Part shown: piece by piece, positions 1-64,000 of the stretch
Layout of the letters: every line of letters starts with the position of its first letter
Position numbering within the stretch: position 1 is the stretch's first letter
From: an uncultured virus (IMG/VR IMGVR_UViG_3300031963_000096)
Taxonomy: Duplodnaviria > Heunggongvirae > Uroviricota > Caudoviricetes
IMG/VR virus record: IMGVR_UViG_3300031963_000096
Length of the DNA stretch: 64,000 nt
Strand: one strand, 5' to 3'
Program-made: the position numbers and the translations under genes
The notes under the pieces: generated by a model
Database searches by the model: none
The model's input: the letters and a program-made list of their open reading frames with translations, nothing else
What the model was told of the DNA's origin: nothing

Positions 1-542
1 CTGGACTGCGACTATGATAAAGTGAAAATTTCAAAGCGTGTCGCCAAGGTTCCCAAATATGCTCGTGGAGTGACTAAGTGATTATATTAGAATTTATTGG
101 ATTATTCGCTGCCATTGTGGCGATTGTGTGTGTAATGAAACCTTGGAGTTTAGATTGAGAACCAAAGTAATTATTGAAGGCCTGAATAATTCCCAGAAAT
201 TCCGTGCTGTAATTAACGGAATTTTTATCGGTGATTGTCAGGTGAAGGATTTAGTGGGCAACCGATTCCCGCAAACCCAACAAAGGGTCGCCGTATGGGA
301 GGCGCTAATGGAAATAGCTCGTGCTCGGCGGTGTGGTGCGAATCAAATTGGCTTTGCTGGTGTTCGCCGTGAATATGATGTACAGGTGGATTTAATATGA
401 GTGCCATGAAAAGAATATTAGAATGGGTATTGGAAGAATATGAGTCCGGCCGAAGTGTAAAAGAAATTGCTCAAGATACCCAAGAATTTTTAACCGAAGA
501 TCAAGTATATCAAATCGTAAAAGAATATTTTCAGGAGACCGT

Positions 543-875
543 ATGATACTGGTAATTGAAACGCAAGTGTATGAGAATTATGCATGGAATCCAGATGGGT
601 CAATTGGTACAGGATCCGATGCCTACTGGAAGGCCAAAGGTGGATCCTCATATAAGATCCATGGTGTGCCTGCGAATGTGGACCTGGATGAGATTGTATC
701 CATAGTCCGCCCACAAATCGAAAAAGATAACGATTATATTGAGGAGAGTATAATTTGTTATGGTCTCGAAAAGGACGGCTGGCTGTCAGGCTTTGAGAGA
801 GCCCAGCTAGAGTATGAGGGATCGATTCAGTATGCAGAGCCATCGATAGACTATAGCGAATTGGTAGAAGCGTAG
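543..875 (+). CDS. Hypothetical phage protein
   Basis: 110-aa ORF with AGGAG RBS upstream; no motif recognised. Confidence 0.6.
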   Translation: MILVIETQVYENYAWNPDGSIGTGSDAYWKAKGGSSYKIHGVPANVDLDEIVSIVRPQIEKDNDYIEESIICYGLEKDGWLSGFERAQLEYEGSIQYAEPSIDYSELVEA

Positions 876-1026
876 GAGACAGCTGGACGGAGATCCAGTC
901 GATGAGGTATACTATTTTTAACGATCCTTAGAAAGCGTTAAATCGAATTTCAAAATTTTTTTCCGGTACCTCCGACCTCCAGGAATTTTTTCCGGAGGTT
1001 TTTTCGCTGGAACCTCTATTTCCATG

Positions 1027-1090
1027 GTGTTGTTTTTACGCAACACTCTGGTCTCTATGGCTTGACAATTGCCTCATTCTCTGTTATACT
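1027..1090 (+). promoter_or_regulatory. Sigma70-type early promoter with upstream inverted repeat
   Basis: GTGTTG-N8-CAACAC (1027-1046), TTGACA (1062-1067), 17 nt spacer, TGn-TATACT (1085-1090). Confidence 0.8.
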
Positions 1091-1114
1091 ATCATTATAT
1101 TGGTAAGGAATCGT

Positions 1115-1429
1115 ATGAATAGGAAAAAGCGTAATGACCGTAATTATATCATATATCAAATTCTCTCTGAAAATACTGGTGACAGTTATATTGGTGTTAC
1201 TGTCGCTACCGGCCGTGCTTTTCTACGGTCTGTTAAGGTTCGGGTTCAAAAGCATTTCTCCAGAGCTAAATGCGAGACTAAAGATTGGGCACTCTGCGAA
1301 TTTATACGTCAGAACCAAGACGCCGAAATGACCTATCAGGTACTTGATGTAATTCGTGGTCGGCGGAATGCTTATCAAGTTGAGCGAGAGTATATTCGGA
1401 ATTATCAGCCTACACTCAATACATTTTAA
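1115..1429 (+). CDS. GIY-YIG nuclease family protein
   Basis: YIIYQI...SYIGVT motif pair, conserved Arg/His (RVQKH), E in EREYI, terminal PTLN; AAGGA RBS before ATG 1115. Confidence 0.7.
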   Translation: MNRKKRNDRNYIIYQILSENTGDSYIGVTVATGRAFLRSVKVRVQKHFSRAKCETKDWALCEFIRQNQDAEMTYQVLDVIRGRRNAYQVEREYIRNYQPTLNTF

Positions 1430-1438
1430 GGAAGAAAT

Positions 1439-1621
1439 ATGAATAGTTTATATGTACCAATTTTTAAATACACTTTGGGACCTCTTGAAACATATCAAAT
1501 GGGTCGTAGAATATATGCTCGTAATTTTCAAGAAGCGTTTAAAATTTCACAGAATCGTCTATCGAATCGTGCAAAGAAAACTTATTGGAAAGTATCTCTT
1601 GAAATGGTAAAAGGAGTATAA
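1439..1621 (+). CDS. Small hypothetical protein
   Basis: 60-aa ORF, AAGGA RBS, tightly packed operon. Confidence 0.5.
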   Translation: MNSLYVPIFKYTLGPLETYQMGRRIYARNFQEAFKISQNRLSNRAKKTYWKVSLEMVKGV

Positions 1622-1622
1622 T

Positions 1623-1808
1623 ATGTTAAAAACAAATGTGGTTTCAGAAAGACGGTTACTGATTGCAGATGCCATGAAGGTATTTGAAGAAAAGAATGAT
1701 TGGGCCTATATTGCAGGATTTTATTCGTCAATCATCAAAGACCTGGCGGTGGATCGGCCAGATGATTTTCAAATGGTCCTGGCAACACTTAAACAATTAA
1801 GGAAATAA
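1623..1808 (+). CDS. Small hypothetical protein
   Basis: 61-aa ORF, AGGAG RBS. Confidence 0.55.
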   Translation: MLKTNVVSERRLLIADAMKVFEEKNDWAYIAGFYSSIIKDLAVDRPDDFQMVLATLKQLRK

Positions 1809-1809
1809 A

Positions 1810-2025
1810 ATGAAATTACCTTTTAAAGATTTGTTTGTTGGTACGGAAGCAGAAATGATTACAAACCCATTTTCAGGTGAATCTTGCTTACTTTCACCTG
1901 AAGCCGTTGCGGTTTATGATACAATCCGTGGATGCGAATTGTTTGGTGACTATGCCGGTGTTCGCAAAGGCCTGGACTGGTTTCGGCAACACTACCCTGC
2001 TGAATATATGGTTTTATTGGATTGA
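1810..2025 (+). CDS. Small hypothetical protein
   Basis: 71-aa ORF, AAGGA RBS, packed in operon. Confidence 0.6.
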   Translation: MKLPFKDLFVGTEAEMITNPFSGESCLLSPEAVAVYDTIRGCELFGDYAGVRKGLDWFRQHYPAEYMVLLD

Positions 2026-2515
2026 AAAGAATAAAATTATGGATAAAATTGAAGAAATGAATAAGGTTGTTGAGAGTATGATTTACCTCTGCGAAATTCG
2101 TGGTCAGCTGGATGAGGCGAGCAATGCAAAGACGGAAAAGCGCCTTGAGCAATTGGAGAGACGGTATGCGGAGTTGCAAAAGACGGTAGTGCCTGCATGA
2201 CCTATTTTTTGTTATTGATCAATGTATTCTTTGTCTGGTTCTTTTGGCGAAGTGCAGGTCTGGCCTTTGAAGAAGGTCGCAATGGTTCTGCCTACATTGA
2301 TCTAACTTTATCGGCTATGAATTTTGCTTTAATCATGAATGCTATACTATGACAAGTGACAATATCGAAACACGGCGGCAATATGCAAGAGCTTACTGGA
2401 ATTTACCAATTGCTTTTGTAGAAATTGATTTAGATGTATTAGAGATTTTGACCAATACAATGAAATCAGATGAAATGATGTTTGCAAGAAAACTTATGGA
2501 TGAAAAGGTGCCTGT

Positions 2516-2770
2516 ATGGAAATAATTGAATTTACAAAGCGTTGGCTTGTGATGGAAGTTGCCAATGTATTTAAATGGGTTGCAACTGCGGTAACATTGG
2601 CAGGCGCTATTTGTACGGCCTTGACAATCGACCCTTTGAATGTTATACTACTGAATATAGGTTCGGCATTGTTTCTGGTATGGGGTGTTCTCATCAAAGA
2701 CAAGGCCATGATTCTTGTAAACTCTGGCCTCTTGGCAATTTATGCATTTGGCATGTTTATAAGGTTATGA
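2516..2770 (+). CDS. Small membrane protein
   Basis: Three hydrophobic segments; true start may be slightly downstream. Confidence 0.55.
   Translation: MEIIEFTKRWLVMEVANVFKWVATAVTLAGAICTALTIDPLNVILLNIGSALFLVWGVLIKDKAMILVNSGLLAIYAFGMFIRL
2621..2649 (+). promoter_or_regulatory. Sigma70-type promoter inside a CDS
   Basis: TTGACA (2621-2626), 17 nt spacer, TGn-TATACT (2644-2649). Confidence 0.6.
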
Positions 2771-2852
2771 AAGTTCCTTTTTGGCAAAACATTAAGTACC
2801 AGCGATTCTTTCGTTGGTACTTTTCTTTTACTTTACTTGAATGGGTGATACT

Positions 2853-3008
2853 ATGTTGGTTGTTCTACAAGTTGATGTTCCTCGCCGTAACTTTCTGGTA
2901 AAGGATCTACGCAGCTCTAAATACAGGATGCGTGTTGCAAAGTCGAAGAAAATTTATGATCGTGCAGCACAGAAATCCCGTAGTCTAAAGGAGCGTTATG
3001 CTGAATGA
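2853..3008 (+). CDS. Small basic protein, ArfA-like (not in ORF track)
   Basis: Manual translation MLVVLQVDVPRRNFLVKDLRSSKYRMRVAKSKKIYDRAAQKSRSLKERYAE; GGGTGA RBS. Confidence 0.5.
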   Translation: MLVVLQVDVPRRNFLVKDLRSSKYRMRVAKSKKIYDRAAQKSRSLKERYAE

Positions 3009-3393
3009 TAAACCACCGCAAAATTATGATGGTTTTTATTTCTTGCCAGGCCGTAGTGAGATAGAAAGTTTTAGTCTAGCATTCTTTAATCTAAAAGGTG
3101 AATTTGAAAATGGAAAACCGGTTAATGGAACTGATCTTGGTGATATGTATCATGTCGCCTTTTTTAAGCGTGATGCAAATGGCAACCCAGCATTTGATGA
3201 TGCTTTTGAAGCAATCTTTCGAGACCCTACAGTTTATGTCGAAGGTTTAGAAGGTGCGGAGATTTACGGCTGTATCGTAAGAAAGACGGACAAATCTGAA
3301 AAATGGTTTGCCGAGTATTTGGAAAAAACAAAAGGCGCATTGATGCTTAAGACATTAATTAATGTTGCCAAATCAATTGCAGAAACAAAATGA
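2998..3393 (+). CDS. Hypothetical protein
   Basis: 131-aa ORF, AAGGAG RBS. Confidence 0.6.
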   Translation: MLNDKPPQNYDGFYFLPGRSEIESFSLAFFNLKGEFENGKPVNGTDLGDMYHVAFFKRDANGNPAFDDAFEAIFRDPTVYVEGLEGAEIYGCIVRKTDKSEKWFAEYLEKTKGALMLKTLINVAKSIAETK

Positions 3394-3409
3394 AGAAAGT
3401 GAGTATATT

Positions 3410-3997
3410 ATGCCTAACTGGTGCAGCAATACATTTGAGCTTATAGGTCCAAAAGAAAAAATACAGGAATTTGAAAAGTTCCTCGATGACAACAACGGCA
3501 AAGATTGGTTTAATTTCTTTGCGCCATGTCCCGATGAATTAAAAAATGTTGGTGATGTAAACTTTCATCAAGAGCCCAATGAAAAACTTATAGAAAAATA
3601 CGGTTATGCCGATTGGTATTCGTTTGGTATTGGCGAATGGGGTTGCAAATGGAATTGTGATGCTCAAGATTGGCAGGTAGATGAACATGCCGACTTTTTA
3701 ATCATTAAATTCTGGTTTGATTCACCATGGGGTCCTCCCACCGAGTTATATCAAAACATTTACAACAACAAATACGGCGAAGATTACAATGTTTTCGCTG
3801 AATGGCATGAAGAAGGCATGGCATTTGTTGGCCGATTTGAAGATGGCGAAGTTGAAAACTATGAATATACTGATTTAGATTCGCTTGATTTCATTCCTGA
3901 TGAATTATTAGAGAATTGGAACATACGTGAAATGTTGGAAGATCGTGCCGAATGGGAAGATGAAGATGAGGATGAAGAAATTGAAGATGCCAAGTAA
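3410..3997 (+). CDS. YubB/Api92-like (DUF1281) ferredoxin-like domain protein
   Basis: MPNWCSN start, WYSF..GEWGCKW and FDSPWGPP motifs; acidic tail. Confidence 0.7.
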   Translation: MPNWCSNTFELIGPKEKIQEFEKFLDDNNGKDWFNFFAPCPDELKNVGDVNFHQEPNEKLIEKYGYADWYSFGIGEWGCKWNCDAQDWQVDEHADFLIIKFWFDSPWGPPTELYQNIYNNKYGEDYNVFAEWHEEGMAFVGRFEDGEVENYEYTDLDSLDFIPDELLENWNIREMLEDRAEWEDEDEDEEIEDAK

Positions 3998-4259
3998 AAT
4001 TGATACGCCGGAAGGCAGAAAATGGCTTCGAGAAATGCTTCAATCACAAAAAATTGAAGTTTTCTTTACGAAAAAAGACGGAACTGAGCGAAAAATGTTG
4101 TGTACGCTCGAAGAAAATAAAATTCCTAAAGAAAAATTGCCAAAAAACAGCGGAAAATCACAATCAGATGAGGCTCTTGCTGTTTTTGATGTTGAAAAAA
4201 ATGATTGGCGCAGTTTCCGTTGGGATTCTGTGACAAAAATTCAATTAAGTATTGAATAA
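3987..4259 (+). CDS. DUF2693/WYL_2-like SH3 beta-barrel protein
   Basis: FTKKDGTERKMLCTL and FDVEKNDWRSFR motifs. Confidence 0.75.
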   Translation: MPSKIDTPEGRKWLREMLQSQKIEVFFTKKDGTERKMLCTLEENKIPKEKLPKNSGKSQSDEALAVFDVEKNDWRSFRWDSVTKIQLSIE

Positions 4260-4267
4260 TTTGACAA

Positions 4268-4651
4268 ATGCCTAAAAAATACTTTGATATTATCAATATA
4301 AATCTTACAAGTGCAAGAACTGATGAAGAAATTGCAGATGTTCCTTGTGGCACATGCTCTTTGTGTTGCCAACGATTGACACCATTTCTTACGGTCGAAG
4401 AATTTCAATCAGGTAAATATCCAATAAGTCTGATTAATCCAGATCCGAACGATTTAAAAATAAATCCAAATGTTGGACCTACAATTGCGATGTTCAAAGG
4501 TCCTACAGGTGGATGCGGAATGTTTATTGATGGCAAGTGTTCAATCTATGAAATACGGCCAATTGCGTGCCGGCAATTCGATTGTCGTAAAGGTCATCAC
4601 CCATCAATACCTGATATGACAAAAAATGATTCCCAAGTTAGTCCATCTTAG
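4268..4651 (+). CDS. YkgJ-family CxxCxxCC cysteine-cluster (Zn/Fe-S) protein
   Basis: CGTCSLCC ... CGMF...KCSIYEIRPIACRQFDC. Confidence 0.8.
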   Translation: MPKKYFDIININLTSARTDEEIADVPCGTCSLCCQRLTPFLTVEEFQSGKYPISLINPDPNDLKINPNVGPTIAMFKGPTGGCGMFIDGKCSIYEIRPIACRQFDCRKGHHPSIPDMTKNDSQVSPS

Positions 4652-5333
4652 CTGGAAAACAAAAGATATTTTAGAGGATAATCATCCTCTGATTACCAAT
4701 GGCGTTGGTCGTTTACAACAAATGAATCCTGATTGGAAATTTGTTGTAAGCGATGATGATGACATTGAACAATACCTCAAAAACAATTTAACACCAAAGG
4801 GATATGAATTAGTTCGTAATGTTCACATCGTACAAAAGAGTGATCTATGGCGGCTGTTTAAAATCTATAATGAAGGTGGCCTTTACATTGATATAGATCG
4901 CCTCTGTAATGTTAAATTGAATGATATATTTACTGATGAAATAAAATGGATTTTACCTACGTGCCGTGATTATGATTTTTCACAAGACATAATGATGAGT
5001 GCGCCAAGCAATCCAATTTTTGCTAAGACGATTGATTTGTTTATGCAAAGAAAAATGGAAGGTTGCGAGAATACATATTTTCTTGGGTCGCAAACATATA
5101 TGCACGCTATAACTATGATGTTATGTGGTCAATTGATCAATACAAATCCAGGTATAGAAATGATGAATGATATTAGGCAAAAAATATCAGAATTAAGGTT
5201 TATAAAAACGTATCGTGAAGATCCGCCAGTTGATACCCTTGTTTATCATGGAAACGATATAGATAATTGGGAAAGTACAAAAAGAGATTTTTATGCTAAA
5301 TCAAAAATTAAACATTGGACAGGTGAGTGGTAA
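4626..5333 (+). CDS. Glycosyltransferase, GT32/DXD sugar-binding type
   Basis: IPKLVHLSWK start, KSDLWRL..IY.EGGLYIDID, C-terminal KHWTGEW. Confidence 0.8.
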   Translation: MIPKLVHLSWKTKDILEDNHPLITNGVGRLQQMNPDWKFVVSDDDDIEQYLKNNLTPKGYELVRNVHIVQKSDLWRLFKIYNEGGLYIDIDRLCNVKLNDIFTDEIKWILPTCRDYDFSQDIMMSAPSNPIFAKTIDLFMQRKMEGCENTYFLGSQTYMHAITMMLCGQLINTNPGIEMMNDIRQKISELRFIKTYREDPPVDTLVYHGNDIDNWESTKRDFYAKSKIKHWTGEW

Positions 5334-5334
5334 A

Positions 5335-5409
5335 GCCTTCAAAACATAGGTAGCGATGTACCCGCCTTGTAAGCGGGAAAGTTCGGCGCAAGTCCGGATG
5401 AGGGCACCA
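5335..5409 (+). tRNA. tRNA-Thr(UGU), atypical
   Basis: Acceptor GCCTTCA/TGAGGGC+ACCA, anticodon arm CCCGC-cttgtaa-GCGGG, T-arm TTCGG/CCGGA with non-canonical loop CGCAAGT. Confidence 0.75.
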
Positions 5410-5419
5410 AATAAAAAAT

Positions 5420-6094
5420 ATGAAACCAGTAATTCTACCAAAAATTTTTCAACCATACTATTGTGAAAACTTAGTTCGTCTAGGTAAAGATAATGATGGT
5501 GGTTATCTCGTAAATAAATCTGATATTGAAAAGTCTAAAAAGTTAATTAGCTTTGGCATTAAAGATGATTGGTCTTTTGAGGAAGATTTTATCAAAATAA
5601 ATGATTGTGCGATTGATGCATATGACGGTACAATTAATGCTGATGATGAAGTAAAACTTAAAACGTTTTTTGGTGGTAATAAAATATACATTCCGAAAAA
5701 TATAGGAAATAAACAAAATCAAATTAGTTTTGATTCTACTATTTCTGAAGATTGTTTTTTGAAATGCGATATTGAAGGATCAGAATACGACATTCTAGAT
5801 GACATTATAATCAATACGAAAAAACTTACTGGAATCGTAATTGAATTTCATGACATTCAGTATTACGATCAATTTAATTTGATAACAAATTTTATAGGTA
5901 AGATAGATCAGAAATTAGTTCATGTGCATATCAATAATTGCTCATATGCAGAATCAGATAAAGGATGTATACCTTATGTTGTCGAATTAACTTTTACATC
6001 ATCACAAAATATTGAATGGAAAGAAGTAAAATTACCTCACGTTTTAGATATGCCTAATTGTGCAGAACGTGACGATTTTAGAATTATGTTTTAA
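5420..6094 (+). CDS. FkbM-like SAM-dependent methyltransferase
   Basis: RLGKDNDGGY, SFGI..DWSFE, FLKCDIEGSE, IVIEFH, HVHINN motifs. Confidence 0.75.
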   Translation: MKPVILPKIFQPYYCENLVRLGKDNDGGYLVNKSDIEKSKKLISFGIKDDWSFEEDFIKINDCAIDAYDGTINADDEVKLKTFFGGNKIYIPKNIGNKQNQISFDSTISEDCFLKCDIEGSEYDILDDIIINTKKLTGIVIEFHDIQYYDQFNLITNFIGKIDQKLVHVHINNCSYAESDKGCIPYVVELTFTSSQNIEWKEVKLPHVLDMPNCAERDDFRIMF

Positions 6095-6171
6095 CGGAGT
6101 TTAGCGCAGTCTGGTAGCGCATCTGCTTTGGGAGCAGAGGGTCGGGGGTTCGAATCCCTCAACTCCGACCA
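6095..6171 (+). tRNA. tRNA-Pro(UGG)
   Basis: Canonical cloverleaf, TCTGC-tttggga-GCAGA, GGTTCGAATCC, encoded CCA. Confidence 0.95.
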
Positions 6172-6186
6172 ATTTTAGGAGATTGT

Positions 6187-6381
6187 ATGTCTGGCAAAGG
6201 AAGTAAACCAAGGCCGTTTTCCGTTTCACAGGAACAGTTTGCGGATAATTGGGATAAAATTTTTAAGAAACAACAATGGGATCATTACAGCGATTTACCT
6301 GGACCTGAATACTATCAAGACATTTTATCGACTGAAGATTGTGTCTTAGATGCTTTGAACAAAGACGATAAACTTTCATAG
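6187..6381 (+). CDS. Small hypothetical protein
   Basis: 64-aa ORF with AGGAG RBS. Confidence 0.6.
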   Translation: MSGKGSKPRPFSVSQEQFADNWDKIFKKQQWDHYSDLPGPEYYQDILSTEDCVLDALNKDDKLS

Positions 6382-6425
6382 CGGTTGTGGTGGAATTGGT
6401 AGACACAAGAGACTGTCAAAATCTT
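6381..6425 (+). pseudogene. 5' remnant of a tRNA-Leu gene
   Basis: GCGGTTGTGGTGGAATTGGTAGACACAAGAGACT is a Leu-type acceptor 5' strand, D-arm and anticodon stem; the loop is disrupted (ctgtcaaaa) and no T-arm or CCA follows. Confidence 0.7.
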
Positions 6426-6431
6426 ATGTTT

Positions 6432-6439
6432 TATAAATA
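6432..6439 (+). promoter_or_regulatory. T4-type late promoter
   Basis: Exact TATAAATA upstream of the GGAGG RBS of the HNH gene. Confidence 0.6.
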
Positions 6440-6457
6440 AAATGAAACGGAGGAATT

Positions 6458-6919
6458 ATGACAGACCAAGAATTTATTTCTATTACATCATCATCTTCAT
6501 CTATGGCAGAAGCATGTTCGAAAATTGGAGTTCATTTCAACACCTTTAAGAGGCGTGCAATAAAATTAAATTGTTATGTTCCGAATCAAGGTGGAAAAAA
6601 CACCAAAAAAAAGTGGATGGAAAATCGTTCTATCAGTCTCAACGAAATACTAGATGGAAAACATCCACAATATCAAACCTACAAGTTGAAACATAGATTA
6701 TTCAAAGAAGGAATCAAAACGAATAGATGCGAAGAATGTGAAATAGAATGTTGGAATGGTAAAAGTATTGAATGTGAACTGGATCATATTGATGGTAATA
6801 GTAATAATCACATTTTAAGTAATTTAAGAATACTGTGTCCAAACTGCCATTCACAAACTGAAACATTTCGAGCAAAAAATATTGCGAGTGTGGTGGAACG
6901 GAATACACATTTGACTTAA
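6458..6919 (+). CDS. HNH (homing) endonuclease
   Basis: CEEC...ELDHIDGNSNNHILSNLRILCPNCHS; N-terminal HTH-like segment. Confidence 0.9.
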   Translation: MTDQEFISITSSSSSMAEACSKIGVHFNTFKRRAIKLNCYVPNQGGKNTKKKWMENRSISLNEILDGKHPQYQTYKLKHRLFKEGIKTNRCEECEIECWNGKSIECELDHIDGNSNNHILSNLRILCPNCHSQTETFRAKNIASVVERNTHLT

Positions 6920-6967
6920 AATCAAACGCCGAAAGGATTGAGGGTTCGAATCCCTCCACTCGCACCA
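6884..6967 (+). tRNA. tRNA-Leu(UAA)
   Basis: GCGAGTG/CACTCGC+ACCA, TTTGA-cttaaaa-TCAAA, long variable arm, GGTTCGAATCC. Confidence 0.92.
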
Positions 6968-6969
6968 AT

Positions 6970-7045
6970 CTGACCGTAGTTCAGAGGATAGAACAACAGC
7001 CTTCTAAGCTGTGGGTCGCAGGTTCGATTCCTGCCGGTCAGGCCA
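6970..7045 (+). tRNA. tRNA-Arg(UCU)
   Basis: CTGACCG/CGGTCAG+GCCA, ACAGC-cttctaa-GCTGT, GGTTCGATTCC. Confidence 0.93.
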
Positions 7046-7050
7046 AATAA

Positions 7051-7127
7051 GCACCTGTAGCTCAGTTGGTTAGAGCAGGCGACTCATAATCGCTTGGTCG
7101 GGGGTTCGAGTCCCTCCGGGTGCACCA
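7051..7127 (+). tRNA. tRNA with CAU anticodon, probably Ile2 (lysidine type)
   Basis: GGCGA-ctcataa-TCGCT anticodon arm resembles enterobacterial tRNA-Ile2; no initiator features; CCA encoded. Confidence 0.85.
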
Positions 7128-7220
7128 TCTTCACTAAATAGACATTAGATGTTTTTTATTGGTTTTACTATTTTTCCGTGGTTTGGCTGATTGATCCCTT
7201 AGGTCACTAAAAATGGTAAA

Positions 7221-7661
7221 ATGGATCCAATATCTGGTATTTCTGGTGCCGCCAAAGGCATTAGAGAACTTACAAAAGCAGGTAAAGAACTAGACGGTGC
7301 TATTGGTGAATTAAATGAATTCACTAATCAACCATTAAAGGAACAACACAATATCCGTGTTGAGACTGAACGCCGTAAAAGATTAAAACCTTTACATACC
7401 GATCAGAAAGCTTTTGCTCGCCTTGTTGAAAAGAAAAACATGGAGGCTGAGCGTGAGAAGATAAAACAAGAAGCTCTGAAACGATATGGTAAAACTGCTT
7501 ATGATGAGTTGCGTACTATAGTTTCTCAAATCGAAAAAGAAGAAGAATTAGAGAAAAAAGCTTTTGATAAAGATGCAGGTAAGTTATTAGATTTGAAATT
7601 AATGTCCGTTGCTTTTGCTGTTATAGTGACTTATATACTTCACGCAGCAGGGTTAATTTAA
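7221..7661 (+). CDS. Coiled-coil protein with C-terminal membrane anchor
   Basis: Charged helical body, hydrophobic C-terminus; ACTAAATA late-promoter-like motif at 7133-7140. Confidence 0.6.
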   Translation: MDPISGISGAAKGIRELTKAGKELDGAIGELNEFTNQPLKEQHNIRVETERRKRLKPLHTDQKAFARLVEKKNMEAEREKIKQEALKRYGKTAYDELRTIVSQIEKEEELEKKAFDKDAGKLLDLKLMSVAFAVIVTYILHAAGLI

Positions 7662-7871
7662 ATGGAATTTTCTTTAAATGGGTTGATGAATGTATTTAAT
7701 TCAGCACCCTTAGTAGTAATGTCGTTAGTGGGTGTTTTTACAATTGCAGCGTTAATATACAACGCTACTGAGCAAAGAACATTTCAACAAGAACAAGATA
7801 ACTCATTGGTGTTATCTATTTTAAGTGGAATGTTAATACTTGGTATGTTAATTGTAGTAACACAACTATGA
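7662..7871 (+). CDS. Small two-TM membrane protein
   Basis: Two hydrophobic segments. Confidence 0.5.
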   Translation: MEFSLNGLMNVFNSAPLVVMSLVGVFTIAALIYNATEQRTFQQEQDNSLVLSILSGMLILGMLIVVTQL

Positions 7872-8044
7872 ACAACTTTCATCAGTATGTGCAAGACTTA
7901 CGAGACTATCGTGATTCTTTAGTGAGAGCAAGAAAGGCTAGGCGAAACGAATACATAAAGCAGATACCGTATAAACCATGGTTTTGGATGGCATATTTTT
8001 TTATATTATTATTGATTTATCCTTTTTAATTTAAGAAAGTGCCG

Positions 8045-8338
8045 ATGATGAATGATAAAAAATTACTCAAGTGGTTATTGTTACTGATCGTGTTGCCAAT
8101 AGGTCTTGCAGTTTTTGGTGGAGATCGTTTTCGTTATCCTTGCCAAGATCCAGCAAATTGGGATAAAGACATGTGCCAAAAGCCAACTTGTGATGTAACA
8201 AGAACATGTCCAGAACATGTATTCAAAGGTGGCCGTGATCCAAGATTAGGAGCTCCCGCTGATCAATTACCACAAGGATCTTTAACTCTATCACAAACAC
8301 CAAATACACCTCAACTGACAGGAGTGAATTGCAAATGA
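8045..8338 (+). CDS. Membrane-anchored Cys-containing protein
   Basis: N-terminal TM then RYPCQDP...CQKPTCDVTRTCP. Confidence 0.65.
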   Translation: MMNDKKLLKWLLLLIVLPIGLAVFGGDRFRYPCQDPANWDKDMCQKPTCDVTRTCPEHVFKGGRDPRLGAPADQLPQGSLTLSQTPNTPQLTGVNCK

Positions 8339-8889
8339 ATTTATTCAATAAAGAAGAAGAAAAACAAAAAGAGGAACAAACACCTTTCATGTACACCGAA
8401 GATCAGTTGATGGCTCGACTGAAATTCTTTATCGGCATTTGTTTATCATTGACACTAACAGGCATTGTATTTGTTGTACTGTATTCAATTATATTTGTTA
8501 CACAACCACTCAACGCTATGTCGCCAATTGATCAGAAGTTTTTCGAACTTCTAATTCCAATTTCAACATTTCTAACAGGCATTTTATCTGGCATTATGTT
8601 GGCAGGAAAAGATGACAAAGAAGCAAAGATGAAAGCAATTGAGGCTGCAACACGACCAACAACTGTAAGTCCAAATCCGACAGCACCAACAGGTTTATCG
8701 AGTCCTTCTCCAAGACCAATGATGCCATCACCAAGTGCTTCTTCAGTACCATTTGGTAGTGCGCCAACACCATTTGGCAGTTCACCATCTCCTTTTGGTG
8801 CACCACCAATGCCACCTCCACCTAACGTTCCACCTGTTTCATCGGGACCACCAGGACCTCCAATTATTCCAAGAGGACCTGAGGTCTAA
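8335..8889 (+). CDS. Two-TM membrane protein with Pro/Ser-rich tail
   Basis: Two TM helices, PFGS repeats and polyproline C-terminus; ATGA overlap with upstream gene. Confidence 0.7.
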   Translation: MNLFNKEEEKQKEEQTPFMYTEDQLMARLKFFIGICLSLTLTGIVFVVLYSIIFVTQPLNAMSPIDQKFFELLIPISTFLTGILSGIMLAGKDDKEAKMKAIEAATRPTTVSPNPTAPTGLSSPSPRPMMPSPSASSVPFGSAPTPFGSSPSPFGAPPMPPPPNVPPVSSGPPGPPIIPRGPEV

Positions 8890-8964
8890 AATGATCAAAT
8901 GGTTTAGGCATCGGCCAGGAAAACATCCGCCGGCGCCTAAACCATTACCAAGCCCTAAAATTAA

Positions 8965-9018
8965 GTGTTGTTTTTATACAACAACTTACTTGACAATCTG
9001 TTGATTATGCTATATAAT
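8965..9018 (+). promoter_or_regulatory. Sigma70-type early promoter with upstream inverted repeat
   Basis: GTGTTG-N8-CAACA (8965-8983), TTGACA (8990-8995), 17 nt spacer, TATAAT (9013-9018). Confidence 0.85.
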
Positions 9019-9047
9019 ACCAAGACTAGTGAAAATGGAGATTTGAC

Positions 9048-10127
9048 ATGGCTCGCATTACTGATGCAAACCTTGCATTTGCAGGACATGAACCTAAATT
9101 CTCGGTAGAATTATCGCCGATTGATGTAATTAAAACTTTGTCATGGTATTCTCAAAACAAAGACACCAAAGACGCCTACAAATATGCTTCAGATTATTTT
9201 AAGAAGAAGCATAAACTTGATGTATCAAATGTAATCAAACAATTTCCTCCCACATTTGGTTGGATCTGCCGTATCGTAACGAATGGTGGTCTACTTAATG
9301 TCAAAGATCAAATTTGGTTCGATGGTGAAATTACCAAAGTAAAAAATGTTTTAAGTGGGCTAAAAAATGTTGTTGAAGAAAAGCCTAAAGTAAATGTAAT
9401 TAACATTCAAGACCGTATTCGTGCTAAGGCTGATGATTGTATTGCAGAACTAGAAGGTCAAGTTGATGAATTAATTGCATCTGGTTTTTCTGCTAACTCA
9501 CAACCTTATGCTGTGTTTCATACTTTGCAAATCAAAGATGCTCAAACAAAATATATTGTTGAATGGGCAAAGAGTAAACGAATTGAGTTTGACGATGTGA
9601 TGAATACTGATGACAAAGAATTGAAAGAGGCATATTCAAACTTTACCAAACCGCAGTTAAAAAAGATGGTTGCGTATTTTGATCAAGTGATTCTAGATTG
9701 CCAGAAAGTTTCAGGTGAGAAAACCAAATCACGCAAACCACGCAAACGGAAGGCAAAATCGCCAGATCAATTGGTAGCAAAGTTAAACTATTTACCTGAG
9801 TTTAAAGAATTGGGCTTGACTTCCGTAAAAGTTACTGATATAATTGGTGCTATGTCATTGTGGGTGTTTAATACAAAAACCCGTAAACTCGGTGTTTATC
9901 ATGCCGAAGATGCAGGTGGTTTGTCAGTAAAAGGATCAACGATTTTAAACTTTGCAGAATCAAAAAGTATGCAAAAGAAATTGCGTAAACCTGAAGTTGT
10001 ACTGCCTGAAGTATTAAATGGTGGCAAAGTAATTCTTCGTAACTTATTAGATGGTATTAACTCCGTTCCGCATTGGTTGAATGGTCGTATTAACAAAGAT
10101 ACAATTTTATTGAAAGTAACAAAATGA
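9048..10127 (+). CDS. Hypothetical T4-like phage protein
   Basis: 359-aa ORF, GGAG RBS, directly after early promoter. Confidence 0.7.
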   Translation: MARITDANLAFAGHEPKFSVELSPIDVIKTLSWYSQNKDTKDAYKYASDYFKKKHKLDVSNVIKQFPPTFGWICRIVTNGGLLNVKDQIWFDGEITKVKNVLSGLKNVVEEKPKVNVINIQDRIRAKADDCIAELEGQVDELIASGFSANSQPYAVFHTLQIKDAQTKYIVEWAKSKRIEFDDVMNTDDKELKEAYSNFTKPQLKKMVAYFDQVILDCQKVSGEKTKSRKPRKRKAKSPDQLVAKLNYLPEFKELGLTSVKVTDIIGAMSLWVFNTKTRKLGVYHAEDAGGLSVKGSTILNFAESKSMQKKLRKPEVVLPEVLNGGKVILRNLLDGINSVPHWLNGRINKDTILLKVTK

Positions 10128-10330
10128 AAGTGACAATGATTGATCCGCCAAGCGGTTGGATGTATGACTTTCCTAAAGCGATGCCTAAAAAGTTTGATAC
10201 TTTTGAAGAACAGCGTGCATGGTTAGTTTCTGAGGGTTATCCTCAAAAATTAATTGATGAATTTGGCGATCATTTTTATTGCAGATATTGGGAAGAAGAT
10301 GACCATGAACTTCCACCACATACTGATTGA
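10124..10330 (+). CDS. Small hypothetical protein
   Basis: ATGA overlap with upstream gene; IDPPSGW motif. Confidence 0.6.
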   Translation: MKVTMIDPPSGWMYDFPKAMPKKFDTFEEQRAWLVSEGYPQKLIDEFGDHFYCRYWEEDDHELPPHTD

Positions 10331-10338
10331 GAATTGAC

Positions 10339-10872
10339 ATGACCATATATCTAAATGATGAACGTGATTATACACCAATCGTAGAAGAATGGGTTCGTTG
10401 GTTTTATGAAACTATGGATATCAACGACCCATATCTTCGGCCAGGCAACGAATCAGGTGAGGCGCCAGATGGTGTCAAAATTATCTTTGATGGTTTTGGT
10501 GACTATGAAGGCGAAAATGAAAATGGTGAATATGTTTATGAAGAAGCTGGCAATAAGAATATGGTTAGTTTTGCCGTTTTCGTACATAAAACATCCTTGA
10601 CGGAAGATTTTCCCGAACATGAACAAACACCATGGGCATTGATACATCGACCAAAAGAAGAAGTTTGTATCTATGCTTGGTATGATGTTGAAAATGACCA
10701 GTTAGATATTATACCTTTTGAGGATAATAATTCTACTGAACTTGACCACGAATTTGTAACCGATTTAATTTTCAAAATTGCAGAGCGTGATGGTTTTGAT
10801 TTTGATGATGACAAAGAAGAAAGACTACCTTCAAATGCTTGGCCATTTCCAACGAAAGCTAAAGATGACTGA
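10339..10872 (+). CDS. Acidic hypothetical protein
   Basis: Long acidic ORF in operon. Confidence 0.6.
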   Translation: MTIYLNDERDYTPIVEEWVRWFYETMDINDPYLRPGNESGEAPDGVKIIFDGFGDYEGENENGEYVYEEAGNKNMVSFAVFVHKTSLTEDFPEHEQTPWALIHRPKEEVCIYAWYDVENDQLDIIPFEDNNSTELDHEFVTDLIFKIAERDGFDFDDDKEERLPSNAWPFPTKAKDD

Positions 10873-11032
10873 AAAAGAAGAACAGAGATTATACCGAATC
10901 TTATTTGAAGATAGTGCTGAAGAAGTAGGTAATGAAGTTTATGAGTTGTACGATACAGTTACGGAAATAATTCAAAATAGAGCGCCAATATTGCCTCAAA
11001 AACAAAGAGTTTTACACTAAAATATCCTTACT

Positions 11033-11881
11033 ATGATATTAATTGATTTTAATCAGGTAGCAATTTCAAATCTGATGGAACAAATCGGATCTTCCAAAAC
11101 TGCGGTAGAAGAAGGTCTGGTTCGCCATATGATTTTAAATACTATTCGTACCTATGTGAAGAAGTTTAAAAATTCACATGGGCCGGAAGTTGTTATTGCC
11201 TGTGACAACAAAAAGTATTGGCGCCGAGAAATTTTCCCTCATTACAAAGCTGGTAGAAAGAAAATTCGTGATTCTTCTGGTCATGATTGGAATACCATAT
11301 TTGAATGCCTGAATAAAATTCGTGAAGAACTCAAACAATACTCGCCTTACAAAGTGATCGATGTTGATACTTGTGAGGCAGATGATATTATTGCGGTTCT
11401 TACAATGCGATATTCAGTACATGAAAAAGTAATGATTCTTTCTTCAGATAAAGACTTTGCTCAATTACAAAAGTTTCCTAATGTTGAACAGTATTCACCA
11501 ATTTTAAAGAAATATATTAAAGAACCATTACCAGCATTTCAACTCAAACAACTAATCATTCGAGGAGACAAAGGTGACGGCATTCCTAACATTCTGTCTA
11601 TGGACTCTGTGTTTGTTACTGGTGGACGCCAGAAACCAATCACAGAAGCAAAAATCATCAAATGGATGAATCAAGAGCCTACAGAATTTTGTAATGAAGA
11701 AATGTTTCGCAATTATACCAGAAACGAAATGTTAATTGATTTGACAAAAATACCTGAAAATCTGAAGCAATCTATTATAGATACCTATGAGAGCGCAAAA
11801 GGCCATTCAAAGCAAGAATTTATGAATTATATGATTGCGAACCGTCTCAAAAATCTTATTGAAGTGATTGATGAATTCTAA
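11033..11881 (+). CDS. rnh: T4-type RNase H (5'-3' exonuclease, PIN/FEN fold)
   Basis: ILIDFNQ, WRREIFPHYKAGRK, EADDII, SSDKDFAQL, GDKGDGIPN. Confidence 0.93.
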   Translation: MILIDFNQVAISNLMEQIGSSKTAVEEGLVRHMILNTIRTYVKKFKNSHGPEVVIACDNKKYWRREIFPHYKAGRKKIRDSSGHDWNTIFECLNKIREELKQYSPYKVIDVDTCEADDIIAVLTMRYSVHEKVMILSSDKDFAQLQKFPNVEQYSPILKKYIKEPLPAFQLKQLIIRGDKGDGIPNILSMDSVFVTGGRQKPITEAKIIKWMNQEPTEFCNEEMFRNYTRNEMLIDLTKIPENLKQSIIDTYESAKGHSKQEFMNYMIANRLKNLIEVIDEF

Positions 11882-12300
11882 TGAGTGCAGAAAAACTATA
11901 TTCAGAAATTTTTGAAGAATTTGAAAAAGCAGAAACAAAAGAACAACGAATTCAAGTTCTGAGGGCAAACTATCATCCCTCTCTCCGTGATTTTCTAATC
12001 ATGGCATTTAATCCTAACATTAAATTTGATGTTGAGGTTCCTAATTACAGACCTGCTCCTGAACCAGCCGGCCTTAATTACACATATTTGGACATGGAAG
12101 TGCCCAAACTCTATCGTTTTATCAAAGATCATCCAAAGCGGTCACCAAACATAACTGAAAAGAAAAAGACACAAATTCTTACTGTTATACTTGAAGCGTT
12201 GCACAAAGATGAAGCTGATCTTTTGGTGAGACTACTCAAAAAACAATTCAAAATAAAAAACCTAACAGTAAAACTTATACAAGAAGCATACGGACTTTAA
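11881..12300 (+). CDS. Conserved T4-like hypothetical protein
   Basis: 139 aa, coupled to rnh; LEALHKDEADLL motif of the type seen in T4-like phages. Confidence 0.6.
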   Translation: MSAEKLYSEIFEEFEKAETKEQRIQVLRANYHPSLRDFLIMAFNPNIKFDVEVPNYRPAPEPAGLNYTYLDMEVPKLYRFIKDHPKRSPNITEKKKTQILTVILEALHKDEADLLVRLLKKQFKIKNLTVKLIQEAYGL

Positions 12301-12301
12301 T

Positions 12302-13048
12302 ATGAAGATTGTTGTGGTATCTGGAGGATTTGATCCTCTACATTCGGGTCATATTTCTTATTTAAATTCAGCAAAAGCACACGGCGACAAATTAATTGTC
12401 GGTGTAAATTCCGATGAGTGGTTGATTCGCAAAAAAGGTCGAGCATTCATGTCTCTATTTGAACGTACTCGAATTTTACAACATATAAGAGAAGTTGACC
12501 ATGTTGTTGAATTTGATGACTCAGATGGTAGTGCTAAACACCTTTTACAAATAGTAAAACAAACTTGGCCGAATGATGAAATCATTTTTGCAAATGGTGG
12601 TGATCGAACACAAGATAATATACCAGAAATGTCGGTTGAAGGAGTAAAATTTGTTTTTGCTGTTGGTGGCGGAAACAAAATGAATTCATCATCATGGATA
12701 CTTGATGAGTGGAAATCACCTAAAACTGAAAGGCCATGGGGTCATTATCGTGTACTGTATGAATCAGAAAATACCAAAGTGAAAGAATTGACGGTAAATC
12801 CAGGTCAATCGTTAAGTATGCAAAAACATGAATTCCGAAATGAACATTGGCATGTTGTTGAAGGCACAGGCGTATTGTATGAAGAACGTAAAAGTTCTAA
12901 CGATACAATAACTTTATATAAACATAATCAAGTTACAATACCATGTGGTGTCTGGCATCGATTATCGAATGAATCAAATGATTTACTGAAAATTGTAGAA
13001 ATACAATATGGCCAAAAATGTCAAGAAGAAGATATTGAAAGAAGATGA
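12302..13048 (+). CDS. Cytidylyltransferase-like domain fused to mannose-6-phosphate isomerase-type cupin
   Basis: SGGFDPLHSGH (HxGH), ANGGDR; C-terminal ERPWG...LSMQKH..RNEHW...WHRL..EIQYG...EEDIER. Confidence 0.88.
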   Translation: MKIVVVSGGFDPLHSGHISYLNSAKAHGDKLIVGVNSDEWLIRKKGRAFMSLFERTRILQHIREVDHVVEFDDSDGSAKHLLQIVKQTWPNDEIIFANGGDRTQDNIPEMSVEGVKFVFAVGGGNKMNSSSWILDEWKSPKTERPWGHYRVLYESENTKVKELTVNPGQSLSMQKHEFRNEHWHVVEGTGVLYEERKSSNDTITLYKHNQVTIPCGVWHRLSNESNDLLKIVEIQYGQKCQEEDIERR

Positions 13049-13800
13049 AAGTAGCCGTAATTACACCTACAATTGGAGCTGACCACTTTGCTAAATGTTT
13101 AGAATCAGTTCAAAATCAAACATATGACAATCTTGTACATTATATTTTTGTTGACGGCAATCAGTATTTGGATATGGCTGATGGGCATATTAATAAAGTT
13201 GGAAATAGAAAACAAATATCAAGAATCACGCTTGAAGAAAACATTGGCAAAGGTTGGTACGGACATAGAGTTTATTCTGCTTGTTCTTTTTTGGTCAACG
13301 CTGACATTATTTGTTACCTTGATGAAGATAATTGGTACGAACCTAACCATGTTGAAGAATTGGTTAATGTCATTAAAGATGGAAATGATTGGGCATATTC
13401 TTTACGAAAAATTTATGACAAGCAAGGTGAATACCTCTGTGAAGATAACTGTGAATCGTTGGGTAAATGGCCTGTATATTTTAATCATGAAGTATTCCAT
13501 ATTGATACCTCCTCTTTTGCTGTTAAGCGTGATGTTGCTACTCGTATAGGTCACGCATGGTACGGCCAATGGGGTGCGGACAGACAATTCTTTGGTGCGA
13601 TTAAGCATCACTATCCAAAATATGATTGTTCACGCCAGCACACACTATGTTACAGATTAGATGGAAATCCTAATTCTGTGACGAAAGATTTTTTTGATCA
13701 AGGCAATTTTACAACAAACCAAAAATACAACGGTAAATATCCATGGAAAGAAGAACGGCTCTCATCACCGGGGGAAGTGGTTACCTTGGTAATCACTTAG
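13045..13800 (+). CDS. Family 2 glycosyltransferase
   Basis: VAVITPT, SVQNQTY, YLDEDNW (DxD). Confidence 0.85.
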   Translation: MKVAVITPTIGADHFAKCLESVQNQTYDNLVHYIFVDGNQYLDMADGHINKVGNRKQISRITLEENIGKGWYGHRVYSACSFLVNADIICYLDEDNWYEPNHVEELVNVIKDGNDWAYSLRKIYDKQGEYLCEDNCESLGKWPVYFNHEVFHIDTSSFAVKRDVATRIGHAWYGQWGADRQFFGAIKHHYPKYDCSRQHTLCYRLDGNPNSVTKDFFDQGNFTTNQKYNGKYPWKEERLSSPGEVVTLVIT

Positions 13801-14690
13801 CAAAAGACCTAAAACAAAAAGGTTGGGAAGTAGTAACACTTGACCGAAAAACCTGTAGTAACAAATATGTTGATTCACATTTTCGTGGCGATGTTCGTGA
13901 CGCCGATGTGTTAATGCAGATATTTGAAACATATCAGGTCAATACAGTTTTTCATCTTGCAGGTCGCATTGAAGTTGGTGAATCATTTAAAGATCCAACT
14001 TTATTTTATGATGTGAATCTTGGTGGCACCTGCAAACTTTTACATATGATGAAATTATATGGTGTTAAAAACATTGTATATTCTTCATCTGCTGCAGTAT
14101 ATAAACAACAAGGTCGTAACTTAAAAGAAGATGATGAAATCGCTCACAATTCACCATATGGTTATACTAAATATGCGTCTGAATGGGCCATCCGTGATTC
14201 GAATTTAAATTACGTTATTTTCAGATATTTCAACCTAGCTGGCGCAGATCCAGACAATGAATTTGGTGAGTGTCACAATCCAGAAACTCATCTAATTCCA
14301 CGAATTCTACAAAATCTAAATAAAGTACAAATATATGGAAAAGACTATCTTACAAACGATGGAACGTGTATTCGTGATTACGTGCATGTTTCTGATGTTG
14401 CCTCTGCCCATGCTGATGGGGCAGATTACCTCAATGCAAGCGGGCAATCCGTTATTCTTAACTTGGGTACTGGGGTAGGATACTCGGTATTAGAAATAAT
14501 TGGCAAAATTGAAGAAGTTACCAAGAAAAAGATTACCTATACCTTCCTCCCACGTAGACCTGGTGACCCGACCCGATTGGTTGCCGATGTTACTCTTGCC
14601 GAAAAAGTCTTGAATTTTCGGCCAAAGTATGATATAATGAACATTCTACAAACAGCACATAACTGGCAAACTACACAAAATGGCAAGTAA
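13743..14690 (+). CDS. galE: UDP-glucose 4-epimerase
   Basis: TGGSGYLG, FHLAG, SSSAAVY, YGYTK, RYFNLAGA, ETHLIP, DGTCIRDYVHV. Confidence 0.9.
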   Translation: MERRTALITGGSGYLGNHLAKDLKQKGWEVVTLDRKTCSNKYVDSHFRGDVRDADVLMQIFETYQVNTVFHLAGRIEVGESFKDPTLFYDVNLGGTCKLLHMMKLYGVKNIVYSSSAAVYKQQGRNLKEDDEIAHNSPYGYTKYASEWAIRDSNLNYVIFRYFNLAGADPDNEFGECHNPETHLIPRILQNLNKVQIYGKDYLTNDGTCIRDYVHVSDVASAHADGADYLNASGQSVILNLGTGVGYSVLEIIGKIEEVTKKKITYTFLPRRPGDPTRLVADVTLAEKVLNFRPKYDIMNILQTAHNWQTTQNGK

Positions 14691-15255
14691 AGAACCACAA
14701 AAACCCGAAGGTTTAGGTGCCGATGATGTTATCGGCCTCCGACTTTTAGATACCCATACTTTTGTTCTCAACGGTGAAATTGACGCTGATAATATCGCCG
14801 GCGCAATTCGCTGGTTGATCTATGAGAACGCAAGTGATGAAGAAAAGGAACTAACACTATACATTAATTCAACAGGTGGACTATTGAACGATGCTTTTGG
14901 TTTAATTGATATGATGCGTAATTCAAAGCATACAATTAAAACCGTTGGTCTTGGTAATGTCATGTCATCTGCATTTTTAATTTTTGCAGCGGGCACTAGA
15001 GGTCACAGATATATTGCCAAAAATGCAAGCATACTATCGCATCAGTATAGCGAAGAACTAAGTGAAGCAAAACACCATGATATTAAATCTTTTACAAAAG
15101 AATGTGATAATACGAATCAAAGAATGGTGACTTTGTTAAAAGAATGTTCTGATCTATCAACGACAGAAATCAAAAGAAAACTTTTGCCAGCATCCGATGT
15201 TTGGTTGACAGCAGAAGAAATTGTTGAACTAGGTATTGCTGATTATATCTTATAA
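14680..15255 (+). CDS. clpP: ClpP-like serine protease subunit
   Basis: LYINSTGG, GNVMSSA (catalytic Ser), LSHQ (His), DVWLTAEE..LGIAD. Confidence 0.85.
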   Translation: MASKEPQKPEGLGADDVIGLRLLDTHTFVLNGEIDADNIAGAIRWLIYENASDEEKELTLYINSTGGLLNDAFGLIDMMRNSKHTIKTVGLGNVMSSAFLIFAAGTRGHRYIAKNASILSHQYSEELSEAKHHDIKSFTKECDNTNQRMVTLLKECSDLSTTEIKRKLLPASDVWLTAEEIVELGIADYIL

Positions 15256-15591
15256 GGAGGATAACTTTCAAAAATGTTAACAGGTGGAAAAAAGTTTGTA
15301 AAACCAGTAAAAACGAAATTCAAAAAAGCCAAAGAACAACAAGGCAGTAAACACTTTGAAAAACCAAAACACCATGATAAATCATTTTATCGATTGGTGA
15401 AACAAGAGAAAGAAGATTATGTCGTATAGGGAAATTCTTGTAAAGCAGATTGCGGAACTGGAACAAAAGATCGCTTCGGATTCTGTTGAAAAAGAAGTTT
15501 TGCAAAAAGAATTAGCAAGACTGAAATTAGCAGAATATGAAGAAGATTGGAAAGAAGGCCAGGAGCGCAAATTATTACAAGAAGGATGTTA

Positions 15592-15674
15592 GTTAGTACT
15601 CACTAACATACTACCAGGTAGTGTTGTTTTAATACAACAAACCTCTTGACAATTTTCAGGCATTCCTGTAATAT
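15592..15674 (+). promoter_or_regulatory. Sigma70-type early promoter with operator-like repeats
   Basis: GTTAGT-actc-ACTAAC (15592-15607), GTGTTG-N8-CAACA (15621-15639), TTGACA (15646-15651), 17 nt spacer, TAATAT. Confidence 0.75.
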
Positions 15675-15681
15675 TGGAAGA

Positions 15682-16104
15682 ATGGAGATTATTAGAGAAA
15701 TCACACAATGGCAGGTCGAATTCCGCCAGCCAAATCATACCTATTTGATTAATGCAAAAAATCAAATTGTCGCATATGCCAAATGGCATTCAAAAACAGA
15801 TATTCAGATATTCAAATCACGGAATGTATTAGATAAAAAATACCGCAAATTCGAAGTTGTAAAACATGCGGCATTATCTAAACTCATTTCTCGTTTCCAA
15901 CACGAAGATAAAAAAGAAGCGGCAGAAAAAATTGTGCCGTCAGAAAATGTCCGTGTTTTCAATGTCAAATCAAAATCAAAAAATAAAACTTATACCGTAT
16001 CATTTAATAAGTCGAGTAAACAAATTAGTTGTGGTTGTACCGGGTTTGGTTACAGAATGACCTGTAGCCATGTGAAAGCAGTTGCTAATAAACTAGGAGT
16101 TTAA
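15682..16104 (+). CDS. SWIM zinc-finger protein
   Basis: C-terminal SCGCTGFGYRMTCSH (CxC...CxH). Confidence 0.75.
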   Translation: MEIIREITQWQVEFRQPNHTYLINAKNQIVAYAKWHSKTDIQIFKSRNVLDKKYRKFEVVKHAALSKLISRFQHEDKKEAAEKIVPSENVRVFNVKSKSKNKTYTVSFNKSSKQISCGCTGFGYRMTCSHVKAVANKLGV

Positions 16105-16106
16105 TT

Positions 16107-16421
16107 ATGAAATTTACCGTATATCAAATCAATTTGTCCGACAAAGATTATGAAAATAATGTTTTGCGTGAAATGTACCTTAACACAACTATGGATCCCA
16201 CCACAGAAGCAATTGAGAAAGCAGCCGGTCTGTATGTTAAAGTAGCAGAGATTGACGCTCTTTCGTTTGACCATGTGTTTGAAATTGGCAACATTGGTCC
16301 CGAAGAAAAAATTACTAGCTTTGACGATATGCACTCTGTTTCTGTTGGTGATATTATTAAAAGTGAAACAGGTGTAACCAAGTTTGTTGCACCTTATGGT
16401 TTCAAATCTATTGCATTTTAA
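16107..16421 (+). CDS. YodL-like domain protein
   Basis: FTVYQI start, VFEIGN, HSVSVGDII motif. Confidence 0.6.
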   Translation: MKFTVYQINLSDKDYENNVLREMYLNTTMDPTTEAIEKAAGLYVKVAEIDALSFDHVFEIGNIGPEEKITSFDDMHSVSVGDIIKSETGVTKFVAPYGFKSIAF

Positions 16422-16608
16422 TTGGAGTTTATTATGATTCAAGTTATGAAAATTGCAAGTGAAATTAATGGACTTTCTGATCGTGATTTACGATTACTCG
16501 CAGAATGGATTAAAGATGATGCTGCCAATTCTCTAGCAAATTACCTTTCTTTTGAATTGCAAGAGCGTGACTCGCTTAATATCGAAGTACAAGAACCTGT
16601 TTGTTAAT

Positions 16609-16944
16609 ATGACAATTATCTACACTTATCAGAGATCCAGAAAACGCAAGCCCACCGCTAAACAGCGTGAGCTTGCAAAACAATGGGAAGAATTGGTTTC
16701 TAAACATGCACCAAAATCCTCTAATCCAGCCGCTTCTCAGCACCTGCTGCAGCGAGTTGTACCGTATCGCCGTGAAACGCCAAATTACCCATCACTTAAT
16801 ACTACTGAATACAACACCTATAAAAAAGACATTCAGCAATACACCGGTGATAAAATGAAAGGCATTGGTACTTTGCACAAATCAAATGCTGTACCTATTT
16901 TTACGGATGAAGAAGCCAAGGATCAAGCGAGTATGCGAAGGTAA
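16609..16944 (+). CDS. Hypothetical protein
   Basis: Basic ORF with GIGTLHKSNAVPI motif. Confidence 0.6.
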   Translation: MTIIYTYQRSRKRKPTAKQRELAKQWEELVSKHAPKSSNPAASQHLLQRVVPYRRETPNYPSLNTTEYNTYKKDIQQYTGDKMKGIGTLHKSNAVPIFTDEEAKDQASMRR

Positions 16945-17026
16945 GTTAGTACTCACTAACCTGCACCTGGAAGTGTTGTTTTTCTGCAACAAACCTATTG
17001 ACAATTATACCGATTTTTGATATAAT
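16945..17026 (+). promoter_or_regulatory. Sigma70-type early promoter with operator-like repeats
   Basis: GTTAGT-actc-ACTAAC (16945-16960), GTGTTG-N8-CAACA (16973-16991), TTGACA (16998-17003), 17 nt spacer, TATAAT (17021-17026). Confidence 0.85.
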
Positions 17027-17056
17027 GGTAGTATTGAAATTGAGAGAGGTTGTATT

Positions 17057-17821
17057 ATGAAATTATTATCGATTGGCAATCCCAAAGTCCTCAAAGGCAT
17101 GAAACAAGGTTATATGACCTATATTCTGCACCTTGCACCTGCTACTCTTTCAGGTTATAATGTTTGTGCGAAAGCTACCGCAGGTTGTATTGAATCCTGT
17201 TTGAATACATCAGGCCGTGGCGGCATGTTTAAAAAAGGCGAAACGACCAATGTAATTCAACAAGCTCGTATTCGCAAAACAAAATTCTTTTTTGAGAATC
17301 GTGCTGAGTTTATGATGCAATTGGTCAAAGATATTGAATTAGCAATCAAACAATCCGCTAAGAAGAATTTGATTCCTGTTTTTCGCTTGAATGGCACCTC
17401 TGACCTTGCATGGGAAAAATACGAAGCAACGGTTACTGATAAAAATGGCCGTTCAATTGTTTTCAAAAATATCTTTGAAGCATTTCCTTTCATCCAATTT
17501 TATGATTACACCAAAATTCCTGGTCGCAAAGTGAACGGCATCGCTAATTATCATCTGACATTCTCCGAAGCTGATGGTAATGCTCTTGATACACTTAATG
17601 CGATTCGTGCAGGTATGAATGTTGCAACGGTGTTTGGCATCAAAAAGAATTCACCAATGCCTGAAATGTGGAACGGTATGAAAGTTTTTAATGGTGATGA
17701 AAGTGATTTGCGCTTTCTGGATCCAAAAGGTGTTGTTGTTGGTCTATATGCAAAAGGCAAAGCCAAAAAAGACACCTCTGGTTTTGTGAAGTATCCTACT
17801 TTTATGATGAAGGCAGCTTAA
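17057..17821 (+). CDS. Gp88-like protein (radical-SAM-related, atypical Cys motif)
   Basis: CAKATAGCIESC, RLNGTSD, FYDYTK, YHLTFS, GDESDLRFLD. Confidence 0.65.
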   Translation: MKLLSIGNPKVLKGMKQGYMTYILHLAPATLSGYNVCAKATAGCIESCLNTSGRGGMFKKGETTNVIQQARIRKTKFFFENRAEFMMQLVKDIELAIKQSAKKNLIPVFRLNGTSDLAWEKYEATVTDKNGRSIVFKNIFEAFPFIQFYDYTKIPGRKVNGIANYHLTFSEADGNALDTLNAIRAGMNVATVFGIKKNSPMPEMWNGMKVFNGDESDLRFLDPKGVVVGLYAKGKAKKDTSGFVKYPTFMMKAA

Positions 17822-17822
17822 T

Positions 17823-18023
17823 ATGAATTATGACAAACGACATGGCGGCCCGTATGACCGTGGCTCTGCTGATGCATATTATTATCGTGGTTATAACCCA
17901 CACTATTTTAAAGGCAGTAGTTATAACAGCGAAATGGTTGAATTGAAAGATATGACAGCCGAAGAAATTACAGCTTATACTGTTGGATTTCGTGATGAAA
18001 AAGATAGAAAGGCATGGGATTAA
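17823..18023 (+). CDS. Small hypothetical protein
   Basis: HGGPYDRGSADAYY motif; operonic. Confidence 0.6.
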   Translation: MNYDKRHGGPYDRGSADAYYYRGYNPHYFKGSSYNSEMVELKDMTAEEITAYTVGFRDEKDRKAWD

Positions 18024-18275
18024 AATGATTACTGTTGATTCGTTTGAAAAATATAAAAGACCAAATCGTACTGCAATTTATACTCGCATACCAATTAGCG
18101 AGTTAGATTCTTTTCGCAAAGTGATGCAACAATACGATCTATATTTTAAGATGCGGTATCGTGGTCCTCGTTTTAATGTACCATCAGCCTCAAGGCGATT
18201 TGGTGTAAGTAAACAGACCACATGTCTTAAAGAAGATGCAACACATTTTTCAGTTTATAATTATTGAGATTAAAA

Positions 18276-18509
18276 ATGGCAATTCGTAAACGCAATAAAA
18301 GCGATTTAAAGAAAAAGATTGTAATTGATTTGTCTGGTCCACAAGGTAATGCATTTTACCTGATTGGTGTTGTAAAACAGACTTTTCGCAGGTCAGGTGC
18401 AAGTGAACTAGGCGATCAAATTGCCCAAGAAATGATGAGCGGTGATTATGAACACTTGCTTAAAACATTTGATTTGTATCTCGGCGAACATTTTGATTTG
18501 GTGAGGTGA
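18276..18509 (+). CDS. Small hypothetical protein
   Basis: IDLSGPQGNAFYLIG ... SGDYEHLL motif. Confidence 0.6.
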   Translation: MAIRKRNKSDLKKKIVIDLSGPQGNAFYLIGVVKQTFRRSGASELGDQIAQEMMSGDYEHLLKTFDLYLGEHFDLVR

Positions 18510-18537
18510 ACATGAGCGGCAATTAACCTAAAAAGTC

Positions 18538-18566
18538 TTGACAATTAAACCGAAGTATGTTACTAT
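18538..18566 (+). promoter_or_regulatory. Sigma70-type early promoter
   Basis: TTGACA, 17 nt spacer, TGn-TACTAT. Confidence 0.7.
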
Positions 18567-18599
18567 TATTATCCCTAAACTAAATGAGGTATCACTATT

Positions 18600-19061
18600 A
18601 TGGCAAAAACTATCAAACTCAAACCCTTTGAGAAACTCCTTACCGTTATGGTTTCTGGTAAGCCCGTAACAATCGAAGAAATCGATGCAACACTCGGCAA
18701 AGAAATTTACATGTATCGCTTGTCGACCTACATTTGGCACATTAAAACATTCGCCAATGGTGTTGTGAAGGCAATCAAAGATGGTCGCCGTGTTACTGCT
18801 TATCAGGTCATCAATGTGAAAGAAGTTAAAGAATACATGGATCGTGCTGGCGTGACCAAAGCTAACTTTGTTCCTGGTCAAGTCACCAAGAAACCGTCTA
18901 TCGCTAAACTTGCTGACCTTGCGGCGAAGCCTGCTAAGAAAGCACCTGCAAAAGCACCTGCTAAGAAAGCTCCTGCCAAACCGGCGAAAGCACCTGCTAA
19001 ACCCAAGAAAGTTGAAGCAGTTACCGCTGACGATCTGGAAATTGCAGAAGTTACCGAATAA
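18600..19061 (+). CDS. Putative DNA-binding protein with histone H1-like PAKK tail
   Basis: wHTH-like N-terminal domain; AAKPAKKAPAKAPAKKAPAKPAKAPAKPKK; GAGGT RBS. Confidence 0.7.
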   Translation: MAKTIKLKPFEKLLTVMVSGKPVTIEEIDATLGKEIYMYRLSTYIWHIKTFANGVVKAIKDGRRVTAYQVINVKEVKEYMDRAGVTKANFVPGQVTKKPSIAKLADLAAKPAKKAPAKAPAKKAPAKPAKAPAKPKKVEAVTADDLEIAEVTE

Positions 19062-19172
19062 TCTCTCTGTGAAAATGGGGGAGTGAGCGCCACACATGGA
19101 CGCCTATTCTTAAATGACAGCGAATGTCGGGATGACATGCAAAGTGCCCCTTAACTTATTAAAGGAAATATA

Positions 19173-19352
19173 ATGATTGAAATGTTAAATGTAAGTGAAA
19201 AAGCTGCAAAGTTTATGATGGCAAAACCAGGTTCTTTCTTTGTTGTGCCGAAGAATTCAGAAGTACCATTTGAAACTTGTGCAAAATTTGGTGTAAAATT
19301 GTTTGTTAAGAATATGAAAGATAAACCGTTTAAAGTAATTAAACGGATTTAA
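19173..19352 (+). CDS. Small hypothetical protein (not in ORF track)
   Basis: 59 aa, AAAGGA RBS, MIEMLNVSEKAAKF...KVIKRI. Confidence 0.55.
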   Translation: MIEMLNVSEKAAKFMMAKPGSFFVVPKNSEVPFETCAKFGVKLFVKNMKDKPFKVIKRI

Positions 19353-19560
19353 GAACCCGCTGAGGTAACGCTTGGCTACTGTGACCCGCAGGAAGGAGAA
19401 GTGAGTTCGTAACTCACGGGTGGTTCTGGAACTGGAGTTCCACATCGAAAGATGCAGTCTAACCGAACTGGCGTTGGCAGTACGAAAGTCTCTGCGGTGA
19501 GCGAGTGGATGGAAGGTCAGTAGGTGTTACTACAGACTATAGTTACCACGGCCGCAGAGA
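19352..19560 (+). ncRNA. Putative structured non-coding RNA with tRNA-like 5' domain
   Basis: GC-rich intergenic block with nested stems: AGAACC/GGTTCT, GTGAG-ttcgtaa-CTCAC, GGAAC/GTTCC, CATC-gaaa-GATG, TCTCTGCGGT/GCCGCAGAGA. Confidence 0.6.
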
Positions 19561-19582
19561 AGCACCTTATTATGGAGTTGTG

Positions 19583-19870
19583 ATGAATAAAATTCAAAAA
19601 GAAGTTATGTTGATTGCACAAGAAGAATGTGCAGAAGTGACGCAAGCAATTAGTAAATGTTTTCGTTTTGGTTTTGATTCTGAATATAACAATCGAACAA
19701 ACCATGAACGATTAACAGAAGAAGTTGGTGATTTGATTGCAATGATTGATTTGATGATCGAACACGATATTATAGATGAAGCATCTGCTCAAATGGCAGC
19801 TTCACAGAAAAAAATCAAATTGAAAAAGTGGTCAAACATTTTTGATGAACAAATTGAAACGGTGAATTAA
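19583..19870 (+). CDS. MazG-like nucleotide pyrophosphohydrolase
   Basis: QEECAEV ... EEVGDL acidic motif; GGAG RBS. Confidence 0.75.
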   Translation: MNKIQKEVMLIAQEECAEVTQAISKCFRFGFDSEYNNRTNHERLTEEVGDLIAMIDLMIEHDIIDEASAQMAASQKKIKLKKWSNIFDEQIETVN

Positions 19871-20083
19871 ATGAATTGGGTTCTCGTTATCTGGTTAGCA
19901 GTACCAAGTAATTATACAGTTTATGATAAATTTGAAACGCTGAAAGCCTGTCAAGAAAAAAGAGATATGGTAACCAAAGCGTTGACGCAAGCGAATTCAG
20001 ACATGCGTGTTACATGCCGCCGATTAGAAGATTTGGTGAGTGAATATGATCCGAAAACTGTTACCTTTCCTATTTACCTTTAG
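19871..20083 (+). CDS. Small hypothetical protein
   Basis: 70-aa ORF, hydrophobic N-terminus, two Cys. Confidence 0.5.
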   Translation: MNWVLVIWLAVPSNYTVYDKFETLKACQEKRDMVTKALTQANSDMRVTCRRLEDLVSEYDPKTVTFPIYL

Positions 20084-20765
20084 TGTTGCTAACGCTGCAA
20101 CGATTGGCATCGGCGACTACAGGTATGGACCTGATACGACACAAAATTTCGCATGTAAAATGGCTGAAGATCGTGCCAAAGAACATGCGATTAGTCGTTT
20201 CTTAGGCGAGTCGATTGATACGGTATCATTTGAATCGTGTAAAAATGGTGAATGTATTTTTCAAAAAGATACAATCAATGAAGCAAAAGGTATTGTAAAG
20301 AATATCGTAGATAAAAAAGTTGAGATAATTGAAAAACCTGGTTATCTAAATTGCATTGTGACAATTCAAGCCAATGTAGTGAAAATAACCAATAACATTC
20401 GATTTGTGATATTTGATGACAATCTTACATTTAAAGAAAACGATGAAGTGCGATTTTCAGGCATTTCAAACCGAGAAGGTAAAGTAGTGTTGTTTAATTT
20501 CTACAACGGCAATTATTACCGAATATATGAACATAAGATTGCCACAAAAAATGAGAAATTTGTGTTACCTTCCTCCAACAATAAATTGGTGGCAAAATTA
20601 CCCATCGGTGAAACGCAGTCTAAAGAAATGGTAACATTTGTATTTTTTGAAAGTGAAGTAAAGGTGAAAGATTCATATACACAAAAAGATCTGAGAGAAT
20701 TTTTCTCATCAGTACCTTATGAATCTTATCGTGTTTTGAATCGTCATGTACATATTATGAGGTAA
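20046..20765 (+). CDS. Exported protein
   Basis: Signal peptide ending ANA-A. Confidence 0.65.
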   Translation: MIRKLLPFLFTFSVANAATIGIGDYRYGPDTTQNFACKMAEDRAKEHAISRFLGESIDTVSFESCKNGECIFQKDTINEAKGIVKNIVDKKVEIIEKPGYLNCIVTIQANVVKITNNIRFVIFDDNLTFKENDEVRFSGISNREGKVVLFNFYNGNYYRIYEHKIATKNEKFVLPSSNNKLVAKLPIGETQSKEMVTFVFFESEVKVKDSYTQKDLREFFSSVPYESYRVLNRHVHIMR

Positions 20766-20767
20766 TC

Positions 20768-21367
20768 ATGAAAAAGTTATTAGTAGTTCCTATTGTTTTT
20801 GCATTGACCGCTTGTGGTACTTTTGAAACTAATACTAAGTTGGCTTTAAATGCACCAGAATTTGGCAGTAAACCAAGTCAAGGTGATGAAGTCAAATATC
20901 CTAAGTGGTTTACAGAAAAAGAAAAAGATGGTGCTTTGTATGCTGTTGCGACTGAGTATTCAAAAGATTTTCAATTCTCCGTTGACAAAGCTATGTTGTC
21001 CGCTAAGCGTGAACTTGCATCGAACTTTTCATCACATGTAAGTGCCATGTTAAAAGATTATGCGGCCGAAGTTGGTGAATTAGATTCTACCGTTGTGCGT
21101 GAAATTGACCGTACCACTAAATTGGTAATTTCACAAGTGAACCTTGTTGGTGTTCAGCGTACACAGTACCGTGTTCAGCATGAGAAAGATGGTTATCGTG
21201 CCTTTGTAAAATTGCGTTATGCTACTGACGATTCAAACAAACTTTTGATTCAAGAAATTAAACGCAATCGGCAATTGAACGCTAAACTACAGGCATCAAA
21301 ATCATTTAAAGAGTTAGAAGCTTCAGTCGATAAAATTGAGGGAAAAAATGAAAAAAGTAATCCGTGA
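20768..21367 (+). CDS. Lipoprotein (LPP20-like)
   Basis: Lipobox LTAC-G; PKWF...A..SAKRELA pattern. Confidence 0.75.
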   Translation: MKKLLVVPIVFALTACGTFETNTKLALNAPEFGSKPSQGDEVKYPKWFTEKEKDGALYAVATEYSKDFQFSVDKAMLSAKRELASNFSSHVSAMLKDYAAEVGELDSTVVREIDRTTKLVISQVNLVGVQRTQYRVQHEKDGYRAFVKLRYATDDSNKLLIQEIKRNRQLNAKLQASKSFKELEASVDKIEGKNEKSNP

Positions 21368-21674
21368 TGGCCATGTTGCAGTAATTTATTCACCAGGTTT
21401 TGGTGCTGGTTGGTATACATGGAACCAATTGTTAGATAATGCTGAACAGTTGATTTATGATCCGATGATTGTTCAAATTTTAGAAGAACAATCTGATAAC
21501 TGGTTGGATCAATTAGTTGAATATGTTACTGAAGAATATCCAGATGCATATGCTGGCGGCCTTGATGATTTGTGTTTTGATTGGTTGCCTGTAGGAACTA
21601 GATTCAGAATTACAGAATATGATGGTTCTGAATCAATTGAAACGGAAAAAAATATACCATGGATGACCGCTTAA
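21348..21674 (+). CDS. Hypothetical protein
   Basis: VAVIYSPGFGAGWYTWN ... EYDGSE motifs. Confidence 0.65.
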   Translation: MKKVIRDGHVAVIYSPGFGAGWYTWNQLLDNAEQLIYDPMIVQILEEQSDNWLDQLVEYVTEEYPDAYAGGLDDLCFDWLPVGTRFRITEYDGSESIETEKNIPWMTA

Positions 21675-21843
21675 TCAATTACCTCAAATATAGCGGTGCA
21701 TGTGTTACACTAACGGTGAATCCATACCATTGGGCCTGGATTCCTGTTTTTAAATTTGAAAACTTGGATGAAATATGGTTCACAGATAATTTCCGTATTT
21801 CAATTTTATTTTTAACTGTAAGAATTTGGATAGATGATGGGAG

Positions 21844-22119
21844 ATGGTAATGTCAGACATATTTGACTTAGAGCAATCGATTATGAAATGTTGGAATGTT
21901 GTTGATGATATTGATTTGGTTTATAAAAATGTAATGGATAGGCAAAGACCATTTACAGAAGATGAACTTGCAAACATTCTACTTGGCATTAAACAATTAT
22001 ATCATTTGAGATTTGAAGAATGTTTTTCTCAATTCGAAGATATGTGCAGAGAATATCATCAGCTTAGAAAATTTAAAGAATCTAATCAATTTTCAGATAT
22101 AAAACAACAGTACGAATGA
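21844..22119 (+). CDS. Hypothetical protein
   Basis: FDLEQSIMKCW motif; operonic. Confidence 0.55.
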   Translation: MVMSDIFDLEQSIMKCWNVVDDIDLVYKNVMDRQRPFTEDELANILLGIKQLYHLRFEECFSQFEDMCREYHQLRKFKESNQFSDIKQQYE

Positions 22120-22655
22120 ACATCTTTTATCTTGACCGTGACCCACGTATCTGTGCCGAAATGCACTTAGATAAACATGTGGTCAAAATGATTATCGAAT
22201 ATGCACAACTCATGTCCACAGCTCATCGTGTACTTGACGGTGATGAATACTTTGATAAAACAGCAAATGGTCGAAGAATCAAACGTTGGCGATTATACGA
22301 TGAGCGTGAAGATCGCTTAATGAAAGCATCGCATGTTAATCACCCATCAGGTGTGTGGGTTCGAGCCAATGTTGCAAATTATAGATGGTTGTTTACGATG
22401 TGGGAATTTTTGTGTGAAGAATATACTTTTCGTTATGGCAAAAAACATGCATGTAGTCGCCTATTAAATTGTTTAGATGTAGCACCAAATAAAATACCTG
22501 GCGGAGATTTTTATCCACCAACACCAGCGATGCCTGATGAATGTAAAATCGCCGGTAACTCCTTGGCGTCCTATCATAAATACTATATTGAGCGTAAAGC
22601 ACATTTCGCTAAATGGACAAAAAGAGAGATACCGTTGTGGTATAAAACTGCATGA
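22116..22655 (+). CDS. Pyrimidine-dimer DNA glycosylase-like (Pyr_excise) protein
   Basis: MNIFYLD...DKHVVKMIIEYAQL, HVNHPS..W, EYTFRYGKKH, PAMPD. Confidence 0.7.
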   Translation: MNIFYLDRDPRICAEMHLDKHVVKMIIEYAQLMSTAHRVLDGDEYFDKTANGRRIKRWRLYDEREDRLMKASHVNHPSGVWVRANVANYRWLFTMWEFLCEEYTFRYGKKHACSRLLNCLDVAPNKIPGGDFYPPTPAMPDECKIAGNSLASYHKYYIERKAHFAKWTKREIPLWYKTA

Positions 22656-23197
22656 GCATATTAAGAGAAGTAACGGATGAAAAACATCGCCGAGTAGAAA
22701 ATTTACCTTTCATTCAGTATTTGTTGAGAGGTGAAATAACAAAAGAACATTACATATATTATTTGTATGAAATGTTGCAGGTGTATTCTGTGCTTGAAGA
22801 TTTTTCTAAAAAAGCTGGACTGTTTGGTGGTTTAGATGGACTTGAAAGAACTTACAGAATACAACAGGATTTAAATGAGTTGAATCCTAATCATGAACAT
22901 GTATTGGGTGATCATACAGTAAGATATATGGATTATCTGTATGAATTATATCGATCAGAAAATAATCATCAGTTATTTGCTCATGTTTATGTCCGCCACC
23001 TTGGTGATATGTATGGTGGAAAATTAATTTCTCGAATCGTTCCTGGTTCTGGTGAGTGGTATAAATTTGATAATCGTGGTGAGTTGGTAAAAGAATTTAA
23101 TAAAAGACTGAAACTTGAACATGCAGGTGAAGCATTAAAAGCTTTTGATTTCTGGGAACAAATTTTTACTGAAATGTGGATTAAATTACCTAAATAA
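22652..23197 (+). CDS. Heme oxygenase
   Basis: LREVTDEKHRRVE (proximal His) and AHVYVRHLGDMYGG distal helix. Confidence 0.88.
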   Translation: MSILREVTDEKHRRVENLPFIQYLLRGEITKEHYIYYLYEMLQVYSVLEDFSKKAGLFGGLDGLERTYRIQQDLNELNPNHEHVLGDHTVRYMDYLYELYRSENNHQLFAHVYVRHLGDMYGGKLISRIVPGSGEWYKFDNRGELVKEFNKRLKLEHAGEALKAFDFWEQIFTEMWIKLPK

Positions 23198-23206
23198 CTT
23201 TACAAT

Positions 23207-23467
23207 ATGCCAACATATACGTTCCGTAATAAAGATACGGGTGAGATTTTTGAACATGTAATGAAAATGTCTGAATATGACGATTACATGAAATCAAACC
23301 CCTCAATAGAGCGCTACCATGAAGCGCCAGCTACCCTCGTTGATCCCACCACCGTTGGTGCTTTAAAGCCACCATCCGATTTTCAAAAATACGTAATAGG
23401 AAATATAGAAAGAAGAAACCCTGGTCGAGCACATTCGAAAAAATATAGTGTACCAAAAGAATGGTGA
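23207..23467 (+). CDS. FmdB-like regulatory/zinc-ribbon-type small protein (Cys absent)
   Basis: MPTYTFRNKDTGEIFE pattern; CCTAAATA late-type motif upstream. Confidence 0.55.
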   Translation: MPTYTFRNKDTGEIFEHVMKMSEYDDYMKSNPSIERYHEAPATLVDPTTVGALKPPSDFQKYVIGNIERRNPGRAHSKKYSVPKEW

Positions 23468-23507
23468 TGTTGTAATTATATCATGCTAACTTCCTGTAGG
23501 AGAAAGT

Positions 23508-23693
23508 ATGGCAAAACGAAAAGGTATTGAAACAAAAGCAGCACTTTTGCAACAACACTTTAAGGGAGAATTAAGAAAAGAAAATGAGAATGAATTGGGT
23601 GACTGGTCAAATGAAAATCTACAGAAAAACAGAGAAAGGTATATGCGACAACACTTCCCGTGGTTAGTGGAAGGACACAAATCGCCAGGATAA
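23508..23693 (+). CDS. Small hypothetical protein
   Basis: AGGAG RBS, 61 aa. Confidence 0.5.
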   Translation: MAKRKGIETKAALLQQHFKGELRKENENELGDWSNENLQKNRERYMRQHFPWLVEGHKSPG

Positions 23694-24370
23694 TGAAGAA
23701 TTTTAATCATGTAAAATTGAGTGAACTTGATTTTGAATTAGAATCAGAAACAACAGAAACGGGTAGGACTTACAAGACACCAGGAGGAAAATCCTACCCG
23801 TCTATCACAACCGTATTATCAAACTACAATAAAAAAGCAATTTACGAATGGCGCCAAAGAGTTGGTGAACAGGAAGCTAATCGCATTTCAAGAGCTGCAT
23901 CTGGCCGTGGTACAAAACTGCACAACGCTGTTGAGAAATATCTTTTGAATGAAATGAGTGATCTAAAGTATCAATCGATGATGCCTGATACGAAAGAGTT
24001 ATTTCTCAAAGTGAAACCTTTCTTAGATAATCATATCGGAAACATATACGGTATAGAACAACCGTTATATAGTGACAGATTGCGAATTGCAGGTCGTTGT
24101 GATTGTATTGCAGAATGGGAAGGTGAGTTATCCATTGTTGATTGGAAAACATCGACTAGAGTAAAAGATAAAGATCATATACAGAATTATTTCATGCAAT
24201 GTTCGGCATATGCAGAAATGTTTGAGGAAAGAACTGGTAAACCAATCAATCAAATCGTGGTAGCTATTGCGGTAGAAGATGCTTCATCACCATCTATTTT
24301 TATAGAAAATAAATCTGATTATCTTTTGCCTCTCCAAGAATACATTTTGCGATATAATAGTCCCATATAA
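23693..24370 (+). CDS. PD-(D/E)XK exonuclease
   Basis: YPSITTVL, GTKLH, IAGRCDCI, IVDWKTS, QCSAYA. Confidence 0.85.
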   Translation: MKNFNHVKLSELDFELESETTETGRTYKTPGGKSYPSITTVLSNYNKKAIYEWRQRVGEQEANRISRAASGRGTKLHNAVEKYLLNEMSDLKYQSMMPDTKELFLKVKPFLDNHIGNIYGIEQPLYSDRLRIAGRCDCIAEWEGELSIVDWKTSTRVKDKDHIQNYFMQCSAYAEMFEERTGKPINQIVVAIAVEDASSPSIFIENKSDYLLPLQEYILRYNSPI

Positions 24371-24377
24371 ATAGGTA

Positions 24378-24683
24378 ATGAAAAAATTATTGTCAACTTT
24401 ACTGTTTCTTCCTGCGTTAGCTATAGCACAGGTCGAATATGTGCATTTTGAGACAATCTGTATTGATCAAAAAATGCTTGAAGAAACGACTGCAAAACAT
24501 GGTGAAAAACCTTTTATAACTGCCGTAGGTCATAGATTAGTAGGCGATAAAAAAGTATTTCATCCTGTTGTGATGTTTATGAATCCAAATACTAAATCTT
24601 GGACTCTGGTTGAAAGAGTTGAACCAAATTCTTTTTGTGTCATTGGTGTTGGCACAAAGATGGAACCATTTTTTAGTAAGTAA
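24378..24683 (+). CDS. Exported small protein
   Basis: Signal peptide AIA-Q; TATAAATA at 24366-24373. Confidence 0.65.
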   Translation: MKKLLSTLLFLPALAIAQVEYVHFETICIDQKMLEETTAKHGEKPFITAVGHRLVGDKKVFHPVVMFMNPNTKSWTLVERVEPNSFCVIGVGTKMEPFFSK

Positions 24684-24754
24684 AAATTATTTTTTTATGT
24701 GATGGTACGAACCGAGTATTCTGGTAGCAAAGGCGAAAGCTGACCATCACACCT

Positions 24755-25094
24755 AATTCGTTGAAGGTTGTAAAAAATGCGTTGGACGGCGGTGCGATTC
24801 CGCCCATCTCCACCAAAAGCATATCTAGTTATGTGTTAAGGCAAAATGCCCTGCAACGGCACATAATGAACTTGCTATGTTGCAGTAGTATGGTATGCTT
24901 CTGATGGGGATGAAATAGTTTCGACAGCGTATGTAATGAACAACTGGAGAATCGGCAACGCCAAAGCCGTTAGGGTTGAGACTACTCGGCCGAAGAAGCA
25001 AACAAGTAAATGCAAACGATGAAAGATTTGCGCTGGCAGCCTAACCGCTGACCGGAGTTTTCGGTGATTGAACTTGGCAACAGAATCAATCACC
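24755..25094 (+). ncRNA. ssrA: Circularly permuted (two-piece) tmRNA
   Basis: T-arm GGCGG/CCGCC plus CATCTCCACCA (ends 24815) precedes GGGGATG (24906-24912), giving a G3-U70 Ala acceptor stem; TTCGAC D-loop; tag GCA..TAA 25012-25044 = ANDERFALAA; ends approximate. Confidence 0.92.
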
Positions 25095-25116
25095 ATTCTT
25101 AATTAAGGAGATTGTA

Positions 25117-25293
25117 ATGACTAAAGTATTAAGCACAGTAGTAGCAACACTTTTTGCAACAGCAGTAATTGCAGCTGAGCCACCAAAAAAAGCTGGCCCG
25201 CCGAACATTCCTGAAAATCCAAATGCAAAAAAAGTAGAACCTAAAAAAGAAGCAGCAAAACCTGCTCCTAAGAAAGAAGCACAGAAGAAATAA
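25117..25293 (+). CDS. Small exported Lys/Pro-rich protein (not in ORF track)
   Basis: AAGGAG RBS; MTKVLSTVVATLFATAVIAAEPPKK...APKKEAQKK. Confidence 0.65.
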   Translation: MTKVLSTVVATLFATAVIAAEPPKKAGPPNIPENPNAKKVEPKKEAAKPAPKKEAQKK

Positions 25294-25460
25294 TGGCAAA
25301 TTACAAGAGAAAGAAATCCAAACGCTCTTGTAGATGTACATTGTGTACAAAGTTTGCATGGATGGGTAATTCTAAACAACGCAAACATGTATCCGATATT
25401 CGTAATGATGATAAAGTGAAAAGTTATGCCTCTTATTTTGCAACCTATTCAGGAGATTAA
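25293..25460 (+). CDS. Small basic CxCxxC protein (not in ORF track)
   Basis: TAATG coupling; MANYKRKKSKRSCRCTLCTK... Confidence 0.5.
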   Translation: MANYKRKKSKRSCRCTLCTKFAWMGNSKQRKHVSDIRNDDKVKSYASYFATYSGD

Positions 25461-25647
25461 ACAAGCTTCTGAACCAATTATTGATAAGGTCGAAAACACA
25501 CCGATTGATTTTGTAGCTTCTTTATGGATTGTGTTATTGTTTTTTGTGTTGTACATTTTTCGGAAACCCATTTTAGGTTTATGTGTTTTCTTCCTTAAAT
25601 TTTTAGTATTATTCATATTTGCTTATTTGACATACGTATTGACATGA
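25426..25647 (+). CDS. Small membrane protein
   Basis: Two hydrophobic segments. Confidence 0.5.
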   Translation: MPLILQPIQEIKQASEPIIDKVENTPIDFVASLWIVLLFFVLYIFRKPILGLCVFFLKFLVLFIFAYLTYVLT

Positions 25648-26336
25648 AAGTAAAAATCGGACCTTATAAAAATTGGATTGGGCCATATCAAATCGCCGAA
25701 AAGATTCTATTTTTTATTCCAAAATACGATAAAACAACATTTGAATACACGAAAGCGTATGACAAGTATGTTCACGGCTTTGGTGAATGGTTAACTCAAG
25801 ACAAAAATGGAAACCCTTCGTGGTTGACTAAACTTTGCCATTGGATTGAATCCAAACGCAAACGAACTATCAAAGTTAAAATTGACCGATGGGATACTTG
25901 GTCAATGGATCACACATTGGCACTTATTATTTTGCCAATGCTAAAACAATTAAAAGAAACAAATCACGGTGCACCTTTTGTAGATGATGAAGATGTGCCA
26001 GAAGAATTGCGTAGTACATCAGCACCACCAAAAGAAAATGAGTGGGACACCGATGCCAATCATTTCAAAAGATTTGAGTGGGTAATGGATGAAATGATTT
26101 GGACATTTGAGCAATTAGTTGATGATGACAATGATGCACAATTTCATTCTGGTAATTCAGATTTAAAATCTGTGCCGTGTGAGTGGGATGAAAAAGGTGA
26201 ACCAAAAATGTATTCTTTAGAACATGGTCCTAATCACACCGCAGTATTTGATAAAGAAGGTTATGATAAACATAATAAACGAATACAAAACGGTCTAAGG
26301 TTGTTTGGTAGATATTACCGCAATCTTTGGGACTAA
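25644..26336 (+). CDS. Conserved hypothetical phage protein
   Basis: WDTWSMDHTLALIILPML ... GLRLFGRYYRNLWD. Confidence 0.7.
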   Translation: MKVKIGPYKNWIGPYQIAEKILFFIPKYDKTTFEYTKAYDKYVHGFGEWLTQDKNGNPSWLTKLCHWIESKRKRTIKVKIDRWDTWSMDHTLALIILPMLKQLKETNHGAPFVDDEDVPEELRSTSAPPKENEWDTDANHFKRFEWVMDEMIWTFEQLVDDDNDAQFHSGNSDLKSVPCEWDEKGEPKMYSLEHGPNHTAVFDKEGYDKHNKRIQNGLRLFGRYYRNLWD

Positions 26337-26393
26337 ATAAGATACCAGCATACACACAACCGCTGGTGACACACAAACACACAGGAGAAAATT

Positions 26394-26669
26394 ATGTCAA
26401 ATATGACACCGTTTGAAATACGGCTAGAGCTACTCAAAATGGCGAGAGATATGCTCAATGACGATTATTATGGTAAGCGTGAACAAATCGCCAATCAATG
26501 GTCAGTAGATTGTGATACTGCCAAACTCAAAGGTGAGGACCCACCGAAACATCCAGGGTATCCACCATTTCCCTCTGAATCAGAAGTTATCGCCAAAGCA
26601 GCGACTTTGAATAATTTCGTTTCGAATATAACCGTAGATACTAAAACAACAACTAAAAAATCTACCTGA
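26394..26669 (+). CDS. Hypothetical protein
   Basis: PFEIRLELLKMA motif; AGGAG RBS. Confidence 0.65.
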   Translation: MSNMTPFEIRLELLKMARDMLNDDYYGKREQIANQWSVDCDTAKLKGEDPPKHPGYPPFPSESEVIAKAATLNNFVSNITVDTKTTTKKST

Positions 26670-26677
26670 TGGGACAA

Positions 26678-26695
26678 GGACGGCTTCGGCCGTCC
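26678..26695 (+). terminator. Stable UUCG hairpin (terminator or processing site)
   Basis: GGACGGC-TTCG-GCCGTCC; no U-tract follows. Confidence 0.45.
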
Positions 26696-26716
26696 CCTAA
26701 CAATTAAGGAGAAGTC

Positions 26717-27283
26717 ATGAAAAGAGCAATAGTGCTTTTCACAATTAGTTTGATTGCATTTACTATAGGATTTACCGCACTTTCGGTAACAAATGTTGTA
26801 AAAATACCTTACAAAGCTTATTACGCTTTTATGTCGCCTGATGCAAAAGAGCAAGTCGAATGTTTGGCAGAAAACATTTATTTTGAATCGGCACACGAGC
26901 CTACGAAAGGCCAAATAGCGGTGGCATTTGTAACAATTAACAGAGTCAAATCTGGACATTTTGAGAATGATATTTGTGGTGTTGTTAAACAAAAAATTAG
27001 AGGCACTTGCCAGTTTTCTTGGTGGTGCGAAGAACGACCAAAGGCAATATCAGTCGCAAAGAGCTTGACAAACAGCAACAGTCCGTTGTATAATGATATT
27101 CGTAACTTAGCAGTTTATGTTTATGCGAACCATGATAAGATTGAAGATCCATCAAAAGGTGCTTTGTTTTATCATGCAGATTATGTTAACCCACAATGGA
27201 GAAATATGGAACATTTAACAACAATTGGTCGCCATATTTTTTACATACGAAAGGATATGAAAAATTGGACAAATTCGATTTAA
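26717..27283 (+). CDS. Cell wall hydrolase, SleB/Hydrolase_2 family
   Basis: CLAENIYFES, GQIAVAFVTINRV, CQFSW, GALFYHADYVNP.W, IGRHIFY; N-terminal TM. Confidence 0.9.
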   Translation: MKRAIVLFTISLIAFTIGFTALSVTNVVKIPYKAYYAFMSPDAKEQVECLAENIYFESAHEPTKGQIAVAFVTINRVKSGHFENDICGVVKQKIRGTCQFSWWCEERPKAISVAKSLTNSNSPLYNDIRNLAVYVYANHDKIEDPSKGALFYHADYVNPQWRNMEHLTTIGRHIFYIRKDMKNWTNSI

Positions 27284-27544
27284 AAAAAGGTGATAATACG
27301 GTTGCTCTTTGTATCACATCAGTAATTTTAACGGCACTAATTGCGATTGGTTGGTACAACATTCATGATCGCAGTTTAATGGCAGAAAACATTAATCGTG
27401 CCGTTGAAAAGGGAATCGACCCATTATCAGTACGCTGTTCATATGTACAAAGTCAAGATATTATTTGTATCGCATTTGCAGCTTCAGCTCAATCACACAA
27501 TGTAGCGCAACAAGCAACATCTAGAAAATAAGGAGTTTTATATT

Positions 27545-27814
27545 ATGGCAGTTAAACAAATGACAATTAATAAATTATCGGAACCAGATAAAGAAAAACT
27601 TTACAAGATCATCAAAGAATGTTCCGATTCGATGGCAAGAATTGATGGCGAACAAGACTTTATTCGTGAATCGATTGCAGAGACCGCAAAGAAAATGGAG
27701 TTACCTAAAAAACTGGTATCACGTTTGGTCAAAGTTTATCATAAACAAAACTATGATGAAGAAGTGGCAGTACACGAACAATTTGAAACTCTTTATGAAT
27801 CGGTGGTAAAATAA
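27545..27814 (+). CDS. dsbA: T4 DsbA-like double-stranded DNA-binding protein
   Basis: IKECSDS...LVKVYHKQ...FETLYE; synteny with genes 33/59/32. Confidence 0.7.
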   Translation: MAVKQMTINKLSEPDKEKLYKIIKECSDSMARIDGEQDFIRESIAETAKKMELPKKLVSRLVKVYHKQNYDEEVAVHEQFETLYESVVK

Positions 27815-28299
27815 TGGCTCGTTATACTTTTACATGTGAACACTTTGATTATGATATTTTCCGTGGTGATGAAGAACATGCTTCATCAACTCATACCACA
27901 GAATTTAAGGCAGGTAGTTTAGATACTGTTTTAGAAAATTTCGAATCATTTCTGCGTGGTGCAGGTTTCCATTTTACTGGCGTTTTGGATATAGTTAAAC
28001 CCGATGAAGAAATTGAAAGTGATAATCAATGGGATTTTTCTGGTATTCCACAAAATAATTTTCCTTTTGTATCTACACCTGAATCAAACGATATTACGCT
28101 TGACTTAGGTGCTGCACAACCTGCTCTTTCTTTTCCTTTAAATGATGATGTTATTCAATTTCCAACAGAGGCATCTGAAAGGTGTCCTATTTGTAAGATA
28201 CCAAAGTCAGTAATGAAATCTGAAAAATGTTATGATAATCAATGCCCAAAAACTTCATGGTTAATGGATTTAGATTATAAACTTGCAAGTGAGAAGTAA
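27814..28299 (+). CDS. Hypothetical protein
   Basis: FESFLRGAGF motif; C-terminal CPIC...CYDNQC. Confidence 0.55.
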   Translation: MARYTFTCEHFDYDIFRGDEEHASSTHTTEFKAGSLDTVLENFESFLRGAGFHFTGVLDIVKPDEEIESDNQWDFSGIPQNNFPFVSTPESNDITLDLGAAQPALSFPLNDDVIQFPTEASERCPICKIPKSVMKSEKCYDNQCPKTSWLMDLDYKLASEK

Positions 28300-28523
28300 T
28301 GGCAACAAGAGAAGAAATGCGTAAGTTCGCTGTGAAGATAGAAGGTATGGTCGCAAACACGGATTATACTTATCTTGAAGCTATAGTAGAATATTGCAAA
28401 CAAACTGGACTTGAAATAGAAGTTGCAGCTTCTCTTGTAAATTCAACACTCAAGGCTAAGATGCAAGAACAAGCAGAGAAAGCCAATTTACTCAAAGTGA
28501 AAACTTCTAGACTTCCGATATGA
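28299..28523 (+). CDS. 33: Late transcription coactivator gp33
   Basis: YLEAIVEYC...LKAK...EA..ANLL...LPI; upstream of gene 59. Confidence 0.85.
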   Translation: MATREEMRKFAVKIEGMVANTDYTYLEAIVEYCKQTGLEIEVAASLVNSTLKAKMQEQAEKANLLKVKTSRLPI

Positions 28524-29119
28524 ATGGTTATGAAACATTTGAAATCTTCCAATCACTAAAACTGCATTTTACAACCGACAAATACGATTATTTTAAGTAT
28601 GGTGGTAAAACAAATGTCAGTATAACCAACTTTGAAAATCGTAAAGACAAATACCATTATTACAAACTGTCAAGAAAATTTAATCAAAAAGAAGAATTAA
28701 TTGACTTTATAGTTTCTAATTTTGTTGAAGATTCAGTAACATGGATTGGTGATTTACTATTAGATGATGCACAACAAAAGTATCTGAAAAGACAAAAGGT
28801 AATCCAGTCATTATCGTATACCTTTGAGAATGATTGTAAAGATCTTTTTTCGCACATAAAAGATCCGAATCATTTACTTAGAGTTGTGAATGGTGAATAC
28901 CCAATGTTGCTTACAATGGGATTGCGTAAAGAAGTAAACATAGAAACTATAATTATTTTAAATAAAATTTTACAATTCATTCCCGTTTGGACACAACAGA
29001 TTACCGATACAATTCGATGGCCAGATTACCGAAGAAAACTTGAAAAGTATACCGCATTTTTACCAGAAGATGTAGTAAAATATAAGTTGATTTTGAAGAA
29101 AGTGATAAATGATAACTAA
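28520..29119 (+). CDS. 59: Helicase loader gp59
   Basis: LKLHFTTDKYDYFKYGGK, RKDKY.Y.KLS, ETIIIL. Confidence 0.88.
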   Translation: MNGYETFEIFQSLKLHFTTDKYDYFKYGGKTNVSITNFENRKDKYHYYKLSRKFNQKEELIDFIVSNFVEDSVTWIGDLLLDDAQQKYLKRQKVIQSLSYTFENDCKDLFSHIKDPNHLLRVVNGEYPMLLTMGLRKEVNIETIIILNKILQFIPVWTQQITDTIRWPDYRRKLEKYTAFLPEDVVKYKLILKKVINDN

Positions 29120-29600
29120 GATTTACCTAGACATGGATGGTGTTCTCTGTGACTTTGAAAAGAAGTTTAGAGATTTGTATGGCCAAGAATCCTTAGAGAA
29201 GCGTGATAGAAAAGAATGGTCAAAGAATTGGGAAGATTTCATTCTGAATAAAAATGCTTTTGAAGAGCTTGAGTGGTTTCCTGGTGGAAAAGAATTATTA
29301 TCTTACATACAGAAACATCCAAAAATTCATGTAGAAATTCTTTCTTCTTCTGGTGGAGAAAAGTTTCATGGTGAAGTAACAGACCAAAAAATTAAATGGC
29401 TTCGCTCAAATGGTATTCATTATAAAGTAAATATTGTGCCTGGCAGAAAACATAAGAAAGAATGGGCAACACCTGACGCTGTAATTATTGATGATACACC
29501 TGATGTAATTGTGGCTTGGAATAAAGCAAATGGTATTGGCATACTTCACAAAGATGTAAAAGATACCTTAAATACGCTTGATAATTTACTAAATAAATGA
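29109..29600 (+). CDS. HAD-family 5'(3')-deoxyribonucleotidase
   Basis: YLDMDGVLCDF, ILSS, KIKWL, IIDD, W..ANGIGILH. Confidence 0.85.
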   Translation: MITKIYLDMDGVLCDFEKKFRDLYGQESLEKRDRKEWSKNWEDFILNKNAFEELEWFPGGKELLSYIQKHPKIHVEILSSSGGEKFHGEVTDQKIKWLRSNGIHYKVNIVPGRKHKKEWATPDAVIIDDTPDVIVAWNKANGIGILHKDVKDTLNTLDNLLNK

Positions 29601-29668
29601 TATACTATGTTTTTGTGGATAAGTCGTTTATATACCGTTAATAATCCGTTTATACGAAAGGAAATACT

Positions 29669-30553
29669 ATGAGTAGTTTCGCAAACCTAAAACGTGGTCG
29701 TTCTGACCTCTCTAAACTTACCAAAGCAATCGAAGCAACAGCGCAACCTGCTGAAGGCGGTGGTGCAGATGATCGTTTTTGGAAACCTTCTGTTGATAAA
29801 GCAGGAAATGGCATGGCAGTTCTGCGTTTTCTTCCTGCACCTCAAGCCGATGGTGATGATGCTCTTCCTTGGATTCGTGTGTTCTCACATGGTTTTCAAG
29901 GACCTGGTGGTTGGTTAATTGATAATTGTTTGACAACAGTAAATCAAAATTGCCCTGTGTGTGAAGCAAATTCTACATTATGGAATTCAGGCATCGAAGC
30001 AAATAAAAACATTGCTCGTGACCGTAAACGTAAACTTTCATATATCGCTAATGTATTGATTGTTTCTGATCCTTCAAATAAAGAAAACGAAGGTCAAATC
30101 AAACTGTTTAAATTTGGTAAGAAAATCTTTGATAAGATTACAGAGGCTATGAATCCTGATCCGGCATTTGCTGATGAGAAGCCAATGAATCCTTTTGATA
30201 TGTGGGAAGGCGCAAACTTTAAACTGAAAATTCGTAAAGTTGATGGTTATCAAAACTACGATAAATCAGAGTTCGAAAGTCCTTCTGCAATATATGATGG
30301 TGACGATGACAAGTTGGAAGAATTGTGGAAGAAAGAACATTCTCTAAAAGAGTTTGTTGAACCAAAACAATTCAAGTCATACGATAAATTGAAAGAGCGC
30401 CTAGATAAAGTTCTTGGTACGGCAGTTCCTGCAGCAGTAGCAACTAAGGCAGCTGCCGCTTCTTTATCTGAAGATGATGATGTTCCGTTTGATACATCAG
30501 GTGCGGATGATGAAGATTTAGATTACTTCAAATCTTTGGCAAATCAAGACTAA
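29669..30553 (+). CDS. 32: Single-stranded DNA-binding protein gp32
   Basis: DDRFWKP..DKAGNG.A.LRFLP, HGFQG...NCL..CPVCE, GANFKLK, NYDKSEF, acidic tail. Confidence 0.96.
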   Translation: MSSFANLKRGRSDLSKLTKAIEATAQPAEGGGADDRFWKPSVDKAGNGMAVLRFLPAPQADGDDALPWIRVFSHGFQGPGGWLIDNCLTTVNQNCPVCEANSTLWNSGIEANKNIARDRKRKLSYIANVLIVSDPSNKENEGQIKLFKFGKKIFDKITEAMNPDPAFADEKPMNPFDMWEGANFKLKIRKVDGYQNYDKSEFESPSAIYDGDDDKLEELWKKEHSLKEFVEPKQFKSYDKLKERLDKVLGTAVPAAVATKAAAASLSEDDDVPFDTSGADDEDLDYFKSLANQD

Positions 30554-30571
30554 AAAATCCCATGCAAGTGC

Positions 30572-30596
30572 AACCCGGCCTAGCGCCGGGTTTTTT
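30572..30596 (+). terminator. Intrinsic terminator between convergent gene 32 and tail gene
   Basis: AACCCGGC-ctagc-GCCGGGTT followed by TTTT. Confidence 0.85.
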
Positions 30597-32286
30597 ATGC
30601 TTGGCGGCTTACTAAACTTTCAAACATAAATGGATCGTATGCGTTCAATGCAGTAGTAGATGATGGTGCAGTTTGTTGGACATTTTTGCTATTATTAACA
30701 TAGTTTACTGAAGGTGCTGGCGATGTGCTCAATTGCATACGCCCTTCTGCAACAGAACTTGACGCTGTTGCTACTTTTGAACCCATTGTTGGTTGTGTTG
30801 CCGCCAATGTTGGTGCTTGTTGTGTTGTTCCAGCAAACATGGCAAATTCTTGTGTTCGTCTTGCGGTCAATCCTCTTTCTTCAACAAGTTCGGTACCTTT
30901 ACGGACTTTATTATATTCTAAAAGTTTTTTGGCTATTTCTTCATCAGACCTAGTTCCATTTGCTGTAAGTTGGCTTAGTGCGGCCGGTCCTAAATTGTAA
31001 GCAAATGATGTTAGTGCATCTATTTTCTTTTGATCCCAATTATAACCATGTTTCAAAGCATGATCGATTACACTCTTTTGTGATTTAGCAACTTCTTCTC
31101 TTAGGCGCCGATCTGCTTCAGCTTCGGTGATTGTTTCACCTTCAAAACTTTTGGTTCCATAACCAACGCTCCATTGTTTATAATCCCATTTTGCTTTTGG
31201 CGTAAAACCTTCTTTTGATTTAATAAAGTTAACTAAATCTTCACTAATCTCACTCGAATCTACTTTTGTTGGTGATGTAGGATTCAATGATCTTTCGGCT
31301 CTAATTCTTTCTACTGCGCCATAAGAACCTGTTACATCTGCTTTTCTACCTGCTTCAATGGCTTGTTCTGCTTGTGTTTCTTTCATTGCTTGAGGTAAAC
31401 CCATTGGTTTACCACCAATCCTATTATTAAATTCATCTATATTTGGAGCTTGCTGCATACTTTGTTCGGGTGTAACTCCTCCTGGTAATTGGCCATTTTC
31501 ATCTACATAATTTTCACCTTTTTTATCATTTCCAATTAACCAAGCAGCTAAAGCTGCAACAGGAGCAACTAGAAGCGCCAATGGAGAAGTTAAAGCTGCA
31601 ATAGCAGCTCTCAAAATTCCCATAGATGAAGTAATGCCTAATAAAGCTTTTAAGTCACTAGCAAATGATGTTATTGAAGTAATAAGTCCACCTATTGCAC
31701 CAGTTAATGGAGTAAAAAGACCAGATAACATCATTAAAATGGTGCTACTATCTTCTTTCTTTACTTGTGTTGGAGTTGGTTGTGTTTGTCTTGCAGTTCT
31801 TCTTGCAAGTGCAGCCTCAACTGCTGACTCTCTTTCACCAGCTCTTTTAAAATAATCAGATGCTCTTGTTGCTTGTGAACCGCCAAAAAGATTTAATAAA
31901 CGACCAATGTTTTGTTTTGTTAGATTTGCATCTCTAGCCATTTGAGGCAAGACAGTAGAATTTTTGGCAATCATTCGACTATAAACTAAATTATTGTCAA
32001 GTTTGATTACCATTTCTTCGAGTGAAACTCTTGTCGCTGCATCACCAGAAGCTTGTAATGTTGCAAGTTTGTTTAGACTTTTATCACTTGAATCTTTATC
32101 ACCAACTCCACGAGCTTTGTAAGCCTTTAAAGAAGGAAATAAAGAAGTTAAGACACCACTTTGGTCGAAGAATTTTCTTGGATCTATTGCCTCTAGTGTT
32201 TTTTGGCCAACAGCCGAAGCAAGAGCACCAGTTCGACTAGAACCCTCTTTTCGTTGTCTTTTTACTACGTCTGCAAAACTAGCCAT
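30595..32286 (-). CDS. Tape-measure/gp29-like tail protein with GH24 lysozyme domain
   Basis: Helical/hydrophobic N-terminal half; FIKSKEGF...SVGYGT...DALTSFAYNLG...GLTARR..E lysozyme motifs; downstream of genes 26/51. Confidence 0.75.
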   Translation of the reverse strand: MASFADVVKRQRKEGSSRTGALASAVGQKTLEAIDPRKFFDQSGVLTSLFPSLKAYKARGVGDKDSSDKSLNKLATLQASGDAATRVSLEEMVIKLDNNLVYSRMIAKNSTVLPQMARDANLTKQNIGRLLNLFGGSQATRASDYFKRAGERESAVEAALARRTARQTQPTPTQVKKEDSSTILMMLSGLFTPLTGAIGGLITSITSFASDLKALLGITSSMGILRAAIAALTSPLALLVAPVAALAAWLIGNDKKGENYVDENGQLPGGVTPEQSMQQAPNIDEFNNRIGGKPMGLPQAMKETQAEQAIEAGRKADVTGSYGAVERIRAERSLNPTSPTKVDSSEISEDLVNFIKSKEGFTPKAKWDYKQWSVGYGTKSFEGETITEAEADRRLREEVAKSQKSVIDHALKHGYNWDQKKIDALTSFAYNLGPAALSQLTANGTRSDEEIAKKLLEYNKVRKGTELVEERGLTARRTQEFAMFAGTTQQAPTLAATQPTMGSKVATASSSVAEGRMQLSTSPAPSVNYVNNSKNVQQTAPSSTTALNAYDPFMFESLVSRQA

Positions 32287-32489
32287 TATCGTTTCCTATT
32301 TTGTTGAGCTGTTTTTATTTTTTCATTTTCTTCTTCAAGATACTGAACTAACATATTCACGTAAATATCTCTTTCCCAAGGTAACATGTTATCCAATTCT
32401 GTCAAACTATATTTGTGGTGTTGCATCAATGCAAAATTAGTTTGATAGTAGTTACCTAAATTTTCATGACCAAAAATTAACCGAAAAAA
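32286..32489 (-). CDS. 51: gp51-like hub/tail assembly protein, probably made as a -1 frameshift extension of gp26 (not in ORF track)
   Basis: Frame reads HENLGNYYQTNFALMQHHKYSLTELDNMLPWERDIYV; first ATG only at 32426; frame is entered at TTTTTTC (32483-32489). Confidence 0.75.
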   Translation of the reverse strand, partial: FFRLIFGHENLGNYYQTNFALMQHHKYSLTELDNMLPWERDIYVNMLVQYLEEENEKIKTAQQNRKR

Positions 32490-33196
32490 CTTTGAATTCC
32501 TTCTACATCAATATCTTCTTCATGATTACATTTATTACATTTAAACTGTAGTTTCTTTTTGATCTTTGGCATTGATTCGAAAAACAATTTAAGTTTCTCC
32601 AACTCTTTTGACTGCAAAGAATCTATAAATTCTTCAAGTTCTTGCCGTAGAGTATCTTTAGCATAGTACATATTTTCTGCATCATAAATGTAATCAATGC
32701 AATCAATAATTAAATTTACAATTACACTAGCATCTTTTGCATCTTTGTATTTCTCAATCATTTCAAAACTAGGATACTTCATAACAATACCAAGTTTGTC
32801 ATTTATTTCTATTTTATTGGTGTGGTCATTTTCTTTTGTTGGTTTTATATCCAACAAATTCAGATCAAATTGAACTATGTTACCACACTTCTTATCTTCT
32901 TCAACTGTATTATTGCATTTGTATTTTAAAGTAACTAATTCTGAAATAGATCTAGCCCTGAGATTTAAAAACAAATATTCCAAATCAAAAACTGGCAATG
33001 AATCTACATTTATATCACTTAAAATACAATTGTTTACGACTTGTTTTATTGTATTCAATACAGACTCGGCATCTTGAGATTCCGAAGCCATCAGAAACAA
33101 TTTTTCTTCTTTAACTGTAAATGGTCTAAACCTAATCTTTTTGTCTACAGATAATAATTTCAAATCATAAATTGGTACATCAACTTTTGGTAACAT
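32477..33196 (-). CDS. 26: Baseplate hub assembly chaperone gp26
   Basis: MLPK...FRPFTVKEEK, FDLEYLFLNLRARS..E, MKYPS, FFESMPK, EGIQSFF. Confidence 0.88.
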   Translation of the reverse strand: MLPKVDVPIYDLKLLSVDKKIRFRPFTVKEEKLFLMASESQDAESVLNTIKQVVNNCILSDINVDSLPVFDLEYLFLNLRARSISELVTLKYKCNNTVEEDKKCGNIVQFDLNLLDIKPTKENDHTNKIEINDKLGIVMKYPSFEMIEKYKDAKDASVIVNLIIDCIDYIYDAENMYYAKDTLRQELEEFIDSLQSKELEKLKLFFESMPKIKKKLQFKCNKCNHEEDIDVEGIQSFFG

Positions 33197-33211
33197 AATT
33201 TCCTCACTTAA

Positions 33212-33988
33212 TTAAAAGAATATTCTCCCTACTGTCTGATCTACATTTCTTCCAAGACCAGTAACTAATCTTTCACCAGCACTTCCAAATAATGCAGCAG
33301 CTGCCTGAGATAAGTTATATGTGCCAGAATAAATTGTTCTATATTTTTGATATGCAAACTGAACAGATAGTCTATGCACACCGTCATCCTGCCAAGATAA
33401 TTGTTGTGATGACACTCCAACTGGAAACGCATCAATCAATTCTACTGCATAAATCTGTTTAATAAATTCATCATATTGAATGATTTTTATGTTTGTTAGA
33501 TACCGAGTTTCTTCGTCTTTTGCATATCTTAAATTATTTGTGTCTGTTGGCATGATTGCTTCCATCCAACGGTCAAATAACTTTCTTTCATAGAACTCAT
33601 TTGTACATAGAAAAGTCAATGTTGTGTCGGCATATTGAGTTTGATATGGTACTTTAAATGTTGGACCATAGATTTTTACATCAGCTGTTGCAAGTGTTTT
33701 ACCTGGAAGTTCAGCTGATTCACATTGAAGGGCCAAGTATCGTGAGATCGAAGCGTTACTTGTTTTAGATTGAGGATCTTCCGGCTGACTTCCAAAAACT
33801 CCACCTAATATATCAGAAACATTTGTAAAGATTGTATTTGGTAAATTAAACAATTGTTCGAATACAGAATTACCAATAAAATTGTTTATGTAACGAGGTA
33901 TTGGTAGAACAACCTCAAATCGATTCGGCCGTGCAAGACCATCTTTTGCACGAATGTTTGATAGAAATAAATTTGGTGCGAATGACAT
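33212..33988 (-). CDS. 54: Tail-tube initiator gp54-like (tube fold)
   Basis: GLARPNRFEV, CESAELPG, FDRWM, DAFPV, LSVQFAY. Confidence 0.7.
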   Translation of the reverse strand: MSFAPNLFLSNIRAKDGLARPNRFEVVLPIPRYINNFIGNSVFEQLFNLPNTIFTNVSDILGGVFGSQPEDPQSKTSNASISRYLALQCESAELPGKTLATADVKIYGPTFKVPYQTQYADTTLTFLCTNEFYERKLFDRWMEAIMPTDTNNLRYAKDEETRYLTNIKIIQYDEFIKQIYAVELIDAFPVGVSSQQLSWQDDGVHRLSVQFAYQKYRTIYSGTYNLSQAAAALFGSAGERLVTGLGRNVDQTVGRIFF

Positions 33989-34566
33989 TAGAATTTGCCC
34001 TTTGATTCTGCGTAAACTTTACTTGTGCCGGCGCCAACAAATGTTTCCATAGGTAACATACAAGCTATGTCCCATTCGTCAGCAAATATTTCGATGAAGC
34101 GTGACCTTACATGTGAATACAAATATCTTTTAATACATGGAATGGCTTCAAATGCTTTTGTTGCGCCTTTTAAATATTGATAATTAACTCTTAGTTCTGT
34201 GTTCAAATCGAACCTAGTATCTGTTGCTGTTTGACTGAGTTTATCCAATAAAGTGATTCTGTATCTTGGGTGAATGTAATGCAAATTCAAACCGAGAAAA
34301 CCATCATTGTATGGTTCAACAGGTATCACTAAAGGAAATCTGTCAAAATACGGTAACTTATCTTTTGTCTTTGGATCATAATAGAAAAAGTACATGCGAC
34401 CAATAAATGGTGATTTTACTGTTCTTTCTCTATCTCTAAAAAATTCTTTTTCTGAAGGATTTAATGACCTAACTTTAGACTGCAACCAGGTTCTTGCTTG
34501 TTGAGTGCGGGGTCTCAAACCTTCTTTTGCGAGCGATGATTGTATTCTGTCGAGTAATGTAGCCAT
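33988..34566 (-). CDS. 2: DNA end protector gp2
   Basis: GRMYFFYYDPKTK.KLPYFDRFPL, GLNLHY, IKRYL; CATAAATA late promoter at 34571-34578 (minus). Confidence 0.88.
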   Translation of the reverse strand: MATLLDRIQSSLAKEGLRPRTQQARTWLQSKVRSLNPSEKEFFRDRERTVKSPFIGRMYFFYYDPKTKDKLPYFDRFPLVIPVEPYNDGFLGLNLHYIHPRYRITLLDKLSQTATDTRFDLNTELRVNYQYLKGATKAFEAIPCIKRYLYSHVRSRFIEIFADEWDIACMLPMETFVGAGTSKVYAESKGKF

Positions 34567-34578
34567 CTATTATTTATG

Positions 34579-35010
34579 CTACAATCCCAAATCATTCTCC
34601 GTAAGTATTTTGAATTGCCAACCATGTTCTTTACAGAATATGTCGGCAGCTCTCCACTTTTCTTGGTTGATTGCGTATGTTGCAGCTTCCTGAATGAACT
34701 TCTTTGTGCGTCTTTTCTGTACAGGCATTTTGGTCTGAGATTCTGGTTTTACCTCTAAAATATATGTCATAACCAGACCATCTTTTCTCCGAACTTTTAC
34801 TATAAAATCTGGAAAATACCTGTGAATTCGGTTGTCTATAGGTGAGCGATACGGTATGGGCAGTTCTTCAGATGCCCACCATATGACATTTGGATTTTCA
34901 TCCAAATACTTCATTACTCTTACCTCCCAAGAAGAACGATATATGATATGATTAGGATCACCGTTGTATTTCTTAGGATTGTTAGGTATAAACCTTCCTT
35001 TATATGACAT
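34579..35010 (-). CDS. 4: Head completion nuclease gp4 (TnsA-like)
   Basis: YKGRF.P.NPKKY.GD, YRSSWE, WASEE, HRYFPDF, EVKP, KW.AA. Confidence 0.92.
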   Translation of the reverse strand: MSYKGRFIPNNPKKYNGDPNHIIYRSSWEVRVMKYLDENPNVIWWASEELPIPYRSPIDNRIHRYFPDFIVKVRRKDGLVMTYILEVKPESQTKMPVQKRRTKKFIQEAATYAINQEKWRAADIFCKEHGWQFKILTENDLGL

Positions 35011-35015
35011 AAATA
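35008..35015 (+). promoter_or_regulatory. T4-type late promoter for the baseplate operon
   Basis: CATAAATA about 28 nt upstream of gene 48; similar motifs at 44247 and 49538 precede genes 25 and 8. Confidence 0.6.
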
Positions 35016-35042
35016 CTATCTAGTCAACTTTAAAGGCAAAAA

Positions 35043-36272
35043 ATGTCTATTTTTAAATTTACGGATATATCATTTAATAAAAACCCGTACACTCGACCTA
35101 GTGATTCAAGAGAGAATTTGGTTGGCGGAAAATATAATTCAAATACATTAAGATATCCTATAGACTTAGGTTCTTACGATAAAGGTCATTACATGGTAAT
35201 TCATGTTAATGAGCAAAATAAAACGAGTTACAAAGGTATTACTGGCTTTGGAGATGAACCTTCAATTATTACAAATAGAAGAAATCTAAATTCTTCGGTT
35301 GGTGGCACAGGAATAGGTGGATTAGATTCTGTTTTATCGACAGTATCAAATTTTGCAGAAAAATCAACAAATTTTGCAAAAGAAGCTAACAGTAAATTAG
35401 AGCAAATTGAAAGAAAATTGGGAATAGGAAATATTCCTAGTTCTGCTGCGAAAGTAGGCTCTACAACAATTTCAGAAGCATCATCATATAAATCTTTAGC
35501 TGGTGTGCGAACAATAAAAAGAACAACGGATACGATTGCTCTTTATATGCCAGATACTTTAAATTTTACTCATCAGCAAGGGTATAACGAAGTAGCTTTA
35601 GGTGGTGGATTATTTGCTGCTGCTGGAGCCGCAGCTTCAGCTTTAAGGGATACAACTTCTTTTAAAGATGCAATGGACATTATTGGTAAAAATGCAAGTC
35701 CATTTATTGCAAACGCCGTTGCAGGAATGTTTGGTGATGTTGGTCGTGCAGCTTTTGCTGGAGGATTTGGAGCCGTTGCTAACCCGCAACTTGAAGTTTT
35801 ATATGTATCACCTAAATTAAGAAACTTTAGATTCGACTTTATGTTTTATCCTAGATTATCTAGAGAAGCGTCTGAAGTACAAAGAATTTTAGATAGATTT
35901 AGATTTCATCAAGCACCAGAATTATTAGGTTCAGAAAATTCAGGTGGTGTTGGAGGATTCTTTTTAGTTCCGCCTTCAGAATTTGATATTAAATTTTATT
36001 ACAATGGCCAAGAAAATCCTAACATTCCAAAAATATCAACTTGTGTTTTAACGAATGTAGATATAGATTATGCACCAAATGGTTTTGCTACATATGAAGT
36101 GCCGAGTGATTTGACGGCTAGAAAAGGATTTACAGGTATGCCTGTTGCAATTAGATTGTCTTTGGAATTCCAAGAAACAGAAATGTTGACAAAAGCAAAC
36201 TTTGCAAGAGATGAGGGACGATTAAGTTTGAGAGAGAACTTTGGTCAAATTAATAGTAGTGAGAATGAATAA
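35043..36272 (+). CDS. 48: Baseplate tail-tube cap gp48
   Basis: LRYPIDL, IALYMPD, NPQLEVLY..P.LRNFRFDF.F.PR, CVLTNVDIDY.P. Confidence 0.85.
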   Translation: MSIFKFTDISFNKNPYTRPSDSRENLVGGKYNSNTLRYPIDLGSYDKGHYMVIHVNEQNKTSYKGITGFGDEPSIITNRRNLNSSVGGTGIGGLDSVLSTVSNFAEKSTNFAKEANSKLEQIERKLGIGNIPSSAAKVGSTTISEASSYKSLAGVRTIKRTTDTIALYMPDTLNFTHQQGYNEVALGGGLFAAAGAAASALRDTTSFKDAMDIIGKNASPFIANAVAGMFGDVGRAAFAGGFGAVANPQLEVLYVSPKLRNFRFDFMFYPRLSREASEVQRILDRFRFHQAPELLGSENSGGVGGFFLVPPSEFDIKFYYNGQENPNIPKISTCVLTNVDIDYAPNGFATYEVPSDLTARKGFTGMPVAIRLSLEFQETEMLTKANFARDEGRLSLRENFGQINSSENE

Positions 36273-36919
36273 TGGCAAAATTTTTTAAATATTTTCCAAA
36301 AACACCATACACATTATCACCAGATAATATTGATTATCTAACCAATATTACATCAAAGGTTTCTTTTGAAAAAGAATTTAGAGACAATTCTGTGGTGTAT
36401 TATGAATATTTAATTTCTGATGGAGAAACACCTGATATTATTGCACATAAAATTTATGGTTCATCTGAAAGGCATTGGATTATATTACTACTAAACGAAA
36501 TTTTAAATCCACAATTTGACTGGCCTTTGAGTGATTCTTCACTTAAAAAATATATTGATGTAAAATATCAATCAGAACAATATGCAAACAACTCAACCGA
36601 AGGTGCAGGAACAAATTGGGCTCAAACAAATATAAAGACCTATTTAAGAGTTGAAACCAAAACAAATACTAAGTTAAATGAAGTTTTGTCCATTGAAAAA
36701 ACATCATTAACTCAAAATGCTTATGCAAATTTAACTTCTTCTTCATCTAATTATACTTTGCAAGATGGTACAGAATTGACGATTGATATAACAAAAGAAT
36801 CTTTAAGTTATTACAATTATGAAGTTGAAGAAAATGAAAATAAGCGTTCAATAAAAATATTAAAACCAGAATTTGTACCTATAGTTGAAAATGAGTTTAC
36901 TGAGGTTTTTAATTCATGA
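36272..36919 (+). CDS. 53: Baseplate wedge gp53 (LysM-like)
   Basis: FFKYFP, GETPDIIAHKIYG...HWIILL.N...P.FDWP, NENKRSIKILKP. Confidence 0.9.
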   Translation: MAKFFKYFPKTPYTLSPDNIDYLTNITSKVSFEKEFRDNSVVYYEYLISDGETPDIIAHKIYGSSERHWIILLLNEILNPQFDWPLSDSSLKKYIDVKYQSEQYANNSTEGAGTNWAQTNIKTYLRVETKTNTKLNEVLSIEKTSLTQNAYANLTSSSSNYTLQDGTELTIDITKESLSYYNYEVEENENKRSIKILKPEFVPIVENEFTEVFNS

Positions 36920-38265
36920 CAGTAAATGTTTCTGATTTTTTAATTAAAGAGTTGTCTTTAGTTTACAAAGAAAAAAAAGTAGATATTTCAGGTATATTTC
37001 AAGAATTAAATATCTACGATAGTATTTTATTACCTTGTATGCATGGCAATATTGTGATTTTAGACGCTAAAGGCCTAACAGATGAATTGTCACTTGATGG
37101 TTCTGAAAATTTAATTGTCAATATTCAAAAAAATGAGTTTGGTAGTGCTAGTGACCCTTTGACATTTACAAAAGTCTTTAGAATTTTCAAACAATCAAAT
37201 AGAAAAAATGTAAACTTAACATCGGAAGCTTACATATTACATTTCATTTCAGATGAATATATTTTATCCGAACAACTTCGTGTAACTCAATCATATGAAA
37301 ATACTTATGGAAATATTGCAACATCTATATTAAAAGAATACTTAAATGTTAATATAGACCGAGAAACAAAAAATGGTGGATTATTTGCAGAAACAATAGG
37401 TATGAGAAAAGTTGTTATACCAAATTTACACCCATTAGATGCGATTGACTGGTGTGCAAAGAGAAGTTTAGATGAAAAAGAATCACCGACATTTTTATTT
37501 TTTGAAAATATAAAAGGATATAACTTTGTAAATCTTGCAAAATTGCTTTTAAATTCACCTGTTGCTAAATTAAATTTTATACCAAAGAATGTTGCATTAG
37601 GTGATAAAGCCGAAGAAACAACTTTTTTTGGTGTAAAGAATTTTAAAGTTTTAACACAGTTTGATTTCTTAAAGAATGTTCAAAATGGAGTTTATGCCGG
37701 TAAATTTATAGGATTTGATCCAATAACCAGAACAATAGCACAAAGAGAAATAAGTTTTGATGACCACTATCACACTATGAAACACGGTAATAAAGTGCCT
37801 AATTTGACCGTTGTTAAAAATAAAAAAGGCAAACAAAATATTGAGATGTTTGATGCTAAACAATCTGTGTATGTTTTTGGATATTATCGAAATGAAAATG
37901 AATACATACAAGAAAACGATCCTGAGTCTTTAAATTTTGTTGATGACCCTTACAAGTATGTCTTTCAAAGAAAAGCAATTATTCAAAATTTTCTAACACA
38001 AAGAGTTCAAGTTTTAATTCCTGGTAATTTTTCAATTACATCAGGTGTGAATGTTGAATTATTAGTTCCAAAACTTGGAGAAAAATTAAAAGATGATGAT
38101 AATTATGATAAAAGTCTTTATGGAAAATATATGGTCATAGCTGCACATCATTGTATAACTCCTACGATACATGAGGTTGTTATCGAGTGCGCTAGTGATT
38201 CTTCTAACAGAGAAGCTGGAGTTATTCGAACAGCAACCGTAGATGATGCGAGGTATTACGCATGA
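36916..38265 (+). CDS. Baseplate hub protein (gp27-like)
   Basis: Position between genes 53 and 5; FLFFEN..GYNF, IPGN...G, YGKYMV...HH. Confidence 0.65.
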   Translation: MTVNVSDFLIKELSLVYKEKKVDISGIFQELNIYDSILLPCMHGNIVILDAKGLTDELSLDGSENLIVNIQKNEFGSASDPLTFTKVFRIFKQSNRKNVNLTSEAYILHFISDEYILSEQLRVTQSYENTYGNIATSILKEYLNVNIDRETKNGGLFAETIGMRKVVIPNLHPLDAIDWCAKRSLDEKESPTFLFFENIKGYNFVNLAKLLLNSPVAKLNFIPKNVALGDKAEETTFFGVKNFKVLTQFDFLKNVQNGVYAGKFIGFDPITRTIAQREISFDDHYHTMKHGNKVPNLTVVKNKKGKQNIEMFDAKQSVYVFGYYRNENEYIQENDPESLNFVDDPYKYVFQRKAIIQNFLTQRVQVLIPGNFSITSGVNVELLVPKLGEKLKDDDNYDKSLYGKYMVIAAHHCITPTIHEVVIECASDSSNREAGVIRTATVDDARYYA

Positions 38266-39314
38266 TAGTTACACAAACTAAAAAGGATTATGGTAATTTT
38301 GACCCGATGAATTGGGTTGGTATTATTGAGAATGCTCACGATCCATTAAACATTGGAATGTACAAGGTGAGAATTATTGGATTACACTCACCAAATATTG
38401 AAGAAAGTCCAGTAGATAACCTTCCATGGGCTCACGCTGTCGTTCCTTTGTCAACAGGAAGTACAACATCGATAGCTCGAGAGGGTGAATGGGTCGTTGG
38501 ATACTTTTTAGATCCCGAAACTTTACAATATCCAATCATCGTAGGTATTCTACCAGGAATACAATCAACAAGTGTAATTAATATTACAAGTTCAGCATCA
38601 AGAAATGGTTCTTCAACATACGGCCAATCAGCAGGATTTGTACCTCAATTAACACAAGAACAAGCAGATAAAACTCCTAAACTTCCTCCTGGTGTGGTAA
38701 CAAGAGCTGACGGCCAACCAACCACATCTCCTTTAGCGAGAGGTGAAATTGCAAACAGTACGATAGCTCTAACAAATAATGCAATTGAACATGTTTGTGA
38801 TTTTAAAAAGAAATTGAGATTTGATATTGCAAAAGAAAAAATGTTAACTTATCAATTTGTACAACAAGCTCGAGAGGCAATAAAACAATTTTTTGCTGGT
38901 CTTTCTAGTGGTCCTATGGGTACGGCTGTTCAAGTAACAATTAGACAAATAAAAGAAGTATTAAAAATGATAAAGAAGGCAGCAGATTTTATAACTGATG
39001 TAGTTAAAGCTACAGCAGATTTCTTAAAGTATTGTAATCAAATTTTGGCATATATTGCTAGTTTACCTGCAAAATTGGCACAGATGTTGAAAAAATGTGT
39101 ACAAGAATTTACAGACGCTTTATCTGAATTATTATCTTTTGACGATCCAAATTCACCATCAGGTTCAATATCACCTTTTGGTGAAATAAAAGATCTTTTT
39201 ATTGAAGTTCAAAATACTGCTCAATCTTTACAGAATGTTGTGAGTGCTACAACTGAAACTGTTGCTCAAGCTCAATCATTAGCATATACTGCTAGATCTT
39301 TTGGAAGAGTATAA
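38262..39314 (+). CDS. 5: gp5 N-terminal OB-fold protein (split gp5, part 1)
   Basis: WVGIIE...DPL.IG..KVRIIG.H, LPWA, GEWVVGYFLD....QYPII.G. Confidence 0.8.
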   Translation: MIVTQTKKDYGNFDPMNWVGIIENAHDPLNIGMYKVRIIGLHSPNIEESPVDNLPWAHAVVPLSTGSTTSIAREGEWVVGYFLDPETLQYPIIVGILPGIQSTSVINITSSASRNGSSTYGQSAGFVPQLTQEQADKTPKLPPGVVTRADGQPTTSPLARGEIANSTIALTNNAIEHVCDFKKKLRFDIAKEKMLTYQFVQQAREAIKQFFAGLSSGPMGTAVQVTIRQIKEVLKMIKKAADFITDVVKATADFLKYCNQILAYIASLPAKLAQMLKKCVQEFTDALSELLSFDDPNSPSGSISPFGEIKDLFIEVQNTAQSLQNVVSATTETVAQAQSLAYTARSFGRV

Positions 39315-40105
39315 TGGCCGTAAACAAACCTGATGGTAATGATTGGACTGAACCAGAATCATCTTTTAAAGGTGAATATCCTTATGCACATGTAACTGAA
39401 ACTGAATCTGGTCATTTGTTTGCATTAGATGACACTAAAGATTCTGAAACAGTTCGTTTAGCACACCGTATAGGAACATTTACAGAAATACAACCAGACG
39501 GTACAAGAATAGATAAAATTGTTGGTGATGGTTATCAAATAGTTGCAAAAAATAATCATGTTTTAATTAAAGGTGTTTGCAACATTACGATTGAAGGTGA
39601 TTCTGTACTTCATGTATTAGGTGATGCAGACATGAAAGTTGATGGCGATGCTTACTCTTTAGTAGAAGGTGATTCAATTACAAAAGTAAAAGGTGATGCA
39701 TCAATTTTTGCTGGCGGAGATTTAGATTTATCAGCTGGCGGTGAATTAGGTACAGTAACAATAAATGCTCCTGATGGCATAAATTTAAATGGAGATGTTA
39801 CTGTAAACGGAATGTTAAATGCTGTGAACAGTATATACGCAGGAGATAACATTCTTGCAGGAAAACAATTGTTTTCATATTTTGGAATACAGACACTTGG
39901 TGGTATAAATTCTGGATTTACATCTGAATCTCCGGTGCCGGCTGGAATAATCACAGCAACAGTACAAGTTGAAGCACCTGGCATTATAGGTTCTGCTTAT
40001 GTAAGAGACTCTGTTGGAACAATGCAAATGATAAGAAACATTTATAACGTACATCGACATCCTGCACCGAAAGGTCCAACAGGAACACCATTTAACCCAA
40101 TGTAA
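39314..40105 (+). CDS. 5: gp5 C-terminal beta-helix/central spike (split gp5, part 2)
   Basis: YPYAHVTETESGH...DDT...HR.GTF.EI.PDG, VxG[DN] repeats, terminal YNVHRH. Confidence 0.8.
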   Translation: MAVNKPDGNDWTEPESSFKGEYPYAHVTETESGHLFALDDTKDSETVRLAHRIGTFTEIQPDGTRIDKIVGDGYQIVAKNNHVLIKGVCNITIEGDSVLHVLGDADMKVDGDAYSLVEGDSITKVKGDASIFAGGDLDLSAGGELGTVTINAPDGINLNGDVTVNGMLNAVNSIYAGDNILAGKQLFSYFGIQTLGGINSGFTSESPVPAGIITATVQVEAPGIIGSAYVRDSVGTMQMIRNIYNVHRHPAPKGPTGTPFNPM

Positions 40106-40107
40106 AT

Positions 40108-42873
40108 ATGGCTTTTATTAAAGATAGATTAACTTTAAATTTTGATACCAGCAAGTTTGGTAGCGGACTGTTTTTAAGTTCTGAATCTCAAAACACTCTA
40201 AACAATTCTCCTAGCGGATTAAGTGAATGGCAAAGAAAAGAAATTGCTAATTCAGCAGTAGGTCTAACAAATTACTATAAAAATCCTGTACTGTCACAAT
40301 GTAATAGACTTTTAGCAAACACTACGAATATAAGAAATTTGTGTTTAGGTGATGTTGCTAACAATTATCCTTTAGCATCAGCACAAATATTAAGTCTTGC
40401 AAACACAGCAAATAATTTAATAATTCAATTAAATGAATTTAAATATCATACTGATAATATTTCTGGTTTGACAGTAACTATCTCTGATTCTGAAGCTGCC
40501 GATACATCTAATATTCCAAACTTTCAAAGTGCAGTAAGTATAGGTGCAGAAGCAACAAGAATTTTATATACAACCGAATCATTTAAAACTACAACTCCAA
40601 TATTAGGTAACTTTACTAGTATTTTTATTGGTGATGAATTAAATGCAAATAGCAATTCTCTTTACAGTAGTTATTCTTCTCTAAGTACTTTAGGGGCTTC
40701 AATCACAAGTACTCAAGTAAATAGTATTATTTCAAATTTGCAATCTGTAAATACTTTTATATACACTCGAAGAACATCAGATTGGAATTTTTTCAAAGAA
40801 GTAAAATCTGTTGTTAATGACTATTACACAGTTTCAAAATTAAACAATTTAGGTAACACAGAAAATTATTTAATAAAAAATTATATTGGTACAGATGCTT
40901 TAAAAGCAAACTTAAATAATGCATCTTCAATAGTACCTACAACAAGTGATATTGCTAACTTTTTTGCAAATACTGAAGCTACTGTAACTCCAGCAACAGT
41001 ATCAACACAACTTACTTCAGCAATAACTGCGGCAACTGAAGCATCTGATTCTGCTGCGTCTGCTTTTGATACTGCTAACGCAGCATACAATACAGCAAAT
41101 ATTAGTCTATCAATTGCAACATCAGCAATTAGTATTGCAAATAATGCTTTAGTGAATGCTTTAAATGCTGTTGATGGTGTTGCACGTTCAAGTGCTTTAG
41201 CTGCTTTTGACCAAGCAAATTCGGCCGCATCTTTAGCAAGTTCTGTACCTTCATTAGGCACTATTGCAACTGATGCTCAAATTTTATCTGCTAGTGCTTT
41301 TTCAAAAGCTAATGCGGCATCTTTTCATGCTGATAGTTCTTACATTCACGCCAACGCTGCTTTTAATACTGCTAACAATGCAACCGATACTTGGGTTCGC
41401 AATGCCGCCAATGCCGCAAGTTCTTACGCTAATGGTGCTTTTGCGGCTGCTAATGCTGCAAATACATTAGCTTTATCTGCATTTAATGCTGCTAATAATT
41501 CAATAGATACTTGGGTTCGCAATGCCGCCAATGCCGCAAGTTCTTACGCTAATGGTGCTTTTGCGGCTGCTAATTCAGCGATAAGTTCTGGTGTTTATGC
41601 CAATGCGGCTTTTGCGGCCGCCAATTCTGCAGCTTCTTCGTCAATAGATTCTTACGCACGAAATCATTCTAATGCTGCTTTCAATTTAGCCAATACAGCA
41701 TCAACAAGTACTGATACATACGTTAGAAATCATGCTAATGCAGCTTTTGAGGCTGCAAATACAAAACTATCTTTAAATGGTGGTTCAATAACAGGTAATC
41801 TAGTAATAACTGGAAATTTAACCGTATCTGGTAATGTAACAACAGTTAGTGCTAATAATCTTGTTGTTAATGATAATATGATTTATCTTAACAATAATAA
41901 TACTGTTTCTAATCCTGATTTAGGCTTTGCTGGTAATTATAATGATGGAACTTATAAACATTCTGGATTATTTCGTGATGCTACTGATGGAATGTGGAAA
42001 TTTTTTGACGGTTATACTCCTGAGCCTGATGCATCCCCTTACATTAATACTTCACATGCCAGTTTTCAACTTGGTACAGTAAATGCTCTTATACAATCTG
42101 TTTCTGTTGTATCTAGAGGTATAGATTTATTAGATCATTCAAATGGCGCTTTTAACACAGCAAATACATCTGACCAAAAAGCTACATCATCTGGAAGTTA
42201 CGCTAACTCATCTTACCTTCATGCTAATTCATCTTATTTTCACGCTAATGCATCTTTTGTTAGAGCAAATACGGCATCAAATACAGCAACTTCAGCTGGT
42301 TCTTATGCTAACGGAGCTTTTGAAACCGCTAACGCAGCTTCTGCTCATGCAACGGGAGCTTTTAGTACTGCAAATTCTAGAGTCTCATCTGTTGCAATAT
42401 CAGGAACAAATATAACGGTATCAGGAAGTCCTATAACTTCATCAGGAACAATAACACTATCTATACCTCAAGCAATAGATACAACATCATCAGTTCGTTT
42501 TTTAAGTTTAGGTATTGGAACAAATGCAAGTGGTACAACAGGAGAAATAAGAGCTACAAATGACATAACTGCTTTTTATTCAGATGATAGATTAAAGGTT
42601 CGTTTAGGATTAATTGAAAATGCTTTAGATAAATTAAACACTCTATCAGCATTTTATTATGAGCCTAATGATGTAGCTCAAAAATTAGGATATGAGAAAA
42701 AGAAATATGTTGGTTTATCAGCTCAAGAAGTGCAAAAAATATTGCCAGAAGTTATTAGAGAAGCACCAATTAGTTCTGAGTATCTAACAATTCAATATCA
42801 CAATATGATACCTTTATTAGTTGCTGCTATAAAAGAGTTAAAAGAAGAAATTGATAATTTGAAAAGTAGATAA
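40108..42873 (+). CDS. Tail fibre protein with Ala/Asn-rich repeats and C-terminal S74-type intramolecular chaperone
   Basis: HANAAF/ANAA repeats; AFYSDDRLK...GLSAQEV..ILPE...LLVAAIKEL. Confidence 0.8.
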   Translation: MAFIKDRLTLNFDTSKFGSGLFLSSESQNTLNNSPSGLSEWQRKEIANSAVGLTNYYKNPVLSQCNRLLANTTNIRNLCLGDVANNYPLASAQILSLANTANNLIIQLNEFKYHTDNISGLTVTISDSEAADTSNIPNFQSAVSIGAEATRILYTTESFKTTTPILGNFTSIFIGDELNANSNSLYSSYSSLSTLGASITSTQVNSIISNLQSVNTFIYTRRTSDWNFFKEVKSVVNDYYTVSKLNNLGNTENYLIKNYIGTDALKANLNNASSIVPTTSDIANFFANTEATVTPATVSTQLTSAITAATEASDSAASAFDTANAAYNTANISLSIATSAISIANNALVNALNAVDGVARSSALAAFDQANSAASLASSVPSLGTIATDAQILSASAFSKANAASFHADSSYIHANAAFNTANNATDTWVRNAANAASSYANGAFAAANAANTLALSAFNAANNSIDTWVRNAANAASSYANGAFAAANSAISSGVYANAAFAAANSAASSSIDSYARNHSNAAFNLANTASTSTDTYVRNHANAAFEAANTKLSLNGGSITGNLVITGNLTVSGNVTTVSANNLVVNDNMIYLNNNNTVSNPDLGFAGNYNDGTYKHSGLFRDATDGMWKFFDGYTPEPDASPYINTSHASFQLGTVNALIQSVSVVSRGIDLLDHSNGAFNTANTSDQKATSSGSYANSSYLHANSSYFHANASFVRANTASNTATSAGSYANGAFETANAASAHATGAFSTANSRVSSVAISGTNITVSGSPITSSGTITLSIPQAIDTTSSVRFLSLGIGTNASGTTGEIRATNDITAFYSDDRLKVRLGLIENALDKLNTLSAFYYEPNDVAQKLGYEKKKYVGLSAQEVQKILPEVIREAPISSEYLTIQYHNMIPLLVAAIKELKEEIDNLKSR
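41386..41574 (+). repeat. Exact 69-nt direct repeat, period 120 nt
   Basis: gatacttgggttcgc...gcggctgctaat at 41386-41454 and 41506-41574. Confidence 0.9.
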
Positions 42874-43950
42874 ATGCCTTTACAGTCATCTGGCCAAATA
42901 TCAATGTCGCAGATCAATACTGAGCTTGGTCAATCCTCTTCAGCCCAAATTTCTTTAGGATCAGCTACCGTTAGATCACTTTTGGGTGTTTCAAGTGGTG
43001 CAATTTCTTTAAGTAATGCATATGGCAAATCATCAAGTTTTTCTGCGCCAGCTGTTACAAGTAGTTTGACAAATGTGAACTTACGAACTTTACTTTTATC
43101 TCAGGGTTGGGATGGCACATCAGCAGTAATATTTACAGTTAACGCTGGAGTTTACATTTATTCAACATCAACAGGAACACCAGCTTTAACTATTAGCGGT
43201 TCTTGGCCAGGTGGTCTTTCAATAGTTAATAATGGATTTATAATTGGTTGTGGTGGTCAAGGTGCAAGTTTCAGTTCAATTCCTGCTTCTCATCTTCCTG
43301 GAAGTCCTGGAGGAGATGCCATTTCCACAAGTACAAATCTTACAATTACAAACAATGGTTATATTTGTGGCGGTGGTGGAGGTGGCGGTGGATCTTCATT
43401 AGGTACATTAAGTGGAGGGGATGTAATATTCATAGCTGCTCTTGGCGGCGGCGGAGGCGCCGGAGGAGGTAGTGGTGGAAATACTGTTAGAGGACCCAGC
43501 ACAGTAACATTTACGGGTGGAGCTGGAGGAGGTATTGGCGCCGCAGGATCAAACGGCCAGGGTGCAACTGATTTTCAGAATACTGGTACAGCTGGCGGCG
43601 GCGGAGGCCGAGTTCTTCCAGGTAGTGGTGGTGTTTATTCTGCCTACGGCGGCCAAGGCGGTGGAGCCGGTGGAGCAGGAGGTGACGGAACTAGAATCCT
43701 TTCAAACAATTTTGGCGGAGGTTTTCCTGCCGGCAATATGGGATCGGGTGGTGGAGGAGGTTGGGGAGCTTCTGGAGGTAACGGAGGAAGTGCAACTCCA
43801 GCCGGATCAGGAGGAAGTTCTAACAATGCAGGCGGCAGCGGAGCTGGAAATATCACAGGATCAGGTGGTGCCGGTGGTCGTGCAATAAGACTTAATGGCA
43901 ATTCTGTTACTTGGACGAATTTTGGTACAACTTGGGGTTCTGTAAGTTAA
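42874..43950 (+). CDS. Glycine-rich receptor-binding adhesin (T2/S16 gp38-like)
   Basis: IVNNGFIIGCGG, NNGYICGGGGGGG, repeated GGGGG..GGG motifs, terminal GGAGGRAI...W...G..WG; follows the fibre gene. Confidence 0.75.
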   Translation: MPLQSSGQISMSQINTELGQSSSAQISLGSATVRSLLGVSSGAISLSNAYGKSSSFSAPAVTSSLTNVNLRTLLLSQGWDGTSAVIFTVNAGVYIYSTSTGTPALTISGSWPGGLSIVNNGFIIGCGGQGASFSSIPASHLPGSPGGDAISTSTNLTITNNGYICGGGGGGGGSSLGTLSGGDVIFIAALGGGGGAGGGSGGNTVRGPSTVTFTGGAGGGIGAAGSNGQGATDFQNTGTAGGGGGRVLPGSGGVYSAYGGQGGGAGGAGGDGTRILSNNFGGGFPAGNMGSGGGGGWGASGGNGGSATPAGSGGSSNNAGGSGAGNITGSGGAGGRAIRLNGNSVTWTNFGTTWGSVS

Positions 43951-43963
43951 ATTTTTGGAGAAA

Positions 43964-44221
43964 ATGATGAAGTATGGAGTTTTTAATCCTTTAAATGGAG
44001 AAACAACTTTACTGGATAGTAAAGAAGAAGCTATGCAACTTTTTTGGATTAGAATGATACAGTTAACTTTACCTCATTTTCACAATACTCCTTATATGAC
44101 AATTATTAAAAATGAAGATGGTTCCGAAACTTGGAAAAATATTAATGACCAAGAAATAGATAAACCTTTATCATATGAAGAATTGTCAAATTTATATTTG
44201 CGGTCAATAAACAACACGTAA
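43964..44221 (+). CDS. Small hypothetical protein (possible fibre assembly factor)
   Basis: GGAG RBS; follows adhesin gene. Confidence 0.5.
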   Translation: MMKYGVFNPLNGETTLLDSKEEAMQLFWIRMIQLTLPHFHNTPYMTIIKNEDGSETWKNINDQEIDKPLSYEELSNLYLRSINNT

Positions 44222-44258
44222 GTAAATAAAAAGTTTTAAATATAAACATAAATAACCG

Positions 44259-44663
44259 ATGGCTACCGTAACAACAAAAACAACAAGACAATATAAAGAC
44301 TTAGACTTGTCTTTTAATGTTCATCCTGTTCGTAAAGATATAAACAAACATATTGACGAACAGGCAGTTATAAATTCATTAAAAAATATAATTTTAACAA
44401 ATCATTATGAACGACCTTTTGAACCAGATTTTGGATCAAATATCCGATCAATGTTATTTGAAAATTTAGATTCAATAACAGCAATAACTTTAGAACGAGA
44501 GATATTACAGACTATTGAAAATTTTGAGCCTAGGGTAAGTGTGACCAAAGTAACTGCAATACCTGATTATGACAATAACGGATATAATATAAAATTAGAT
44601 TTTTTAGTAATTAACTTAACGAACCCAATAACAATTCAATTCTTTTTACAAAGAGTAAGATAA
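44259..44663 (+). CDS. 25: Baseplate wedge gp25
   Basis: YKDLDLSF..HP, NIILT..ERPF.P.FGS, FEPRV. Confidence 0.93.
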   Translation: MATVTTKTTRQYKDLDLSFNVHPVRKDINKHIDEQAVINSLKNIILTNHYERPFEPDFGSNIRSMLFENLDSITAITLEREILQTIENFEPRVSVTKVTAIPDYDNNGYNIKLDFLVINLTNPITIQFFLQRVR

Positions 44664-46735
44664 TGGCTGATCGCTTAAATGTAACCGAGTTAGATTTTGA
44701 TACCATCAAATCAAACTTAAAAACTTTTCTAAAACAACAATCAGAATTTTCAGACTACGATTTTGAGGGAGCCGGTCTTTCGGTATTGTTAGATATTCTG
44801 GCGTATAATACCCATTACAATGCATATTATATGAATATGCTGGCAAATGAATCTTTTTTAGACTCCGCCATTCTCCGAAATTCTGTAGTATCCCATGCGA
44901 AAAAATATGGGTACACTCCAAGGTCTACTAGATCTCCAATAGCAAAAATTAATTTTACTGTCAATTCACAATCATCAACACCAGGATCTTTAACATTACC
45001 TAAAGGTTATATGTTTGTTTCTAATTTGATTGATAGTCGTTCTTATAATTTTATAACATTAGATGATGTAACTGTATCAAAAACTGGTAATAATTTTGTT
45101 TTCAATAGCGTGTCAATTTATGAAGGCACACTTGTTAATTATAGTTACACCCATAGTCAAGCAACAAACCCAAAACAGATTTTTTTAATTCCAGATGAAA
45201 ATATTGACACTACAACATTAAAAGTTACTGTACGCCAATCTTCTTCTAATTTAAACTCAGTAGTTTATAATTTAAATACAGATGCTCTGACGATAGATCC
45301 TACATCAACAGTTTATTACTTGCAAGAAGGCCAAAATGGTAAATATGAAATTTATTTTGGTGATGATATTTTAGGTAAAAAAATTCCTGATGGTGGTGTG
45401 GTCACTTTAAATTACTTAGTAACAAATGGTAGTCTTTCAAATAAAGCAAATAATTTTATTGCTACTACACCAATAGAATCGTTTACTAATTTTACTGTTT
45501 CTTCAGTATCATCAGCTTCTGGAGGATCAGAAAAAGAAAGTGTTGATCAAATTAAATTTGCAGCACCTCTACAATTTACTTCACAGAATCGTGCAGTAAC
45601 AAAAAATGATTATATCAAATTAATTCAACAAAAATACCCACAATTTGAAGCTGTTACAGTTTGGGGTGGAGAAGAAAATGAACCACCAGTTTATGGTAAA
45701 GTTTTTATCGCAGCAAAACCTCGATTAGGTTTTGAAATAACTGATGCACAAAAAGAATTTGTAAAAGAAGAAATTATAAAACCAATTAGTGTTTTAACAG
45801 TTACACCAGAAATTGTAGATGTTGACTATAATTATTTAAAATTAATATCAAAAGTTTATTATGATCCAACAAAAACTATTAGTAATGTAAATAATTTAAA
45901 AACAAGTATTGAAACAAAAATAACAAATTTTTGTGAAGATAATTTAAATACTTTTAATTCTATTTTTAGGTCATCTTTACTTAAAACTGAAATTGATAAT
46001 TTAGATAGTTCAATTATTTCAAATGAAATTGAATTATTTTTAACTAAAAAATTTAGACCTGATTTAATAAATTCAAATAGTTATATTTTAGATTATGGAG
46101 TAGCTTTAGATAAAGGTACAACTCTTGATAATTTATATTCTAACCCTGAATTCACAATGTTAGATGAAGATGGAATACAAAGACAATGTTTCTTTGAAGA
46201 AGTACCTTCATCATTTACTGGTGTAGAATCTATTACTGTAACAAATCCAGGTATAGAATTTTCTACTACACCAACAATAGAAATAGTTGGTGATGGTGAA
46301 GGTGCAATAGCTTCAGCAACAATTGTAAATGGAAAACTATCAAAAATAACAGTAATTAATCCAGGCGTTGGTTATACTACGGCTACTGTTCGCATTACTG
46401 GAGGTGGTGGAAAGTTAGCTGCAGCTTCTGCTGTTTTAGAAGGTAGATTTGGACAGTTAAGAATAGTTTATTACAAACCAGATGAAGTTACAAATGAAAA
46501 CACAAAAGTAATTTTAAATTCAGGAAGAAATAACGGTGTCATGGGATCGATTGATTATTTTTTAGGTAAGATTTATATTAACGAATTTAACCCTCTGGCT
46601 GTTGCAAATGCTTTTGGAGAAATATCAGTTAACATTCGACCAAAAATAACGGTCATTTCATCTGTTAGAAATAAAATGTTAGCTTTTGATTCTGAAGATC
46701 CTACTAGTATTGTCGTAGAAGTTTATAAAGTATAA
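44663..46735 (+). CDS. 6: Baseplate wedge gp6
   Basis: ELDFD.IK, DYDFEG.GL..LLDILAYNTHY, ESFLDSA..R.SVVS.AK..GY, QNRAVT..DY. Confidence 0.93.
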   Translation: MADRLNVTELDFDTIKSNLKTFLKQQSEFSDYDFEGAGLSVLLDILAYNTHYNAYYMNMLANESFLDSAILRNSVVSHAKKYGYTPRSTRSPIAKINFTVNSQSSTPGSLTLPKGYMFVSNLIDSRSYNFITLDDVTVSKTGNNFVFNSVSIYEGTLVNYSYTHSQATNPKQIFLIPDENIDTTTLKVTVRQSSSNLNSVVYNLNTDALTIDPTSTVYYLQEGQNGKYEIYFGDDILGKKIPDGGVVTLNYLVTNGSLSNKANNFIATTPIESFTNFTVSSVSSASGGSEKESVDQIKFAAPLQFTSQNRAVTKNDYIKLIQQKYPQFEAVTVWGGEENEPPVYGKVFIAAKPRLGFEITDAQKEFVKEEIIKPISVLTVTPEIVDVDYNYLKLISKVYYDPTKTISNVNNLKTSIETKITNFCEDNLNTFNSIFRSSLLKTEIDNLDSSIISNEIELFLTKKFRPDLINSNSYILDYGVALDKGTTLDNLYSNPEFTMLDEDGIQRQCFFEEVPSSFTGVESITVTNPGIEFSTTPTIEIVGDGEGAIASATIVNGKLSKITVINPGVGYTTATVRITGGGGKLAAASAVLEGRFGQLRIVYYKPDEVTNENTKVILNSGRNNGVMGSIDYFLGKIYINEFNPLAVANAFGEISVNIRPKITVISSVRNKMLAFDSEDPTSIVVEVYKV

Positions 46736-49542
46736 TGGAACAATTACTCACTTCTACATTAGTTGAAAAACAACTTCCTGAATTTGTAAGGGAAGAATAT
46801 CCAAAATTTGTTAATTTTTTGGAAAAGTATTATCAATGGTTACAAACAAATAATCAGATTTTAAAAGCAGTTCAATCTTTTTCAGATTCTAAAGATATAG
46901 ATCTTGCTTCTGATTTTTATTTAAATATCATAAAAACAGAATTAACTCCATATTTTCCAGAAGAAATACTTCTTGATAAATCAAAATTATTAAAATTTGT
47001 TGGTCAATACTATAGATCAAAAGGTACTCCCGATTCTGTAAAATTTTTATTTAAAATTCTTTATAATGAAGATATAGAAATTTATTATCCAAAAGAAGAA
47101 ATTTTAAAAACTTCTGATGGTAAATGGGTTTTACCTTTAGCCTTACGAGTTGATACTGATGATGAAAATATTTTTAATATTGTTGGTACAAAAATTACAG
47201 GATCTATATCAAAATCTACGGCAATTGTAGAAAGTGTGACACGATCAATTGATAGACAATTAGGTATTGAGTATGTTGAATTGTTTATTTCTAATATTAA
47301 AAAGTTATTTCAAACTGGAGAAATAGTTCAAGCAAGTTATTATGATGATGATAATAATAAAATTGATGTTAGTGCAAGATTAATTGGTTCTTTATCTGAA
47401 ATAAAAATTAATCCAGAATTTAGAGGTTTATTTTATACTGCATTTGATCCTGAAACGGGTTATCAAGGAGATCCAGTCAGTATAGTTGGCGGTTTAAATC
47501 CTGTACCGCCTTCAGGATTAACACCAATTGGTGCTATAGCGACCGTTGGTGAAGTTACTAAAGGTTCTATTATTCAAGTTCAAGTTGTCAATGGTGGATT
47601 TGGTTTTAGAGATCCTACAATACAAAATTCTTCTTTAGTAGACTTTGTTGGAGGATTTAAAGATACAATTTTAGGACAAGAATCAAGAGCTACAATACAA
47701 CTTCTTGATCAAAGTACACATAGATTAGTAAATGTAAGTAATGTTGCTATAGAAACAATATATTCTTTAACTTTAGATGGTGCTGCAAATACAAGTAATA
47801 TTGAAAATTGTCAAATTAATTTTGTTACAACAACTCAAACACTAAATGTTTTTCCAATTTCATTTGTTTCAACAGACGGTTCTGGAGGTGGTTATAAATC
47901 ATTACCTGAATCTTTTTTCTACAGTTTTTACTTAGAAGATAATGATGATCTTTTGGTCATAGATTCTACTGTTGCTATTAGAGACACTAGAGTATTAAGT
48001 GATTTCGACCAAGATTTAACTCTATCATTTGAAAAAGGTGATTTAATCAGATTGTTTTTAAATAATAAGTATGAAGAAATTAGAATAATTGAAAGTGTTT
48101 CAACAAATTCTATTACACTTGAAGGTTCTAATTTTGAAAATGATATTGTTGGATTAAGTGTATATAAACTTTTAAGACGGCCAATAAATGATGTTGGTGC
48201 TCTTGGAAGAATAGAAATAACAAATGGCGGAGAAAATTATAACGTTGGTGATTATTTAATTTTTACAGGTGGTTCAGGATATGGAGCTAATGCACAAATT
48301 TCTGAAGTACATTTAGCAAACAATGGTATAAAATCTGTTGTATTTAATGACTCAGGCACACTTATAAAAGGTGGAGAAGGATACACACAAGATTCTTTAC
48401 CTTTAATTACCATCAATAGTACAACAGGTGCGAACTCTCAACTATTTGTAAGAGAAATATTAGGTGATGGTGTCGATGTTAATTTATTTACAACTCGAAT
48501 TGGTTCAATAACAAAACTACGCATTATAAGTTACGGTTACGATTATGTAGAGGCACCAACAATTTCGTTAAGAAACGCTGATCTCGTTGTGTCAAATGTA
48601 ACAGAAGGCCAGCTTTTCGTTTCGAATACAGTTATTTACCAAGGTGAATCGAGTAGCAATACTACCTTTAATGCCCGAGTTGAAAGGTATGAGCCATCAA
48701 GTGGACTACTAAGAATCTTTAATTACCGTGGTTCTTTAAATATTGCACTACCAATTACATCAAATACCATTCCAGTCGTAACTGCTAATGTTTCATCGGT
48801 TGTTTATTATGGTGATGGAAAAGCTCGAGCAACTGCAAAATTTGAAAACGGACTTATTCGTTATCCAGGCATCTATTTAAATACAGATGGGCAACCAAGT
48901 TCAGACAAGAAACTACAGGATGATGAGAAATACCATAATTATTCATACTTAATAAAAACAGAGAACGATTATAGTAAGTTCAAAAAATCTCTTAATGAAA
49001 TTGTTCATCCATTAGGAACTAAAACTTTAGTTACTCGCATAAATTCAAATGTAGAAGATGTTACAGATCCAGAAATTACTTCAATTCATTTGTCCAGAAA
49101 AACAATGGCTAACACCTTTAATGTAGTTTCTGGATCAAATAATATGGTTGCAACTGGTTCTACTCCTGATTTAGCAAATGTGGTAAACATTGGTGACATG
49201 GTAATTTTGACCAATCTTTATAAAGCAACTAACGGTACTATCAATGTAACACCTTCATCAAATGTGGTTACTGGTAATAATACTACATTTATTAATGATC
49301 TTCAAGATGGAGATACAATTTATATTAGTACAGGCAATACTGGATTAGTATCATCTATTTCCAACACAACATCATTGGTTTTTGGTAACACTATAAATGT
49401 TACTGCAACTGGTCAAACAATCAATTTGATTTTCGATTCAGTCAAAACTGTCACTTTCGTTAATGCAAATACCATTATTGTTTCTGGAACATTCGAAGTT
49501 ACTTCTAATTTAGTTACTACAATTCTTCAAAAAATCGAATAA
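46735..49542 (+). CDS. 7: Baseplate wedge gp7-like
   Basis: QLPEFVREEYP.F..FL..YY, YRSKGT, LQD..KYHNYSY.IK, HPLG; between genes 6 and 8. Confidence 0.75.
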   Translation: MEQLLTSTLVEKQLPEFVREEYPKFVNFLEKYYQWLQTNNQILKAVQSFSDSKDIDLASDFYLNIIKTELTPYFPEEILLDKSKLLKFVGQYYRSKGTPDSVKFLFKILYNEDIEIYYPKEEILKTSDGKWVLPLALRVDTDDENIFNIVGTKITGSISKSTAIVESVTRSIDRQLGIEYVELFISNIKKLFQTGEIVQASYYDDDNNKIDVSARLIGSLSEIKINPEFRGLFYTAFDPETGYQGDPVSIVGGLNPVPPSGLTPIGAIATVGEVTKGSIIQVQVVNGGFGFRDPTIQNSSLVDFVGGFKDTILGQESRATIQLLDQSTHRLVNVSNVAIETIYSLTLDGAANTSNIENCQINFVTTTQTLNVFPISFVSTDGSGGGYKSLPESFFYSFYLEDNDDLLVIDSTVAIRDTRVLSDFDQDLTLSFEKGDLIRLFLNNKYEEIRIIESVSTNSITLEGSNFENDIVGLSVYKLLRRPINDVGALGRIEITNGGENYNVGDYLIFTGGSGYGANAQISEVHLANNGIKSVVFNDSGTLIKGGEGYTQDSLPLITINSTTGANSQLFVREILGDGVDVNLFTTRIGSITKLRIISYGYDYVEAPTISLRNADLVVSNVTEGQLFVSNTVIYQGESSSNTTFNARVERYEPSSGLLRIFNYRGSLNIALPITSNTIPVVTANVSSVVYYGDGKARATAKFENGLIRYPGIYLNTDGQPSSDKKLQDDEKYHNYSYLIKTENDYSKFKKSLNEIVHPLGTKTLVTRINSNVEDVTDPEITSIHLSRKTMANTFNVVSGSNNMVATGSTPDLANVVNIGDMVILTNLYKATNGTINVTPSSNVVTGNNTTFINDLQDGDTIYISTGNTGLVSSISNTTSLVFGNTINVTATGQTINLIFDSVKTVTFVNANTIIVSGTFEVTSNLVTTILQKIE

Positions 49543-49550
49543 ATAGACCC

Positions 49551-50891
49551 ATGGCTTCCTTACTCACCTATCAATTTTCAACACTTTTAGCGGAAAGTAT
49601 ATACAATTTACTTGATGTAAGTGCTAATTCTTACCTACCTTTAAACAGAAGATCTTATGTTTTCGTCACTTTAGGTAAAGAAACACCGTGGAATGCTGGA
49701 ACAGAAGTTGCTCCTACTCCAGGCCAATCGATACAGAATCTTAATTCTTATTATGATAGAGCTATGGTTGCTAAGAGAGTAAGTCAAGAAAATGCATCAT
49801 TCGTAGTACCAAGAGTAAATTGGACTGCAAACACATTATATACATTTGCTGCTTGTGGAGTATGCCCAGCAGGAACACCATTTTATGTTTTAAATTCAAA
49901 AGATCAAGTTTTTAAATGTCTTTGGAACAACGGCGGTACAAATTCTAATACTGAGCCGCAACTTTCATTGTCATCCACATCTTTAGAAGAACCATTTTTT
50001 AAAACACCTGATGGTTATAAATGGAAGTATCTTTTCACATTAACCTCACAACAAAAACAAAAATTTTTAACACAAGATTTTATGCCTGTTAGTTTTAACA
50101 GGTTCGTTCGAGCTGCAGCCGTGAACAGGAGTATTGATATAGTAAGAGTTACTAATCAAGGGAATAATTATGTAGACGGTACAGTACAAGATATTATCAC
50201 AGTAAGTGGTGATGGAACAGATGCCGTTTTAAAAGCTAATGTGGCAAATGGTAAAATAATTGATATAGTTGTTCAAAATAGAGGTTCTGATTATACAAAA
50301 GCTAATCTAAGTTTTTCTGACGTTGCTGGTGGTATTGGTACGGCCGCAGCTGCTGAAGTGGTATTATCACCACAAAATGGCCATGGATTTGATCCAATTG
50401 AAGAATTATATGCAAATACAATAATGTTTAATGTTGATTTTGATGGATCAGAGAATGGTGTTTTTCCAACAGACAATGAATATCGTGAAGTTACTCTATT
50501 AAAAAATCCTTATGAATTTGCAACTACTGAATTGGCTGGAGATTCTTTGTACACCATGTATACAAAAATTAAAGTTTCTCCAGGTGTAGGAGATTTTAAT
50601 AATGATGAGATAGTTTTTCAAGGAGTTAGTTTAGCCACTTCAACATTTAGTGCTGATGTTATTTCTTTTGATGAATTACAGAATTTATTGTATGTAAACA
50701 ATATAAGAGGATCTTTATCAACAAACCAACCGATCAAAGGTCAAACAAGTGGTGCTATTCGAGTAGCTATAAATAAAACGGATCCAACATTAGAATTATA
50801 CACAGGCAAAATTTTATATGTTTCAAATCAAACACCTGTTACAAGAGATGATGACCAGTTAGACAGAATAAGATTTACATTAAAGTTTTAG
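49551..50891 (+). CDS. 8: Baseplate wedge gp8
   Basis: VVPRVNW, FYVLNS..QVFKCL.N, DGYKWKYLFT, SPQNGHG. Confidence 0.88.
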   Translation: MASLLTYQFSTLLAESIYNLLDVSANSYLPLNRRSYVFVTLGKETPWNAGTEVAPTPGQSIQNLNSYYDRAMVAKRVSQENASFVVPRVNWTANTLYTFAACGVCPAGTPFYVLNSKDQVFKCLWNNGGTNSNTEPQLSLSSTSLEEPFFKTPDGYKWKYLFTLTSQQKQKFLTQDFMPVSFNRFVRAAAVNRSIDIVRVTNQGNNYVDGTVQDIITVSGDGTDAVLKANVANGKIIDIVVQNRGSDYTKANLSFSDVAGGIGTAAAAEVVLSPQNGHGFDPIEELYANTIMFNVDFDGSENGVFPTDNEYREVTLLKNPYEFATTELAGDSLYTMYTKIKVSPGVGDFNNDEIVFQGVSLATSTFSADVISFDELQNLLYVNNIRGSLSTNQPIKGQTSGAIRVAINKTDPTLELYTGKILYVSNQTPVTRDDDQLDRIRFTLKF

Positions 50892-50899
50892 AGGAATAA

Positions 50900-53800
50900 A
50901 TGACAACTTTTTTTAATTACGACCCATATTTTGACGATTTTGATGAAGATAAGAACTACATGCGAGTTCTTTTTAGACCTGGATATTCTGTCCAGGCTAG
51001 AGAATTAACTCAATTACAAACCATACTTCAAAATCAAATTGAAAAATTTGGTAACCATATTTTCAAAAATGGAAGTCCAATAACTGGTGGTAAAATTTCT
51101 TTAGATGACAGAGCATTTTATTTAATTCTCAATAGTCAATATGAAAATGAAGATATTGATGTATCTTTATTTTTAGATAAAACTATTATAAGTTATAATT
51201 CTTCTAAAACAGTAAGAGCAAAAGTTATTGCTGTTGATGACACCACAACAAATCCTATTCTCATTTTAAAGTATTTAAGTGCCGATTTTTTCAATGAAGA
51301 AGATGAAATCAAAATATTTGGTCAAAATATTTTTGCTCAAGTAAAAGATACAAGTGCGGTAGGTCGTTCTTACGTTGCAAGTATACAAGACGGTGTTTAC
51401 TATTTTAAAGGTAATTTTGTTAAAATAGTACCTCAGTTTTTAGTGCTTGAACTTTTTTATAAGGTAGGTTATAACGCAACAACAATTAATAAAAAACCAA
51501 CTTATAAAGTAGGTATCGAATTCGAAGAAAATATTGTAGATGAGATTGACGATACCACATTATTAGATCCAGCTCAAGGTGCTTCAAATTATCAAGCACC
51601 TGGCGCAACACGTTATGAAATTGCTACTCGATTATCAAAAAGAACTTTAGACTCAGCTGACGAATCTTCATTTTTTGAAGTTATTCGCCTTGTTGATGGA
51701 GTTAAAACAAAAGAAATTGATTATCCAGTTTATAGTGAGATTGAAAAAACTCTTGCTAGAAGAACATTTGAAGAATCTGGTAATTATACTGTAGATCCAT
51801 TTGTTCTTTCTTTAGAAGAAGAAGCTTATGATGCGAACAACACTTTAGATTCAAATTCATTTACGGCGGTATTAGATCCAGGTAAAGCATATGTCGGTGG
51901 TTACGAAGTTCAAACTATTGCTCCAACTAGAATTCAAATACCAAGAGCACGACAAACATCTAATGTTTCAGATTATGATTTACCAACAAACTATTCTAGT
52001 TTTGTCGTTTTAGCTAATACAACTGGAACATTAGATATTTCTTCTTTTCCTGAATTAGATATTCATTGTACTCCACATACAACAATTGATTTTAGTTCTA
52101 CGAATGCTTATAATTCAACAAAAATTGGAACATTAAGAGCTAATATGATGAAGTATAATGATGCTTCTTCATCAGTTCTTGGAAGTACTCATACATTTAC
52201 AGTAAATGTTTTTGATGTGTCGTCAAAACCAATTACAGGAACAGTTTTAACGGTAGGATCTACAAATACAGTTATTGAATTAGATGCTGCTACGTCAACA
52301 GGATCACAGGCAAATTGTTATGCAAATATGTACTTTAGAATTACTGATGGTGCTGGACAATTTTTAGCTCCAATTTTAATTAGAGAGTCTAATAGTATAT
52401 CACAAACAGTTACATTGTCGCAAGCTTTACCTTTTATTCCTTCATCAAACACATATTCTATTGAATCAGATTTTAAAGTTGCTAGATCGATTTCGCAAAA
52501 ATCAGGTTCTTCAAAAATCTTTGCAGCAGATGTTGGAAGTGATTCGAAAGATTCTACAACTGGTTTTTCTTTTATTACTGAACCAACAAAAACAAGTTTA
52601 GTATTTGATACACCATTTGAATCTATGAAATCAGGTAGTATTTCTAATTTTGATTTTTATGCTCGAAAATTATATTCTGATAATTTGTCAGACGGTACAG
52701 GTCAAATGACGATCTCAACAACAGGTACAGATACATTTGATTTTGCTGGTTCACCTGGTACATTGTCTGACAACCAAATATTAAACAACATTATTTGCTT
52801 TATCAGATACAATTCAACATCAAATTCTACTTCTGGAATAGCACCAAATACGGTCGTAAGTTTAGCTAATAACTTATTTACTGTTACAGCAATAAGTAAT
52901 ACTTCAATTACTGTTGATTTTGATACTGCCGGTGTTAGAGCAGATTTTATCATCACAACTAAAGTAAACAATGCAGAAAACGGTACTACAGGTGCGATTC
53001 GTGGAAAACAACTGTTACCACTTTCAAACACTTCACATGAAAAAGTACCTTACAATTTAGATACGGCTGGAGACTCATTAGATTTTGCAAATACTGGTAG
53101 TGTAATAAACATTACAGATGGTTTAGTATTTGAAGATATAGGTGCAACATTTATTAATGGCGCCAATACAATCGCACAACTTAAAACTCCTGGCACAGTT
53201 GTAAGCTTACAAGTACCTGACATTTATGAAATCGTCAGAATTACTGATTCAAAATCCACAACAACGAATGTAACAACTGCAATGTTGACAAATGATGACC
53301 ATGATGTTACAAGTCACTACGAATTCGATAATGGTCAAAGAAAAACTCATTACGATCACGCAACAATAAAATTAAAAAGAGGATATAGTTCACCAACAGG
53401 TTCTTCTTTATTGATTCAATACAAATATTTAAAACATCAAGCGGCACCATCACCACAAAATGAAGGTTTATTTACTGTTGATTCTTATTTAAAAACAGGA
53501 TCTAATTTTACATATAATGAAATGTCTAAGTTTTTAAGTAATGAAGATGGTAAATTAATTTCTCTACGTTCATGTTTAGATTTTAGACCTACTAGAACGA
53601 TTGCTTCTAATACTTTTTTTGGTGCTGTAAATGTTGACCCAGATAGAACAGCAGAACTTTCTTTTGAATATTACCTTAGTAGAATTGACCGACTTGTTGT
53701 TAAACCGTCAAAAGAATTTTCTGTTTTGTCAGGCAAATCTGCTGTATCACCAATTCCTCCACCTGTGGATACTAATGATATGTTGATTTATACGTTAGAT

Positions 53801-56800
53801 ATTCCTCCGTATACTGAAACAGTTAAAGAAATAAAAGCAGAATTTAAAAACAATAAAAGATTTACAATGAATGATATTGGATCTTTTGAAAAGAGAATCA
53901 AAGGTCTAGAATATTATGTTGCATTAACTTCGTTAGAAAAAAATGCAGCTGACTCAAAAGTATTAGATGCTGATGGATTAGAAAGATCTAAGTACGGCAT
54001 TTTAGTTGATAACTTTACTAATCGTGATGTTCAATCAACATATGGTGATGTTGGATTTGATAACAGAAACCTTATTGAAGAAGGCGAACTGAAACCTGCA
54101 TCTTTAATGAGAACTTTTAAAATGAAATGGTCATCTGCCAATTCATCAGGTTCTTATGCGGCTATTGGTGTAAATGACCAAAAGTCTTTGATGTTGAATT
54201 ATACAACAAGTTCTTTTGCTTCGCAACCATATGCCACCAAATTTGTACCTGTCGCAAATGCTTTATTTGCTAATTTTAAAGGTACAATGAGATTATTTCC
54301 AGAATATACAGGTGATGTAGATACTGGACATACTGCCAGAGTAACATTAAACTCTACTCAAGGTTTAGATAATGCTTTTAATTTTATTAATGAAGCATTT
54401 AAATTTATTTCTGATCAAAATCCAACATGGGTAAATGATAAAGACAATCCTTTTGCTAAAGTAGTTGATACTAAATGGTTTGAGACCGTAACAACAGTAG
54501 ATAACAGTACAGTACAATTAGGTCGCAGAGAATTTGGTAATTTACAAACTACAACAGATAGAGTTTATATCTCAAAAGGTGCTGAATTAAACATGAAACA
54601 AATCAGTAGTTCAACATCGCAAGTTGATGTTGGTACTTTTGTTACTGATTTAGCAATTCAGCCATATTTAAAACCAAGAGATATTACTTTTACAGCATCT
54701 TCATTAAAACCTAATGCAAGATACTATGCATTTTTTGATGGTGTTAATATCGACCAATACGTTGTAGTACCATCAAAAATTAAAGTTCTTTCAGGTGTTA
54801 ATTCAAATTCCGTATTCATTTCTGGTGAATTAGCTATTATTGCTAATAATGGTACAGAGTTAAACAGTTTTATAGCGTCTTATCAAAGTGGTGGTACATC
54901 ATATAGAATGGTTGTTGTTACGAATAGTGAAAGAGGTTCATCAAATGTTAGTGTTGTAAACGAAACAGGATTAGCTTTAACAGGCAGTAAAGTTATTTGG
55001 GGTGTAGACAGCAAATCAGTATATGGTATTGATTCTGTATTAGAACATAAATCAGGATTAACTAGAGGTATAACTTCTAGTACAATAACTTTGGCACCAG
55101 ATGCACCTTCTGTAAATATTGCTGGAAATACAATAACATTTGTTCATAGATCTGGAAGTTCTGATGGTTATGGAGCTGTTTATAATGTTATTGCTTATAA
55201 CACTTCTACAAAAGTGGCAACAATTCAAGAAACAACATCTTCTGTTGAACAATCTTCTACTTGGGTTTACAGTATCGGTGTTAATAGAGCAAATAAGTTA
55301 GGACAAGTTTCGGGAGTATTTTATCCTCCTGCAGCTACATTTAGAAACGGTGAAAGAGTTTTACGTTTAACAGAATCATTTAATAACACTTATGATGAAG
55401 ATGCAATTTCGTTTGCTGAAAAATCATATGTTTCTTCTGGCATAAAAGTAAATAAAACTAATCTTGTAAATACAGTTTATAATGTTGATGTTGGTGTTAA
55501 ATTTGTCGGAAATGCATCTTCACCATTATTGCAATCTACAGCTGTTAGGCAAGAAATTACTTCAACGTGGCGTGTTGATCCAATGGCTCAAACATTCTTC
55601 ATTGATCCTGAAGTTTATCCAAATGGTTTATTTGTTGAGAATGTTAAATTATTTTTTGCAAACAAAGATGAGGACAATATTCCTGTAAGTGTTCAAATAA
55701 GACCTACGGTTAATGGATTACCATCTTCTGACTTTATTTACCCAGAGTCTATTGTTACAAAATATCCATTTGAAGTAAATACAACTACAAGTCCAAATTT
55801 CAATTCATCTTCAAATTATACTAAATTTACTTTTGCATCTCCTGTTTTCTTAAAGGCAGGTTTATATGCTCTTGTTGTTTTAACAGACAGTCCTTCTTAC
55901 TCACTTTGGGTTGCTGAAAAAGGAGCCACCACGACAGGTAACCAATATGTGTCCGTAAATCCATATGTTGGTACATTGTATAAATCTCAAAATGCAATGG
56001 AATATGTACCTTACTTAAATGAAGATTTGATGTTTGATATGGATCGTTGCATATTCTCAAGTTCACCTGCAACATTTATTTTAGAAAATGAAAGACAGAG
56101 TGCAAAATATAATATTGATAAATTCAGATTAATAACTAGACAATTAGAAACTCAATCTGATACACCATTTACAATTGATTATAAGTTTAAATCAAAAATG
56201 GCAGGTGGTGCAAAAGAAACTGCTTATAGAGATCTAATCCCATTCGTCACATATTCTATGGGTGATGATGATTTATATACTGTAGGCAATAGAAGAAAAG
56301 ATATAGAAAATCAAGGAGATTTTTCAGTATCTTTAACTATCTCAACAACAGACAATGCTGTTTCACCACTCGTTTCACTTGAAAGCATTTTTCTAAATGC
56401 TTGGGAAAACTTTGTTGATAATGCTGAAATTACTGTAGATGATTTTAATATTATTACACCAGGAGGTGGTTATTCTAACAGTAATGTCGTGACAATTACT
56501 TCAAATACTGGAACAGGAGCTCTTGTTTACTTAGTAACAAACGGTGCTCAAGGTAATGTTATTGGATTAAATGTTGCTTCTTCTGGTTCTGGTTATTATG
56601 ATGATTTTTCTATATCTGTACCCGGAACAGGATTTGGCACAATTACTTCAAATGCTGAAATTGTTCTTAATTCTGAATACGACAGTAGTGGTGGCCCATG
56701 TTTAGCAAGGTATATTACTAAACCAATTACTTTGGCAGATGGATTTGATGCTGGTGATTTGCGAGTATTTTTATCTGCAAATCGAAGAGGTGTTTCTGAT

Positions 56801-57097
56801 ATCCATGTATATTATAAAATACTTTCTGGATCTGATTCCACAACATTTAAAGACCGTCCATATCAAAAGATGGAATGTTTTAACCCATCTACAACCGCAT
56901 CTCTAACAGAAGATGATTTTAGAGAGTTTGAATATAGGCCGTCATTAACTTCTGATTCGGTAACATATACTTCAACAAATGGTGGTACATTTGATTCGTT
57001 TAAAACATTTGCTATTAAAATTGTTTTAACAACAAGTGATCCATCAATTGTTCCAAAAGTAAAAGATTTTCGTGTAATTGCTTTACCATCAGGTTAA
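50900..57097 (+). CDS. Very large virion structural protein (DUF4815/VrlC-like)
   Basis: PYFDDFD..KNY.RVLFRPG..VQARELTQLQ, LARRTFEESGNY.V, DPMAQTF; 2065 aa. Confidence 0.8.
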   Translation: MTTFFNYDPYFDDFDEDKNYMRVLFRPGYSVQARELTQLQTILQNQIEKFGNHIFKNGSPITGGKISLDDRAFYLILNSQYENEDIDVSLFLDKTIISYNSSKTVRAKVIAVDDTTTNPILILKYLSADFFNEEDEIKIFGQNIFAQVKDTSAVGRSYVASIQDGVYYFKGNFVKIVPQFLVLELFYKVGYNATTINKKPTYKVGIEFEENIVDEIDDTTLLDPAQGASNYQAPGATRYEIATRLSKRTLDSADESSFFEVIRLVDGVKTKEIDYPVYSEIEKTLARRTFEESGNYTVDPFVLSLEEEAYDANNTLDSNSFTAVLDPGKAYVGGYEVQTIAPTRIQIPRARQTSNVSDYDLPTNYSSFVVLANTTGTLDISSFPELDIHCTPHTTIDFSSTNAYNSTKIGTLRANMMKYNDASSSVLGSTHTFTVNVFDVSSKPITGTVLTVGSTNTVIELDAATSTGSQANCYANMYFRITDGAGQFLAPILIRESNSISQTVTLSQALPFIPSSNTYSIESDFKVARSISQKSGSSKIFAADVGSDSKDSTTGFSFITEPTKTSLVFDTPFESMKSGSISNFDFYARKLYSDNLSDGTGQMTISTTGTDTFDFAGSPGTLSDNQILNNIICFIRYNSTSNSTSGIAPNTVVSLANNLFTVTAISNTSITVDFDTAGVRADFIITTKVNNAENGTTGAIRGKQLLPLSNTSHEKVPYNLDTAGDSLDFANTGSVINITDGLVFEDIGATFINGANTIAQLKTPGTVVSLQVPDIYEIVRITDSKSTTTNVTTAMLTNDDHDVTSHYEFDNGQRKTHYDHATIKLKRGYSSPTGSSLLIQYKYLKHQAAPSPQNEGLFTVDSYLKTGSNFTYNEMSKFLSNEDGKLISLRSCLDFRPTRTIASNTFFGAVNVDPDRTAELSFEYYLSRIDRLVVKPSKEFSVLSGKSAVSPIPPPVDTNDMLIYTLDIPPYTETVKEIKAEFKNNKRFTMNDIGSFEKRIKGLEYYVALTSLEKNAADSKVLDADGLERSKYGILVDNFTNRDVQSTYGDVGFDNRNLIEEGELKPASLMRTFKMKWSSANSSGSYAAIGVNDQKSLMLNYTTSSFASQPYATKFVPVANALFANFKGTMRLFPEYTGDVDTGHTARVTLNSTQGLDNAFNFINEAFKFISDQNPTWVNDKDNPFAKVVDTKWFETVTTVDNSTVQLGRREFGNLQTTTDRVYISKGAELNMKQISSSTSQVDVGTFVTDLAIQPYLKPRDITFTASSLKPNARYYAFFDGVNIDQYVVVPSKIKVLSGVNSNSVFISGELAIIANNGTELNSFIASYQSGGTSYRMVVVTNSERGSSNVSVVNETGLALTGSKVIWGVDSKSVYGIDSVLEHKSGLTRGITSSTITLAPDAPSVNIAGNTITFVHRSGSSDGYGAVYNVIAYNTSTKVATIQETTSSVEQSSTWVYSIGVNRANKLGQVSGVFYPPAATFRNGERVLRLTESFNNTYDEDAISFAEKSYVSSGIKVNKTNLVNTVYNVDVGVKFVGNASSPLLQSTAVRQEITSTWRVDPMAQTFFIDPEVYPNGLFVENVKLFFANKDEDNIPVSVQIRPTVNGLPSSDFIYPESIVTKYPFEVNTTTSPNFNSSSNYTKFTFASPVFLKAGLYALVVLTDSPSYSLWVAEKGATTTGNQYVSVNPYVGTLYKSQNAMEYVPYLNEDLMFDMDRCIFSSSPATFILENERQSAKYNIDKFRLITRQLETQSDTPFTIDYKFKSKMAGGAKETAYRDLIPFVTYSMGDDDLYTVGNRRKDIENQGDFSVSLTISTTDNAVSPLVSLESIFLNAWENFVDNAEITVDDFNIITPGGGYSNSNVVTITSNTGTGALVYLVTNGAQGNVIGLNVASSGSGYYDDFSISVPGTGFGTITSNAEIVLNSEYDSSGGPCLARYITKPITLADGFDAGDLRVFLSANRRGVSDIHVYYKILSGSDSTTFKDRPYQKMECFNPSTTASLTEDDFREFEYRPSLTSDSVTYTSTNGGTFDSFKTFAIKIVLTTSDPSIVPKVKDFRVIALPSG

Positions 57098-57098
57098 T

Positions 57099-57326
57099 AT
57101 GAAAATACCTGTAAAAGGAACAAACTTTGTTAAAGACACATCAAGTGGTGCTCTTTTAACGGTGAATCGTGGAGTTTTGTTAGAAAATGAAGCCAGATTA
57201 CGTTTGAAATCAAAATTAAATTCAAAAAATGATGAAATAAATAATTTAAAAATTCAAGTGGATTCTTTAAATAAAGATATTGGTGAAATAAAAAATATGT
57301 TACAACAGTTAATTAAGAGAGATTAA
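57099..57326 (+). CDS. Small coiled-coil protein
   Basis: Follows the large structural gene; C-terminal heptads. Confidence 0.6.
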   Translation: MKIPVKGTNFVKDTSSGALLTVNRGVLLENEARLRLKSKLNSKNDEINNLKIQVDSLNKDIGEIKNMLQQLIKRD

Positions 57327-57334
57327 AGTACCAA

Positions 57335-60300
57335 ATGACTATTCCTATCATAACAAGAACGAATACCATTGATGAATGGCGAATTCAAACAAATTTGTCA
57401 GCTATAGAATTAAATAATTTAAAAGCTAACAATTATACAAAATCAAATGGTACTTTAGAATTAGCTAACAACTCTGTACTTTTAATAAGTGCAAACGGTA
57501 CCGCACTCCAAGTTTCAAATAGTGCTTTTATCGGTAGAAATTTAGCAGTAACAAATAACGTTTCTGTTGGTGCAGTTGGTTCTGGTGTTGGTAATGTCTC
57601 TATAGGTAACTCTGTTTTGATTGCTGGACCCGGAGAAGCAGTTAACGTTTCAAATAGTGTTTATGTTGGTGGCAATAGCAATGTTAGAGGCAACGTGTAT
57701 GCGAACAATGCAGTTGTCAATAATTCTGTTTATGTTGGTGGCACCGCTAACGTTGCTGGTATTGTTACACTATCAGGAACAGGTAAAGTATTGGAAGCAA
57801 ATACTGGAACTGTATATGTTAATAATGCATATCTAACTACTGCAACACTAGATCAAGCAAACGTTGAATTGATCTATGCTCTTGAAGCTAAAATTGACAA
57901 CCTTTCTGATATTGCTTCTGCTGTAATTGGTATTTTGCGTGTAACAACAGGTAATATTTATTATCTAACATCGAACACTTTATATGCTAATACTGGAACG
58001 ATCAGAGATTTTGTTGCAAACAGCACAGGTAATGTAGTAACACTTATATCAAATGTTGCAACAATTAATACCGCAACTATTGGTAACTTAAACGCAACAA
58101 ATGGTACGATTATCAATGGTAATGTAGTAACACTTATATCAAACAATGCTACTTTAAATACATCTACTTTAGTTAATATAACAGTAACTAACGCTGCAAT
58201 TGCAAATGCCGTTATTTCTTCGGCTGCAATTACGACTGGTCAAATTACAAATGGTACAATTACAAATGGTACTATCATTAATGGTAATATAGTTACTTTA
58301 ATTTCAAATAGTGCAACACTTAATAATTCTACATTGTTAAGTTCAAATGTTGTTTCTGCAAATATTATAAATGCTAATGTTTCTGGTAATGTAAACTTTA
58401 CCAATGGATCAACATTAAGATTTAATTCTGGATCAGCAAATGATGCTCTTGTTGTAGATTCAGGTATAACCTCTTTACAGACTGTCGTTGTTGAAGGAAA
58501 CTTAACTGTTGCTGGAGTATTTACTCAAACAGGTAATATTAATTTTGAAACAGATAGATTCATTTTCAATGCAAATACACCTGACAATAAAGATGCGTTG
58601 ATTGTTAATAATAGAATTTACGGAAATAATGCACAGATTGTTTGGAACGAAACCAATGATCGATGGGAAGTTTCAACAGGTAATACTTGGACAACAACTT
58701 ATAAGATTTTAGATGGCGCAGACATTTATACAGGTGTTGATTCTGATAGTACAACACTTGTAGCTTCTGCGAGTGCTGTTAAATTTGCATATCAAGCTGG
58801 TGGTGTTGTAGCCGGTGGCTATGCTAATGCAGCTTATAGACATGCCAATTCTGCATTTGTAAGTCAAAATACAACAGGTGTTTATGCCAATACTGGATAT
58901 GCTCATGCAAATTCAGCACATGATGTGGCAAATTCTGCTTTTAGTGGAGTAAGTGGTACACATGCAAATGCGGCCTACAGACATGCAAATTCATCTTATG
59001 CACATGCAAATACGGCTAATGTATCTGCTCAAGCTGCCTTTGATGCGGCTAACAATGCTTTTGCAGCTGGTGGTCAATTTGCTTATAGACATGCTAATTC
59101 AGCACACGATATTGCAAACTCAGCTTTTGCTGGAACAACAGGTACTCATGCCAACTCAGCATATTTTACTGCAAATACCGCTTTAACAAATGCTGAAATT
59201 GCTGACCAAAAAGCTGTAGCAGCTAATACTAGAGCCGCTTTAGCTAACGTTCATGCAAATGCCGCATATAATTTTTCAAACACAATAAACAACTTTGCTT
59301 TTCATGCTTATACTCATGCTAATGCAGCGTTTGCTCGAGCAAATACAGGAATTACATCTACTGGAGGTACTATAACAGGTGATTTAACAGTTAATGGAAC
59401 ATTGAATGCTACTGGAGCTTCAATTTTTGCAAATGATATGAAAATTGCAGATGGAATTATAACACTTAATTCTGACATATTACAAACTGCATCACCAATT
59501 GAAAATGCTGGATTAGAAATAGATCGAGGCGCTTCACCTAATGTATTCTTTTTATGGGATGAAACTTCCGATAGGTGGAGATTTACAAATGATGGTACAA
59601 ATTATCAAGACGTTGCAGGTCAAACAACAATTAATTCATCTTTAGCCGCATATGTACCTTTAGCAGGTGGAACCATGACTGGTTTCTTGACTCTGAGTGC
59701 AAGTCCATCAAGTGCGATGCATGCTGCTACAAAAGCTTATGTTGATGCTACAATAGGATCAGCAGACCTAACAAATTTAAATGCTTCAAATTTAACAAGT
59801 GGTACTGTTCCAGTTGCTCGCTTGAGTGGATTATATAATATCAATGTTAATGGTAATGCTAACTATGCAACAACAGCTGGATCTGCCACAAGTGCAACGA
59901 CCGCTAGCACCGCTTCCAGTTTAAATGGTGGTAATATTCAAAACTGTACTGGTTTCGCACAAAGTAGTGGAGCATTTTCAATGACCGGAAGTTCTTTCGG
60001 TGTAAATCCCTATGCACAATTTTATGGAGGCATAAGATCTTTTGCTGATATAAATGCATCTGGAGCAAATATAACAGCAAGTACTTTTTATGGTAATTTA
60101 AGTGGAACAGCAACACGAGCTCTTTATGGTGACTTGGCAGAAAAGTATCTAGCTGACGGCGAATACGATGAAGGTACCGTAATGGCCATAGGCGGCGAAA
60201 AAGAAATAACAGCAGCAACAATTGCCAACTTTAGAGCTCTAGGTGTAGTATCATTGAGACCTGCACACTTAATGAATGCTGATTTGGAAAACGGAACAAT

Positions 60301-60478
60301 TGTTGCTTTAAAAGGTAGAGTTCCTGTAAAAGTTATAGGCAAAGTAATCAAAGGTCAACCTTTAGGATTAAGTAACATAGCAGGAGTAGCAAGTGTTAAT
60401 GAAATGAATTACTTTGCATTATCTCTGATAGATAAGAACGATGATGGTGAAGGTATAGTCGAAGCAGTTATTTTATAA
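57335..60478 (+). CDS. Tail fibre protein with G2-type intramolecular chaperone
   Basis: TIDEWR N-terminus, beta-rich and HANSA repeats, GLEIDRG..W.ET.DRW, C-terminal GDLAEKY...GRVPVKV. Confidence 0.75.
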   Translation: MTIPIITRTNTIDEWRIQTNLSAIELNNLKANNYTKSNGTLELANNSVLLISANGTALQVSNSAFIGRNLAVTNNVSVGAVGSGVGNVSIGNSVLIAGPGEAVNVSNSVYVGGNSNVRGNVYANNAVVNNSVYVGGTANVAGIVTLSGTGKVLEANTGTVYVNNAYLTTATLDQANVELIYALEAKIDNLSDIASAVIGILRVTTGNIYYLTSNTLYANTGTIRDFVANSTGNVVTLISNVATINTATIGNLNATNGTIINGNVVTLISNNATLNTSTLVNITVTNAAIANAVISSAAITTGQITNGTITNGTIINGNIVTLISNSATLNNSTLLSSNVVSANIINANVSGNVNFTNGSTLRFNSGSANDALVVDSGITSLQTVVVEGNLTVAGVFTQTGNINFETDRFIFNANTPDNKDALIVNNRIYGNNAQIVWNETNDRWEVSTGNTWTTTYKILDGADIYTGVDSDSTTLVASASAVKFAYQAGGVVAGGYANAAYRHANSAFVSQNTTGVYANTGYAHANSAHDVANSAFSGVSGTHANAAYRHANSSYAHANTANVSAQAAFDAANNAFAAGGQFAYRHANSAHDIANSAFAGTTGTHANSAYFTANTALTNAEIADQKAVAANTRAALANVHANAAYNFSNTINNFAFHAYTHANAAFARANTGITSTGGTITGDLTVNGTLNATGASIFANDMKIADGIITLNSDILQTASPIENAGLEIDRGASPNVFFLWDETSDRWRFTNDGTNYQDVAGQTTINSSLAAYVPLAGGTMTGFLTLSASPSSAMHAATKAYVDATIGSADLTNLNASNLTSGTVPVARLSGLYNINVNGNANYATTAGSATSATTASTASSLNGGNIQNCTGFAQSSGAFSMTGSSFGVNPYAQFYGGIRSFADINASGANITASTFYGNLSGTATRALYGDLAEKYLADGEYDEGTVMAIGGEKEITAATIANFRALGVVSLRPAHLMNADLENGTIVALKGRVPVKVIGKVIKGQPLGLSNIAGVASVNEMNYFALSLIDKNDDGEGIVEAVIL

Positions 60479-60497
60479 TCTAGGAAAAAAATAAATT

Positions 60498-61922
60498 ATG
60501 AATCAGCCTTTAAATTTTTATGCAAAAAAATCTATGAAAGGAAATCCTCATGTTTTTGATGATTACTTTCAATTGAGTGCTTTAACAATTACTGTAACGA
60601 GCGCATGTAATTTACATTGCGATTATTGTTTTGAAGAACATGAAAGTAGGTTAATAAAACCCGATGAAGTAGTTGACATTATTGATGTTGCATATAAGAA
60701 TTTTAGAAAAAATAATCCTACTGGTTCAATGCCATTATCTTTTTTTGGTGGTGAACCTTTTATCGCATGGAAAACTATTCAAAGATGTATTGAACACGCT
60801 AAAGAAAAAGGTTATGATCTTTCTGTTGGCATAACAACAAACTTAACTTTGTTGACTGATGAACAAATGGAGTTCATTGATGAGAATGATATTGGTTTGT
60901 TAGTTTCAATAGACGGCACCAAAGAAGTTCATGATAGATTACGTGATAATTCTTATGATGTTGTTTCTAAAAATGTCAAAAAACTAATAGACAATGGCAT
61001 GAAAAGGTTAATAGAAGCTCGGATGACAGTTCCGCCAGGTGAATTTCATAATCTTTTAGCTGGAGTTCAAAACATTTTTTCTTTAGGTGTTGATAACATT
61101 GCTCCTGTTCCTGTTACCGATCAAGTTTGGACTAAAGATCAAGTTAAATTATTAGAAAATGAACTTGATAAATTGTATGAATGGACAATTTCAATATACG
61201 AAGATCCAAACAATAAAAGAAACATTAGTGTGAAAATGATTGATGATTATTTGTTTCAATGCATACATGACGAATTTGATATGAAAGGTACACCTTGTAG
61301 TTTTGGAAGTAATAAATGGCTGAGTATAGGTCCTAGTGGTGAAATGTATCCATGTCACCAAATACATACACGAAAAGATCAACAAGAATTGTTTTACATG
61401 GGAAATATTTTAAAAGGTGAAATACTTCCACATAGAATTTTAGGTCAGGTTTTGCCACATTCATGGAAAAAAGCTGACGATCCAGAATATACATGCGACA
61501 CATGTGAGGCATATAATATTTGTAGAGGTTCTTGCCCAAGTGAAAACTATGATTTAAATAAAGATTATTTAAAAACTCCAGATGAATGGTGTGATTGGGT
61601 TAGAATGTCAAAACGAATCACGAAAAAATACCAGAATCAACTTTTAAATAGTAAAAATTTGAGAAATAAAAGATTAAATTCTATAAAACTAAATTTAGAG
61701 ATTATGGAAATGATTGATAGGGTGAGAGAATATAATGTATACTCCCGAGAATTTCCTCTTGTTGTTCTTGATTTATATGAAAAAGTTTTAAGTTGTGAAC
61801 ATAATTTGTTACCTGGTTTTTCTGACTTATCAAAAAATAAATTAGCAAAATTTAGAGAACAACTAACACAAATTAGAGATGAATTAATTAAAAAAGAATC
61901 AATGCAAAAGGAAACAGTTTAA
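60498..61922 (+). CDS. Radical SAM/SPASM domain maturase 1
   Basis: CNLHCDYC (CxxxCxxC), FFGGEP, TTN.TLL, VSIDG; SPASM CSFG...YPCHQ...CDTC....CRGSCP...C. Confidence 0.93.
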   Translation: MNQPLNFYAKKSMKGNPHVFDDYFQLSALTITVTSACNLHCDYCFEEHESRLIKPDEVVDIIDVAYKNFRKNNPTGSMPLSFFGGEPFIAWKTIQRCIEHAKEKGYDLSVGITTNLTLLTDEQMEFIDENDIGLLVSIDGTKEVHDRLRDNSYDVVSKNVKKLIDNGMKRLIEARMTVPPGEFHNLLAGVQNIFSLGVDNIAPVPVTDQVWTKDQVKLLENELDKLYEWTISIYEDPNNKRNISVKMIDDYLFQCIHDEFDMKGTPCSFGSNKWLSIGPSGEMYPCHQIHTRKDQQELFYMGNILKGEILPHRILGQVLPHSWKKADDPEYTCDTCEAYNICRGSCPSENYDLNKDYLKTPDEWCDWVRMSKRITKKYQNQLLNSKNLRNKRLNSIKLNLEIMEMIDRVREYNVYSREFPLVVLDLYEKVLSCEHNLLPGFSDLSKNKLAKFREQLTQIRDELIKKESMQKETV

Positions 61923-62521
61923 TGGGTACCTCTGTACATCAATCACAAAATACGATCATCGAAAACGATGATTATAATCCAAATACTGAAAATGATGCTT
62001 GGAATATTCGAAGAAGATATGTTGGATTAGCTGCCATTTGGAGTAATCCAAACGCTGGAGATACTGGTTGTGCTAGAACGCAAACATATAGTACGTCCAT
62101 AAGAGTTAGAAAATTTTCAGATGCTGGAAGACCTTATAGTGATGGTACTATTCTTGGTCTTACTGTAAGACAGCCTGTAGACAATCAAGAAATTTTAGCT
62201 ACAGATTTAGATAATGCAAGACGAATTATCAATGAAGGTGTTGCAGCTGTAAATCAATCTTTTTTAAATTCAACAACTGGATTTATTAATCCAGCTTCTG
62301 GGTATGCAAGTCGAGATCAAGAAATTTTAGCTTCACACATCAATAATTTAATTAATACTATTATAATCACAGAAACTAAGTTAGACATATACAATTCATA
62401 TTATGATGGAGCTGACTTATGTCAAAGAAGTTGCCAAATACAATGTCAGACAGCATGCCAAACAAGTTGTCAAGGATGTAATACTTCACAATGCCACAAT
62501 CAAAAATGTGGAGTGCATTGA
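61922..62521 (+). CDS. Putative radical-SAM substrate: 199-aa protein with C-terminal Cys-rich SCIFF-like tail
   Basis: C-terminus CQRSCQIQCQTACQTSCQGCNTSQCHNQKCGVH; coupled between two rSAM genes. Confidence 0.75.
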   Translation: MGTSVHQSQNTIIENDDYNPNTENDAWNIRRRYVGLAAIWSNPNAGDTGCARTQTYSTSIRVRKFSDAGRPYSDGTILGLTVRQPVDNQEILATDLDNARRIINEGVAAVNQSFLNSTTGFINPASGYASRDQEILASHINNLINTIIITETKLDIYNSYYDGADLCQRSCQIQCQTACQTSCQGCNTSQCHNQKCGVH

Positions 62522-62522
62522 T

Positions 62523-63848
62523 ATGTTTGATGTAATTTCCAAAGTAACATTAAAACTCAGCACATATTGTAATTTAGCTTGTGAGTATTGTCATCAAATG
62601 ACTGATGATAAAAAACATCATGTTACTTTTGAAAAATATAAAGAAATGTATGACTTTTTACTAAAGACAAATTTGTCTGATGTTGTTGAAGTAACTTTAA
62701 CTGGTGGAGAAATTTCCCTTTTAGAAGAAGAATATGAAACAGCTGTAAAATGGTTCAGAAAGATTGAAAGACAGAGAGATGTAAAGTTTACTTTTGCTGT
62801 TGTTTCAAATGGTACAAATATAAAACAATTATTTAAATTAATAAAACAAGGTGATTTAAATCCTAAAAGAACAACAATTAGTTGGGATGGATTATACACC
62901 ATGTCAAAGAGTCGTAAAAGTAAATTTGAAAAATTCAATGATGATTTCTTTAAAAATGTTGTTACTGAAATTGGCCAAAGTCCATGGGCAAAGCAATTAA
63001 ACATTACACATGCAATAACACCTACTACCATCCCTTATTTACACGATAGTTTAGTTTTTGCTTTAGATGCTGGTGTAAAAAATTTTGGTTTTTATTATAT
63101 ACATGAAGCCGATTATAGCGACAAAGAATTTTTAAAAATTTATGATGAACAAGTTACAAAATTAGGTGAAGAATTTGTAAAACGATATGAAGATTTGTCA
63201 ACAAGATTTGTTTATTATAATTGGCAATTATTATATGCTAAAGAAAATTTGCCAACAGATAACAAAGAATTAATGAGAGCCACAACTCTTTGTCACAAAT
63301 TAGGAAGAACGGTGCATTTTGACCCATTAGGTGACATTTATGGTTGTATTTATTTTGGAGACCATAGAGCTCTAAAACTAGGTGATTTGGAAAATGGTAA
63401 TATAGATAAAACGAAATATCAAAAATTTAGTGATCAATACTTCGAAATGCCAGGTTGCAAATTAGATAGTTGTGGCAATTCACATTGTTTTGAATGTCCA
63501 GCAAGTAACTATGTACATAAAGGAAAAATGGCGAATAGATTTAGTAACACATGCGAAATGTTATCTATTGAAAAAAGAATTTACTATGATTTAAAACCTA
63601 AACTTAAAATAGATGAATTTGATAAAGCTTTTTATTGGATGGAAGAAGATCATTTAGAACAAAAAAACTATGATGATAAGTATGAAACATATTTAAATGA
63701 TATAGTAGGTATACCTTTAACTGAGGAAGCTTATGTTGAAGATGATGAGTACTCAAATAGATTAAGTCCAACGTATAAAAATGTTGTTACTTGGATGAAA
63801 AAAACTCCTAAGAAAAAAGAATTTACTCTAAATTTAGAAACCATATGA
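62523..63848 (+). CDS. Radical SAM/SPASM domain maturase 2
   Basis: CNLACEYC, LTGGE, SNGT, ISWDG; CHKLG...GCIY...C....C....C..CP...C; true start ATG 62523. Confidence 0.9.
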   Translation: MFDVISKVTLKLSTYCNLACEYCHQMTDDKKHHVTFEKYKEMYDFLLKTNLSDVVEVTLTGGEISLLEEEYETAVKWFRKIERQRDVKFTFAVVSNGTNIKQLFKLIKQGDLNPKRTTISWDGLYTMSKSRKSKFEKFNDDFFKNVVTEIGQSPWAKQLNITHAITPTTIPYLHDSLVFALDAGVKNFGFYYIHEADYSDKEFLKIYDEQVTKLGEEFVKRYEDLSTRFVYYNWQLLYAKENLPTDNKELMRATTLCHKLGRTVHFDPLGDIYGCIYFGDHRALKLGDLENGNIDKTKYQKFSDQYFEMPGCKLDSCGNSHCFECPASNYVHKGKMANRFSNTCEMLSIEKRIYYDLKPKLKIDEFDKAFYWMEEDHLEQKNYDDKYETYLNDIVGIPLTEEAYVEDDEYSNRLSPTYKNVVTWMKKTPKKKEFTLNLETI

Positions 63849-64000
63849 AAAAGAAGTTTTCAAAAATAGGTTCTAATATCAATCATGTTTATCTTATGAT
63901 GACAGAGGCTTGTCCTTTAGATTGTGAATACTGTTACATAAAAGATAGAAAAACAAAAAACAATGTAAGTGATGAAGATATTGATACTTTAATAAATGCT
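63845..64000 (+). CDS. Radical SAM enzyme 3, N-terminal fragment (truncated by window end; not in ORF track)
   Basis: ATGA overlap; MKKKFSKIGSNINHVYLMMTEACPLDCEYCYIK has CxxxCxxC. Confidence 0.85.
   Translation, partial: MKKKFSKIGSNINHVYLMMTEACPLDCEYCYIKDRKTKNNVSDEDIDTLINA

Follow-up and report, generated by a model that had tools for sequence, protein, structure and literature searches.

In a freshwater T4-like phage, four radical SAM enzymes are encoded among tail-fibre genes around a small protein with a Cys-rich tail, and at roughly 55% we rate it somewhat better than even that these enzymes all act on this 199-residue protein and share the stapling of its tail with Cys-to-Gln/Asn thioethers, resulting in a monomeric virion adhesin. 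The window, which is the whole stretch of 64,000 nucleotides that was analysed, ends within the third enzyme gene, and the remainder of the cassette is found on the full 71.5-kb contig (G000:C1), which belongs to a genome that is 37% complete. The relevant features are as follows, with those beyond the window given in contig positions.

57335..60478, plus strand: fibre-like protein, 1047 residues, classified by sequence repeats and position
60498..61922, plus strand: rSAM1, 474 residues, radical SAM domain, seven-Cys SPASM region and C-terminal three-helix extension
61922..62521, plus strand: Cys-tail protein, 199 residues, predicted three-helix bundle with C-terminal Cys-Gln ladder; likely substrate
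62523..63848, plus strand: rSAM2, 441 residues, radical SAM domain and SPASM-like region whose seven Cys have an atypical spacing
63845..64000, plus strand: start of rSAM3, 429 residues, ending at contig position 65134; passes the SPASM model TIGR04085
65118-66350, beyond the window: rSAM4, 410 residues; passes TIGR04085
66362-67513, beyond the window: helper U383, no family match above cut-off
67517-68722, beyond the window: helper U401, no family match above cut-off
68715-69050, beyond the window: ErpA (NF010147, 165 bits, cut-off 117)
69099-69431, beyond the window: fibre-assembly-like gene (phrog_3304, E 2e-20)
69634 to contig end, beyond the window: second fibre-like gene (tail-fibre PHROG matches, E 6e-6 and 1e-3)

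Gene organization and tail-gene context

The cassette starts 19 nucleotides behind the end of the fibre-like gene at 60478. The genes for rSAM1 and the Cys-tail protein overlap as TAATG, a single nucleotide precedes the ATG of rSAM2 at 62523, and rSAM3 overlaps rSAM2 as ATGA at 63845, in agreement with the coordinates and junctions described in the first-pass annotation. The ORF listing places the start of rSAM2 at 62403, where it overlaps the Cys tail, and the ATG at 62523 gives the protein of 441 residues. The same annotation had counted three maturases located behind the last tail-fibre gene. Rightward extension of the contig adds rSAM4, U383, U401, ErpA and fibre-type genes and leaves the presence of multiple rSAM/SPASM enzymes intact but raises their number to four; these genes, two helical helper paralogues and ErpA are situated between fibre-like genes, and the series of fibre genes does not end with the preceding one, since a fibre-assembly-like and another fibre-like gene come after the cassette. 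No plus-strand terminator was found between the fibre gene and the cassette, and Sigma-70-like sites occur at chance level (74 vs 73). Parts of the region 57000-64000 are contained in five freshwater RNA runs, with matched shares of 0.53, 0.17, 0.13, 0.10 and 0.09.

The 1047-residue fibre-like protein, which contains a single Cys, is without a Pfam match, and its sole PHROG match is to phrog_22593 (unknown function) at residues 917-1023. Its C-terminal domain with a DLAE motif may act as a G2-type intramolecular chaperone: Peptidase_G2 is detected below cut-off on the homologous domains of the related loci L075 (E 0.002) and L076 (E 0.037), although it does not match the domain of the window's own fibre. 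In L076, the equivalent of this gene matches tail-fibre PHROGs and the cassette is located behind this tail fibre. In relatives that have otherwise diverged, the cassette is shared together with most of the fibre gene as a single block of nearly identical sequence. We regard the fibre-like protein as a candidate docking partner of the Cys-tail protein. The proposed attachment of the operon to the tail-fibre module holds here and in L076 and, in a looser sense, in the phiKZ-like clade. It breaks down in the L110/L177 clade, where the genes flanking the cassette encode thymidylate synthase and DNA ligase instead of tail proteins. This location counts against a virion or late-fibre reading, as do the absence of an exact TATAAATA late-promoter motif directly 5' of the cassette and the 88 of 107 relatives of the Cys-tail protein that match no tail or adhesin family.

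The two helpers are paralogues (27% alike over 159 residues), whose Atlas neighbours are TPR-like at a level below the naming bar. Their family is found in 66/66 loci with 9 kb of downstream sequence, as detected with an HMM built from these same loci. ErpA, in turn, is not conserved in relatives.

The Cys-tail protein and its relatives

The last 33 residues of the 199-residue protein contain eight Cys, five of which (C167, 171, 175, 179 and 183) recur at every fourth position within a Cys-Gln ladder that extends over residues 167-196. The tail is not a product of chance because all eight Cys are invariant in 31 aligned homologues and because the coding strand of the contig contains no second ladder of this type. 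The preceding body is predicted as a three-helix bundle (helices 21-41, 93-113 and 137-160; pTM 0.71, with a pLDDT below 50 in the tail) consisting of three internal repeats, which are detected by hhalign with 90, 77 and 33% compared to controls near 0. Neither a signal peptide nor a membrane segment is evident in the sequence, and searches of Pfam, NCBIfam (E 0.1) and PHROG, including GP38 and tail families, provided no match. PF27846 was encountered on neighbouring Atlas clusters (one scored 0.86, a lead), and the scanned Pfam copy may lack this family. In a fold search against the PDB, the model shows no clear match, with generic helical bundles at best (Z 8.6, rmsd 3.3, 128 aligned residues), PDB sequences searched by profile gave no significant match, and the best viral fold matches are members of its own family.

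The tail is much better preserved than the body, with identities of 52-88% vs 19-32% in 7/7 comparisons. Among 125 distant relatives, it usually comprises five ladder Cys (in 104/125 relatives, with a range from 3 to 15) followed by a fixed C-x2-C-x4-CH[N/D]QxCG end, in which, across 93 of the 125 relatives, the His is present in 100% and N/D in 91%. The residue following Cys is Gln at 94% and Met at 4% of 384 ladder positions, and a W/Y-W/F-D motif is conserved just before the ladder. This conservation above a variable body, together with the near-invariant Gln, suggests that the tail is probably the target of the enzymes. Longer members, whose bodies reach up to 950 residues, insert sugar-binding, Gly-rich or tail domains, and in 19/107 relatives the same scaffold accommodates a CBM5/12, F5/8 type C, Gly-rich or PHROG tail domain; the helical three-repeat body is predicted to tolerate such insertions, and the window's protein has no recognisable binding domain. 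Some cassettes contain several Cys-tail paralogues, and there are paralogues where a shortened ladder in the middle of the protein is followed by another domain. Two further proteins, the Cys/Ser-tailed protein of L180 and ORF074 of RP12, show no detectable homology to the family.

The gene set recurs in many large phages that are not related to one another, and the link between the Cys-tail gene and the enzymes is conserved. A gene resembling rSAM1 is located upstream of it in 78/78 well-flanked loci, which represent about 16 lineages, and within 30 nucleotides in 63 of them, compared to 0/51 control loci containing a chance motif, and all 58 fully flanked loci harbour 2-5 radical SAM genes. 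Taken together with the resemblance of the enzymes to peptide thioether maturases described below, this co-occurrence in every well-flanked relative bears out the initial proposal of a dedicated post-translational modification system, and the 199-residue protein is the likely substrate of the co-encoded enzymes. The search for related loci returned only the population of this phage itself, and a tblastn search with two substrates, a tail fragment and the four enzymes against 50,697 phage records, where the low-complexity filter may hide the tail, found neither an orthologous cassette nor a cultured carrier.

The radical SAM enzymes and their known counterparts

Besides the CxxxCxxC motif and a Radical_SAM domain scoring above the Pfam cut-off (with 38.4 bits in rSAM2), each of the four enzymes contains seven further Cys. 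PapB is the top NCBIfam model in all cases, with 180.5, 96.7, 106.7 and 87.6 bits for rSAM1 to rSAM4 at a cut-off of 340, and the SCIFF maturase model reaches 125, 53, 58 and 44 bits (cut-off 425). The best solved match of rSAM1 is CteB, both by sequence (E 6e-25) and by fold (E 9e-19). In rSAM1, whose structure model (pTM 0.85) places the C-terminal helices at 391-469, C37, C41 and C44 and C267, C286, C333, C336, C342, C346 and C365 are invariant in 18 orthologues. By these measures, the enzymes appear closest to thioether-forming peptide maturases, and we infer their chemistry by extrapolation because none of them passes the cut-off of any maturase family. An N-terminal RRE is absent, with 15-36 residues preceding the SAM motif and none present in the rSAM1 model, and PqqD has no match in G000, which is 37% complete, or in G001.

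With pairwise identities of 18-25%, the four enzymes are strongly diverged. A quick tree of 20 representative loci contains three orthologue clades, with rSAM2 (SH-aLRT 100) and rSAM3 (94) each in a clade of their own and rSAM4 as sister of rSAM3 in 4/20 loci. The three groups are kept across T4-like and phiKZ-like phages, which, in conjunction with the low identity, supports a division of labour.

The resemblance to PapB (freyrasin) and CteB (SCIFF) extends to the seven-Cys SPASM region and to a Cys-repeat substrate encoded next door. In contrast to these systems, the phage-borne enzymes score at about half of the cut-off or less, lack the N-terminal RRE and are four divergent proteins per substrate, which is itself folded by prediction, 199 residues long and contains Gln where PapB uses Asp or Glu. 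No Asp or Glu is found within six residues after any tail Cys and the CX3D/E motif is absent; this lack of an acceptor of the PapB/QhpD kind counts against our preferred explanation. The initial assignment of the substrate as a ranthipeptide or SCIFF-like precursor is for these reasons not sustained, in light of the folded protein without CX3D/E motif or SCIFF match, the enzymes without RRE and a cassette without protease or transporter.

A parallel with respect to the substrate is offered by CrpC of Methanococcus voltae, which, in the available part of its description, is a SPASM enzyme introducing non-alpha thioethers in the Cys-rich C-terminal region of CrpA, a protein with C-X-X-Q/D motifs, and whose seven-Cys SPASM region leaves an open site (PMC13692751). 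As in the pair QhpD/QHNDH, a thioether is formed in a full-size protein; a full-size Cys-rich protein is likewise encoded adjacent to the enzymes in the phage. CrpC differs from the phage enzymes in working alone, in having an RRE and in its lack of a virion context, and rSAM1 is distant from both models (TIGR04463, 57.6 bits, cut-off 525; QhpD model TIGR03906, 141 bits, cut-off 453). In the streptococcal RaS-RiPP system NxxcB/NxxcA, as far as covered by the available text, Asn is linked to a Cys three residues on, and Gln and Asp are tolerated (PMC8326336, PMC9389541). The spacing of this amide acceptor fits the QxxC and [N/D]xxC motifs of the phage tail, although the likeness is at the level of the motif and concerns one cross-link on a short peptide. 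Finally, the CXXX-repeat system (TIGR04115, TIGR04119, PF27846) likewise combines an rSAM/SPASM enzyme with a neighbouring target in which every fourth residue is Cys, and it is weakly matched by TIGR04115 (84, 56 and 61 bits for rSAM1-3, outside the top 25 for rSAM4) and by TIGR04119 at residues 235-391 of rSAM2; yet these scores of 84 bits or less compare to a TIGR04115 cut-off of 350, the phage tail has a fixed end and a helical carrier domain and the substrate is without NCBIfam match.

Proposed maturation and competing explanations

In the mechanism that we favour, the cassette would be expressed together with the fibre genes, with 4Fe-4S clusters supplied by ErpA and the host, and the TPR-like helpers, the helical extension of rSAM1 or both would hold the substrate in place of an RRE. 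Hydrogen abstraction would occur at the side-chain carbon beside an amide, the C-gamma of Gln or, in the terminal H-[N/D]-Q-x-C, the C-beta of Asn/Asp, and this carbon would then bond with a Cys whose thiol is held by the open auxiliary cluster. The three orthologue groups might split the motifs between them, namely the repeating QxxC ladder, QxC and [N/D]xxC; the sequence does not reveal the register of the cross-links. The stapled tail would form a rigid, reduction-proof end through which the monomer, with its pseudo-threefold symmetry, would be seated on a trimeric fibre or on another site of the tail. The first-pass annotation had left open whether the product is RiPP-like or a component of the virion; the inserted domains in 19/107 relatives, the fibre-gene context here and in L076, the internal repeats and the shared fibre-cassette block favour the latter; instead of being released as a peptide, the product likely serves the virion as a monomeric adhesin or fibre cap. 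In a more far-reaching version of this proposal, put forward tentatively, large phages would treat their own virion in the manner of a RiPP assembly line, with three to five specialised radical SAM enzymes turning the Cys-Gln ladder into a connector of several thioether rings. This connector, which may also be fastened to the fibre, would be a universal socket into which different receptor-binding domains can be exchanged. If correct, it would define a new class of virion maturation, in which a ladder of thioethers joins Cys to Gln and the enzymes cross-link proteins without an RRE.

Alternatively, the Cys/His tail could be a knob on a virion protein that binds a metal or Fe-S cluster through free thiols, and the enzymes might modify other residues (His, Gln, Asn or the aromatic-x-Asp motif as cyclophanes) or help to build the metal site. 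The invariant His beside a Cys, the motif preceding the ladder, the matches of the enzymes to DynA and cyclophane-synthase models and the presence of ErpA in the operon would all be compatible with such a role, but we consider it unlikely since all four enzymes match thioether synthases best, metal binding does not require a near-invariant Gln that keeps its register with each Cys and the length of the ladder varies. The odds are lower still for a classical RiPP, whose helical body would be a long leader and whose tail would be cut off as a small cross-linked peptide with a signalling, antibacterial or anti-defence function. A conserved tail on a variable body and a SCIFF-like appearance, which is reflected in a weak SCIFF match in 1/107 relatives and in an automatic UniProt name, would suit a precursor. 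However, neither a protease, nor a transporter or PqqD/RRE was seen in the cassette, and a leader would hardly carry sugar-binding and tail domains or place a shortened ladder ahead of a further domain. Similarly improbable are intermolecular thioethers by which a cap protein would be riveted to the trimer of the fibre or to subunits that are its paralogues: the three-repeat body would suit a trimer tip, and the multiple paralogues in some cassettes and the inheritance of fibre and cassette as one block point in the same direction, but the putative Gln and Asn/Asp acceptors are located inside the tail itself, the fibre with its single Cys has no conserved acceptor that we identified and the precedent for a protein, CrpA, is intramolecular according to the available text (PMC13692751). 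An activity of the modified protein inside or on the infected cell, in anti-defence, exclusion or as scaffold, would agree with the cassette being kept among replication genes in one clade and with the lack of a tail-family match in the window's protein, and we regard it as very unlikely in view of a PHROG tail-protein domain in P0057, an L177-type protein of this same clade, and of the missing signal peptide and membrane segment. That the enzymes have DNA bases, cofactors or host proteins as their targets, with the Cys-tail gene as passenger, as might be suggested by weak matches to QueE-like, MoaA and viperin models via the shared core, is barely credible, because SPASM peptide maturases score far higher, the linkage to the substrate gene is invariant and a relative with terminal repeats contains exactly one substrate gene within its three-enzyme cassette.

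Should our preferred explanation of a stapled virion adhesin apply, widespread phages of the T4-like and phiKZ-like types would need oxygen-sensitive enzymes and the iron-sulfur supply of the host to assemble their virions, and proteins of this kind would easily escape standard proteomics. For the radical-SAM thioether stapling of full proteins there are few precedents (QHNDH and archaeal CrpA), and our literature searches turned up none on a virus particle and no paper describing a cross-linking role of the cassette on a probable host-binding part of the virion; in term searches of the text available, gp163, 164, 166 and 167 are unmentioned in two papers on SPN3US and neither 'radical' nor 'SPASM' appears in a review of jumbo phages (PMC7824862). 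Four divergent RRE-less enzymes operating on one tail of 33 residues would provide a compact and testable system for studying how enzymes divide their labour, and could yield new catalysts for peptide stapling.

In T-even phages, gp38 is a small variable adhesin on gp37, encoded behind a fibre with a C-terminal chaperone. The phage cassette similarly includes a member behind a fibre, and some members of its family have a Gly-rich domain, but gp38 is not known to have a Cys ladder or dedicated enzymes. A pair of the gp37/gp38 type, composed of a fibre with C-terminal chaperone and an adhesin, is encoded elsewhere on the same contig at 40108-43950.

Organization and conservation of the cassette

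The virus record comprises 71,548 nt at about 37% completeness, of which the window covers the first 64,000, and it carries T4-like baseplate, tail and replication genes. The gene junctions described in the first-pass annotation are all present in the sequence. However, reading the contig past the window end has revealed four radical SAM/SPASM enzymes instead of the three claimed, and it has shown that the cassette does not follow the fibre module but lies within it, with fibre-like genes on both sides.

Gene order of the cassette (contig coordinates, strand, gene)
57335-60478, +, fibre-like protein of 1047 aa
60498-61922, +, rSAM1
61922-62521, +, Cys-tail protein of 199 aa, the putative substrate
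62523-63848, +, rSAM2
63845-65134, +, rSAM3
65118-66350, +, rSAM4
66362-67513 and 67517-68722, +, two helper genes, paralogues of each other
68715-69050, +, ErpA
Thereafter, +, a fibre-assembly-like gene, then a second fibre-like gene

The G+C content of the two helper genes (66362-68722; L001:10363-12723 in the locus copy) is 21%, compared to 34% contig-wide. The phage also contains a conventional fibre-tip pair, consisting of a gp37-like fibre with an S74 chaperone and, after it, a gp38-like adhesin (window 40108-43950), and heptose kinase/adenylyltransferase-like and nucleotide-sugar epimerase genes (window 12302-14690).

The cassette is real and conserved and it is not an ordinary one. Its gene set, enzyme class, conservation and linkage are directly observed. 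The pattern defining the C-terminal Cys-Gln ladder was found at 93 places in viral contigs and at four in 185,579 prokaryote genomes, latter comprising one match outside any ORF, one on a phage-like contig and two on short contigs. A tail ORF is present in 102 of 103 loci (the pattern matches and six earlier loci; three are from the phage's own population). An rSAM1-like gene precedes it in all 78 loci whose flank spans 1.5 kb or more, at a distance of up to 30 nt in 63, and all 58 fully flanked loci hold two to five enzymes. In a control, none of the 51 loci that match the motif by chance has an rSAM, against seven of nine that have a real ladder. The helper family, as detected by an HMM made from the same loci, occurs in 66/66 loci with 9 kb downstream, and ErpA is not conserved across related loci. 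Since the 83 full-length substrates fall into only 16 clusters at 50% body identity, these locus counts are not independent. One record with terminal repeats contains a single substrate gene within a three-enzyme cassette. In some cassettes, HNH endonuclease genes have inserted right after the substrate gene (L093:10198-11867, L161:8979-9848), and one rSAM2 homologue (P0181) bears Pfam accessions that we take to be of intein/LAGLIDADG-type families.

The Cys-tail protein

The 199-aa protein matches no family in Pfam, NCBIfam or PHROG. In an alignment of 31 homologues, its final 33 residues are near-invariant and its body is variable. A profile search retrieved 125 representatives of 71-950 aa, 93 of which fit the full tail pattern, with 32 outside its strict form. 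Among the 93, a His found in 100%, as imposed by the pattern, is followed by Asn/Asp (91%) and then Gln (95%). Counted over 384 ladder positions, the residue after Cys is Gln at 94% and Met at 4%. The body contains three similar segments (90, 77 and 33% in profile-profile comparisons, controls around 0), and its predicted model displays three long helices with the tail not resolved. This model also gave weak, non-significant fold matches to uncharacterised rudivirus proteins (E 0.03-0.1; BFVD rows 4-9). A domain scan covered 107 relatives, leaving out 12 of 119 new ones that were mostly short. Matches to CBM5/12, F5/8 type C, Gly-rich or PHROG tail families were obtained for 19, six of them above the Pfam cut-off, and the other 88 matched none of these families. 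The extra domains sit between or ahead of the conserved helices, and in some paralogues a shortened ladder is found in the middle of the protein. The Cys-tail protein is a scaffold of modular build whose cargo can be swapped, and not a leader-core peptide. The initial proposal of a SCIFF-like or ranthipeptide precursor finds no support, the precursor test having failed. The automatic UniProt name of one relative is 'Six-cysteine peptide SCIFF'.

The enzymes and their proposed chemistry

All four enzymes pass the Pfam Radical_SAM model. Among the best 25 NCBIfam models per protein, the SPASM domain model is passed by rSAM3 and rSAM4 only and no maturase cut-off by any of the four, with PapB as top model in each case (180, 97, 107 and 88 bits for rSAM1-rSAM4; cut-off 340). 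The closest solved relative of rSAM1, by sequence and by the fold of its confident predicted model (pTM 0.85), is CteB. Across 18 orthologues of rSAM1, none of the three SAM-cluster cysteines or the seven SPASM cysteines varies. There is no room for an N-terminal RRE in any of the enzymes, in place of which rSAM1 contains three predicted C-terminal helices. Compared pairwise, the enzymes share just 18-25% identity. A quick tree, built with 82 sequences taken from 20 representative loci and with outgroups, sorts them into orthologue groups by cassette role, with support of 99 for rSAM1 (20/20 loci), 100 for rSAM2 (18/20), 94 for rSAM3 (19/20) and 100 for rSAM4 (4/20), latter being sister to the rSAM3 group. 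From these groups we infer an old division of labour instead of a recent duplication.

The cassette resembles ranthipeptide and CrpC-type systems in its working, but it is not a family member. Because the cut-offs, RRE and precursor tests failed, it does not belong to the PapB, SCIFF, QhpD, TIGR04463 or TIGR04115 families. A literature search, with subscription journals mostly outside its range, found no account of a virion protein being modified by a phage rSAM cassette, and we regard the cassette as a putative variation on known chemistry in a so far undescribed biological role.

In the proposed mechanism, the tail would be the target of the enzymes, which would form non-alpha thioethers with Gln and the terminal Asn/Asp as acceptors. 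There are precedents for two registers: an NxxcB acceptor three residues before Cys, with Gln and Asp tolerated, and a SCIFF acceptor five residues after it (Cys32-Thr37, with Thr34 also reported; PMC8326336, PMC9389541). PapB attacks the carbon adjoining the Asp/Glu carboxylate (PMC12373016), an acceptor that the tail of the Cys-tail protein lacks. CrpC is described to perform non-alpha thioether chemistry on a full protein (PMC13692751).

The enzymes very probably act on the Cys-tail protein. It is likely that this protein is part of the virion, as argued by the inserted domains, the genomic context and the three-repeat body, in a role that we liken to that of gp38, which caps the fibre trimer. 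Intramolecular thioethers are the probable form of the cross-links, if with slightly less confidence. To the three claims jointly we assign a probability of about 0.55. That the enzymes build a universal adhesin socket on the virion appears doubtful.

Possible exchange of the cassette, and other ladder systems

The cassette is fibre-adjacent in the window phage and in L076, a locus from another record, and it is flanked by weak tail-family matches in a clade with phiKZ-like RNA polymerase subunits. In L110 and L177, however, its neighbours are thymidylate synthase on one side and DNA ligase on the other, which speaks against the fibre operon being a necessary partner. Compared to this contig, the related records L003 and L069 contain 645 and 122 differing sites (in 5.3 and 1.3 kb, a divergence of about 12%) upstream of a point near 57,580, within the fibre gene, where identity switches sharply, and no differences over the 8.6-kb cassette (60479-69050). 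A patch of 24 differences is found at 58,471-58,663 in L002 and L069. The switch may reflect an assembly chimera. Its position inside the fibre gene and the identity across the cassette suggest that fibre and cassette moved as one block in a recent exchange.

Ladder proteins are also found in cultured phages. Salmonella phage SPN3US (JN641803; L179:3094-4123) contains three unannotated Gly/Ser-rich CxxxC-ladder ORFs (130, 134 and 68 aa) in the interval bounded by virion gene 167 and by a pair of rSAM genes, 164/163, where the annotated gp166 is an overlapping ORF in another frame. In Erwinia phage Wellington, gp182 (L080:5549-6175) has 23 Cys. Matches to the enzyme occur in 63 phage records. 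These proteins are of a different family from the window's substrate, yet they provide a cultured model of the same idea. Another genome (G001; L180:2847-12728) also has a cassette in a fibre operon, unrelated to the present one. It encodes a DLAE-type domain as in the window's fibre (38%), a 215-aa protein with Cys/Ser runs at its C-terminus and a similar-looking neighbour, and then about six short rSAM-like ORFs. Long CxxxC-ladder proteins, several of 1,100-1,400 aa and with up to 191 Cys, occur in L022, L029, L033, L036, L037 and L065, where they mostly adjoin a single rSAM. In the quick tree, the rSAMs from L022, L033 and L036 group in a clade of their own.

Follow-up and report, generated by a model that had tools for sequence, protein, structure and literature searches.

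Why should a phage carry, directly behind a tail-fibre gene, a run of radical SAM (rSAM) genes and among them a small protein that ends in a ladder of cysteines? The window, i.e., the whole stretch of 64,000 nucleotides that was analysed, belongs to a contig from a T4-like phage, on which genes for a baseplate wedge, an S74 fibre, and a GP38 adhesin are found, and the sequencing runs containing the stretch are labelled mostly freshwater or lake water. The locus in question has the gene order fibre (1047 aa), R1, target, R2, R3, R4, U1, U2, IscA-type gene, fibre-assembly-like gene, and second fibre; from the first fibre to the IscA-type gene the spacing is −17 to +19 nt, that of a packed operon. 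Elsewhere in the window, at 40108–43950, another fibre gene with a Peptidase_S74 chaperone stands before a GP38-family adhesin gene, an arrangement of the T-even type. The features of the locus are the following.

57335–60478, + strand: upstream fibre-type gene, 1047 aa, marking the genomic slot of the cassette
60498–61922, + strand: R1, a radical SAM/SPASM protein of 474 aa (PF04055 and SPASM) with no N-terminal RRE and with a helical C-terminal extension, the predicted ladder cross-linker
61922–62419, + strand: N-domain of the target, residues 1–166, with three G-x-x-I-x-A-x-D-x-N plus helix repeats
62420–62518, + strand: tail of the target, residues 167–199, with five Cys in CxxxC register, Gln172, 176, 180, and 184, C186, and C191-H-x-Q-x-C196-G
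62523–63848, + strand: R2, a radical SAM/SPASM protein of 441 aa with no RRE
63845–64000 in the window, to 65134 in G000, + strand: R3, an rSAM/SPASM protein
65118–66350, beyond the window: R4, an rSAM/SPASM protein
66362–67513, beyond the window: U1, a predicted alpha-solenoid
67517–68722, beyond the window: U2, a member of the U1 family
68715–69050, beyond the window: IscA/HesB-type Fe-S protein
from 69634, beyond the window: second fibre, preceded by the fibre-assembly-like gene

The target is a protein of 199 aa translated from the ORF 61922–62521 (+ strand). The eight Cys of its tail, the first five in strict CxxxC register, are present in the translated ORF as first described (positions 167, 171, 175, 179, 183, 186, 191, and 196; nt 62420–62518), one more lies at position 51, and the ladder is the sole one of five Cys in CxxxC register in a six-frame translation of the contig (71,548 bases). 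The sequence-only reading had considered residues 1–166 too long for a normal leader, and the AlphaFold2 monomer (pTM 0.71; helices at 21–41, 93–113, and 137–160) agrees with it, as in the model this part is a folded domain and not a leader. The tail, with a pLDDT below 50 in the same model, had been pictured as a displayed peptide; it runs on from helix 3, and we prefer to count it as a part of the module. The internal repeat reported previously does exist as a pair at residues 88 and 132, but the repeats number three, not two. This pair is the top internal one and lacks significance in the sequence taken alone (a score as high was reached by 101 of 1000 shuffles); in a 73-sequence profile it stands ca. 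6 SD over other offsets, and the third copy, at residues 9–18, ca. 5.5 SD. In the consensus each copy reads G-x-x-I-x-A-x-D-x-N and leads into a helix. The “I.A.H.N.L” tail motif invoked earlier is a label named by none of the libraries used. A search of the contig with the N-domain profile found no second copy of the domain. A 99%-identical variant of the target, P0002, differs in its last residues and has no CHxQxCG end; it comes from a short contig in which an assembly error is possible.

The target has 31 close homologues, and its relatives form 125 clusters at 50% identity. In the close homologues the tail is the best-preserved part (mean majority fraction 0.94 vs. 0.38–0.67 for the N-terminal segments). 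A ladder of at least five Cys stands at the C-terminus in 111 of the 125 clusters, is internal in two, and shorter in 12; the CHxQxC end is found in 100, and the part preceding the ladder has between 37 and 919 residues. Many long members have helix 1 at the N-terminus and helix 3 with the tail at the C-terminus, on either side of an insert of up to several hundred residues, and wherever the ends could be mapped the insert domains sit between helices 1 and 3. CBM5/12, F5/8-type, or Gly-rich domains were found in 10 of 119 members scanned against Pfam. Among the side forms are 740–752-aa relatives (P0139, P0148, P0150, and P0151) that have a Gly-rich domain and whose ladder is reduced to three Cys and three Gln; no locus was found for P0148, whose ladder is truncated. 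Other paralogues (L124/L125 at ca. 18004–19206, L077 at 11495–13834, and L128 at 16915–18309) have an internal ladder of four to five Cys, after which comes another domain that matches no known family.

The genomic neighbourhood was compared in 131 loci, whose targets fall into 27 clusters at 70% identity; many of the loci are redundant, and five represent this very phage. R1 lies at most 600 bp upstream of the target in all 120 evaluable, partly redundant loci (this count excludes nine loci at contig edges and two that lack a C-terminal target), and the R1–target pair occurs in T4-like phages as well as in jumbo phages with an RNA polymerase. As a rule R2 and R3 accompany it, R4 was found in at least four locus groups, and U-family genes in most. 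In L007 and L015 the full tail is adjoined by R1 alone, R2 being absent from the L015 record, which is 29% complete. All the loci are on viral or metagenome contigs; three scans of GTDB, a weak negative owing to their narrow patterns, gave no relatives, and tblastn against cultured phage records gave no match for P0001, R2, P0097, or the targets of L134 and L135 described below. Longer fused forms were absent among 421 candidates in a search with residues 1–158 of P0125, again a weak negative. In L066 (10407–12065) two HNH endonuclease genes sit between the target and R3, and L007 (12993–14526) has, near its capsid genes, a second rSAM gene with a partner gene on the opposite strand, by eye resembling the L135 type.

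All four enzymes retain the CxxxCxxC, GGE, and SPASM cysteines. None contains an RRE, since their sequences start too early to hold one; in R1, residue 25 already aligns with residue 95 of 5WGG, its best solved relative (E 6e-25), leaving no space for it. We take 5WGG to be CteB. The top NCBIfam family of both R1 and R2 is PapB, which R1 matches with 180 bits vs. a cut-off of 340, and the best solved match of R3 is SkfB. The model of U1 is an alpha-solenoid (pLDDT 87) for which fold searches returned only generic TPR-like solenoids, and its homologue search gave, among the matches listed, 120 near-identical proteins of one group. The U family has a conserved YLPERIY-type motif at the start and one to three copies per cassette; U1/U2 (66362–68722 in G000 and 9363–11723 in L001) have a GC content of 0.21, with 0.28–0.36 in the adjoining genes.

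The locus has the arrangement used to recognise ranthi-type systems, an intact rSAM/SPASM enzyme in tight linkage with a target rich in Cys, and the target is very probably a substrate of these enzymes, in agreement with the earlier opinion that it is not a secreted RiPP. As that reading had also observed, no leader peptidase, protease, or exporter family is present among the 14 surrounding genes scanned, on a contig that is incomplete. Among known systems it resembles SCIFF ranthipeptides (TIGR03973/PF13165), whose CxxxC ladder is likewise rich in Gln, Thr, and Ser, and whose maturase CteB/ScfB (TIGR03974) corresponds to the top solved relative of R1. SCIFF, however, is a six-Cys peptide of ca. 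45 aa, and here a folded protein of 199 aa stands in a phage fibre context, with four RRE-less enzymes and with Gln rather than Thr as the predicted acceptor. The target has no TIGR03973/PF13165 match at E ≤ 0.1 (one of 31 homologues matches at E 0.02), and R1 scores 124.6 bits vs. the TIGR03974 cut-off of 425. The CXXX-repeat system (TIGR04114/PF27846, TIGR04117, and TIGR04115), of which no characterisation was found in the literature search, shares a Cys at each fourth residue beside rSAM/SPASM genes and differs from the target in that the ladder here is short and fixed, with invariant Gln and a CHxQxCG end. With the TIGR04115 cut-off at 350, the scores of R1 (84.3 bits) and R2 (55.6 bits) do not make them TIGR04115 maturases; TIGR04117 matches weakly 17 of the 31 homologues (best E 0.02), P0001 itself having no NCBIfam match, and PF27846 appeared solely in Atlas viral-cluster neighbours of the N-domain (scores of 0.81, leads only). 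PapB/PapA (freyrasin) is comparable in providing the best NCBIfam match of R1 and R2 and in its multiple overlapping thioethers, which for the target are predicted, but, according to the accessible parts of PMC8326336 and PMC8172795, PapB requires an acidic acceptor at i+4 in a strict Cys-X3-Asp, whereas in the ladders i+4 is Cys and Asp or Glu occupies only 9 of 1591 non-Cys positions. The target thus failed the criteria tested for both SCIFF and PapA. In its mode of action it would most resemble CrpA or QhpC, that is, a folded protein with predicted rSAM-made thioethers: CrpC of Methanococcus voltae installs ranthionine links, which are rSAM thioethers, in the whole protein CrpA (PMC13692751, as far as accessible), and with QhpD/QhpC it shares rSAM/SPASM-made non-alpha thioethers in a whole, Cys-rich, uncleaved protein. 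These systems differ in being cellular and served by a single enzyme (with an RRE in CrpC), in their Cys motifs, and, in the accessible text, in having no virion role.

The ladder itself suggests where such thioethers might be placed. The previous expectation was that in homologues the Cys spacing would be conserved while the intervening residues vary; the former was found, but the intervening residues are constrained, a Gln following Cys2–5 in 88–98% of ladders, with Met as the usual substitute. The register was examined in 152 sequences, 137 with full and 15 with short ladders. In the full ladders the first Cys has a Gln at +5 in 133 of 137 cases and at +1 in just 18, while the last Cys has one at +5 in a single case; in the short ladders the last Cys has a Gln at +5 in 14 of 15, despite there being no Cys before that Gln. 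Short ladders comprise about five lineages and 12 of the 15 were found by a profile rewarding that Gln, so this part of the test is suggestive. Whether the ladder is full or short, i,i+5 is the only register in which each conserved Gln finds a Cys partner; i,i+5 thioethers are therefore predicted, and Cys(i)–Gln(i+5) chemistry, read from this register, has in our judgement an even chance of being correct. An i,i+5 link has a precedent in SCIFF, where a Cys32–Thr37 gamma-thioether was obtained in vitro; on co-expression a Cys32–Thr34 link was found instead, and the register is disputed (PMC8326336 and PMC8172795, accessible parts).

The enzymes could also act on the target, again taken as a virion protein, in another way, forming alpha-carbon thioethers, links in the i+1, i+2, or i−3 register, epimers, or C–C bonds, with Gln serving for recognition or packing only. 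The dispute over SCIFF speaks for this, as do the fact that R1 alone is clearly nearest to ranthisynthases, the match of R3 to SkfB, and the lack of any report of Gln as a thioether acceptor in the accessible part of the rSAM literature reviewed. It is nevertheless unlikely, given that no other register pairs each conserved Gln with a Cys and that the residues replacing Gln are mostly Met or Glu, which both keep the gamma-methylene.

Eight Cys with a conserved His, the CHxQxC end in four-fifths of the clusters, and an IscA-type gene in the operon would also suit an unmodified Zn or Fe-S element, structural or serving as an electron or cluster partner, the rSAM enzymes then acting on some other substrate. 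Such a tail would hardly be expected to vary from three to more than five Cys with the Gln+5 rule unbroken; the enzymes are nearest to peptide maturases, and other cassettes in the same slot combine different Cys tails with different rSAM sets. We therefore regard a purely metal-binding tail as improbable, and prefer the target as a substrate of its neighbours.

Where the product acts is a separate matter. The sequence-only reading called the N-domain structural-type: it is folded according to the model, but searches of annotated structural families and of solved structures gave no match to it. The target has no Pfam, PHROG, or NCBIfam match, and no PHROG family is common to more than one of 50 target members. 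With solved structures the profile search reached at best E 0.11 and Foldseek against PDB found none at E ≤ 0.001; the best VIA match (Z 8.7) is a designed helical filament and so points to no more than a common arrangement. In BFVD the top matches come from Myoviridae sp. ctYA416 (two proteins, E 0.006 and 0.013) and from rudiviruses (E 0.017–0.05), and the Atlas neighbours of residues 1–163 are mostly viral proteins, some with SGNH, Ig, or FN3 fusions (TM ca. 0.5, leads only). PHROG tail matches occur in four long targets, and the gene preceding R1 has tail-family matches in L006, L027, L125, and L077; the collagen-type tail fibre that precedes the same cassette in L006 shares 49% identity over 125 aa with the C-terminal domain of the upstream fibre.

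A search with this C-terminal domain showed other rSAM cassettes filling the same slot in related T4-like phages (L134–L136), i.e., in three of eight distinct non-self loci examined. In L134 (4369–8208) a sugar dehydrogenase, two rSAMs, and a Cys-rich target with an S74 chaperone come directly after the homologous fibre; in L135 (4356–8207) and L136 (4356–8204) a cupin, an rSAM, a target with a CHxSCH tail, and two partners do so. A tail-free N-domain profile run against 2571 sequences, the best reversed controls giving E of ca. 0.5 (0.54), matched the L134 target with E 3e-6 and that of L135 weakly (E 0.04). The L134 target has a C-terminal Peptidase_S74 above the cut-off and tail-fibre PHROG matches. 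The sister cassettes are alike in having rSAM genes and a Cys-tailed target right after a homologous fibre, with helical repeats that are clear in L134 and weak in L135, and differ in tails, enzyme sets, and partner proteins, with no described chemistry. By eye, a Cys-poor 304-aa post-fibre protein of L141 seemed another relative, but its hhalign probability is 1.6%.

The L135-type cassette was also found in cultured phages (Atu_ph07 gp170 and RSL2 ORF068). The L135 target matches gp170 with E 7.5e-14, mostly in the last helix and tail; the N-domain profile has no direct match to gp170, so the link is transitive and, through the L135 target, weak. In the accessible part of PMC6102473, gp170 is listed in the virion table with eight peptides covering 35% of it, and the mass given there agrees with the numbering; gp168, gp169, gp171, and gp172 are absent from that table. 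According to the same source gp170 (31.9 kDa) was present in all nine gel slices, most abundantly in slice 1 alongside a 127-kDa protein, which may reflect an SDS-resistant oligomer or a cross-link.

Proteins of two further phages may be mentioned here. Ralstonia phage RP12 ORF074 (L146, 2284–2661) is a Cys-free, His-rich protein of 125 aa with the same three repeats, matched by the N-domain profile with E 0.006 and by the repeat profile with 3e-7, and its gene has a fibre-type gene on one side and three rSAM genes on the other. Erwinia phage Wellington gp182 (L147, 1549–1956) has 135 aa, 23 Cys in a Gly/Ser CxxxC ladder, and two rSAM genes downstream, and does not match the target-family profiles.

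The insert domains, the same-slot L134 target with its S74 chaperone, the PHROG tail matches, and the presence of gp170 in virions favour a virion location of the target, which is likely on these indirect lines. The alternative is a product acting in the infected cell or after lysis, in host take-over, superinfection exclusion, or as a RiPP-like signal, with the N-domain as an enzyme-docking leader. It could explain why the gene ahead of the cassette in L007, L015, L016, and L067 is not a fibre but a non-structural one such as thymidylate synthase, and why the T4 late promoter TATAAATA (three matches vs. 8.4 expected) is absent upstream of the cassette. Moreover, the list of 32 virion proteins in the accessible part of PMC5468394 contains neither RP31 ORF70, which corresponds to RP12 ORF074, nor its fibre neighbour ORF69. 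CBM5/12, F5/8, and Gly-rich inserts or an S74 chaperone would be unusual for leaders, and some paralogues extend 136–269 residues beyond the start of the ladder; together with the lack of a protease or exporter among the scanned genes and the finding of gp170 in virions, this makes a non-virion product improbable. As for expression, sigma-70 promoter matches were at chance level only. RNA contigs from four freshwater metatranscriptome runs cover the fibre and cassette patchily, and one contig bridges the R1–target junction, library DNA not being excluded in either case.

The explanation which we somewhat favour is that of a tail-fibre-associated virion component whose Cys–Gln ladder is cross-linked by its own rSAM cassette before assembly. 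In such a scheme R1 would join Cys167, 171, 175, and 179 to the side chains of Gln172, 176, 180, and 184, probably at C-gamma, to give four overlapping thioether rings, and R2–R4 would act on the remaining Cys/His/Gln end (183–196). The solenoid proteins U1/U2 may hold the substrate, substituting for the missing RRE, and the IscA-type protein may assist Fe-S cluster loading; this division of labour among R2–R4, U1/U2, and IscA is put forward with considerable reserve. The three-repeat helical domain could serve as a docking scaffold and the stapled tail as a rigid, protease-resistant end for docking or host contact. By analogy to gp38, the target might also be a monomeric cap that closes a trimeric fibre. 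More broadly, large phages may possess an exchangeable slot for fibre-tip chemistry, in which one and the same type of docking domain, made of three repeats, is combined with different Cys tails and the rSAM cassettes that go with them, here a Cys-to-Gln thioether ladder with end modifications on a virion protein having a structural or host-recognition role; this wider picture is possible, and we offer it as a tentative one.

Phage radical SAM genes are usually labelled “radical SAM protein” or taken for antibiotic or metabolic genes. One was read as an antibiotic gene in PMC12801897 (accessible part), and in the accessible literature no phage virion protein was found to be described as matured by rSAM enzymes. 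The cassette described here is a real, conserved phage system that would extend the known rSAM thioether chemistry, and the locus supplies a named, very probable substrate, four RRE-less enzymes, and a residue-level prediction of four Cys–Gln i+5 links. The general idea is checkable on real virions, as the cultured phage Atu_ph07 carries a sister target in its particles (PMC6102473, accessible part). If true, it would mean that multi-enzyme RiPP-type chemistry can mature virion proteins, that Gln joins the thioether acceptors, and that cassette swapping is a phage means of varying a part of the particle surface.
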